Virus record (IMG/VR): IMGVR_UViG_3300027798_000002
Coordinates: 1 to 38,527 of that record
Origin: a virus
Lineage: Duplodnaviria; Caudoviricetes
Reading direction: 5' to 3' (one strand)
Length of the DNA: 38,527 bases
This document shows, one piece after another, positions 1 to 38,527 of this stretch. Numbering within the stretch: position 1 is the first letter of the stretch; every line of letters starts with the position of its first letter. The translations under genes and the position numbers were made by a program. Under the pieces are notes generated by a model that made no database searches, was not told the origin of the DNA, and worked only from the letters and a program-made list of their open reading frames with translations.

Positions 1-127
1 CCGTCTTTCGGGTCAGCGTCATGAATGAGGCTGCTATCGAGGCCGTATACTTTTATTTCAGACATAACTGTTTCCTCAGCAGATTGCTGTAATGGGGGGT
101 GTTAGGCTGGGTGATTAAGCTCGGAGG
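1..127. repeat. Terminal direct repeat (copy 1), circular assembly overlap
   Basis: 1-127 is identical to 38401-38527 and cuts through a gene; 127 is a common assembler k-mer length. Confidence 0.95.
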
Positions 128-630
128 CTTTGAATCATTGCTGAGATATATTTTGCTTGATGGATTGCGTCATCCAACGCGTTGTGATGAATTCCTTCGC
201 GGGCGAAGTCTTTAACGTTCAGTGGTGATAAATCAACAACCGTTCTTACGTCGCGGACATTCCAAAATTTCCACGGTACGGCAACGTTAACTGACGCAAA
301 CCAGCTTTCAAGAATTGTGATATCGAAGATTGAGCCATTCCCCCAAACCAAGTCATTTTTATCAATTCCGCTCGCCAAGGTATTTGCTACAGCCACCGGA
401 TCTTCCGTACCACTAAATGCGGCTTCTTTTGCCTCTGGTGATTGCTGTTCCCACCAATCCAGGGTTGATTGAGAAGCATGACCATACTTTTGAGCTTGCT
501 GGCCCATACTTGCGTAAAACTTATCGCCAATCTCACCAGTATTTCGGTCAAATCGAACAGCGCCGATAGATAAGACCGCGCAGCCGTACGTGGTGCCTAA
601 TGTCTCGATGTCGATCATGATGTCTTTCAC
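115..630 (-). CDS. DEDDh 3'-5' exonuclease (phage RNase T/ExoVIII-like)
   Basis: Motifs MIDIETLG (ExoI), WGNGSIFD (ExoII), HNALDDA (ExoIII); GTG start with RBS. Confidence 0.88.
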   Translation of the reverse strand: MKDIMIDIETLGTTYGCAVLSIGAVRFDRNTGEIGDKFYASMGQQAQKYGHASQSTLDWWEQQSPEAKEAAFSGTEDPVAVANTLASGIDKNDLVWGNGSIFDITILESWFASVNVAVPWKFWNVRDVRTVVDLSPLNVKDFAREGIHHNALDDAIHQAKYISAMIQSLRA

Positions 631-652
631 GATATTTCCCTTATTTTATTAA

Positions 653-1039
653 TTAGGCTGCCGAAAGCAGTCGCAGGCATTCTTGACGCCGCGCTATCAA
701 CTCTTCCTGAGTCGAGCAGAACGGCGTGGGGCTGGCTGGCATATGCTCTGGCTTGAGTCGGTATATAATCCCTTTAGCTGAAATCTCTTTGACCTCCCAG
801 CGCTCTTCCGTGAGCAAGTGACGCATGTTGAGCACATACGTCAGGGGAATGTGTACCGATACCGTTTCGAATCCCTCACCCAACCCTTTGTAGAATGAGT
901 CCTTATAATTCAACGTGCACCCGCCAGTTGCACCACCAGACAAACGCCCACGCCCCACACTGCCAATTGACCGGTGGAATGAGGTTATATATGCATCTGG
1001 ATAGGCGCGGAGGCAGGCCAGTATTTGTTCTGGCTGCAT
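653..1039 (-). CDS. Hypothetical early protein
   Basis: 128 aa ORF packed in the pL operon, AGGT RBS. Confidence 0.7.
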   Translation of the reverse strand: MQPEQILACLRAYPDAYITSFHRSIGSVGRGRLSGGATGGCTLNYKDSFYKGLGEGFETVSVHIPLTYVLNMRHLLTEERWEVKEISAKGIIYRLKPEHMPASPTPFCSTQEELIARRQECLRLLSAA

Positions 1040-1064
1040 GGTGGTTACCTGCTGTGGCTATTGG

Positions 1065-1535
1065 TCAGAAGGGGATGTCATCATCGAAGTCCATTGGTGG
1101 TTCGCTGCTTTGGTGTGTCGCCTGCTGCTGTCCCTGCGCGTGTTGCTGCCCCCATTGCTGCTGATTTTGCGGAGTTGAACTCTTCCCTGATTCTTGCTGC
1201 TGCGGCTTTCCCTGTTTATTGCCAGCTTCGATAAACCCTAATCTGGCATTGTTCAATTCAAGGGTGATGGACTGTCCATTTTGACCATCGTAAACATCGA
1301 CCTTGATGCTTTCCCCGAACACCTCAACGATAGCGCCCTCCATGAGCACCTCCCTGTAAAACTCCGCTTGCTTGCCTTCCTTGGCAAAAATCACAGCCTG
1401 GTAGTTGGTGAATTCGTTTTTCTGCGACTTCCTGTCGTAGTAGCGAACCCCGCCACGGATTCCAAATCCTATGGAATCACCAGCGGCAAACTCCCTTGCC
1501 GGTTTCTGTAGTTTGATGGTTATTGTGTGTCCCAT
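1065..1535 (-). CDS. ssb: Single-stranded DNA-binding protein
   Basis: OB-fold-like N-terminal part, Q-rich linker, C-terminal PPMDFDDDIPF tip. Confidence 0.93.
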   Translation of the reverse strand: MGHTITIKLQKPAREFAAGDSIGFGIRGGVRYYDRKSQKNEFTNYQAVIFAKEGKQAEFYREVLMEGAIVEVFGESIKVDVYDGQNGQSITLELNNARLGFIEAGNKQGKPQQQESGKSSTPQNQQQWGQQHAQGQQQATHQSSEPPMDFDDDIPF

Positions 1536-2248
1536 TACGCCGCCTTGTTTAAGTCTGAGAGTTGGTCTTGATATGCTTTGTTGGCCTTGTCAGCTAATTC
1601 AGGGTGTTGTGTTAGTCGCTTGCATAGCCCGTCATAGGCATCCTTTAAAGCTATTTGGTCAGTGCACGAGATAGCCCAACCGGTAAAATCTGCAAGGTAC
1701 TGATCTGGCGTTCTTTGCTGTAGCGTGTGGGCGTTGTTTTGTTGCTGTGGTTGTTGCTGTGGTTCTTGTTTTGGTGGCAATGCCCAATCTGGTAAAGCAG
1801 GAGGCCGCCAGTAGATAATTTTTTGTTCTTTTGTTTTTGCCCGATTCCAACGAGATTTCTTTTCGATGCTAACTTCAGCGAATCCCTCTTCAAGCTGATA
1901 TAGATATCGACCAATGCCCCACTGGACAGCCGCGCGCTTCATTGCCCCTGACATGCCACCTTTTACCGCCTCAACCTGCGTGTTCTCGGCTGCGTCCCAT
2001 TTAGTGATCCACTCTTCTTCAACCTTGATGGATATGCCGCACATAACGCCGCTGTCTGGAGCTGGCTGAAACTCATTGCGCCAGAATGCTTTCCCACAAA
2101 CATCATCGAGGCGCTTCATAATTGCCCGGTTGGTAACATACGCCAGCACCATGGCCCATGGTTTGGAATCTTTAGTTATCCCGCAAGACTGCACTCGCCA
2201 CTCAATATCAGCGGCAGGGAACGGCTCATCTAATTTATTCAAATCCAC
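1535..2248 (-). CDS. Rad52/Rad22-family single-strand annealing protein (Sak-like)
   Basis: LAYVTNRAIMKRLDDVCG and KGGMSGAMKRAAVQWGIGRYLY motifs; start placed at GTG 2248 behind AGGAGG. Confidence 0.9.
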   Translation of the reverse strand: MDLNKLDEPFPAADIEWRVQSCGITKDSKPWAMVLAYVTNRAIMKRLDDVCGKAFWRNEFQPAPDSGVMCGISIKVEEEWITKWDAAENTQVEAVKGGMSGAMKRAAVQWGIGRYLYQLEEGFAEVSIEKKSRWNRAKTKEQKIIYWRPPALPDWALPPKQEPQQQPQQQNNAHTLQQRTPDQYLADFTGWAISCTDQIALKDAYDGLCKRLTQHPELADKANKAYQDQLSDLNKAA

Positions 2249-2402
2249 GTTGCGCCTCCTGAATTCTTTGTTGCTGCTGACTTGTGCGATGATCTGCATT
2301 GGCTTCTATCTGTGCCATTTCATCCGTGAATCGCGGATCAGCTATCAGTCGCGTCCATGCAACTGATTCGAGTGCTGCGTAAAATCGCTCGTCCTGCGTC
2401 AT
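2235..2402 (-). CDS. Small hypothetical protein (55 aa, MTQDERFYAAL...)
   Basis: Not in the ORF track; GGAGG RBS and ATGA coupling to the upstream ORF. Confidence 0.7.
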   Translation of the reverse strand: MTQDERFYAALESVAWTRLIADPRFTDEMAQIEANADHRTSQQQQRIQEAQRGFE

Positions 2403-2572
2403 GCCGCCTCCTGAAGCTCAATTGATACCAATGCATCCATTTGGTAAATGCGACGCTTGGCGGCTGCGCAGGATAGGTAATTAGCTGCTGAGCGCCTACT
2501 CCCTGCCTTGCGGCAAGACTTCGCGCAAACCAACCAGTGGTTATGCCACCACTTGAGTTCTTTCTTGGTCAT
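2399..2572 (-). CDS. Small basic protein at the kil position (57 aa, MTKKELKWWHNHW...)
   Basis: ATGA-coupled on both sides, directly downstream of the cIII-like gene. Confidence 0.6.
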   Translation of the reverse strand: MTKKELKWWHNHWLVCAKSCRKAGSRRSAANYLSCAAAKRRIYQMDALVSIELQEAA

Positions 2573-2700
2573 AGCGGATTACCTTTCTGTTGAAATATGC
2601 TGAGAAACCAGCGGATCCACGGATTGGCGTTTTTAACTTTTTGCTGGTGTTGGCAATAGCGACCCATGACGGCATCGCCAGTTAGTACGAATTGGTACAT
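2569..2700 (-). CDS. cIII: CIII-like FtsH inhibitor (43 aa)
   Basis: MYQFVLTGDAVMG...WIRWFLSIFQQKGNPL resembles the lambda/P22 CIII pattern (hydrophobic-xG-xxMG...W..L..I.NQPG.P); AGGAG RBS; syntenic position. Confidence 0.65.
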   Translation of the reverse strand: MYQFVLTGDAVMGRYCQHQQKVKNANPWIRWFLSIFQQKGNPL

Positions 2701-2726
2701 GAGTGGCTCCTGAAATTTAAGTTTGA

Positions 2727-3752
2727 TTAGTAAGTGATACGAACTGAGGAAATGAGGTTCTTAGCGATAGCGGCTACACATTTCTGTGCACAATCTTCTG
2801 GCAATCCATTTGCAATTAAGTCGGCTACTGCTTGGCGGTTGATAGCGCGACGGTGTTCTACGTCAGCCGCGCGCTTGGCTGCTTCATCAGCAACACGCTT
2901 CTCTTCTGCCAACCGAGCATCTTCTTTCTGCTTGGCTTCACGCTGAACTCGCTCAGCTTCCTGCTGTGCTTTAAGTTTCTCGGCTGCGATAGCCTCTTGC
3001 TTCTCGCGCTCGGCCTGTACAAGTGCCAAGGCTTTTCTATCTTCAGCTTCATTTATTGCGTCTTGGCGGCGAATTTCAGCTAGTCGTTTATCTTCTTCCG
3101 CTTGCTTAATTGCACCCAATCTATCGCGCTCAGCTAATTCCGCCTGAAGCTTCAACTCAGCCTCGCGCCGCGCTGCTGTTTCACGTTCCTGCTGCGCCGC
3201 TATTTCAGCTTCACGCCTTACCTTCTCTGCTGCTTCATTGGCTATGAATTCTTCATGGGCTTTCCGCAGGCGTTCAACTTCATCAGCTTTCGCTTTGGCG
3301 TCACGGTCGAAAGCGTCATTCATCAGCAGGGCCATCTCGTGGGCCACTTCAACTTCTGCCGCTAACTCTTCAGCTTTCTTCTTGGCTTCAGCTTCCTGCT
3401 TTAACCGGTCCTGTTCGGCTTCCCACTCAGTCAGTGATCGGCGCGTTTCGTCGCGTATTTCATCGCATTCAATGACAAAGCGGCGAAGTTCGGCCTCAAT
3501 AATTTTCGGCTGCTCTTTTAGGTGGCGAAGATACTCACGGCCCGGCTTTTCGATTGCTGTCTTGCTGCGTGATGCGCTGGCTGCAAGTGATGCTATCCGT
3601 GCTCGGCCTTTTGCAGTCGATACATCAGGGACTTCATTAACTGCCTGACGAATCTGGTTGAGGTATTTATCAAGGCCGTTCGTGACGTACAGGGTCGGGT
3701 AGGATTCTGGCTTAATGTCGATAACCACCAAGCCGGTGTTTTCGTCTGCCAT
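2727..3752 (-). CDS. Long coiled-coil phage early protein (type often mis-annotated as TolA-like)
   Basis: VPDVSTAKGRARIASLA N-terminal motif, E/K/A/R-rich helix, EHRRAINRQA C-terminus; start behind AAGGA. Confidence 0.75.
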   Translation of the reverse strand: MADENTGLVVIDIKPESYPTLYVTNGLDKYLNQIRQAVNEVPDVSTAKGRARIASLAASASRSKTAIEKPGREYLRHLKEQPKIIEAELRRFVIECDEIRDETRRSLTEWEAEQDRLKQEAEAKKKAEELAAEVEVAHEMALLMNDAFDRDAKAKADEVERLRKAHEEFIANEAAEKVRREAEIAAQQERETAARREAELKLQAELAERDRLGAIKQAEEDKRLAEIRRQDAINEAEDRKALALVQAEREKQEAIAAEKLKAQQEAERVQREAKQKEDARLAEEKRVADEAAKRAADVEHRRAINRQAVADLIANGLPEDCAQKCVAAIAKNLISSVRITY

Positions 3753-3845
3753 GCTCATTTCCTTGTGTTTAGCCCACAGCAAAATACCGACAGTTGTCAG
3801 TTATTTACTCTGGGGATTGGTGGGGGTGGGGAGTTACTTCGTGTT

Positions 3846-4106
3846 TTATTTAGCAGATAAACCGTTAATTTCTCTCGTTAACTGAGGAATAAATGATTCT
3901 TTGTAATTTTTAAGCCGGTCAATCCAGTAGTCCTTGCTGATATTACCGCCATTAATCGCATCACGAAGCTTTTCTGCTAGCTCGTACGGCAGGCTATAAA
4001 GCGGGATTATTTCAGCTACACCCGCGAGTTTCATTCCTGCTGACTGCGGTACTGATAGCGCATAACACTGATGGATAATTGAGCGCGTAATTTTGTATTC
4101 ACCCAT
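3846..4106 (-). CDS. Hypothetical protein
   Basis: 86 aa ORF in operon, AT-rich. Confidence 0.65.
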   Translation of the reverse strand: MGEYKITRSIIHQCYALSVPQSAGMKLAGVAEIIPLYSLPYELAEKLRDAINGGNISKDYWIDRLKNYKESFIPQLTREINGLSAK

Positions 4107-4109
4107 ATC

Positions 4110-4325
4110 TCACCCTCTCGCCTTAATCATTGCGTCTGCCATCTGGTAGGCTTCTTCTGCCAAGTCATCGTTTCTGTACAATCTTTCAGGGTTCGCGCTC
4201 ACACCCTGCATGTATTTAGCTGCCATGTAATCGCGCAGTTGCATACCAAGCCCAATGTGCGGCGTATCATTCAAATCACCGCACCACGGAAACGCTGAGC
4301 CGCCTGTTTTAATTTCATCTGTCAT
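4110..4325 (-). CDS. Small conserved phage protein (TGGxAFP...GMxLRDYxAAK...AYxxADAMxKAR type)
   Basis: Recurrent phage motif, GAGGT RBS. Confidence 0.8.
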   Translation of the reverse strand: MTDEIKTGGSAFPWCGDLNDTPHIGLGMQLRDYMAAKYMQGVSANPERLYRNDDLAEEAYQMADAMIKARG

Positions 4326-4386
4326 ACATCACCTCATCTAGTGGTCTTATTGCTGCCACCAATAAAGGTAAGTGGCAGGGGTAAGG

Positions 4387-5145
4387 TCACTGGTTTGGGA
4401 TGACAACAATCACGGTATTTACCATCGTTCCTGAACTCTTAAATGATCCAACTGGAAGTTCTTCAATATAACCGCCTTTAGATTCAACAAATTCTCTAAA
4501 GTCTGTAGCTAATTTATTGCTTCGAAAGGTTATTGAAGATGACATTACAGAAACAAGCTTCCCGCCGTCCCTTAAAAATTTAAAGGCGTGGTTAACATGT
4601 TTAATATCAGCCTGACGACCAAATGGAGGATTCATAACCACGCGGTCATAAGCTGGGAATGGGTTAACTGAAAGGAAATCAGTAGGCTCACCAATGCCGC
4701 AAAGAGGAAGTTCAAGATTTTTAAGGTATTCGTTGTTTTCTGGCATTAACTCAAACGTTGAAATCATAACATCCCGTGCAGAATCCTTAATGGCCATAAC
4801 TAGCGCACCACGTCCAGCGCTTGGTTCAAGAACATGCATGTCATCTTCAATTTCAGCTAGTGTGACAATGCGATTAGCTACTTCGTGCGGAGTAGGGAAA
4901 AACTCAAAGTCATCCTTTGGCACAGCAACATCGCCAGTTAGAATAATTTGCTCAATGCGATCTGATGCGTCAATTTCGAACACATGCGCCTTTACACTGC
5001 GATTCCACTTGCCGCCAGCAGCTTCAAGCACCTTATTGGTTCTTGTGTATAAATTTCTATCTAAAGAACCTGTTAATTTAAGGTTATTACCAACACATTC
5101 CGCGCAACTCAAAACATTCAAAACTTCGCTATCAACTCGCATCAT
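4387..5145 (-). CDS. Amino (probably N6-adenine) DNA methyltransferase
   Basis: FFPTP (motif X), VLEPSAGRG (SAM-binding motif I), MNPPF (catalytic motif IV). Confidence 0.88.
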   Translation of the reverse strand: MMRVDSEVLNVLSCAECVGNNLKLTGSLDRNLYTRTNKVLEAAGGKWNRSVKAHVFEIDASDRIEQIILTGDVAVPKDDFEFFPTPHEVANRIVTLAEIEDDMHVLEPSAGRGALVMAIKDSARDVMISTFELMPENNEYLKNLELPLCGIGEPTDFLSVNPFPAYDRVVMNPPFGRQADIKHVNHAFKFLRDGGKLVSVMSSSITFRSNKLATDFREFVESKGGYIEELPVGSFKSSGTMVNTVIVVIPNQ

Positions 5146-5167
5146 TCATTCCTCATTTACCCGCCAA

Positions 5168-5192
5168 TAAAAAAGGCCACCTAAGTGACCTT
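5168..5192 (-). terminator. Intrinsic terminator (tL-type)
   Basis: Minus strand AAGGTCAC-TTAG-GTGGCCTT followed by a T run. Confidence 0.8.
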
Positions 5193-5193
5193 G

Positions 5194-5469
5194 TTAATCT
5201 TCTTTCCCTTCACCCACTAACTGACTTAATTCGGATTGCGTAGGCTTCTTCCAGTTCAGTATTTGGCCTGTTTCAATATCGATATCAAGCTCGAGATAAT
5301 CGCCGTAGTGGTTTCCAGGGAAGCAATCAGGGACATATTCACTTTCTAATGTTCGAATAACTTCCCCATCAGCATCAATCACATCGGCGGTAAATGTATC
5401 TCTCACTTTGATACACGTCTTGATGCGCTTAACGTCAATATCGACCTTTATGCCTAATTTAGTTTCCAT
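5194..5469 (-). CDS. Hypothetical protein (YVPDCFPGNHYGDYLELDID...GQILNW type)
   Basis: 91 aa ORF with RBS, recurrent phage motif. Confidence 0.75.
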   Translation of the reverse strand: METKLGIKVDIDVKRIKTCIKVRDTFTADVIDADGEVIRTLESEYVPDCFPGNHYGDYLELDIDIETGQILNWKKPTQSELSQLVGEGKED

Positions 5470-5497
5470 TCTCTTACCCCTTAACTATGTGGTGGGC

Positions 5498-5740
5498 CTA
5501 CTTAATAACGTGATAGCAATCTTCACGAACTTTGCGGAAGCCTGCTGCAAACTTAGCGACTTCAGGTAAACATATATTGTCCGCGCTTGGCTGCTCACTG
5601 CTGCGAACCGGTACAGGCATCGTTGCTTTGTATACCCTCGATGTGCAGCCTGTAAGAGCTATAGCGATGTTCTTTTCTAACCGACCCTCTGCTGCACATT
5701 TAGCTCTGTAACGAGCCGTGCGTCGCTCTCTCGAATTCAT
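5498..5740 (-). CDS. N: N-family antiterminator
   Basis: First gene of pL; arginine-rich motif MNSRERRTARYRAK; C-terminal CLPEVAKFAAGFRK like P22 gp24; GGAG RBS. Confidence 0.8.
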   Translation of the reverse strand: MNSRERRTARYRAKCAAEGRLEKNIAIALTGCTSRVYKATMPVPVRSSEQPSADNICLPEVAKFAAGFRKVREDCYHVIK

Positions 5741-5756
5741 GGTATGTCTCCAGTGA

Positions 5757-5915
5757 TTGGCTTTGGTCTTGGCGTCCAGTGATGAATTTCTGGATTGAGC
5801 TAACATCTTTCGGCGGTGGAAATTGCATTTACCTCTTAGGCGGGGGATTTTCCGCTACTCGCCGTAACCGCATAGGCTGCACATCATCACTGTGCGCTCA
5901 CCAAGCCAAAGCCAA
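5757..5915 (-). promoter_or_regulatory. Long stem-loop in the N leader (RNase III site-like)
   Basis: TTGGCTTTGGTCTTGG...CAGTGATGA pairs with TCATCACTG...CCAAGCCAAAGCCAA; same position as the lambda N-leader RNase III hairpin. Confidence 0.65.
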
Positions 5916-5927
5916 CTTCTCTTTGGT

Positions 5928-5964
5928 GCCCTCGTATCAGGGCAATCTAATTGTTAAATAAGCA
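5928..5964 (-). promoter_or_regulatory. nutL (degenerate boxA plus boxB)
   Basis: Minus strand TGCTTATTTAACAA-N7-GCCCT GATACG AGGGC; boxB stem identical to lambda. Confidence 0.8.
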
Positions 5965-6032
5965 GCCTGTCGTCCTGACTGGCGCGGCGTGTAGTTCCGT
6001 CTGCCGCATCGATGTTTCGTTTCGATTGGGTA

Positions 6033-6061
6033 AATGTATACTTAGTTTAAATCACTGTCAA
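6033..6061 (-). promoter_or_regulatory. pL sigma70 promoter
   Basis: TTGACA-17 bp-TACATT upstream of nutL. Confidence 0.8.
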
Positions 6062-6111
6062 CACGATTTATTAAATTAATTTCTATCCAGTGAATTATTT
6101 TAGATTAACCA

Positions 6112-6150
6112 TTGTTTAATTAAATCATGTGAGCTATTATTTCTCACATG
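6112..6150 (+). promoter_or_regulatory. pR promoter with overlapping operator-like inverted repeat
   Basis: TTGTTT-17 bp-TATTAT; CATGTGAG-N9-CTCACATG (6126-6150) flanks the -10. Confidence 0.7.
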
Positions 6151-6170
6151 GTCACCAACTAGGAGTATTT

Positions 6171-6368
6171 ATGAAAGTTGTAGAGGCGGCCATGATGGCC
6201 GGAGGTAAAGGTAAGTTGGCAAGCGTTCTTGGGGTTACCCCCCAGATTATTTCTCGCTGGGGTGAAGAGCTTCCGGAGTTGCGGTATTACCAGCTTAAGG
6301 GTTTGATAGCAGAAAAGAAGTTTAAGCCTGTCAAGCCTAAGAAAGTAAAATTGAAAGTTGCAGCATAA
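6171..6368 (+). CDS. cro: Cro-like HTH repressor
   Basis: GGKGKLASVLGVTPQIISRWGEELPELRYYQL is a Cro-type HTH; AGGAG RBS; first gene of pR. Confidence 0.85.
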   Translation: MKVVEAAMMAGGKGKLASVLGVTPQIISRWGEELPELRYYQLKGLIAEKKFKPVKPKKVKLKVAA

Positions 6369-6379
6369 GTAAATAATTA

Positions 6380-6392
6380 CGCTCTTTAACAA
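6380..6392 (+). promoter_or_regulatory. nutR boxA
   Basis: CGCTCTTTAACAA consensus directly after cro. Confidence 0.85.
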
Positions 6393-6401
6393 TTTAGAGA
6401 C

Positions 6402-6495
6402 AAGAAAAAGCCCAATCAGCGTAAACTGTTGGGCGAAAGCAATGCAATATGTAACCTACAGGAGTAATTATGAACGAGAAGCCAATTTTATTCAA
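6402..6495 (-). ncRNA. oop: OOP-like antisense RNA unit (promoter 6467-6495, RNA ~6460-6402)
   Basis: Minus strand TTGAAT-17 bp-CATAAT overlapping the next start codon, as lambda pO does; terminator GCCCAACAG-TTTACG-CTGATTGGGC-TTTTTCTT. Confidence 0.65.
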
Positions 6496-7141
6496 CTCGG
6501 AGATGGTCAACGCCATTCTCAGTGGTCGCAAGACTCAGACGCGCCGGATTATGAAGGTTCAGCCGTCCGAGCACTTTCACCCACAAACCATTCATGGAGC
6601 GATGGACTTCACGGCCCACTGGTACACGCCGGGTGTTATAGACAAAGACGGTTATCTGCAACCCGCAAGAAAGGATGTGTTTGGCGTGGCTGATGAGGAT
6701 GAAGGTTATACCTGTCCGCTGGGTGCGGTCGGCGATCAGTTATGGGTTCGCGAGACATGGGCACGCTACAACATTGACCAGACTAGCCACGATATGGCCT
6801 ATCGAGCAACTACACCGGCTGACTGGCCCAAGGATGGTTTATGGCGTCCATCAATCCACATGCCGCGCTGGGCGTCCCGCATTAACTTGCTGATCACCGG
6901 CGTTCGTGTCGAGCGGTTGAATGATATCAGTGAGCAGGATGCCATGAGTGAAGGTATCGACGCTGATAGGCTGGCTGAATCTCAAGACCATTATGACTGC
7001 ATTGCTGACCATAATATGACTGGCAGGCCAACCGCAAAAGGGTATTTCAGCAGCTTATGGCAGTCCATCTACGGCGAAGAAAGCTGGGAAGCTAACCCAT
7101 GGGTATGGGTAATTAATTTTGAGCGCATGGAGGCCAAATGA
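6470..7141 (+). CDS. ASCH/PUA-like phage protein
   Basis: MVNAILSGRKTQTRR, GDQLWVRETW, WRPSIHMPRWASRI, NPWVWVINF motifs. Confidence 0.75.
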   Translation: MNEKPILFNSEMVNAILSGRKTQTRRIMKVQPSEHFHPQTIHGAMDFTAHWYTPGVIDKDGYLQPARKDVFGVADEDEGYTCPLGAVGDQLWVRETWARYNIDQTSHDMAYRATTPADWPKDGLWRPSIHMPRWASRINLLITGVRVERLNDISEQDAMSEGIDADRLAESQDHYDCIADHNMTGRPTAKGYFSSLWQSIYGEESWEANPWVWVINFERMEAK

Positions 7142-8037
7142 ATACAGCAAAATTCTATGACTTAAGCGCCGAACGTGAGCGCAGGAGCAACAGGATGGAG
7201 AACCAGAAGCTTGGTTATGTCCCGTTGTACCGAAGCATCAAGAAGAAACCTTGGGCCAAAGACGTTTTCCTGCGGACTCTGTGGGATAACCTTTTACTGG
7301 ATGCCGCTAGAAAGCCATTCAAAGCGAATTTCAAAGGTCATCAATGGAATCTTCAACCCGGTCAACTGGTCGTTACCTCGGACGATTTAGGGCTTGCGAT
7401 GTGCGACAGGAAAGGAGTTCCAACAAGTCGTCATGCAGTCGAAAGGATGCTGGCATTTTTCGAGAAAGAGGGAATGATTTCAGTGGTCGGAGAGCGTCGA
7501 AAAGGGACGTTAATCACCATCATAAATTACGCCGAATATGCCGAAAAAATAGACGATTTACCCGCGCATAACTCCGCGCATATCAGCGAGCATAACAAAC
7601 CCAGTAACGGCGTGGCTTTGAGTGGTGATGCCGCGCATATCAGCGAGCATAGAAGCGCGCATCATGAACAAGAAGGTAATAACAAGAATATAAATACTAA
7701 CCCCCTTAATCCCCCAAAGGGGAAAGTTAAAGGGTTCGATCCTCTCTCTGTAGAAATCCCTGAATGGCTTAACAAGCAATCTTGGATTGAATGGGTTAGC
7801 TACCGGTCACAATCGAAGAAACCAATCAAGTCGATGCTCACCGTTACCAAAGCGTTCAACCTCCTGAAAGAATGTTTTGACGAGGGACACGACCCATCAG
7901 CAGTAATCGATGCCAGCATAGCCAACAGCTATCAAGGCCTGTTCAAACCGAAGTATCCGATCAGCCGGCAGACTCAAGTTGCCAACAACCAGACTCACTG
8001 GAATGACCGCGAGGCGTGGGAGGAAGAGTTCATATGA
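7138..8037 (+). CDS. O: Replication initiator, O-like
   Basis: MNTAK N-terminus like lambda O, wHTH-like region, internal iterons, C-terminal IPEWL..W.EW..YR...SIANSYQGLF; upstream of P. Confidence 0.85.
   Translation: MNTAKFYDLSAERERRSNRMENQKLGYVPLYRSIKKKPWAKDVFLRTLWDNLLLDAARKPFKANFKGHQWNLQPGQLVVTSDDLGLAMCDRKGVPTSRHAVERMLAFFEKEGMISVVGERRKGTLITIINYAEYAEKIDDLPAHNSAHISEHNKPSNGVALSGDAAHISEHRSAHHEQEGNNKNINTNPLNPPKGKVKGFDPLSVEIPEWLNKQSWIEWVSYRSQSKKPIKSMLTVTKAFNLLKECFDEGHDPSAVIDASIANSYQGLFKPKYPISRQTQVANNQTHWNDREAWEEEFI
7562..7700. repeat. Replication origin: iterons plus AT-rich tract
   Basis: Six 12-bp-spaced (C/G)CG(C/A)GCAT units in two blocks of three; exact 21-mer CCGCGCATATCAGCGAGCATA at 7574 and 7631; A-rich 7670-7700. 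Confidence 0.8.
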
Positions 8038-8729
8038 GCAACTTAACTCGCATTATCGATAATCGTGATAGTTCGGCGCTGGCCCGCATGGTTGGATCTG
8101 CGCCAGAAGCCGTGAAGATGGTGAATCCAGAAGCTGAAAAGATGGTGGATGCGCTATTCAAAAACTTGAAGCAGGTATTCCCGGCTGCCGTATCAACCAC
8201 GTTTCGAAATCCCGCTGATGAAGTGGCTGCCAAGCGACAGTGGATTGCCGCCTTTGCTGAAAACGGTATTCGCAGTCGTGAGCAGTTATCCGCTGGTATG
8301 CAACATGCCCGAGCTAGTGAATCACCATTCTGGCCGTCACCCGGTCAATTCATAGCGTGGTGCAAGAAAGGCGCACTGAAAGTAGCAGGGCTGCCTGATG
8401 CAGATGAGCTTTACGACATGGTGATGGACTATGCCAAGCGTCGTGACATGTTCAGAAGCGCAGAAGCATTCCCTTGGCCCAGCAATCCGGCTTACTGGAT
8501 GGTCACAAAGCTTTATTCACAACAGCGAGTGCAGGGATTATCTGAGCAAGACTTACGAAAGCGTTGCGGCAAAGAGCTGGCTGACATGTCGAAACGCATT
8601 GAAGCTGATGAGCCGATCCCCGCGCCGGTAGTGCAAATCCCCAAACTTCACATACCGGTTAGCAACGAGAAGGCACTGGATCACATTGCTGAACTGCGCG
8701 CTAAGCTGAACATGACGAGGAAATCATGA
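8034..8729 (+). CDS. P: Lambda P-type helicase loader
   Basis: AKRQWIAAFAENGI and FWPSPGQFIAWC motifs. Confidence 0.9.
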   Translation: MSNLTRIIDNRDSSALARMVGSAPEAVKMVNPEAEKMVDALFKNLKQVFPAAVSTTFRNPADEVAAKRQWIAAFAENGIRSREQLSAGMQHARASESPFWPSPGQFIAWCKKGALKVAGLPDADELYDMVMDYAKRRDMFRSAEAFPWPSNPAYWMVTKLYSQQRVQGLSEQDLRKRCGKELADMSKRIEADEPIPAPVVQIPKLHIPVSNEKALDHIAELRAKLNMTRKS

Positions 8730-8971
8730 ACTCCTTAGGCGAATTCATAAAACATCAGATAGAGCAGCAAGAACGCCATGAGCAATCCCTCCGCATTAAA
8801 TTCCTAAGCAAGTTACCTGAAAACACCTTTCAAGCAATTTACGAAGAGTGCTTTGGCGCTGATGAAATCGATGATTGTTCAGGTGCAAGGTACAACGGAA
8901 TTTACTACAGCGAGTGGGATATCTATTTAGCATCACATGAGCGTGACAGTGATGCAGAAGTGCTGCTGTAA
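8726..8971 (+). CDS. Hypothetical protein
   Basis: ATGA-coupled to P. Confidence 0.7.
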   Translation: MNSLGEFIKHQIEQQERHEQSLRIKFLSKLPENTFQAIYEECFGADEIDDCSGARYNGIYYSEWDIYLASHERDSDAEVLL

Positions 8972-8988
8972 ATCAATTAGAGGAAATC

Positions 8989-9306
8989 ATGATGGAAAAG
9001 ACAATCGGACAAGTGCAAGACGAAAACGAATATCTACGCAAGCGGATTAAAGAAATCAATCTGCTTTTCGGTAAAAATCTTTTAGCCATGCAAGCTGCTT
9101 GCATTGAGGCAGAACATGGAAAGGGCGACAAGGTTGCCATGTCATGGATATTTAACACGCTACTTGGCCCTGGTGAATTTGCGCCTGACGAAGAGAAAGA
9201 CGCTCAAGCTTACTTCGACCGTGAATTTAAAATTATCGATAAAGAACTCAGTGATGTTTACGACTGGTTCCATGAGCGCCGCAAGCGTGAAGAGGTGAAA
9301 GCATGA
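8989..9306 (+). CDS. Hypothetical protein (Ead/Ea-like motif)
   Basis: AMQAACIE...AMSWIFNTL..PG motif; GAGG RBS. Confidence 0.7.
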   Translation: MMEKTIGQVQDENEYLRKRIKEINLLFGKNLLAMQAACIEAEHGKGDKVAMSWIFNTLLGPGEFAPDEEKDAQAYFDREFKIIDKELSDVYDWFHERRKREEVKA

Positions 9307-9584
9307 TGGACATAACTAAATCGCGGGAAGAGTTTCACAAATGGCTTGAAGAAGTTCATGGGCTATATGGCGAAGATATTGATTGGCAGCCAGAGAGAAA
9401 CTGCTATCGAATTTTTGGCATCCATTTGGCGTGGTGTGCATGGCAAGCCAGCCGTGAAAGCATTGAGGTGGAGTTGCCAACACAAGATGAATATGACGAC
9501 CCACTGTCGGCATACAACGCCATTAGCGACTGCAAAAAAATCCTCCGCACTGCCGGTATTCGAATCAAGGGAGAGAGTGAATGA
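9303..9584 (+). CDS. Hypothetical nin-region protein
   Basis: SREEF...AWCAWQASRESIEVELP...AGIRIKG recurrent phage motif. Confidence 0.75.
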   Translation: MMDITKSREEFHKWLEEVHGLYGEDIDWQPERNCYRIFGIHLAWCAWQASRESIEVELPTQDEYDDPLSAYNAISDCKKILRTAGIRIKGESE

Positions 9585-9736
9585 AAACAACGGAAGCCGT
9601 AATGTGCGTAGCATGCAGATATCACCACTTGAAGCTAGAGAGGGTTGTCATGAGTGATGAGTCTTCTGGCACCAAGAGAAAATGCTGCCCAAAGTGTGGC
9701 TGTGGCGGGTTTATTAACGTTGAGGTAAAGCCATGA
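9581..9736 (+). CDS. Small zinc-ribbon protein (51 aa)
   Basis: CVAC...CPKCG; coupled on both sides; not in the ORF track. Confidence 0.65.
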   Translation: MKTTEAVMCVACRYHHLKLERVVMSDESSGTKRKCCPKCGCGGFINVEVKP

Positions 9737-10221
9737 AAGAGTTAGATAGTTTCACTGTAGAGAGACTTGAAGAGTTAGCTAGAGCAAAAATGATTTCTGG
9801 TCATGATATCGCCGATATCCGAGCACTTGCCGCCATCGCGTTAGCTGCAAAGAGGGCTGAGCCGTGGGGGTATGAAGTGTCCGGAAAGTTATTCAATAGT
9901 ATTTTTGCAGCCGGTAATTACGCCAGCGAAATGAGATGCGATACGTTGGCACTCTACACCACCCCACAGTTGAACTCTCAAGTCCCGCTTGGTAGTTGGA
10001 TTAAGTGCAGTGACTGTAGGCCGGAAGATGATGACTTTGTACTTATCTGGCCGCTTCCTGATTTTGGGGTTGAGCTTCATGTCGGGCAGTACATTAAATA
10101 CCATGCGAATGGCCCAGGTTGGTTTGCTCAGGTGTACGAGTACAATTACGGCATTGAGTTTTATCCCATTACTGTAACTCACTGGATGCCACTACCATCC
10201 GCGCCGGAGAAGCCACTATGA
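9733..10221 (+). CDS. DUF551-type (Eaa-like) protein
   Basis: WIKCSD..P and VTHWMPLPSAP motifs. Confidence 0.8.
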   Translation: MKELDSFTVERLEELARAKMISGHDIADIRALAAIALAAKRAEPWGYEVSGKLFNSIFAAGNYASEMRCDTLALYTTPQLNSQVPLGSWIKCSDCRPEDDDFVLIWPLPDFGVELHVGQYIKYHANGPGWFAQVYEYNYGIEFYPITVTHWMPLPSAPEKPL

Positions 10222-10307
10222 CCAGTGATTGGTGCTCTTTTTTCGGTGTCATATGCGCTTGGATATTCTTCGCATGGTTAATTTGGCTAACTCACCCAAG
10301 CAGGTAG
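10218..10307 (+). CDS. Tiny membrane peptide (29 aa)
   Basis: MTSDWCSFFGVICAWIFFAWLIWLTHPSR; GGAG RBS, ATGA coupling. Confidence 0.5.
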   Translation: MTSDWCSFFGVICAWIFFAWLIWLTHPSR

Positions 10308-10314
10308 ATATTTA

Positions 10315-10764
10315 ATGCAAATCGAAATGGTCAAGAATGCCGGTGGCGTTTTTGTTCCAGCATTCGATCATGACTTACCCAGGTTAACTAAGTTCAAAAA
10401 CGGCGAGATGTACACCGCCGACATTAAGCTAACTCGCAACCCCGCTTTTCACCGAAAGATGTTCGCCTTCTTCAACTTCTGCTTTGCTCACTGGGCAGCG
10501 GAAAATGCCGGTTATGAATTCACAGACGAATATACCCAGAAAGAAGAATTCAGGAAGAACCTGACTATTCTGGCTGGATTTTTTGACGTCGTGACAACCA
10601 TCAAAGGCGAGACAAAGGTGAGGGCAAAGAGCTTGGCTTACGCGAACATGGAGCCTGATGAGTTCGAACGCTGCTACAACGCAATGGTTAACGCCGCAAT
10701 AAAACACCTGTTCGGTCGTACGACTGACCAGAACATTATCAACCAACTTTATAGCTACTTCTGA
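10315..10764 (+). CDS. DUF1367/NinB-related protein
   Basis: RNPAFHRKMFAFF and KSLAYANMEPDEF motifs; nin position. Confidence 0.8.
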   Translation: MQIEMVKNAGGVFVPAFDHDLPRLTKFKNGEMYTADIKLTRNPAFHRKMFAFFNFCFAHWAAENAGYEFTDEYTQKEEFRKNLTILAGFFDVVTTIKGETKVRAKSLAYANMEPDEFERCYNAMVNAAIKHLFGRTTDQNIINQLYSYF

Positions 10765-10773
10765 GGTGGCAGC

Positions 10774-10956
10774 ATGATTACTCTGATATTAGTCGCAGCT
10801 TATTTCTGGATGGCTGGCGTTGTATCTGAATGGGCTCATGACATTCAAGGCCGTGAAGAAACCTTCTCTGGATATGCAATGGCTATATGCATGGGACTTA
10901 CATGGCCCTATTGGATTTTCCTGTACAAATCAGGAGGGCAGCATGAGGAGAAATAA
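10774..10956 (+). CDS. Small membrane protein
   Basis: Two hydrophobic segments, GAGG RBS. Confidence 0.65.
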   Translation: MITLILVAAYFWMAGVVSEWAHDIQGREETFSGYAMAICMGLTWPYWIFLYKSGGQHEEK

Positions 10957-11677
10957 AATTGAGAGTATTCGGGATAAGTTAATAAAGATATTACAGAAGT
11001 ATCCAAAAGAGAAATTTAGTTTTTATGCAATAAAATTCGAAGAGATGGGGCTTCCTACTACATCACTTGGGACTGCATTAAATAATTTATATAAATCCAA
11101 AGCGCTTATACGGGAAGGGAAGCGAGGAAGTTATATTTACGAGTTTACAGAGCCCGAAGAAGAAAAAGATCCGTATAAAAAAAGAGAAAACATCACCCCT
11201 GAATTTCTTATTTCTAGATTTATATACGACCCTGAAACCGGTTCATTTAAAAGAAAACATTGCTCGTATAAGCGTTTAATTGGAACTGACCCATGCTTCA
11301 TTCGCGGAGGTTATAGCTGCATATCAATTAAAGGTAACACGTTTCTCTCTCATCGAGTTGCTTGGGCAATGTCTTATGGTAAGTGGCCCAAGGAGTTTAT
11401 AGACCATATTAATGGGGTAAGAAACGACAATCGGCTAATCAATCTACGAGAAGCAACAAGCGCACAAAACAACCACAATGTAAGGGCTCCAGTTAAGTCA
11501 AAAACAGGATTTCGCGGAGTTGATTATATGGAGAGAAAAGGAAAGTGGAGAGCAAGAATAAAGATTAATGGAAAAATGAAACAAATAGGAACCTTTAATT
11601 CCCCAGAAGACGCGGGGCAAGCATATGCTTCATACGCTAAAAATCTACGAGGGGAATTTTACAAGGAGCCAATATAA
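10943..11677 (+). CDS. HNH-AP2 homing endonuclease with N-terminal winged-helix-like domain
   Basis: HRVAW..IDHINGVRNDNRLINLR (HNH), TGFRGV..KWRARI..IGTF..A (AP2); start behind AGGAGG. Confidence 0.85.
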   Translation: MRRNKIESIRDKLIKILQKYPKEKFSFYAIKFEEMGLPTTSLGTALNNLYKSKALIREGKRGSYIYEFTEPEEEKDPYKKRENITPEFLISRFIYDPETGSFKRKHCSYKRLIGTDPCFIRGGYSCISIKGNTFLSHRVAWAMSYGKWPKEFIDHINGVRNDNRLINLREATSAQNNHNVRAPVKSKTGFRGVDYMERKGKWRARIKINGKMKQIGTFNSPEDAGQAYASYAKNLRGEFYKEPI

Positions 11678-11679
11678 TA

Positions 11680-11842
11680 ATGCAAAAATCTCCGACATTA
11701 ATAGCCATAGACAACTTGATATTCCGCAAGACCTCTCGAACCAAGCCTAAACCCCCAATCCCCCGCCAGCGAAATACCCACATATGACCACATATGCGTT
11801 TTGCTGCGCGCCAAATTCGACAGAGTAAGGAGAGCGCGATGA
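11680..11842 (+). pseudogene. ninE: NinE-like gene with +1 frameshift in a C5 run
   Basis: Removing one C at 11760-11764 gives ...KPKPPIPASEIPTYDHICVLLRAKFDRVRRAR, ending in an ATGA overlap with the next gene. Confidence 0.6.
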
Positions 11843-12198
11843 AAAACTATTCAACAATGAGTGATTTTGAGGTTAACAAGGCGGTGGCAATTCATCTCGG
11901 CATGAAGCCTTTTGACGAGGAAACAGGCTGGCGGGGATTAACTAAGGAGCCGTATGTCGATGTTATCGTAAGAGGCGCAGGGAGGCTGGGCGGATTCAAT
12001 CCCTGCAACAAACCTGCCGATGCATATCCCATCATGCTTGAGTATGGCATTGGCATTGATTATGACGGCATCTCATGGACTGCCAGTGATTGGCGCGAAA
12101 ATAAATATAGCGACTGGAAAAATTATCCAGAGAGTCCGCTACGGCTGGCAATGATTGTATTCCTGATGATGAAAGACAGGGAGAGCAGCCATGCCTGA
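11839..12198 (+). CDS. ninX: NinX-like protein
   Basis: YSTMSDFEVNKAVA, FNPCNKPADAYPI, PLRLAMIVFLMM motifs. Confidence 0.8.
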   Translation: MKNYSTMSDFEVNKAVAIHLGMKPFDEETGWRGLTKEPYVDVIVRGAGRLGGFNPCNKPADAYPIMLEYGIGIDYDGISWTASDWRENKYSDWKNYPESPLRLAMIVFLMMKDRESSHA

Positions 12199-12340
12199 AC
12201 TTCCCCAATCAATATGCGCATTCTGTCTGGCCCCGCTAAAGCCAGATGAAGTTTATTCCTGCGACCAATGCGAGCGTGAAAACGCTTCAATAGAAATGTT
12301 GGAGGAAGCTGATGATAAACAAGCTGCCGAATCATCGTAA
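12191..12340 (+). CDS. ninF: NinF-like zinc-binding protein (49 aa)
   Basis: CAFC..L.PDEVYSCDQC; directly before ninG. Confidence 0.65.
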   Translation: MPELPQSICAFCLAPLKPDEVYSCDQCERENASIEMLEEADDKQAAESS

Positions 12341-12947
12341 CTGCAAAGTATGCAAAACGAGGTTCAAGCCTGACCGCATAGAAACGTGGTGGTGCTGTCC
12401 AGAGCATCGAGAAGAGTACGCCATACTTTTATACCGAAAAGACCGTGAGCGAAGGCAGAAGAAGAAATCAGTAGCAGATAAGCAGTTAGCTAAGACACAG
12501 AAAGACGAATTGAAAGCCAGGAGGGAGAAGTTAAAGACCAAACCTCAACGAATGGCAGAGGCCCAAGCAGCATTTAACAAGTATGTGAGGCTCAAATATT
12601 TAGGCACCCCCTGCATAAGTTGCGGCAGGTACCCAGAACAGAAGTACGGCGGGACGATGGAATGTGGTCACTATCGAAGCCGCGGCGCAGCACCACACCT
12701 CCGATTTAATCTTCACAACACTGGATCCCAATGCGTTTATTGCAATCGACACCTAAGCGGCAACGTAGCCGGTTTCAGAATAGGGCTTATCGAGCGTGAC
12801 GGCTTGGATAAGGTTCAGGAAATAGATTCAAACCAAAAAACCCGCAAGTTCGACATTCCATATCTAATCCGCATTAAAACCATCTTTACCAAAAAAGCCA
12901 AGATGCTTGAGAAAAGGCGATCCCATTTTCAGGAGGTAGCATCATGA
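12312..12947 (+). CDS. ninG: NinG/Rap junction endonuclease
   Basis: CKVC..F, AQAAFNKYVR, PCISCG, CGHYRSRGAAPHLRF, QCVYCN motifs. Confidence 0.92.
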   Translation: MINKLPNHRNCKVCKTRFKPDRIETWWCCPEHREEYAILLYRKDRERRQKKKSVADKQLAKTQKDELKARREKLKTKPQRMAEAQAAFNKYVRLKYLGTPCISCGRYPEQKYGGTMECGHYRSRGAAPHLRFNLHNTGSQCVYCNRHLSGNVAGFRIGLIERDGLDKVQEIDSNQKTRKFDIPYLIRIKTIFTKKAKMLEKRRSHFQEVAS

Positions 12948-13010
12948 GTTTTTAATAACCAAGAAATTGAAATATACTGCTAATGTAAACAAATAAAAGC
13001 AGGGGTTGAT

Positions 13011-13523
13011 ATGAGCAAGAAAAAAGCCGGGATAGTGTGCTCGGTCACCGCAATCATTGCGATTATCACGACGCAATACACTGACCAGGTAAAGGTATCT
13101 AAGCAGGGACTCGAATTGATTGGCAATTCCGAATCATGTAGGCGAGATCCTTACTACTGTCCAGCCAATGTCCTTACGGTAGGCGTTGGATCAACCACAG
13201 GGAAAATCGACCCAAGTAAAATTTACTCAGATTCTGAGATAGCAGAGCGATGGGTAAAAGATATCATGTCAGCGCAAGACTGCGTTGAGAAGTATGCCAA
13301 TGGCCGCAAGATGAAGCAAGGTCAGTATGATACCACGGTATCAATTACCTTTAATGCTGGGTGTGGAAGGATGCAGAAATCGACCATGTTCAAACTATTC
13401 AGGCAGGGTGAATTTATAAAAGGCTGTAATGAATTCCCGCGCTGGGTATATGGAGGTGGAAAAGTCCTTCCTGGACTGGTAATCCGCAGAGAGGCTGAGA
13501 AGAAACTATGCCTAAGCTCATAA
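13011..13523 (+). CDS. SAR-type endolysin (GH24 lysozyme)
   Basis: Basic plus weakly hydrophobic N-terminus; E-x8-C-x5-T catalytic triad variant (ESCRRDPYYCPANVLT); GLVIRREAE. Confidence 0.9.
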   Translation: MSKKKAGIVCSVTAIIAIITTQYTDQVKVSKQGLELIGNSESCRRDPYYCPANVLTVGVGSTTGKIDPSKIYSDSEIAERWVKDIMSAQDCVEKYANGRKMKQGQYDTTVSITFNAGCGRMQKSTMFKLFRQGEFIKGCNEFPRWVYGGGKVLPGLVIRREAEKKLCLSS

Positions 13524-13696
13524 GCAACTGGAAGAAATCTCACAAACTAACCTCAATGCAGATCCTAGCGATTGCAGCAGCGGTTGAAGCGATTAACGAA
13601 GTTATATCTGACGTTATCCCCAGGTGGATATCACTGGCGCTTATCCTTGGTGCTATGATGGCCAGGCTGGTGGTGCAGGAGAGCATGACTAAATGA
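13508..13696 (+). CDS. Putative holin/pinholin (62 aa, two TM segments)
   Basis: Hydrophobicity and position between endolysin and spanins. Confidence 0.6.
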   Translation: MPKLISNWKKSHKLTSMQILAIAAAVEAINEVISDVIPRWISLALILGAMMARLVVQESMTK

Positions 13697-14022
13697 AATA
13701 TATCTGGTTATTGATTTTGGCTGTTTCTATGTACTCATTCGGATGGTTCTCTCATGGGTGGTATATCGACTCAATAAAACTATCTGAGATTAAAAAAGAT
13801 ATCTCCATTGTAGAAGAGGTTAAAACTGATGTCGCAAATAATGAGACAAAGGCCGCAGGAGTTAAAATTATCACCGAGACTAAATACAAAGTCATTAACC
13901 GAGATGTTGTCAGGTATTTGCAAAGTCCTGATCGGAATGTCTGTAATTATGACGCTAACCGGGTGCGCGCCAAGCAAGACGCTATTGACGCCGCCAATTC
14001 CATCAGCAGATTTACTCACTGA
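13693..14022 (+). CDS. Rz: Inner-membrane spanin
   Basis: N-terminal TM helix, periplasmic Cys, overlapped by a lipoprotein gene. Confidence 0.7.
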   Translation: MKYIWLLILAVSMYSFGWFSHGWYIDSIKLSEIKKDISIVEEVKTDVANNETKAAGVKIITETKYKVINRDVVRYLQSPDRNVCNYDANRVRAKQDAIDAANSISRFTH

Positions 14023-14176
14023 GCCGTGCAAGGCAAGCGATTCCGGTAAAAACAGCGATGATGAACTACAGTCAGATATAGAGACATTAAAATGCCTGGC
14101 TGAGCTAAGAGCTGACAAATACCGATGGCAAGCGTTTTATAAATCAACTCGTGCTGGTATGATAACCAAACACTAA
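13904..14176 (+). CDS. Rz1: Outer-membrane spanin lipoprotein
   Basis: Lipobox LTGC followed by Pro-rich PPIPSADLLTEPC; overlaps Rz in another frame. Confidence 0.7.
   Translation: MLSGICKVLIGMSVIMTLTGCAPSKTLLTPPIPSADLLTEPCKASDSGKNSDDELQSDIETLKCLAELRADKYRWQAFYKSTRAGMITKH
14155..14163 (+). promoter_or_regulatory. Candidate extended -10 promoter
   Basis: TG-G-TATGAT about 27 bp before a strong RBS/ATG. Confidence 0.4.
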
Positions 14177-14189
14177 ATAGGAGATTTAT

Positions 14190-14336
14190 ATGGCACGAGC
14201 AACTGGCCCGAAGAAAGGCGCTGATTTCTTTAATGGGAGAAGCACAAAAAATGATACCAAATCTGGCAAACAGCCCAAGCCTATTGCTGTCGCTAGCAAT
14301 CGCACTGGCCGTAAGTCAGGTACTCGCTCAGCGTAA
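14190..14336 (+). CDS. Small basic protein (48 aa, MARATGPKKG...)
   Basis: Strong AGGAG RBS, K/R-rich; not in the ORF track. Confidence 0.6.
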   Translation: MARATGPKKGADFFNGRSTKNDTKSGKQPKPIAVASNRTGRKSGTRSA

Positions 14337-14340
14337 GTCA

Positions 14341-14736
14341 GTGGCAGCCATTACGGTGGCTGCATACTTCTTCCTGACTGCCATCCTGAATAGCATCATG
14401 CTTAAATGGCCTATAGGGTCACAAATAATCTACCTGCATTACATCCTCTCGTACCTTTCATTGATTATTTATATCGTCTCACAGAGAAATACTTCAGTTA
14501 TTGATAAGATAGCCTGTTGGATTTATTTGCTGCTTATGATAGATACGTTTATTATGATACTTGACTACATATTTTATCCAACTACTGACACCTGGTTCTA
14601 TTTGAATGATCAGTACATCCAGGTATCGGCTGATGCAATACTTTTAATTCTGGGGGCCATCGCCAGTGCCTTACCAAAATACAATGGCAGCACTAATTCT
14701 AATGGCGGGGACAGTAGCCATTATCATAGGAGTTAG
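14341..14736 (+). CDS. Multi-pass membrane protein (start uncertain, 14233-14341)
   Basis: About four hydrophobic helices, AT-rich. Confidence 0.6.
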   Translation: MAAITVAAYFFLTAILNSIMLKWPIGSQIIYLHYILSYLSLIIYIVSQRNTSVIDKIACWIYLLLMIDTFIMILDYIFYPTTDTWFYLNDQYIQVSADAILLILGAIASALPKYNGSTNSNGGDSSHYHRS

Positions 14737-14756
14737 GGCGCTATGGAGACTACACC

Positions 14757-15095
14757 ATGCAGGCAGAAGAGCAGCGACTAAGATCGGAGATGTCGGAGCT
14801 AAGGGTCATGCACCGAGAGTCGATGAGTGCAACAAATAAGCTCACCGAAAATATAGGGCAGCTTACTACCGAAATTCGCGTCCTAGTCTCAAAGTCAGAG
14901 CAGCATACGAAAGATATCTCAGATATCCGTGATAATGGCAAGATGGTAAGTGAAAGAGTGAGGGGTATCGAGCTGGTTATGGCCGAGCAAAAGCCACTTC
15001 ACGAAGCGATAAAGTCAATCCGGAATACATGCATCGGTCTGATAATTAGCGGACTATGTGGCATGGCATTCTTTTACATTAAATTCTCATCATGA
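14757..15095 (+). CDS. Coiled-coil protein with C-terminal TM (XhlA-like architecture)
   Basis: Heptad pattern then a terminal hydrophobic helix; GGAG RBS. Confidence 0.65.
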   Translation: MQAEEQRLRSEMSELRVMHRESMSATNKLTENIGQLTTEIRVLVSKSEQHTKDISDIRDNGKMVSERVRGIELVMAEQKPLHEAIKSIRNTCIGLIISGLCGMAFFYIKFSS

Positions 15096-15106
15096 AGGTA
15101 ACCTAT

Positions 15107-15556
15107 ATGTCGACTCAATATTCTAAAAACCCCACTCAAGGCAGAAAAGAATTGGACGAAAGTATTCAGTTAGACCCGCCACGCGCAGGAATGGTTAAGT
15201 ACATCAAGACGGCAATCGAAGAAGGGTATCAGCCTGAGCATGAAGGCTCAGTAGCCGACCTGAATGTAATAGATAGTCTTGGTGATAACTCGCTAAACCG
15301 TGAGTTTGGTAAGTGCTGGCAGTGGTACAACATGGGTGGATTGAACGAAACACTCCAAAAACAAGTGAACTTTGAAAAAGAACACAGATCTACCTTTGCC
15401 TATGATTCATCCGCATTTGAAAATGCAGCTAAGCCATTAATTAAGTGGCTAAACGATAATGCAAACCCTCATGCGTCTGTGGTTGTAGATGCAGGCAGCG
15501 CAACACTATTCACCGGCGAACTGTATGTCCATACCGATGAGTATTTGAAAGATTAA
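15107..15556 (+). CDS. Hypothetical protein
   Basis: C-terminal AAKPLIKWL.DN.NPH motif recurrent in phage proteins. Confidence 0.7.
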   Translation: MSTQYSKNPTQGRKELDESIQLDPPRAGMVKYIKTAIEEGYQPEHEGSVADLNVIDSLGDNSLNREFGKCWQWYNMGGLNETLQKQVNFEKEHRSTFAYDSSAFENAAKPLIKWLNDNANPHASVVVDAGSATLFTGELYVHTDEYLKD

Positions 15557-15565
15557 GTAGATATC

Positions 15566-15667
15566 TTCTCTCGATGGAGGTGATTGCCTGTTTCACTGGG
15601 CCTATCTTGGCGGCTCGGAAAGACGAGTAGTGGTGTAGCAACGCCGAGAGGAGTCGCAAAGCCGCGA
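15566..15667 (+). ncRNA. Candidate structured ncRNA (multi-branch junction)
   Basis: Intergenic; closing stem TTCTCTCG/CGAGAGGA enclosing 3-4 hairpins, plus a downstream hairpin. Confidence 0.55.
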
Positions 15668-15697
15668 ACAACATAGACCAGGAGAAGGAATAGAAGA

Positions 15698-15895
15698 ATG
15701 ATGACAGTCAAATTTGGATACTCCAATGGTGGAGAGAAAATCCATGAAGCCAAGCATGTAAACAGCAGTACTGACGGAACGATTTATATCGAAGATGGCA
15801 GCGGATACACGTACGGCGCACAGCTAAGCCGTGGTGATGTACTTTATGTGATGAATGAGAAAGGTGGCACCATCGCTACATATCATGGACTGTAG
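15698..15895 (+). CDS. Hypothetical protein
   Basis: 65 aa, AAGGA RBS, LYVMNEKGGTIATY motif. Confidence 0.7.
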   Translation: MMTVKFGYSNGGEKIHEAKHVNSSTDGTIYIEDGSGYTYGAQLSRGDVLYVMNEKGGTIATYHGL

Positions 15896-15898
15896 CTG

Positions 15899-15936
15899 AC
15901 ATTGCAGCAGGCATTTACGAGTGCCTGCGATAATGT
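15899..15936 (+). other. Lambdoid late-region hairpin with internal loop
   Basis: ACATTG-CA-GCAGGCATT-TACG-AGTGCCTGC-GA-TAATGT. Confidence 0.65.
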
Positions 15937-15960
15937 AGAGAGACATCAAGAGGAATAGTG

Positions 15961-16341
15961 ATGAAGAAGTTAAAGCCGATTATCGAAGTAACGGTGCCTT
16001 TGTATGGCGTCACAATTGCTATTTGCTCTAATTCAAAGGCTGCCGATAAAAGATTCGGTGATAATTTTCTTTATAAATACTTCAAGGCACAGGTATGCGT
16101 AATTGAATCCCCAAAAACTGGAATATCAATGGTGACAATATGCTTCGATTCACCAGATAGCTACGATGCTGAGGTGCTTTGTCATGAATGCGTTCATGCA
16201 GCATGGCGAGTGCTAGACCTGGTTGGAGTGAAAGTTGGATTTGATAATCAAGAGCCCTTGGCATATCTCGCTGGATGGATATCTCGTAAAGTTAACAATT
16301 TTATGGTTTCTCACATAGAAGCAATTAAAGGTGTAAAATGA
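15961..16341 (+). CDS. HExxH-motif (zincin-like) protein
   Basis: LCHECVHAA...NQEPLAYL. Confidence 0.7.
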   Translation: MKKLKPIIEVTVPLYGVTIAICSNSKAADKRFGDNFLYKYFKAQVCVIESPKTGISMVTICFDSPDSYDAEVLCHECVHAAWRVLDLVGVKVGFDNQEPLAYLAGWISRKVNNFMVSHIEAIKGVK

Positions 16342-16393
16342 AGAAGGTATTCATAAGGTCTTACCCTCAATTTAAACGCAGAGGATTGAAGAA

Positions 16394-16657
16394 ATGAGTG
16401 AAGTAATCCCTATCGCAGACTCCGAATCGCTGGTTCTGCAACTGTTCAGCATGTTTAATAATGACGTAGCTGCGGTATCCATTGCTAAAGAGTTTGTAGG
16501 GTTATCGTCGCTAAAATTTCAGCTACTGCAAATGTCAATTGGTGATGCGACAGCTCACGCTGGGCAACAACTGGTTGAGGGTGCCACTATTGATTATGTG
16601 GTGGTGGCAAATCGCGCTGTTCAGTTAGCTAAAAACAAACTGACCGCATTTAGTTAA
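16394..16657 (+). CDS. P22 orf80-like (DUF2560-like) protein
   Basis: MSEVIPI..LQLF...A.EFVG...LKFQL resembles P22 orf80; position before terS. Confidence 0.6.
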   Translation: MSEVIPIADSESLVLQLFSMFNNDVAAVSIAKEFVGLSSLKFQLLQMSIGDATAHAGQQLVEGATIDYVVVANRAVQLAKNKLTAFS

Positions 16658-16666
16658 GGAAACATC

Positions 16667-16999
16667 ATGGCATTAACTACTTATGAAGTTGTAACGAGTA
16701 CTAGCGCTGACTCTGTAACCGCGCTGGTTAAGGCGACTATCGCAACGAAACCCCCTATCGGTTCGGTTCGCGCTGATCTGGAAACGGTGGGCGGTAAGGT
16801 TCAGTTCTTCCAGGTTATCGCTAGTGGCGCAACAGCTGCGACTGATTACAAGATTGTACAGCACTCCGACCGAGCAACCTTCACAGCACTGGCGGCTGCT
16901 GCTGTTGTGGGTGGCTTCGCACCATTGGGTGACTTGGATGTATTGCATACCACAGTAGGTGGAGCTCACTTATTCGTGCAGGCATTCAGCAAGCCTTAA
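16667..16999 (+). CDS. Two-repeat DUF1737-like protein, possible virion decoration
   Basis: YEVV...PIG...QVI and YKIV...PLG...QAF internal duplication; AAGGA RBS. Confidence 0.55.
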   Translation: MALTTYEVVTSTSADSVTALVKATIATKPPIGSVRADLETVGGKVQFFQVIASGATAATDYKIVQHSDRATFTALAAAAVVGGFAPLGDLDVLHTTVGGAHLFVQAFSKP

Positions 17000-17014
17000 T
17001 AACCAAAATAAAGC

Positions 17015-17037
17015 AGCCCGTTAACTCGGGCTTTTTT
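17015..17037 (+). terminator. Intrinsic terminator
   Basis: AGCCCG-TTAACT-CGGGCT followed by a T run. Confidence 0.85.
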
Positions 17038-17078
17038 GTGATAATATTCTCGAAATACGAGAAAAATACGAGACAATT

Positions 17079-17561
17079 ATGACAGAAAATCAACAGAAAA
17101 AACCGCGCGGAGGTAGAAAGTTCACATCAGAACATCAGCCAACAGTAAGGCGCGGAAAGGATAAGTTTAAGCTCTTGATAGAGGCCCTTGAGAGGAAGGG
17201 CCATACCATAGAGGACTTCTACGATAAGGTTGTAGAGCTTGCTATGACAGATAAGGCTGATGGTGCGGCTATGCAATCGGCAATGATTAGAGAGCTGCTA
17301 GTCAGGTGCCATCCAATTCCAAAACAAACAGCTCCAATGATTACCTTTGTCTATCCTAGTCACGGAAGTCCAGTAGAGAAGATAGACGCAATTATTAATG
17401 GCGTTTCAAATGGTGAAATTCCATCTGATATAGCAACTCAGATTGTATCCATCATCAAAATTGGTATCGACGTTCAGGAAACGACTGAATTAATGGAGCG
17501 AGTGTCTAAACTGGAAGCATTGTTATCTGGTGGTATAAATGGCAAAGAAACTAGCGAGTAG
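17079..17561 (+). CDS. terS: Terminase small subunit
   Basis: Position before terL, basic N-terminus, helical C-terminus ELMERVSKLEALL. Confidence 0.7.
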   Translation: MTENQQKKPRGGRKFTSEHQPTVRRGKDKFKLLIEALERKGHTIEDFYDKVVELAMTDKADGAAMQSAMIRELLVRCHPIPKQTAPMITFVYPSHGSPVEKIDAIINGVSNGEIPSDIATQIVSIIKIGIDVQETTELMERVSKLEALLSGGINGKETSE

Positions 17562-19170
17562 ACTCGACAGATTAGAGGCCGAGGCAACTAGCATGTATGG
17601 TTCCGGCGTAAAGAAAATGACGGTCTACGGTATTGTTGATATGGGCCTTAAAGTTATCCGTCGGTGGGTTCGTAGCGGTGATTCATTCGTGGAAACCGAC
17701 GACGATCCTGATTTACTTATTGCCGAGCGACTTGAACCACTGCTAATAAAGAAAAAGAAATACAAGGTAGCGTATGGCGGACGAGGGGGAATGAAATCCA
17801 TATTTGCCATGGATATTCTAGCAGCCGAAGCGAATGATTTTGGTTCCAGCGTAATGTGCTTCCGTGAGGTGCAGAAATCACTTAAAGAGTCAGTTTTCAA
17901 AGGCTTAAAGGGTGAGATACGTCGATTGGGATTCAATGGATTCAGGCCAATAGAGAGCCAGAGTGAAATTCGCCACGCCAATGGTGCGGTATTCTCGTTC
18001 TGGGGTCTCAATACCAACCTCACGAACATGAAATCACTCTATGGGTACAAAAGGTTTTGGACTGAAGAGGCTGAAACAATTAGCCAGGAGTCTCTTGATG
18101 TCATGGGCCCAACGCTTCGTGGTATTGATGATGCTGAGTTATGGTTCACGTTCAACCCAAAATCAAGTGAAGGGCCAACCAGTCAGGCATTCATAATTCC
18201 ATTCCAAGATTCATTATTGCGCGATGGATATTACGAGGACGACCACCATTTAATAATCAAGGTTGGATACGAACATAACCCTTGGTTTGAAAGTGACAAA
18301 ACGCTAAGGGAAGAGCTTGAGAAAGACCGGGCCAAATTAAAAAACGGGTACATGTCACAATCAAAGTTCGATTGGATATGGCATGGTGAATTTAGTGATG
18401 ATGTTGAAGACTCAATTATTCAGCCTGAATGGTTTGATGCTGCAATAGATGCACATAAGAAACTGGGTTGGAAGCCGTCAGGAATGAAGGTGCTGTCGTA
18501 TGACCCGGCAGATATGGGTGGTGATGCAAAGGCCATATCAATCAGGCATGGCTCGCTTGTCATTGATGTGCAAGAGAAGCTAGATGGCGATGTTAATGAT
18601 GCTACAGACTGGGCGTCAAACGCGGCTATAGATAATCAGTGCGACTTATTTACCTGGGATGGCGACGGGCTAGGGGCCAGCCTGCGCAGGCAAATAAAAG
18701 AATCACTGGAAGGAAAGCGTACCGATGTTGTCCAATTTAAGGGTGGCGAATCACCTGATAGCCCTGATGCCATTTATCAGCCGTCAGATGAAGTGGATAG
18801 CCCTAAGAGCTGGCGAACCAATAAGGATGTATTCAGGAATAAGCGTGCGCAATTCTACAAGCGCCTAGCTGACCGATTCTTTAATACTTATCGCGCAGTG
18901 CATAAAGGTGAGTATGTAGATCCTGCTGACATGATTAGCCTGTCAAGCGATATAAAGAGCCTGGCGAAATTACGCGCAGAATTGTGTAGAATACCAAGAA
19001 AGGCAAATGGCAACGGTTACTTCCAGATAATGACCAAAGATGAAATGAAGTCTAAGCTGAAAATTAAGTCACCTAACATGGCTGATGCCCTGATGATGTC
19101 AATGCTTGAATGGAGTCCGGTAATGAAGCCAGACTACTCGAATTATAACGTACCTTGCGGAGTTGGCTGA
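17539..19170 (+). CDS. terL: Terminase large subunit
   Basis: Walker A YGGRGGMKS, Walker B FWTEEAE, FTFNP, nuclease DPADMGGD and SPNMADALMM. Confidence 0.95.
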   Translation: MAKKLASRLDRLEAEATSMYGSGVKKMTVYGIVDMGLKVIRRWVRSGDSFVETDDDPDLLIAERLEPLLIKKKKYKVAYGGRGGMKSIFAMDILAAEANDFGSSVMCFREVQKSLKESVFKGLKGEIRRLGFNGFRPIESQSEIRHANGAVFSFWGLNTNLTNMKSLYGYKRFWTEEAETISQESLDVMGPTLRGIDDAELWFTFNPKSSEGPTSQAFIIPFQDSLLRDGYYEDDHHLIIKVGYEHNPWFESDKTLREELEKDRAKLKNGYMSQSKFDWIWHGEFSDDVEDSIIQPEWFDAAIDAHKKLGWKPSGMKVLSYDPADMGGDAKAISIRHGSLVIDVQEKLDGDVNDATDWASNAAIDNQCDLFTWDGDGLGASLRRQIKESLEGKRTDVVQFKGGESPDSPDAIYQPSDEVDSPKSWRTNKDVFRNKRAQFYKRLADRFFNTYRAVHKGEYVDPADMISLSSDIKSLAKLRAELCRIPRKANGNGYFQIMTKDEMKSKLKIKSPNMADALMMSMLEWSPVMKPDYSNYNVPCGVG

Positions 19171-19172
19171 TA

Positions 19173-21365
19173 ATGGCGAGTAAAGAAGAAAAATTAGCAG
19201 AATGGCACGACAAGGCGAAGCGTAACTTTTCCAAGGCATACGAGCAGACTGACGATATGCGCAGCCAGATAGTTGAGGCCCAGCGCTTCGTGCGTGTTCG
19301 TGGGGCACAGTGGGAGGGAAGTACCAATGCTGGATGGTCATTCAAAGATGTTGAGACTGGTACCGACCGGTTCGATAAATACCCTCGATTTGAGCTGAAT
19401 AAAGTTGCTAGGGAGTGCGATCGCATCATCAGTGAATACCGGAAAAACCGTATCACCGTCAAGTTTCGTCCAAAGGATGGTCAGGCTTCGGAAGAGTTAG
19501 CTGAGAAGATGAACGGTAAGTTCCGCGCTGACTACGAAGAGACTAGTGGTGGTGAGGCTTGCGATAATGCCTTTGATGATGGCGTTGTCGGCGGAATGGG
19601 TTGCTGGCGCTTATCTGCTGATTACGAGGATGAAATGGATCCGTCCAATGAGCAGAAACGTATTTCATTCATGCCAGTATATGATCCGGCTAACTGCGTG
19701 TTTTTCGACCAGGACGCAAAGCAATATGACCGGTCTGATGCTATGTGGGCTATGGAAATGTTTTCCATGACACCAGATGCATTTCGGGCAGCCTATCCTG
19801 ATGCCGAGTGTGCGAGCCTCGACCACAATACAGATAACAGCCAATATGACTGGAATACTCCGGACGCTGTATACGTTGGACGCTATTATGAAATTAAAAT
19901 AGAGAACGTTAAGATTCTCGCCTATCAGAACCCGTTGACCGGTGAGAAGGCCATCTATGATGAGGATGAAATCAAAGACATCAAAGATGAGTTGGAGGAA
20001 TCAGGCGCGTTCATCTTCCTTGGCGAGCGTGAGGTTAAGAAGCGTCGCGTTTACTGCGGGCTGATGTCTGGATTCGAATGGCTTGAAGATCCGAAACGTA
20101 TGGTTGGTGAGCACATTCCTCTTGTACCATTCTACGGGCGTAGGTCATTCGTGGATAACATGGAGCGCATTGAGGGTCACGCCGCCAAGGCGATGGATGC
20201 TCAGCGATTAGAAAATCTGATGGTGTCAATGGTGGCAGATAATGCAACTCAATCAGGTGGGGATAACATCCCGATTGTTGATGTTAATATGATACCAGGC
20301 CCACTTGCCCGTCATTGGGCTGAAAGGAACACTAAGCGTCCGGCATATCTACCGATGGAAAGTTTACGCGACCAGGCTGGCAACATAGTCTCTCCTGCTG
20401 CGGTGAGTGGATATACCCAGCCAACCCCATTGTCTCCTGCCGTGGCCGCATTGCTGCAATATACTGGCGCAACCATCCAGCAAATCACCGGCTCCACTGG
20501 CATTGATAGCATCCCAAGCAACATTGCCACTGATACCGTCGATTCGATATTTAACCGCCTGGATACGCAATCATTCATCTACATGGATAACATGGCCAAG
20601 TCCATGCGTCGGTGTGGTGTTATCTGGATGTCTATGGCCAGAGAGATTTACGGCTCAGACAAAGAAGTCCGGATCATGAATGAAGATGGTTCTGACGATA
20701 TGATACTGCTATCAGGTGAAGTTATTGACCGGCAGACCGGAGAGGCTACCGCACTTAATGATCTTAGCGTTGGTAAGTATGAAGTCACTGTCGATGTTGG
20801 GCAATCATTCGCTTCACGCCGTGATGCCACGATTCGCCAGTTAACGACCATTCTGCAATCGTTGCCACCACAACACCCTTACTATTCAATCATCATGAGC
20901 ATGATTATCGACGCAATGGATGGTGAAGGCATCAGCGACCTCAAAGATTACAACCGGCAGCAGTTGCTATTGCAAGGTGTCACTAAGCCTAAGACGCCAG
21001 AAGAAGAACAGATGGTTTCCCAGGCACAGCAAGCTCAACAGCAACAGCCAGACCCAGCTGCAATGCAAGCGCAAGGGGTTCTACTTACCGGGCAAGCTGA
21101 CTTACTCAAGGCACAGACTGATATGCAAGCGCAACAGGTCAAGGCATTCTCTGCATCTCAGGACGCCAACCTTAAACAAGCCCAGACAGTTAAGACAATT
21201 GTCGAGGCGAGAAATATTGATAAGCAAAGTATTATGGATGCCCTGCGCCTCCTGGGTGATTTCTTCCAGCAGGAACAGGACAACTCCAGAGCTAATGCCC
21301 AGGAGATATTAAATGGCGCGCAGCAGTTCCAGCAGAATAACCAGCAAAACATCCCTCCAATGTAA
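19173..21365 (+). CDS. Portal protein (P22 gp1-like)
   Basis: YPRFELNKVAREC.RIISEYR, GEHIPLVPFYG, Q-rich C-terminal barrel. Confidence 0.95.
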   Translation: MASKEEKLAEWHDKAKRNFSKAYEQTDDMRSQIVEAQRFVRVRGAQWEGSTNAGWSFKDVETGTDRFDKYPRFELNKVARECDRIISEYRKNRITVKFRPKDGQASEELAEKMNGKFRADYEETSGGEACDNAFDDGVVGGMGCWRLSADYEDEMDPSNEQKRISFMPVYDPANCVFFDQDAKQYDRSDAMWAMEMFSMTPDAFRAAYPDAECASLDHNTDNSQYDWNTPDAVYVGRYYEIKIENVKILAYQNPLTGEKAIYDEDEIKDIKDELEESGAFIFLGEREVKKRRVYCGLMSGFEWLEDPKRMVGEHIPLVPFYGRRSFVDNMERIEGHAAKAMDAQRLENLMVSMVADNATQSGGDNIPIVDVNMIPGPLARHWAERNTKRPAYLPMESLRDQAGNIVSPAAVSGYTQPTPLSPAVAALLQYTGATIQQITGSTGIDSIPSNIATDTVDSIFNRLDTQSFIYMDNMAKSMRRCGVIWMSMAREIYGSDKEVRIMNEDGSDDMILLSGEVIDRQTGEATALNDLSVGKYEVTVDVGQSFASRRDATIRQLTTILQSLPPQHPYYSIIMSMIIDAMDGEGISDLKDYNRQQLLLQGVTKPKTPEEEQMVSQAQQAQQQQPDPAAMQAQGVLLTGQADLLKAQTDMQAQQVKAFSASQDANLKQAQTVKTIVEARNIDKQSIMDALRLLGDFFQQEQDNSRANAQEILNGAQQFQQNNQQNIPPM

Positions 21366-21477
21366 TTTTTTGGATGTCAATTAAATCTGTTGGTCAAATT
21401 TGCTAATTGTTAGTGAAAAGGGCTAATATAAGAATGCTCTCCGGTGGAGCTAATCACTGAGTAAATAGGGGTTTTAA

Positions 21478-22380
21478 ATGGAACAAGCAGAAAACGATGT
21501 CATCCAGAATGAAGTAGGGCAGCCAGGGCAAGAGACTGAACAAAAACCAGTTTCAGGGTTGGGCGATGCGTGGGAAGAAGTATCTCCTGAGCAGTCTATC
21601 GGAAGCGATGCAATTGAACTTGATGTTACTGATGATTCAAATAGCGAATCTGACGAACAGAATGGCGAAGTTGACGAAGTTGAAGATGGAGAGGACGAGT
21701 TCTATTTTGGTGACGAAAAGCTGGAGTCGCTTACCAGCGCTGAAGAGAAAGACCCGGCATTAGTTAAGAATCTTCGAAGCGTAATCAAGCAGAAAGAAAA
21801 AGAGCTGCGTGAATTGCGTCATGCCTCTACAGCAGTAGCGCAACCAGTATCTCTTGATCTGCCGCCAGAGCCTACTATGGAGTCAGTAGATTACGATGAA
21901 GAAGATTTTAAAACAAAATGGCGTGAATGGAACGACAAGAAGCTTCAGGTTGAAGGCGTTAAGAAACAGCAAGAAGCGCAGCAAGAAGAATACGTCAAGT
22001 TGCACAATGATAAGCTAGCTAAGTATACGGATGCAAAGCGAGATGTTAAGTTCAAGGACTATCATCTTGCTGAGCAAGCGGTAATTGATGAGATCCCCGT
22101 CAGGTATCAAAACGCAATTATCGACTACTCAAGCAATCCTACTTTAGTTGTCATGGCACTTGGCCGCAGCGCTCAGCTTCGTAACGAATTAGCTAATGCG
22201 AAAGACCCCATCGCGTTAGGTCGGCTTCTTGAACGAATTGAGACAAAAGCAAAGGCGCTACCAAAAGGCAAGAAAGCAGCAACCATCACCCCTGATATCA
22301 AATCTCAAGGTGGTGTGCAGCGCCGAACCTCAGCAGATATAGCTCTATCAAAAGTGCTGCCTGACGCAGTATTTAAATAA
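21478..22380 (+). CDS. Scaffolding protein (P22 gp8-like)
   Basis: Acidic N-terminus, LPPEPT..VDYDEE, between portal and coat. Confidence 0.88.
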   Translation: MEQAENDVIQNEVGQPGQETEQKPVSGLGDAWEEVSPEQSIGSDAIELDVTDDSNSESDEQNGEVDEVEDGEDEFYFGDEKLESLTSAEEKDPALVKNLRSVIKQKEKELRELRHASTAVAQPVSLDLPPEPTMESVDYDEEDFKTKWREWNDKKLQVEGVKKQQEAQQEEYVKLHNDKLAKYTDAKRDVKFKDYHLAEQAVIDEIPVRYQNAIIDYSSNPTLVVMALGRSAQLRNELANAKDPIALGRLLERIETKAKALPKGKKAATITPDIKSQGGVQRRTSADIALSKVLPDAVFK

Positions 22381-22401
22381 TTCATCGGAGAGTTTTTTAC
22401 T

Positions 22402-23673
22402 ATGGCTAATAACTTATCATCCAACGTAAGTCAGATTGTACTGAAAAAGTTTGCCCCTATGTTCATGAGCGATTGTGTACTTCTGAACACTGTTGACCGC
22501 CAACTTATCCAGGGTGAAATTAATCCCAACACCGGGGACACCGTTTGGATTAAACGCCCTCATCAATACAGCACTTTGCGCACGCCGGGCGGTGACATTT
22601 CTGCATCCAACAAGAATGGGCTGATCTCAGGTAAGATTGCCGCGAAGATTACTAACTATGCAACTGTAGCTGTAGAGTGGACATCGCTTGAGCAAGCAAT
22701 CCAATTGAACCAGTTGGAAGAAATCCTTAAGCCGGTATCAGAGCAGTTGGTTACAGCTCTTGAGTTGGAGCTGGGCCGATTCATTCAGGCGAATGGGGCA
22801 CTATCTCTCGGTGACTTCAATACGCCAATCACTAAATGGGGTGATGTTGCACAAGCCGGTTCAATGCTAAAAGATATTGGCGTGACTGGTACTAACTACG
22901 CAGTGATGAACCCATGGGCGGCACAGAACCTTGCTGACCGTCAGTCAAGCATTGGCACTGTTGATCAACTGGTTCGTACTGCATGGGAAGATGCTCAAAT
23001 TGCATCAAACTTTGGTGGCGTCCGGGCAATCATGTCCAACGCATTGCCATCTCGCACCTCTGGAACCCTGGCTGGCGCTGCTGGCATTACTGTTTCAGCA
23101 ACTCCGACAATTGATTATCTGGCAGCTAAAGATACCTATCAGATGACCATCGTTCTGGCTGGCGTAACCAACGGCGCAACACTGAAAGCTGGTGATCAGC
23201 TGGAGTTTGCAACCACTTACTGGCTTAACCAGCAAAACAAGCAGATCCTGAATAACAACGCCGGGCCCATCAAGTTCACCGCAACTGTTATCAATGACGT
23301 AACCAGCACCGGTACAACCATGTCAGTAGTTGTATCTGGCGCTGCAATAATTGATGCCACTAACCCTCAGTACAATACTGTATCGGCTGCTATCACTGCT
23401 GGCATGGCGGTAACTGTAAAGGGTACCACTATCACTACCGCTCGACCTGGCCTGTTCTATAATGAAAAGGCCATCGCAATGGGTACGGTAGAACTACCTA
23501 AATTGCACTCACTTGACTCTGCCGTGATGAGCGCGAATAAGGCTGGTCTGTCCATTCGAGTTCATAAATACTCAAATGGTGACGCCAACAAGCAGTATAT
23601 GCGTTTCGATATCCTGCCAGCATTCGCAATCCTCAATCCAATGATGGCCGGTCAGTTCTACGGCGTGGCGTAA
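22402..23673 (+). CDS. Major capsid protein (P22 gp5 family)
   Basis: MANNLSSNVSQIVLKKF..., TGDTVWIKRPHQ, MRFDILPAFA..NP..AGQFYG. Confidence 0.95.
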   Translation: MANNLSSNVSQIVLKKFAPMFMSDCVLLNTVDRQLIQGEINPNTGDTVWIKRPHQYSTLRTPGGDISASNKNGLISGKIAAKITNYATVAVEWTSLEQAIQLNQLEEILKPVSEQLVTALELELGRFIQANGALSLGDFNTPITKWGDVAQAGSMLKDIGVTGTNYAVMNPWAAQNLADRQSSIGTVDQLVRTAWEDAQIASNFGGVRAIMSNALPSRTSGTLAGAAGITVSATPTIDYLAAKDTYQMTIVLAGVTNGATLKAGDQLEFATTYWLNQQNKQILNNNAGPIKFTATVINDVTSTGTTMSVVVSGAAIIDATNPQYNTVSAAITAGMAVTVKGTTITTARPGLFYNEKAIAMGTVELPKLHSLDSAVMSANKAGLSIRVHKYSNGDANKQYMRFDILPAFAILNPMMAGQFYGVA

Positions 23674-23694
23674 TAATTTGCATAGCTATAAAAT

Positions 23695-23718
23695 AAAGGG
23701 GGCTTCGGCCTCCTTTTT
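23695..23718 (+). terminator. Intrinsic terminator after coat gene
   Basis: GGGGGC-TTCG-GCCTCC-TTTTT. Confidence 0.9.
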
Positions 23719-23734
23719 AATATGAGGGAATTAC

Positions 23735-23926
23735 ATGCGAACTCTTTATAAAGATGGTGGGCAGGTAGAGATATGGGGTCAATGGCTTGATTATGTCGTC
23801 GTAGAAGAAGCGGATGTGGAGAAGCATCTTGCTGATGGCTGGCGGCTTCATCCTATTGCGGCTGAAGGCAAACAAAAGAAAGCGCAAAAATCCAAAGGTG
23901 ATCGCGATGGCAAAGACGAAGGGTGA
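23735..23926 (+). CDS. Small conserved protein after coat gene
   Basis: LYKDG..WG...DYVVV..DV..HLADGW..HP motif; synteny with P22-like phages. Confidence 0.75.
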   Translation: MRTLYKDGGQVEIWGQWLDYVVVEEADVEKHLADGWRLHPIAAEGKQKKAQKSKGDRDGKDEG

Positions 23927-24395
23927 TATCGTAAGAAAGGCCCTCAGAAAAATAGGCGTCGCAAGCAGTGCCACGCTATCTCAAATTGAACCAGAGTCAA
24001 TGGCTGATGCTCTTGAAGATCTTGAAGATATGATGGCCGAGTGGGATGTCGAGGGTATAAAAATTGGCTTTGCGTTTGGATCTGAACCACTAAGCCCAGA
24101 CGATTCATGCGGACTGCCTGACTGGGCGATTAATGGCGCAGCCCTTGGCCTTGCTATGCAGATATCCCCTGACTATAACCGACCTATTACAGCAGAACTG
24201 GCAGCAGAAGCATTTAGTGCAAAGATGGCTGTCCGCAAAGGTATAGTTTTTGTCCCATCTCTCGCACGCCGTAATGACATGCCTGTAGGCCAGGGGAATA
24301 AACCATTCCGCACAAGAAACCGATTCTATGTCGAGCCACATACGTTGCAAGACGAGGATGGTAATCAAATAATTGAGGTGAATCATGGAAATTAG
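23907..24395 (+). CDS. Head-tail connector (P22 gp4-like)
   Basis: TKGDIVRKALRKIGVASSATL, ALEDLEDMMAEW, MPVGQGN. Confidence 0.92.
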   Translation: MAKTKGDIVRKALRKIGVASSATLSQIEPESMADALEDLEDMMAEWDVEGIKIGFAFGSEPLSPDDSCGLPDWAINGAALGLAMQISPDYNRPITAELAAEAFSAKMAVRKGIVFVPSLARRNDMPVGQGNKPFRTRNRFYVEPHTLQDEDGNQIIEVNHGN

Positions 24396-26166
24396 GCATT
24401 TAAGCCTGGTGTCTCAAGTTACTGGTGGGGACAACGTCCCTATTTTCGATAGCGGATCACTGCGCACTCGTGCATGTACCATCGATATGATTAGCTTGTA
24501 CGTGTCAGGAAAAGTTTTTCCGGTGGGTGGTAGTCTATCCAGCGGTAACTTAACTCTGCAGTTCGGCGATGGGTCGACGTTCGTTATTGGCAATGTTAAG
24601 TCAACCGGCCTTGGCGATATGCCAGTAACTTTAACTCCTGGTCAGTTTCTACGGGTTAATAGCTTCGGCACCGGTTATGAGCTTGTTGCTGAGCCAGCAG
24701 TTGGCACACAGATCACTGTAAAGAACAACAACATCACAGCCGGATTCGCCGATACTCTCAATGTGAGCGGGAACGCTTCATTCACCTCTGTTTCTGGGGG
24801 TCAGGCAAACCTTAATGTTAATGCGGTAAAAGTTGCTTCCGGGGTTGCAGAAGATGATTTACTTAAGTTCGATAGCGTCAATAATCAGCTGATCCCTACC
24901 GGAGTCAAAGTAACTAATGATGGATCTGTGATTGCTCAACCTAACTCATACCTGCTCGGCGGCGCACATGCCATTAGTTCCGGAGGAGAGAATATATTCT
25001 TCACAAACCTGTTTAATCCGGGAACTTATATTCCGACATGGCAAAAGATTGATATCACATCATCCCCGCTTCCAACATATCGCAACTACACGGACGGTAG
25101 CGCTAGCGATTTAACTCTCGAGTCATCTACAGCGGATGTATTAACTAACCCGTCATACGTCATTACAGCTACAGCAAATAGGCGTCTATTCTCTGCAACT
25201 ATTTTGCCAGCATCAAATCAGACCAACGTTATTTTTGAGCTGATATGCAATGGTGTTGTGGTGTGGAAAAAGAATGTAGGTTCATTGGTTAATAACGCCA
25301 ATAAAGTAATTGTGTTCGCCGGGTATTCTTCACCTATCGATGTTGCTTCCGGGCAAATTTTTACCACGAATGTTTATAGTGCTAATGGAGCGGTAACCCT
25401 GCGTGGTAGTTTGGCTAATAACCGCCCATACCTAGTTATAAATCAGCGCACTTATGAAGATGTTCCGATTGGCAACATGAATAAAAGCACGTATGACCCG
25501 ATGAATATCTCAGGGGATGCATTCCTTCGGTCTAACCATACCGGCTCACAACCAATATCTGCCACAACAAACCTTCAATCATCCCTTGATGTGAAAGTTG
25601 ATAAGGCAGTTGGATTTGGGTTGTCCAGCAACGACTACACCACGGCAGAAAAGAATAAGTTGGCTGGTATCGCTGTTGGTGCCGATATGCTCAAGTCAGT
25701 CTACGATACCACCAATGATGGCGTTGTTGATAACGCCGCCAAGGTGAATGGAGTTGACACTGCTGGCAGTAGGTTCTACTACGGGACGAATGCTGCTGGG
25801 ACACCTGGGTTCTTCAACCTTAACTTCCGGTCAGTGAGTAACGTTGGTGCTGCCGAGCGGCCATTCAACGCCACGTTCATCCCAAGCGCCACCCGCGATT
25901 CTATGGTCTACTACACCATCAACATGGCAGTAAGCGCAAACAGCGCCACGGTTTCAAATTCTCGAGTGGATATCCAGGTGGCAGGATCTACTGTTGATAG
26001 TATCGAAACCGCAATTAGTGTCACAGCAACAGTTGGGGTAGCCACAATAAATCTTACAGAGAAGAAAATAATATCCGCCTATGTCCCAGCCGGGTCAACT
26101 GTCCGGCTTGTGACATCTGGCACCATTACACCAACGTTATTATCAGGGCAGGAGGTACTACTATAA
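24385..26166 (+). CDS. Putative fibre/adhesin protein
   Basis: 593 aa, beta-rich S/T/N/G composition; fibre-type motifs [43 protein letters not shown]. Confidence 0.6.
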
Positions 26167-26297
26167 TGTCACTTAAGAAAGGTAATTCGGCCAAGATTAT
26201 TTCATCTAATATCAAAACAGAGATGAAGGCCGGGAAGCCACAGAAGCAAGCAATCGCAATTGCTATGTCAAAGGCTGGGAAGTCGAAGAAGAAATAA
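26166..26297 (+). CDS. Small basic protein (43 aa, [28 protein letters not shown])
   Basis: Widespread phage mini-protein motif; GGAGG RBS; not in the ORF track. Confidence 0.75.
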
Positions 26298-26316
26298 ATA
26301 ACCATCACTAACAACT

Positions 26317-26343
26317 GGGGCTTAAGTGCCCCTTTTTGTTTTA
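26317..26343 (+). terminator. Intrinsic terminator
   Basis: GGGGC-TTAAGT-GCCCC-TTTTTGTTTT. Confidence 0.85.
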
Positions 26344-26437
26344 GTATGCGGCATCTTTAGTTAAGTAAAACTCTTGACATGTCAATAAACCCCAAGATGA
26401 TGTAGACTAGTATCTATATTCATCTGGGGGTTTTGTT

Positions 26438-28225
26438 ATGGGGCAAATCGTACAATTACCATTAATAAAAGGAGACGGGAAGTCTCGTTATAGCATGGAT
26501 TGGCTGGACAGGCTGCCGGTTAACATGCTTCCTGTACCAAAGCCGGTTAAAGGTGCAAATGGATATTTGCGCATGTTCCCCGGAATAGAGAAGAAAGCAG
26601 ATGCTAACGGTCTGTCTCGCGGCGTTCATTGGAATACCGTCAAGGATTCACCATATAGGGTCATGGGTAGAAAGCTATATCTCGATGGAGTTGAGATTGG
26701 TGATGTGTCTGGAGCTGCTCGCGTCTCTATGGCGCACTCCCGCACATCTCAGGCCGTGTCTGCAAACGGATATTTAACTCTTTATCGATACGAACCAAAT
26801 GATGATGGGGATTCTGTACTTATCTTTTCAAACTGGCCAGCAACTGAAACAACCCCAGCAACTAGCGAGATAATTGATCAGCGGACGCATGATAGTAATG
26901 GAGACAAATTAACGTTAACCGCTGCGCAAACCAATGGCTCTTTGGTGTTAAATATCACTCCAATTAATGGGTCTAACTCCATAGGGTCGGTGGTTAGTCT
27001 TTCTGAGTCTGATTGGGGGCCGGGCAAATCACAGACGCAGCCATCAGCAGGAATCCCATACCTTACCAACGTCACTGTTTCAGGAATAAAGTTCCCTGGG
27101 GCCACATTGACAATTAATTACACCTTTAATGCCAATGGCGGAAACACAACGGACTTTAGCCGCATTGAATGGGTGCAAAATATACCTGAGTCAGTAAAAA
27201 CAAATGCTCAATATGATTGGGGTGATGTTGGTGATGTATGTCGACTGCGTGGTCGCTATGTGTTTGCTCAGGAAGGAACAGATACATTCTGGGTTAGTTC
27301 GCTTGAAGATGAATCAAAACCTGACTTGATTGCTCCAGCATATCGAGCTGAATCAATGCCTGATGGGATACTAGCGGTAAGGGAGTGGCGTGATTACATA
27401 TTATTATTTGGCACAGCTACCATTGAATTTTTTGCCCTGACTGGCGATGCCAACAACATTCTTCGCTCTCAGCCATCTTACATGGTTAGATATGGCGTTG
27501 CTGGGCAGTTTGCTGTGTGTGATTACATGGACACTTTCGGGTTTGTGTCCAGCCCAGCTCGTGGGCAAGCTTCAGTGTACATGATGAGTCCGCAGGGTGG
27601 TTCTGCTGTTGAAATTGCCACCTATCACATAAAGACTATTCTTTCCGAATACACAACGGAAGAATTAAAATCAACTATATGTGAGCGGGTATACTTTAAG
27701 AATCATAAAGTTCTCCTGGTGCATTTGCCAAGTCACACCCTTGCATATGATGCAGAAGCATCACAACAGATCGGGCCTGCGTGGTTCATTTTAAAAACAG
27801 GAACAGATAATAATGTTTATCGTGGAATTGATTTTATGAATGAGGGCGCTGAAATAACTGTGGCAGATAAAGAAGAACCACTGATCGGGTCCCTTACTGA
27901 TAATCTATCAAGCCAATACGGAATTGACCAAGAGCTAATTTTATACACTCCAATGCTTCAAACCAAGGATGCGATAGTTTCTGATTTTGAGATAGATGCC
28001 AATACCGGAGCGGCGTCTTCAGTAACCCATGTGTTCGTGTCGGTAACTGAAGATGGAATAAATTATGGAATGGAGAAATTGGTTAACTATGATTCCCCTT
28101 GGAAGTGGTTGAGCCGGACGCTATGGCGCAGAGTTGGGAGGGTTAGAACGCAGATGGGGTTTAAGATTAGGATGGTTGGTGCAACTCCGGCAACGCTCGA
28201 AAACTGTAGTGTGAGGTTAGATTAA
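26438..28225 (+). CDS. Tail hub (P22 gp10-like) with internal insertion
   Basis: QLPLIKGDGK, LPVNML, GYLRMFPG, RVSMAHSRTSQAV, YRAESMPDGI, WRRVGRVR. Confidence 0.93.
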   Translation: MGQIVQLPLIKGDGKSRYSMDWLDRLPVNMLPVPKPVKGANGYLRMFPGIEKKADANGLSRGVHWNTVKDSPYRVMGRKLYLDGVEIGDVSGAARVSMAHSRTSQAVSANGYLTLYRYEPNDDGDSVLIFSNWPATETTPATSEIIDQRTHDSNGDKLTLTAAQTNGSLVLNITPINGSNSIGSVVSLSESDWGPGKSQTQPSAGIPYLTNVTVSGIKFPGATLTINYTFNANGGNTTDFSRIEWVQNIPESVKTNAQYDWGDVGDVCRLRGRYVFAQEGTDTFWVSSLEDESKPDLIAPAYRAESMPDGILAVREWRDYILLFGTATIEFFALTGDANNILRSQPSYMVRYGVAGQFAVCDYMDTFGFVSSPARGQASVYMMSPQGGSAVEIATYHIKTILSEYTTEELKSTICERVYFKNHKVLLVHLPSHTLAYDAEASQQIGPAWFILKTGTDNNVYRGIDFMNEGAEITVADKEEPLIGSLTDNLSSQYGIDQELILYTPMLQTKDAIVSDFEIDANTGAASSVTHVFVSVTEDGINYGMEKLVNYDSPWKWLSRTLWRRVGRVRTQMGFKIRMVGATPATLENCSVRLD

Positions 28226-28950
28226 TGGCTAATGAAAACCTAAACAATAGCATTGAACTAAGGGGTGGGAGGATTGAATCAGTGAGCTTCCCTCCAGGGT
28301 CACCAATGCCTTTTGTTGAGGCTTTGGTAAACAGAGGTGATGATGTTGAGGCTGTCGCTTCCAAAGCTCAGGATGCCGCTAGCGGTGCATATGATGCGCA
28401 GATAAGGAATGATGAGCAAGATATTATCCTTAATAGGCACGAGCTTAGGATTGGTGATTTAGAGGTATCAGTATCCAATCATGAAATTAGGATCACGTCT
28501 AATACTGATGCAATATCTCTATTAGATGTCAGGGTAACAACGGCAGAGAATGACATTCTTATTCTGCAAGGGTCAGTATCAGGAATTCAAGGTGATTACG
28601 TTTCAAAATCAGCTACCACTGATCAGGTTGTTCAGTCAGGAGGGGGTGGGCTAATCATTGGTTCCGTTGCGATACCATCGGCAGATAAGCTTCAAATAGG
28701 AGGATCTGCAAATGCATCAGTCTCTTATAAAGTATCAGGGATTAAAGTAGTTGGGGAAAGGGTTAATGGATGGACAGCATCAACTGGTACTCAGTATAAA
28801 GGCGCTTTCAATGCTGACGCAACTTTTGCTGTTGACTCTGTTTATGTGCAAGCTCAAATGCAATCAATTTCATTCACGCTGACTCAGACAAGGCAAAGAA
28901 TGAAGGCCTTAGAGGATGCTCTATTTTCTCATGGGTTGATTGGGGCATGA
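28225..28950 (+). CDS. Tail needle (P22 gp26-like)
   Basis: GAYDAQIRNDEQDIIL, heptad repeats, DYVSKSAT, KALEDALFSHGLI. Confidence 0.92.
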   Translation: MANENLNNSIELRGGRIESVSFPPGSPMPFVEALVNRGDDVEAVASKAQDAASGAYDAQIRNDEQDIILNRHELRIGDLEVSVSNHEIRITSNTDAISLLDVRVTTAENDILILQGSVSGIQGDYVSKSATTDQVVQSGGGGLIIGSVAIPSADKLQIGGSANASVSYKVSGIKVVGERVNGWTASTGTQYKGAFNADATFAVDSVYVQAQMQSISFTLTQTRQRMKALEDALFSHGLIGA

Positions 28951-29345
28951 ATATGATGTCAATCGTTGATCATGAAGAAGGATCTAAATTAATGAGGGTC
29001 TGGGGGGTCAATGACTGGGTTGATCCAGGTGCTGAATATGTTGTTTATGATGAATGCTGTATTTTTGCTCTTGTAAATCAAGGCGAATACATTGATCTTC
29101 ATATGGCAATGGATAAAGCAAGGAGGTCGGAGTGTAGAGAGGCAACAAATGCCATTCTTGATATAATAGGACATTATAAATTAAGAGCTGTTATTTTGCC
29201 AAATAGCTTTGGGGCGATAAATCTAGCAAAGCGAATGGGATTTCATGGTAAAGAGGTAGTCGCGTTGAAAGATATTTCTGGTGATATTATTGATTTCGTA
29301 ATTATGTGGCGAGAGCCGGAGGTTAGGAATGGGTGGTGCAATTAG
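28947..29345 (+). CDS. gp14-like virion assembly protein (GNAT-like)
   Basis: Synteny; DLHMAM and LAKRMGF motifs. Confidence 0.7.
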   Translation: MNMMSIVDHEEGSKLMRVWGVNDWVDPGAEYVVYDECCIFALVNQGEYIDLHMAMDKARRSECREATNAILDIIGHYKLRAVILPNSFGAINLAKRMGFHGKEVVALKDISGDIIDFVIMWREPEVRNGWCN

Positions 29346-29994
29346 TGGTACCGGCGGTGCGATTAGTGGAATTCTTGGTGGTATTGGCGCAAATAAGGCC
29401 GCCAAGCAACAAGAGAGCGCTCAACAGCAAGCTATGCAGCAAACTCAGCAGGGTTACAACAGCGCAGTAGGTTGGATGCAACCATATGAAACTGCTGGTA
29501 ATTCAGCCCTGTCTGGATTAACTAGTCTGGCTGGAAAACCTTTAGATAGAGCTGATTTGCTTAACAATTACTATAATAGCCGTGAGTTTTCTGATTTATC
29601 ACAGCAAGCTAGAGGGCAGCAACTAGCCGCAGCAGAAGCGACAGGTGGACTTGGTTCATCAGCAACAAACAATGCTTTAGCATCAATTGCGCCAGCTCTT
29701 GGGCAGAACTATCTGGCAGATATGACAGACCAGCAGCAGACTATGTATAACCAGCTTCTTGGTCTGTCTAATATGGGGGCTCAATCTGCTAATGCTCTTG
29801 GTAATTATGCCGTTGGACAAGGGAATACAATGGCTGGACTTACACAACAGCTCGGCCAAATTAAAGCTGGGAAGGCAGCGCTCCCATGGCAAGTTGCAGC
29901 GAGTGCAAACAATAGTATGGCGCAAGGCGCATCTCAGGATGTCAATAAATTTACTGGAATTTTCGCTAATATGTTTGGTGGGGGTGGGTTCTAA
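29329..29994 (+). CDS. DNA ejection protein (gp7-like)
   Basis: LNNYYNS.EF..LSQQAR.QQLAAAEATGGLGSSAT.N.LASIAP.LGQNYL. Confidence 0.9.
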   Translation: MGGAISGTGGAISGILGGIGANKAAKQQESAQQQAMQQTQQGYNSAVGWMQPYETAGNSALSGLTSLAGKPLDRADLLNNYYNSREFSDLSQQARGQQLAAAEATGGLGSSATNNALASIAPALGQNYLADMTDQQQTMYNQLLGLSNMGAQSANALGNYAVGQGNTMAGLTQQLGQIKAGKAALPWQVAASANNSMAQGASQDVNKFTGIFANMFGGGGF

Positions 29995-31223
29995 TGGCTA
30001 ACGGCGGCTTAGGTGCACCTATTGATTACTACGGCATGATCCCTGATTTTCGCCGTGAAGCATTAATGGAAACTCAGAATGCATTGGGGCGGCAACAAAT
30101 AGCCCAGAATGATCAGGCGCAGCAGCAACAACAACGAGCACAGCAACAACAGGCGTTATTTGCCCAGGATTTCCAGAAGGCATATACCTCTAATGACCCG
30201 AAAGAGATTAACGCTCTGGTGGCTAAATATCCTGGGCAAATGAAAACCATTCAGGATGGTATAGGAATTAAAGACGAACAACAAAAAATAGCTGTGAATA
30301 ACTTCGCCAATCAGCTGACAATGGCTAGACAATCTGGAAATCCAGAGGCTATAGCTCGCGTCCTGTCGACTAATGCTGAGGTTGCACAGAGCATTGGCGT
30401 TGACCCAATTGAGGCTATGCGAACGGCGATAGAACGGCCAGAAGAGTTCGACCAGTTAACCAGCGCTGTTAGATTCGCCACGATGCCTATAGAGAAACAA
30501 TATGACATTGAAGATAAGCAGTCTCAGCGTGATATCCAGCGCGAAGGGTTAGATGTTCAGCGTAGAGGACAGGATATTACTTTGCGTGGGCAGAATATTA
30601 GTTCGCAGAATGCCGCTCTTGACCGTGAAATTAAACGAGCTGAAATTGAAGACAAAACACTTGATCGGCAGATTGCCAGGGAGACAAATCTTGCAAAGCT
30701 TGAAGAGCTAAAGGTAAAGCAGCAAGAGGCAAGAGGCAAGGCTGAACAGGCCAGAGCAGATAAGCAAGCTACAGCGCAAGGGGCGGTGGATACTTTCGCT
30801 ACAGCGTTGGATTCACTTAATGAGATAACAAAATCCCCCGGACTGAGCAAGGCGGTTGGCGTAAAATCAGCGTTCCCAACAGTTCCAGGAAGCGATGCTG
30901 CTAACTTTGAGACAAGGCTTGATACATTCAAGGCCCAGACATTCCTGCCAATGGTGGCATCACTAAAAGGAATGGGGGCCCTTTCTGATGCTGAAGGTAA
31001 AAAACTATCAGAAGCAGTTGGTGCGCTAAACCCAAGAATGAGTGAACCTGAGTTCAGGAGGTCAGCGGATAAAATCAGGCAATCACTGGAAGGAAAATTA
31101 AACACAGTGAAGAAACAATATAATTATCAGGAGACAGAGCCCTCTCAAACACCCGCTAAAACATCGCCACAGCCTACAGCGCCTCAGCAGGGTAATACAG
31201 TTGCATGGGGGGATTTGCCATGA
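29994..31223 (+). CDS. DNA ejection protein (gp20-like)
   Basis: RRGQDITLRGQNIS, LKGMGALSDAEGKKL; synteny. Confidence 0.85.
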   Translation: MANGGLGAPIDYYGMIPDFRREALMETQNALGRQQIAQNDQAQQQQQRAQQQQALFAQDFQKAYTSNDPKEINALVAKYPGQMKTIQDGIGIKDEQQKIAVNNFANQLTMARQSGNPEAIARVLSTNAEVAQSIGVDPIEAMRTAIERPEEFDQLTSAVRFATMPIEKQYDIEDKQSQRDIQREGLDVQRRGQDITLRGQNISSQNAALDREIKRAEIEDKTLDRQIARETNLAKLEELKVKQQEARGKAEQARADKQATAQGAVDTFATALDSLNEITKSPGLSKAVGVKSAFPTVPGSDAANFETRLDTFKAQTFLPMVASLKGMGALSDAEGKKLSEAVGALNPRMSEPEFRRSADKIRQSLEGKLNTVKKQYNYQETEPSQTPAKTSPQPTAPQQGNTVAWGDLP

Positions 31224-33148
31224 ATGTAACATTACCCAATGGCACCGTTATTCAAGGTGTGCCAGAAGGGGCGACAAAAGAGCAGGTAATGCAAAAGGCT
31301 ATCTCTGGTGGACTGGCGAAAGCTGAGGATTTCAATATACCCCATCAGCAGCAACCATCACAGCCAGTTAAGCAAGAAGAGTCCGGGTTGATAAGTAGAG
31401 GATTATCAGCTGTAAAAGAGGCTTTTACTGGGTCTGATCAGATGACTCCACAAATGGAACAGCTACAGCCGGTAGGGAATGCACCTGAGCTTAACGAGTT
31501 GTCAATGAATGCTGCCAAGATGGGGCTTGCTCAGCTATTTGGCTCAGATAAGTCTCAAGAGCAAATACTGCAACAGATGGGCGCGAAGATTAGACAGGAC
31601 GAGAAAGGTAACTCTATCGTTGACTTGCCATCTGGTAGCTATGCACTGAATAAACCAGGTCTATCTCCGCAAGATGTAACCAGCGGAATTGGCGAGGCAC
31701 TGGCATTCACCCCAGCAGGAAGAGCTGCAACGGTACCTAGAGCTATCGCTGGCGCAGCAGGTACGGAGCTGGCAACAAAAGGCGCGGTACAGGCTGCAGG
31801 CGGTGAAGATGTAAATCCAATCGATGTCGGCATTGCTGGTAGTTTTGGTGGATTCGGTAAGGGCCTTGAGACTGCAGCCGGGGCATTATATAGAGGCATT
31901 AAAGGAGTGCCATCTGGTGAGCAGGCAGTGGCAAAGGAATTTGCTGAATCGGCTGGCGTGCCACTCATGACCAGTGATGTGCTTCCCCCTCAAACATTTG
32001 TAGGGAAATCAGCACAGGCAGCGGCTGAGAAAATACCGGTTATCGGTACCGGAGCGCCAAGGGCGGAGCAGCAACAAGCCAGATCAAAATTAGTAGAGGA
32101 TTTTTCAAGCAAGTTTGGCGACTATAGCCCAGAAGAAATGGTTTCAAGCCTAAGGAGACAAACAAGTAAAGTGCGCAGTGCCGCCGGTGATCGCCTGTCT
32201 GGAATCAATGAGGCGATGCAAGGGTTTTCAGTAACGCCCGCAAAGGCATTGGCACAGGTTAATGATGAAATAAGTCGACTAAGCCAACTTGGGAAAGTGG
32301 CTGATAACCAAACAATCCAAAAGTTGCAGAACTACCGGGATGAGCTGGCTTCTGGTGCTGACTTTGACAAACTTCAGCGGTTACGCACTCAGTTTAGAAT
32401 GGATGTTAAAGGAGAACGTCCGGTAATGCCAAATCAGTCGGAGGCCGCCGTTCAACGTGTATATCATGCAATGACAGGAGATATAGAAGATTCCGTGGCT
32501 GGACAGCTTGGCAATGAGGCCCTTAACAAGTGGAGGCAGGCCAACTCAATCTATGCCAGAGAGGCGCAGAACATAAAAAATACTCGGCTTAAATCTGTTC
32601 TACAAAAAGGAGATTTAACGCCTGAGGTTGTAAATAACATGCTATACAGCAATAAGCCCAGCGAAGTTAAGGCACTATACTCATCCCTCGACACCAAAGG
32701 TCGTGATGCAATGAGAGCAGGTGTTATTGCTAAAGCTTGGGAGAAATCAGGTGGAAGCCCAGATAGATTCCTTAATCAGCTTGATAAGCTTGTCACACAA
32801 ACAGGGGTGGCGTTTAAGGGAAAGGATAAGGCCTATGTAGATGGACTTAAATCTTACTTAGATCATACTCGTAGGGCCGGACAGTCTGGAGTATTAACCC
32901 CAACTGGGCAGGAGATATTCCAGTTAGCTGCTCCCGCCGCGCTGATAGGTGATGTTATGGGAACTGGCGGGGCCGGTACAATGACGGCGGCATCGCTTGG
33001 GGGTATTGCCAGGATATATGAAAGCAAGCTGGTAAGGAATGCCCTGCTTAGATTGAACAGCATCAAGAAAGGCACCACTGCATTCGAGCAGCAAGCAGCT
33101 AAGGTTCAGTCTTTGATGACATCTTCTTTGCAAGCTTCTCGCGATTGA
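31220..33148 (+). CDS. DNA ejection protein (gp16-like)
   Basis: YALNKPGLSPQD, TSDVLPP, KGDLTPEVVNN, YESKLVRNALLRL. Confidence 0.88.
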   Translation: MNVTLPNGTVIQGVPEGATKEQVMQKAISGGLAKAEDFNIPHQQQPSQPVKQEESGLISRGLSAVKEAFTGSDQMTPQMEQLQPVGNAPELNELSMNAAKMGLAQLFGSDKSQEQILQQMGAKIRQDEKGNSIVDLPSGSYALNKPGLSPQDVTSGIGEALAFTPAGRAATVPRAIAGAAGTELATKGAVQAAGGEDVNPIDVGIAGSFGGFGKGLETAAGALYRGIKGVPSGEQAVAKEFAESAGVPLMTSDVLPPQTFVGKSAQAAAEKIPVIGTGAPRAEQQQARSKLVEDFSSKFGDYSPEEMVSSLRRQTSKVRSAAGDRLSGINEAMQGFSVTPAKALAQVNDEISRLSQLGKVADNQTIQKLQNYRDELASGADFDKLQRLRTQFRMDVKGERPVMPNQSEAAVQRVYHAMTGDIEDSVAGQLGNEALNKWRQANSIYAREAQNIKNTRLKSVLQKGDLTPEVVNNMLYSNKPSEVKALYSSLDTKGRDAMRAGVIAKAWEKSGGSPDRFLNQLDKLVTQTGVAFKGKDKAYVDGLKSYLDHTRRAGQSGVLTPTGQEIFQLAAPAALIGDVMGTGGAGTMTAASLGGIARIYESKLVRNALLRLNSIKKGTTAFEQQAAKVQSLMTSSLQASRD

Positions 33149-33227
33149 TTTGGGAAATTGCATCCTGGACTGATGACAAGATAACCCACAGTGCCCACAC
33201 TAATGGGAATGCTATTAATAAATTCAT
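33099..33227 (-). CDS. Antisense single-TM peptide (42 aa) at the sieA/immI position
   Basis: MNLLIAFPLVWALWVILSSVQDAISQINREKLAKKMSSKTEP; GGAG RBS; own promoter. Confidence 0.55.
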   Translation of the reverse strand: MNLLIAFPLVWALWVILSSVQDAISQINREKLAKKMSSKTEP

Positions 33228-33256
33228 TGCGGCTCCATTATTGATGTCGTAATTAA

Positions 33257-33285
33257 ATTCTAGTTAAAATAAGAGGTAACATCAA
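33257..33285 (-). promoter_or_regulatory. Leftward sigma70 promoter
   Basis: TTGATG-17 bp-TAGAAT. Confidence 0.55.
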
Positions 33286-35156
33286 TGTCAGAAATCATGC
33301 CAAATGTTGTAGTATCAATGCCATCACAGTTATTCACGATGCCTAATAAATTTGCATCAGTCTTCAATGGCATGATTTATATAGGTAAAATAGATTCAGA
33401 CCCCACCATCATATCAAATCAAATTCAGGTTTATCTTGAAAATGAAGATGGGAGTCACGTCCCAATGCCTCAACCAATACGAACCAATGCAGGCGGGTAT
33501 CCTACATATAATGGGAAGGTGGCAAAATTTGTCACAGTGGAAGGCCACTCCATGCTTATTCAAGATTCCACAGGGGTGCAGCAATTTTACTTTCCTAATG
33601 TTTTGAAATATGACCCTGACCAGTTTTCAATTAGGCTGGCGTCTTCTGGCGGTGATAAGCTAGTTGGCAGCTCATATGGCGGCAGTGTATTTAGCGACTA
33701 CTCACCTTCACTTTATCGCAAGCAGGGTAATTTCGGCGAAGGGATTACATTAAATTCCTCTCGGGAAGTTGTTAAATATACTGACGGATTTCATTATGCG
33801 TACAACGGAACATTCCCCCATGTAAACTCTGAGTTAGCCCCTGATGGCAACTATATTAACCTGGGTTTATTAGATGGATGGCCGGTAAATACGCCACAAA
33901 ATTATGGCGCTAAATCCGATGGGGTCACAGATGATTCGGCAGCATTTCAGGCGGTAATTAATGTCAATCCTTATGGAGACATACACTTGCCGTATTCGCA
34001 GGCAGGTTATTGTATTAAAACTGTAGTAACAATCCCTATGTCAGCTTCGTTTAGATTAATGGGAGTTGGTAGCACGCAATCTTCCTATCAAACACTGATT
34101 CTATGCCAGGTGAATGGGGCAGCTTTTTATTCGGCAGCCACCAACACGGTTTTCACGCAATTCCACAATATTAAATTCACTTCAAACTATGACACTTACC
34201 CGAACTCTCAAGCCATTGTTCATGACGGTGCAGTAGTTCATGCCGCTTTTATTAATCTGACATGCACTAATTTTGGTAAGCCTCCAATTGAGACCAAATC
34301 AGCAACTAACGTAAGCAAGTTTTCTAAACTTCTGTTTATGTTCAATAAAGATTATGGACTAGTAACAAAGTTCTCAGTAAGTAATGTCTATGAAATAATT
34401 ACGATTGATAATAACTTGGGGGGAGGTATCGATGTTTCTGGTGCGACATGTACCTTTACCAATCTTTATTCAGAAGATTCCTGCAAGCGTAACGCAACAG
34501 ATGCAACAACATTTCGTGAATTTAAAGTTTCTGGCACCGGAATGATATTTAATGGTATTAGTATCAATTCGTTTGCAGGAAACACAACACCCCCAATTGA
34601 CATGACATTTTGCATCCGTTCAACACTGATAGGCGTGACTCAGCTAACTCCAGGGACTCCGTCGTATCCATTCGAGATAGAGAACGGCGGGGCGCTACCT
34701 GAGAATCAAGAAACAGGGTTTGTTATGATTGAGTGCGCAGCAATTAGGCTTCGCCATCCAAACGCTAACAACATTGATATAGGCACTGCGTATCTTCCTG
34801 GTAAGGGCGTTCGGATAAAGGTAAATGGTTTAGATATCGCCAGAAAGGTACTTGTTGCTTTTAATGGGGTTCAAGGGGTTGGACTAATTCCAGATAGTGC
34901 AATTTATGGTCGATTTGGCGTGCTAAACGTAGAGCGCACTGGTGTTGGTCAATACCGGGTTAATTTCTCTTTAGATATGGGGTTTGAGGCGGCATATGTT
35001 GTTACTGGCACAGCAAGCTCACCAACAGACGGATTAAGCGTTCTGTCAGTTAAAGAGCATACCAGTGGTTATGTTATAGTAAGGACGTTTTTGAATGGAA
35101 CACCATTCGATAGCCAAAGAGTTAATATAATCGTGGAATCAACTCCACAATCTTAA
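33285..35156 (+). CDS. Tailspike (P22 gp9-type head-binding domain plus beta-helix depolymerase)
   Basis: PNVVVSMPSQLFT...IYIGKIDSDP...FYFPNVLKYDPDQF; beta-helix cap YGAKSDGVTDDSAAFQA. Confidence 0.93.
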   Translation: MSEIMPNVVVSMPSQLFTMPNKFASVFNGMIYIGKIDSDPTIISNQIQVYLENEDGSHVPMPQPIRTNAGGYPTYNGKVAKFVTVEGHSMLIQDSTGVQQFYFPNVLKYDPDQFSIRLASSGGDKLVGSSYGGSVFSDYSPSLYRKQGNFGEGITLNSSREVVKYTDGFHYAYNGTFPHVNSELAPDGNYINLGLLDGWPVNTPQNYGAKSDGVTDDSAAFQAVINVNPYGDIHLPYSQAGYCIKTVVTIPMSASFRLMGVGSTQSSYQTLILCQVNGAAFYSAATNTVFTQFHNIKFTSNYDTYPNSQAIVHDGAVVHAAFINLTCTNFGKPPIETKSATNVSKFSKLLFMFNKDYGLVTKFSVSNVYEIITIDNNLGGGIDVSGATCTFTNLYSEDSCKRNATDATTFREFKVSGTGMIFNGISINSFAGNTTPPIDMTFCIRSTLIGVTQLTPGTPSYPFEIENGGALPENQETGFVMIECAAIRLRHPNANNIDIGTAYLPGKGVRIKVNGLDIARKVLVAFNGVQGVGLIPDSAIYGRFGVLNVERTGVGQYRVNFSLDMGFEAAYVVTGTASSPTDGLSVLSVKEHTSGYVIVRTFLNGTPFDSQRVNIIVESTPQS

Positions 35157-35293
35157 TTATTATCAGGAAATCATTGGCATGGAAGCCTATTTTTATGCTG
35201 GTAAAACGGAATGCTAATGTCATGCTACTACCGATGTAGCATCTTGTAGAGCATGACATTCATAGCTTGCCTCTTATCTCTTTATCAACCCCA

Positions 35294-35518
35294 TCACCTA
35301 TTCCACTTAAACTGACCATTCAGCACGCCAATGGCGAAAAGAAGCCAAGCCAGCTTGTAGCCAAGTGGCTTTAGCTTTTCGTAATGTCGAAGAATGATAG
35401 GGCGGGTGATGGAGTCTTTGTTTGTGTTAGCCGGCAGTGCGGCGAGGGTGGTTTTAATTTCGTTGTTACAGTTTTTGGCGGCTGACAGGAGGGCGTTTTG
35501 TTTCTCTTCAGGAGTCGC
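35294..35518 (-). pseudogene. 74-codon frame with apparently mutated start (GCG)
   Basis: AAGGAG RBS 9 nt before GCG ACT CCT; open to TGA; no ATG, and the only in-frame GTG is near the 3' end. Confidence 0.45.
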
Positions 35519-35521
35519 GTA

Positions 35522-35620
35522 TCACCACTCCTTTACCCACAGCAGCCAAAAAACCACACCGCCGCCGACTATAAGTAGTATCCAGTCGAGGTATGCAATT
35601 ACAAAACTAAGATCATCCAT
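35522..35620 (-). CDS. Tiny single-TM protein (32 aa)
   Basis: MDDLSFVIAYLDWILLIVGGGVVFWLLWVKEW; TGATG coupling. Confidence 0.6.
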   Translation of the reverse strand: MDDLSFVIAYLDWILLIVGGGVVFWLLWVKEW

Positions 35621-35730
35621 CAATGAATCCCCTTCACAGAATCACCCACAACATAGACAATCATGCACATAGCGAAGAGGGTGATGATTATCGCTACCAG
35701 TATCTCTGTTGATAATTTGAGTCGCTTCAT
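35620..35730 (-). CDS. Tiny single-TM protein (36 aa)
   Basis: MKRLKLSTEILVAIIITLFAMCMIVYVVGDSVKGIH; GGAGG RBS. Confidence 0.6.
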   Translation of the reverse strand: MKRLKLSTEILVAIIITLFAMCMIVYVVGDSVKGIH

Positions 35731-35945
35731 GCCGCCTCCATTATCTTTCTCACTTTCGATTTCACTGACTTCACCGTTTTAACTGGTGTTGGCGGGACAA
35801 CTTGCTTCGGTACCGGTCTCTTTGATTTATCGCCGGTTCGTAGCTGCTGCTTTATTTTCATGTCCCACAGGTAGCAGTCTTTGTGGTCACGTCCGTCATC
35901 CGGTGCGCGGCCCACAGTTAGAATTAGTTCGCTGATATCGTCCAT
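35727..35945 (-). CDS. Hypothetical protein
   Basis: GAGG RBS, coupled to neighbours. Confidence 0.7.
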   Translation of the reverse strand: MDDISELILTVGRAPDDGRDHKDCYLWDMKIKQQLRTGDKSKRPVPKQVVPPTPVKTVKSVKSKVRKIMEAA

Positions 35946-36121
35946 CAGGCCACCTCGTTCAATTTCTGGTTAAGCAATCCAAACTTGACGATTTCCAGCA
36001 CGCCAAGCACCTCACAGAGACCTATTTCACCGTCATACTCGCGAATAAGGTCATTGATTCGGCCCGTTAATTCAGCGGGCAGCGGAAATTTACGCTCGAC
36101 GGGGAGCATTGAAATAGGCAT
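35945..36121 (-). CDS. Hypothetical protein (58 aa, MPISMLPVERKF...)
   Basis: GGAG RBS, TGATG coupling; not in the ORF track. Confidence 0.65.
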   Translation of the reverse strand: MPISMLPVERKFPLPAELTGRINDLIREYDGEIGLCEVLGVLEIVKFGLLNQKLNEVA

Positions 36122-36171
36122 AGGGAATCTCCAGATTTAGTGAAATCCGTTTCTGTGAGTCCGTGGTGGGG

Positions 36172-36543
36172 TTAAATTTCTATTGAGGATTCTTTCTGTA
36201 TTTCGTTATCAACGTACGCAAGCTTTTCAGCAAATAGTCGCTCTAGCTCCCGTCGCAAAGCCATAAGTGCCTTTTTTCGTGTTGAATAAAGCGCTATACC
36301 GCGTTGGCTGCCATTTTTAGAACCAATGGTTCCGTGTGATATAGACGTAGACCACATTGGAGTAACAACTGAGTTATGAGCGTTAAATGCGTAACCTTGA
36401 GTTCTGTCTATTCTAGGGGATTGAGAATCTGGCGGGGGAACATCTTTTAATTCACAATAATCAGACCATCTTAGTGCTCTGTTGACTTGTGCCTCGCTCT
36501 TTAATCTTTCAAAGTCAGCGAGTTCTTTTTTGTTCATAGCCAT
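36172..36543 (-). CDS. Hypothetical protein
   Basis: 123 aa ORF in the pL operon. Confidence 0.7.
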   Translation of the reverse strand: MAMNKKELADFERLKSEAQVNRALRWSDYCELKDVPPPDSQSPRIDRTQGYAFNAHNSVVTPMWSTSISHGTIGSKNGSQRGIALYSTRKKALMALRRELERLFAEKLAYVDNEIQKESSIEI

Positions 36544-36563
36544 GATTTATTCTCTTTTATCTG

Positions 36564-36734
36564 CTACCGATACACTTCGCTGCACATGAGCACAACGTCG
36601 GGCCTACGCTCTTTAATCAGTGTTGAGATGTCCAGGCATTCGGATTGAGTGGGGTAGATATCTTTGGTAACTGGTAGGGCATTGCAACTATCGTTAAAAC
36701 AGGAGGTAATGAGAAGAACAAAGCCGATTAGCAT
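36564..36734 (-). CDS. Small Cys-containing exported protein (DUF1482-like, 56 aa)
   Basis: MLIGFVLLITSC...C...IYPTQSEC...C; GGAGG RBS. Confidence 0.6.
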   Translation of the reverse strand: MLIGFVLLITSCFNDSCNALPVTKDIYPTQSECLDISTLIKERRPDVVLMCSEVYR

Positions 36735-36740
36735 ACCTCC

Positions 36741-37169
36741 TCACTTTTTGACTGTGTATTCAATACCACACAAGGCTAGCGCCGCCATGGTTTTTTCGAG
36801 TGATATCATGGGGCCATAGTCCTCATAATTTGCTGGCGCTGGAAGTGTTACTGAATCCGCTGGCTTAGCCGCTGTGAATAGCGGAACGGCGTGAATATGA
36901 TGCTCTGGCTCAAGTTCATAATTATAACCTTCAGCCTCATCTATCATGCATCCCTCATCGCCAATACAGCACTCACTTAAATAAGCATTCCCGTCTTTAT
37001 CTGCCAATCCCCACGCAAACGGCGGCAAAGCTTTCAACTCTGCAAGTTGCTCACGCAGTGATAGCAGCTCCTCAGCCATATCGCGACTAGCTATGCGGCA
37101 CTCTATCCAGCCTGACGGCCCCTTTCTCTGAATAATTAACTCTAACTCTTCTTTACTCAGCATCTGCAT
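36741..37169 (-). CDS. Ea-region hypothetical protein
   Basis: LSKEELE..MAEELLSLRE..VPLFTA motifs. Confidence 0.7.
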   Translation of the reverse strand: MQMLSKEELELIIQRKGPSGWIECRIASRDMAEELLSLREQLAELKALPPFAWGLADKDGNAYLSECCIGDEGCMIDEAEGYNYELEPEHHIHAVPLFTAAKPADSVTLPAPANYEDYGPMISLEKTMAALALCGIEYTVKK

Positions 37170-37944
37170 TCCCCTCTAGACCTATTCTATTGGCAATCCT
37201 TGCTAAAGAATCCTTGGTTTCCGCAAGTGGTTTAGCCATCCAATCGAATGATGTAAGAACGCCATTTGTGAGTACGCCAATATTAAAATCGTCGCTATCT
37301 TGAAGTTCAAAACCGTACTTTATTGCCTTATCTCGCTTATCAAACGCAATAAGGTCAGAGTGATAATTGATTCCTGAGCCACTATCATTGCACCAGGCTC
37401 TTTGCAAAATAACGATGTATTTGACTGGTGCTGGCTCCCCCTCTACCGTGAAACCGGCTGAAATAACAAAATCACCAAAGTCAGTAGTTTCATGGTAGTT
37501 GCGCTTGGTTTTACGCAGCGCACCGATACTCACCAGCCGCTCAACCTGATCTTTGTCTAAGTCGCGGCCTCCAGATTCGGGATCGTCACAACATTCAGCA
37601 AAGCGATTGAGTGCGGAAATATCATCATTGGTGACAAATGAACGCCAAGGCTGGTTTGCCGCTGATAACGCTGCTTCTGCTTTCTGCGCGCGTTCGCGTA
37701 AGTCTTTTACATCTGACTCACTGAACCATTTTTCATAGGTCTGGCCTTCCAGCCGCTGAATAAGCTCACCGATTGGCAACGGTTTAATCAGTTCCAGTTG
37801 TGCCGCTTCCAGTTGGGCTATCAGTGTTTCCAAATCAGGCATTGGCACTGTTAGCTGGTCTGAGCCGTACGACTTGGCTATTTCAAATTTACTTTTAAGC
37901 CGCTCAATTCGTGCTTTGCTGGTTAGCTCTTCGATGTTATTCAT
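37153..37944 (-). CDS. Ead/Ea22-like mosaic protein
   Basis: LIAQLEAAQ coiled coil, AGFTVEGE junction motif, extra C-terminal module. Confidence 0.7.
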   Translation of the reverse strand: MNNIEELTSKARIERLKSKFEIAKSYGSDQLTVPMPDLETLIAQLEAAQLELIKPLPIGELIQRLEGQTYEKWFSESDVKDLRERAQKAEAALSAANQPWRSFVTNDDISALNRFAECCDDPESGGRDLDKDQVERLVSIGALRKTKRNYHETTDFGDFVISAGFTVEGEPAPVKYIVILQRAWCNDSGSGINYHSDLIAFDKRDKAIKYGFELQDSDDFNIGVLTNGVLTSFDWMAKPLAETKDSLARIANRIGLEGNADAE

Positions 37945-38465
37945 CAGTTGTTAACCCTCAGGCTGGCGACAATACGACCAAGAACCTGCTCACTGTATTC
38001 ACTGGTAAAATCTTCAGGCAGAGCATTTGGCATGAATTCAATTGAGCCAAGAATCATGCGAGCAACGTCAGCCACTTCTTTCGCTGACTTATCAACAAAT
38101 CCACTCTCAAACGCAGCGAGCAAGTGATTAGCGATGAAGTTAGCGGCCTCAACTCGGCCTTTCGCCTTTATCTCGTTAAGCGCCTGAGTGGTGGCAGGGG
38201 TTCCATCCAGCGCCTTATTCAGCACATCGACGTACCAATCCAGATATTTGTATTCCAGCAAGTCGCCATGCTCTTCCCACATATCAGGCGCGGTGGAGAA
38301 TTCGATTGCACTCTTCAGCACGACGCTCTCGCCAGCCAATTCTTGATACTTCTTTTCAAGCTCCATGTAGTCACTGAATCTCACAACATCAACGACAAAG
38401 CCGTCTTTCGGGTCAGCGTCATGAATGAGGCTGCTATCGAGGCCGTATACTTTTATTTCAGACAT
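37944..38465 (-). CDS. Eae-like hypothetical protein
   Basis: VRFSDY..LE, TPATTQALNEIKAKG motifs; GAGG RBS. Confidence 0.75.
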   Translation of the reverse strand: MSEIKVYGLDSSLIHDADPKDGFVVDVVRFSDYMELEKKYQELAGESVVLKSAIEFSTAPDMWEEHGDLLEYKYLDWYVDVLNKALDGTPATTQALNEIKAKGRVEAANFIANHLLAAFESGFVDKSAKEVADVARMILGSIEFMPNALPEDFTSEYSEQVLGRIVASLRVNN

Positions 38466-38527
38466 AACTGTTTCCTCAGCAGATTGCTGTAATGGGGGGT
38501 GTTAGGCTGGGTGATTAAGCTCGGAGG
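38401..38527. repeat. Terminal direct repeat (copy 2)
   Basis: Identical to 1-127. Confidence 0.95.

What the first reader, a model, noticed from the sequence alone, without database searches (positions are those of the whole stretch)
15566..15667. Compact cloverleaf-like ncRNA candidate in the late region
Seen: in a 140 bp intergenic gap, an 8 bp closing stem (15566-15573/15645-15652) encloses hairpins AGGU-GAUU-GCCU, a weak CUGGG/CUUGG stem, GCUCG-GAAAGA-CGAGU and GUGGUG-UAG-CAACGC. A UCGC/GCGA hairpin follows. It is tRNA-sized (87 nt) but lacks TTCGA and CCA. Inference: a structured RNA such as a tRNA mimic/decoy, a cis-acting antiterminator replacing Q, or a regulatory leader.
Basis: partly seen in the sequence, partly recalled or inferred. 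Interest (0 to 1): 0.7.

Follow-up and report, generated by a model that had tools for sequence, protein, structure and literature searches.

The report
Phage ribosome-anchoring structured RNA module
This is a conserved, uncatalogued sequence shared by temperate and giant phages of enterobacteria that is predicted to fold as RNA hairpins rather than a tRNA-like cloverleaf, and it carries this phage's strongest predicted ribosome-binding signal with no proper gene behind it, so it likely parks a host ribosome there to shield the late message.

Summary
The stems exist, but the cloverleaf is not the conserved fold. About 110 nt (15559-15667) recur as a unit between lysis and terminase genes of enterobacterial temperate phages, in Erwinia/Salmonella jumbo phages and in a gene-free Jedunavirus gap. 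Rfam and ARAGORN find nothing. Homologues support a GAAAGA-loop hairpin and a long GNRA-capped hairpin (84.6% paired, 0/500 shuffles). The GAAAGA hairpin is a pan-phage module (about 3300 viral stretches, often beside tRNAs), which this scan noted before on other DNA (e1-5874229). It does not replace Q: 14 of 18 homologue loci tested carry Q. Best guess (0.38): a ribosome-parking, factor-docking RNA that protects or punctuates the late transcript. Boldest reading (0.2): a decoy, since the invariant bases match E. coli 23S rRNA 2048-2063. No transcript ends, binding or function are shown.

The parts
15559..15607 (+). Variable 5' domain (P0), predicted to be closed by AGAUA/UAUCU; it holds the anti-SD strand, the extended SD and a small hairpin
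   Evidence: Sequence. The closing pairing was read by eye in homologues, with a both-sides change in L092/L094; it was not counted by tool because MAFFT misaligns this domain
15565..15573 (+).
   Evidence: The P3-tip pairing is 7-8 of 8 in 16 of 21 copies with this 5' type and mostly 5-6 of 8 in the others
15576..15585 (+). Extended Shine-Dalgarno-like sequence GGAGGUGAUU, complementary to the 16S rRNA 3' tail
   Evidence: Strongest 16S-tail duplex of the whole window on both strands (-17.5 kcal/mol; tail from the E. coli record). Motif present in 106 of 107 copies
15586..15601 (+). Optional small hairpin between the SD and UCUUG; if folded, it restores the 5-6 nt spacing seen in most other copies
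   Evidence: Spacing is 4-8 nt in 82 copies, 11 nt in 1 and 21-23 nt in 23; that the long class carries this hairpin was read by eye
15607..15630 (+). UUG-started 7-codon mini-ORF; length (6 to over 40 codons) and peptide are not conserved, so it is not a peptide gene
15608..15629 (+). Pan-phage core hairpin (P2): unpaired UGRCR, stem 15613-17/15624-28, loop GAAAGA; in the commonest enterobacterial type a GUAAG-loop hairpin takes its place
   Evidence: U-A 64, C-G 48, U-G 15, C-A 0 of 127; GRCR in 103 of 114 unselected copies
15630..15667 (+). Long hairpin P3 (15630-34/15661-65, purine-rich internal loop, 15638-39/15656-57, GNRA tip 15646-49) followed by GA
   Evidence: The same AA-GY[hairpin]RC junction occurs with unrelated hairpins in tRNA-cluster phages
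15092..15556 (+). Upstream gene of unknown function (phrog_16206), context only
15698..15895 (+). Downstream small gene of unknown function (phrog_3909), with its own SD; context only

Best explanation
This is a conserved, modular sequence element of the phage late region whose extended Shine-Dalgarno likely parks a host ribosome (or 30S subunit) in front of a weak UUG start, beside two covarying hairpins that likely dock a conserved host factor, and the whole would protect or punctuate the transcript at the lysis-packaging junction. Shown: the sequence, its conservation as a unit, covariation of P2 and P3, the exceptional and conserved complementarity to the 16S tail, the lack of a conserved peptide or constant downstream gene, sense orientation, and coexistence with Q. 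Inferred: that the SD binds ribosomes; that the upstream gene's terminating ribosome opens the 5' hairpin hiding the SD; that the GAAAGA loop with its unpaired UGRCR is a protein- or ribosome-contact surface; and that the outcome is shielding from host nucleases or Rho, or release of a stable small RNA.
For: SD-like motif in 106 of 107 unique copies, none selected for it; mean duplex -18 against -6 kcal/mol for shuffles. Present in 22 of 23 true hits of a genome scan whose pattern did not ask for it, and absent from the 3 chance hits. Strongest site in the 38.5-kb window and in 14 of 14 8-kb loci tested. The changes seen in GAUC are A-to-G or C-to-U, which keep pairing by wobble. Spacing to UUG is conserved. 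P3 covariation and P2 covariation with wobble asymmetry. The core loop and unpaired UGRCR are held across unrelated phages, sometimes in tandem, as expected of a binding site. The upstream gene often ends at or inside the 5' domain. Strong SDs without a start codon stabilise mRNA in Bacilli (PMC3997798, passages).
Against: No binding, ribosome footprint or RNA end was observed. The same review says a ribosome bound at the 5' end protects downstream RNA much less well in E. coli than in Bacilli (PMC3997798). The wobble-type changes could also reflect pairing inside the 5' hairpin. UUG lies about 9-10 nt from the GGAGGU core, long for initiation (own knowledge). Folding signals are weak: mean z -0.93, 5 of 40 below -2; RNAalifold keeps only 6 pairs; P3 tip and base pairs exceed p 0.5 in only 17 and 11 of 40 single sequences, and in the window P3 is about 4 kcal/mol above the MFE. 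The core hairpin occurs in many phages without any SD (17 of 47 AAG-junction copies), so ribosome parking cannot be the core's general job. In JD001 no gene follows that could be protected.
Confidence: 0.38

Rival explanations
1. rRNA-loop decoy: the RNA imitates conserved rRNA sites and titrates a host nuclease, modifier or ribosome factor. The GAAAGA core would copy 23S 2048-2063 (the A2058 region), the GUAAG type the H71 loop, and the 5' domain the base of 16S h45.
For: The invariant core pattern GRCR-N4-GGAAAGAC has one match in E. coli rRNA, at 23S 2048, and occurs in 2 of 2000 shuffled rRNAs. A Bacillaceae 23S has the same five 5' bases (GACAG) as a common phage variant. The GUAAG type matches 23S 1947-54. 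Cores cluster with tRNAs (27 of 127, all same strand; T-loops 18 of 81 against 6 in a control window), occur in tandem and in gene-free gaps, and occur in jumbo phages. An rRNA-cutting defence RNase blocked by a small hairpin RNA is described (AbiV, 10.1101/2024.05.05.592566, passages and section 11).
Against: The match was noticed after the fact. Only 2 of 8 23S records fit the whole pattern, so the phage GRCR does not track host rRNA. Overall k-mer sharing with rRNA is not above chance (5 against 6.4 8-mers), and the full-consensus score of 24/33 is typical of shuffles. The GUAAG 8-mer arises in 238 of 2000 shuffles. The hairpin lacks the C2055 internal loop that Erm enzymes need (PMC7449152, passages).
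Confidence: 0.2
2. Translational or conformational switch controlling the next gene: the pyrimidine strand toggles between the SD and the P3 tip, and a ribosome on the mini-ORF relays translation downstream.
For: Both conformers are predicted within about 4 kcal/mol in the window. 8 of 8 pairing with the P3 tip also occurs in 2 copies with a different 5' domain. The next start codon is often 4-30 nt after the element, and in some copies the UUG frame runs into terS.
Against: The toggle pairing is absent from most copies. Downstream genes vary (terS, Rha/Ant-like, HslV-like, HNH, unknown). A terminator-like hairpin follows within 130 nt in 28 of 100. No same-strand annotated gene follows in JD001.
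Confidence: 0.13
3. Cis-acting antiterminator (put-like or nut/boxB-like) that helps RNA polymerase through terminators before the packaging genes, replacing or adding to Q.
For: Adjacent stem-loops, as in putRNA (PMC9378689, passages). The window has no detectable Q. Terminator-like hairpins follow 28 of 100 copies. The purine-rich loop resembles boxB (recalled).
Against: Q is present in 14 of 18 homologue loci tested and in L001 and L173. The element lies after the lysis genes, not near an early promoter. My model finds no significant match in HK022 (best 7 bits, E 1.3). Simple cores show little or no excess of nearby promoters (6 against 4 of 81) or terminators (3 against 1-2). It is present in jumbo phages, which encode their own RNA polymerases (own knowledge).
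Confidence: 0.1
4. Recombination linker ('boundary sequence'): a short conserved intergenic block kept because it lets gene modules swap, with the folding incidental.
For: Flanking genes differ widely on both sides, and the 5' domain, P2 and P3 types occur in mixed combinations.
Against: A linker needs sequence identity, not compensatory change. P2 and P3 covary, and the SD match is kept across unrelated 5' hairpins.
Confidence: 0.08
5. tRNA mimic or anticodon-nuclease decoy with a cloverleaf fold.
For: tRNA-like size; the MFE gives a multibranch loop; relatives of the core sit in tRNA clusters.
Against: No T-loop, D-loop or CCA; ARAGORN and Rfam are negative; the cloverleaf helices tested are at chance across homologues.
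Confidence: 0.03

Closest known systems
STAB-SD 5' stabilisers (Bacillus thuringiensis cryIIIA leader and related leaders)
   Same: A strong Shine-Dalgarno sequence with no proper gene behind it, proposed to hold a ribosome as a roadblock (PMC3997798, passages).
   Different: Here it is internal to a phage late operon of Gram-negative hosts, where such protection is reported to be weak. It is hidden in a hairpin and coupled to two conserved hairpins.
HK022 putRNA
   Same: A phage RNA of adjacent irregular stem-loops that needs no dedicated phage protein (PMC9378689, passages).
   Different: put is about 70 nt and lies downstream of the early promoters. This element is about 110 nt, mid-late-operon and SD-bearing; my model finds no significant match in HK022.
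Lambdoid nut-site boxB hairpins (recalled)
   Same: A short stem with a purine-rich GA-type loop in phage transcripts.
   Different: No boxA was seen at the canonical place (by eye), the 5' UGRCR is conserved, and the hairpin is spread over phages of several host phyla and tRNA clusters.
23S rRNA 2048-2063 and minimal Erm substrates
   Same: The eight bases GGAAAGAC, and in E. coli and Niallia the upstream GRCR, are in the same register; hairpin substrates also put AAAGA in a loop (PMC7449152, passages).
   Different: The phage hairpin pairs the G2056 equivalent with the C2063 equivalent and lacks the C2055 internal loop that Erm requires.
Uncatalogued GAAAGA-loop phage hairpin noted earlier in this scan (e1-5874229)
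   Same: The same core hairpin (P2).
   Different: The window's element adds the SD-bearing 5' domain, the AA-GY[P3]RC-GA extension and an interchangeable GUAAG-loop type.

Membership tests
tRNA / tRNA-like RNA | Cloverleaf closed by a conserved acceptor-like stem | tested here: not met
   Closing stem 48% paired across 40 homologues
tRNA / tRNA-like RNA | T-loop, D-loop GG motif and 3' CCA | tested here: not met
   Sequence; ARAGORN finds 0 genes
Any Rfam 15 family | Covariance-model score at the gathering threshold | tested here: not met
   Window: 0 hits; only a 14.8-bit chance hit elsewhere at E<=10; no hit on the element in 20 homologue loci
putRNA antiterminator | Location just downstream of an early promoter, about 70 nt | tested here: not met
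   Mid-late operon; no promoter-like site on the + strand between 14163 and 16310
putRNA antiterminator | Sequence/structure similarity to HK022 put | tested here: not met
   Model R1 on the whole HK022 genome: best 7 bits, E 1.3
putRNA antiterminator | Binds the RNA polymerase beta' zinc-binding domain and suppresses termination | not testable with these tools
   Needs in vitro transcription
Q-replacing late antiterminator | Occurs only where Q is absent and upstream of the late genes it controls | tested here: not met
   Q in 14 of 18 loci tested and in L001 and L173; the element is downstream of the lysis genes
STAB-SD-type stabiliser | Strong SD not followed by a genuine gene | tested here: met
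STAB-SD-type stabiliser | SD lies at or near an RNA 5' end | tested here: inconclusive
   Only assembled contigs were available, and they cannot show ends
STAB-SD-type stabiliser | 30S binding lengthens the life of downstream RNA | not testable with these tools
   Needs toeprint and half-life assays
Erm-type 23S substrate | A2051-to-A2058 register with AAAGA loop | tested here: met
   Register matches; the window has G at the 2051 equivalent, and A is present in about half of the unselected cores
Erm-type 23S substrate | Internal loop at C2055 | tested here: not met
   The stem is fully paired; requirement from PMC7449152 passages
Self-cleaving ribozymes (hammerhead, HDV-like, hairpin) | Invariant catalytic cores and required helices | tested here: not met
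   No Rfam hit. By eye against recalled consensus features: the HDV-like P3/L3 candidate is optional among homologues, and the hairpin-ribozyme G8 position covaries as a plain base pair
Small-peptide gene | Conserved reading-frame length and residues | tested here: not met
   6 to over 40 codons, two unrelated peptides

The most novel reading that the evidence does not exclude
Phages across bacterial phyla scatter a 22-nt hairpin that copies the peptidyl-transferase-loop sequence of 23S rRNA (2048-2063). In enterobacterial phages it is built into a larger RNA that also grips the 16S tail, making a ribosome-tethered rRNA decoy that soaks up host rRNA-directed defence nucleases or ribosome factors, the rRNA counterpart of phage tRNA decoys.
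Probability: 0.2. Interest if true: 0.88.

Novelty: new variant of a known kind. Interest (0 to 1): 0.62.

Why it matters
It defines a covarying RNA element that I found in no catalogue searched, in a region of temperate phages usually treated as spacer, and shows the same element in unrelated jumbo and Jedunavirus phages. Its best-conserved linear feature is the strongest predicted ribosome-binding site of the genome, yet it serves no annotated gene, which gives a sharp and cheap test. Its core hairpin is present in thousands of viral contigs from hosts of several phyla, so whatever binds it is probably a near-universal host factor. Finding that partner would reveal either a general phage device for RNA protection or a new class of RNA decoy.

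Tried and rejected
Catalogues: Rfam and ARAGORN are negative. The window element has no blastn match in E. coli genomes; the GUAAG type is in 6 of 5426.

Literature: searches showed no description of the element (listings and abstract starts only, unless stated elsewhere). Supplement searches of two candidate-RNA catalogues found no motif: PMC10690425, 6 files searched and 3 not; PMC8040213, 8 searched and 2 not. The unsearched large files may hold it.

RNA-seq: 24 runs hold part of an Enterobacter copy; 8 were laid, all assembled contigs, which run through the element into flanks and cannot show ends or levels. Not counted as evidence.

Model search: 150 other genomes of the order gave no hit, but only up to 24 candidates per genome were scored, so this is uninformative.

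Discarded numbers: one search used a structure string shifted by one column and was replaced; the two hand-drawn structure energies were mis-indexed, and the comparative one was redone.

Other readings: HDV-like, hammerhead and hairpin-ribozyme readings were rejected by eye. GATC as a Dam site was rejected because GGTC and GATT variants occur. A pattern search for P3 alone gave 10 stretches, none with the rest of the element. Overall rRNA k-mer enrichment is absent. A one-off match in the 3' end of an ssRNA phage (E 0.03) is too weak to use.

Full report
Setting. The window is a complete 38.5-kb virus record with direct terminal repeats and a P22-like gene set: nin region, endolysin-holin-spanins (13011-14176), several unknown genes, then terminase, portal, scaffold and coat from 17079-17539 on. 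The finding lies in the 141-bp gap between two unknown genes (15092-15556 and 15698-15895), on the late strand. No Q was found by PHROGs, Pfam, a genome search or tblastn with five Q types; the only tblastn hit was 40 residues at E 0.009 far from this region.

Observation. That fold is not more stable than shuffles (z -1.50; 20 of 200 as good). Rfam and ARAGORN give nothing, also on the element in 20 homologue loci.

Homologues. blastn of 261 bases found the interval 15558-15667 at 86% identity in five Yersinia temperate phages, and its middle part in Erwinia and Salmonella jumbo phages. In the one Yersinia phage I opened it lies between the spanin genes and terS. Pattern scans gave 47 viral stretches with the window's core and about 380 estimated matches, some of them chance, for a looser pattern, mostly a second type in which a GUAAG-loop hairpin replaces the GAAAGA hairpin. 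A scan of one genome per species gave 26 hits; 23 are true copies in Yersinia, Enterobacter, Citrobacter, Buttiauxella, Cedecea, Dryocola and Trabulsiella, and 3 are chance. The second type is in 6 of 5426 E. coli genomes. In Klebsiella phage JD001 it lies in a gap between minus-strand genes, behind a promoter-like site and before a terminator-like site, with no same-strand annotated gene.

Structure. A long hairpin over the same bases (P3, 15630-15665, GNRA tip) pairs in 84.6%, with 9 of 12 pairs changed on both sides, covariation 0.409, 0 of 500 shuffles, and 31-52% when slid. These controls ignore relatedness, so they are not probabilities. RNAalifold independently picks 6 pairs, all in P3, but with only -1.21 kcal/mol. 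Single-sequence support is modest: mean z -0.93; P3 tip p>0.5 in 17 of 40. In the window the closing stem dominates the computed ensemble (p about 0.9) and the best P3-containing fold is -35.3 kcal/mol against -39.4 for a nearly identical interval, so both conformers are possible here. The closing stem can form at 7-8 of 8 in 16 of 21 copies with the window's 5' type and at 8 of 8 in 2 others, but mostly at 5-6 of 8 in the rest.

The core hairpin is a pan-phage module. A 19-base pattern for it matches about 3300 viral stretches (estimate). In 127 unique copies one stem pair is U-A 64, C-G 48, U-G 15 and never C-A, which marks pairing on the sense strand. 27 of 127 have a tRNA within the fetched flanks, all on the same strand, and 12 within 15 nt. 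One 113-kb phage has three copies, each a few bases before a tRNA; others carry tandem copies. An unbiased scan for the stem-loop alone showed the unpaired GRCR in 103 of 114 copies. A subclass continues as AA-GY[hairpin]RC with unrelated hairpins: of 47 unique copies, 30 have the SD-like 5' motif and 17 do not; 11 of those 17 have a tRNA nearby, against 1 of the 30. The window belongs to the SD-bearing subclass. An earlier agent of this scan noted the same core on other DNA (e1-5874229); I had measured its spread before reading that note.

15576-15585 is complementary to the 16S rRNA 3' tail (tail from the E. coli record). The motif is present in 106 of 107 unique copies collected without asking for it (mean duplex -18 against -6 kcal/mol shuffled) and in 22 of 23 true genome hits. 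It is the strongest such site on either strand of the window and the strongest on the element's strand in 14 of 14 8-kb loci tested (14 of the 23 loci). It precedes a UUG at 4-8 nt in 82 copies, or at 21-23 nt in 23 copies, where by eye a small hairpin intervenes. The resulting frames are 6 to over 40 codons with two unrelated peptides. By eye the SD lies in the 3' strand of the variable 5' hairpin in most types, and that hairpin often begins at the upstream stop codon.

Context. Upstream genes include Rz, Rz1, HNH, Rha-like and unknown genes; downstream genes include terS, Rha/Ant-like, HslV-like, HNH and unknown genes (48 of 106 representative ORFs scanned). A terminator-like hairpin follows within 130 nt in 28 of 100 copies (my own crude finder). 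A Q-like gene lies upstream in 14 of 18 genome loci for which candidates were sent (30 of 118 ORFs) and in two isolated phages, so the element does not replace Q. Simple cores show little or no excess of nearby promoters, terminators or SD-ATG starts, but do show an excess of T-loop motifs (18 of 81 against 6).

rRNA resemblance. The invariant bases of the core match E. coli 23S 2048-2063, the only match in 16S and 23S, against 2 of 2000 shuffles. The GUAAG type matches 23S 1947-54 (238 of 2000 shuffles). Against this reading: I noticed it after the fact; only 2 of 8 23S records fit the whole pattern; total k-mer sharing is at chance; and the hairpin lacks the internal loop that Erm enzymes need (PMC7449152, passages). 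I keep it as the bold alternative at 0.2.

Expression. Eight runs were laid on an Enterobacter copy; all were assembled contigs that extend through the element, and they say nothing about ends or abundance.

Mechanism. I commit to a ribosome-anchoring, factor-docking RNA module that protects or punctuates the late transcript (0.38). The SD evidence is the firmest clue. The stabilising outcome is inferred from Bacillus STAB-SD leaders, and the same source says such protection is weak in E. coli (PMC3997798, passages). Rivals are the rRNA decoy (0.2), a translational switch (0.13), a put- or nut-like antiterminator (0.10; put features from PMC9378689, passages; no significant model match in HK022), a recombination linker (0.08) and a tRNA mimic (0.03); the rest is left to mechanisms not listed.

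Novelty. Not in Rfam 15, and not found in ten literature searches or in the searchable supplements of two candidate-RNA catalogues (five large files could not be searched and may list it). Papers seen: passages of PMC7449152, PMC3997798, PMC9378689 and PMC9974457; passages and section 11 of 10.1101/2024.05.05.592566; supplement searches only for PMC10690425 and PMC8040213; listings for the rest. Helix names (H71, h45), boxB, boundary sequences, ribozyme consensus features and jumbo-phage polymerases are from my own knowledge. Verdict: a real, uncatalogued phage RNA element with a different anatomy from the one proposed; interest 0.62.

Noticed in passing
window 12947-13011 and whole window: No Q, no clear cI and no integrase were detected; ninG is followed after 64 bp by the endolysin. 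How late genes are switched on in this phage is unexplained. L381 (Yersinia aleksiciae prophage) also showed ninG without a Q hit among the two ORFs scanned.
   Followed up: partly
L043 1000-1600: Three copies of the GAAAGA core, each 5-9 nt before a tRNA, in a phage tRNA/tmRNA cluster.
   Followed up: partly
L297-L368 (non-SD AAG-junction copies): 13 of 17 have CCTCC/CTCCT a few bases upstream, often after CAT; this reads as a minus-strand ribosome-binding site plus start codon, or as an anti-SD on the sense strand.
   Followed up: no
L001 3985-4000 and 41 of 128 copies: An upstream hairpin module containing CCGACAAGG is antisense to E. coli 23S near 1937-1949 and could also pair with the element's own UCUUGGCGG; it is absent from the window.
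   Followed up: partly
L564, L560, L542 and others: A shorter relative in the same kind of gap: the CCGACAAGG module followed directly by a P3-like GUGA hairpin, without SD or core; one match among cultured phages (Pantoea phage AH07) and none in E. coli genomes.
   Followed up: partly
L172 90-461; L406 2140-2910: JD001 and phiEt88 share long RNase III-like hairpins in non-coding stretches that also hold the core; the JD001 stretch looks like a stand-alone non-coding transcript of about 350 nt.
   Followed up: no
L003 2400-4090: A 1.7-kb gene-free, hairpin-rich region in Salmonella jumbo phage SPAsTU ends at the element, ahead of a tRNA cluster.
   Followed up: no
L210, L244, L261: Two or three tandem core hairpins at 24-nt period in the leader just before a strong SD and start codon.
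   Followed up: no
L407 501-521: A core-like sequence in the 3' untranslated end of ssRNA phage Esthiorhiza.2_44 (E 0.03, may be chance).
   Followed up: partly
window 15897-15935: A separate hairpin after the 65-aa gene also follows the element directly in some homologues (L020, L023, L386).
   Followed up: no
L001 (OM046621.1) genes 047-050: The GenBank product names are shifted by one gene: '047 holin' is a Q-like antiterminator, '048 lysozyme' a holin and '049 Rz' the endolysin.
   Followed up: yes
L035 1374-1438: An Rfam int-alpA RNA directly follows the element in this prophage.
   Followed up: no
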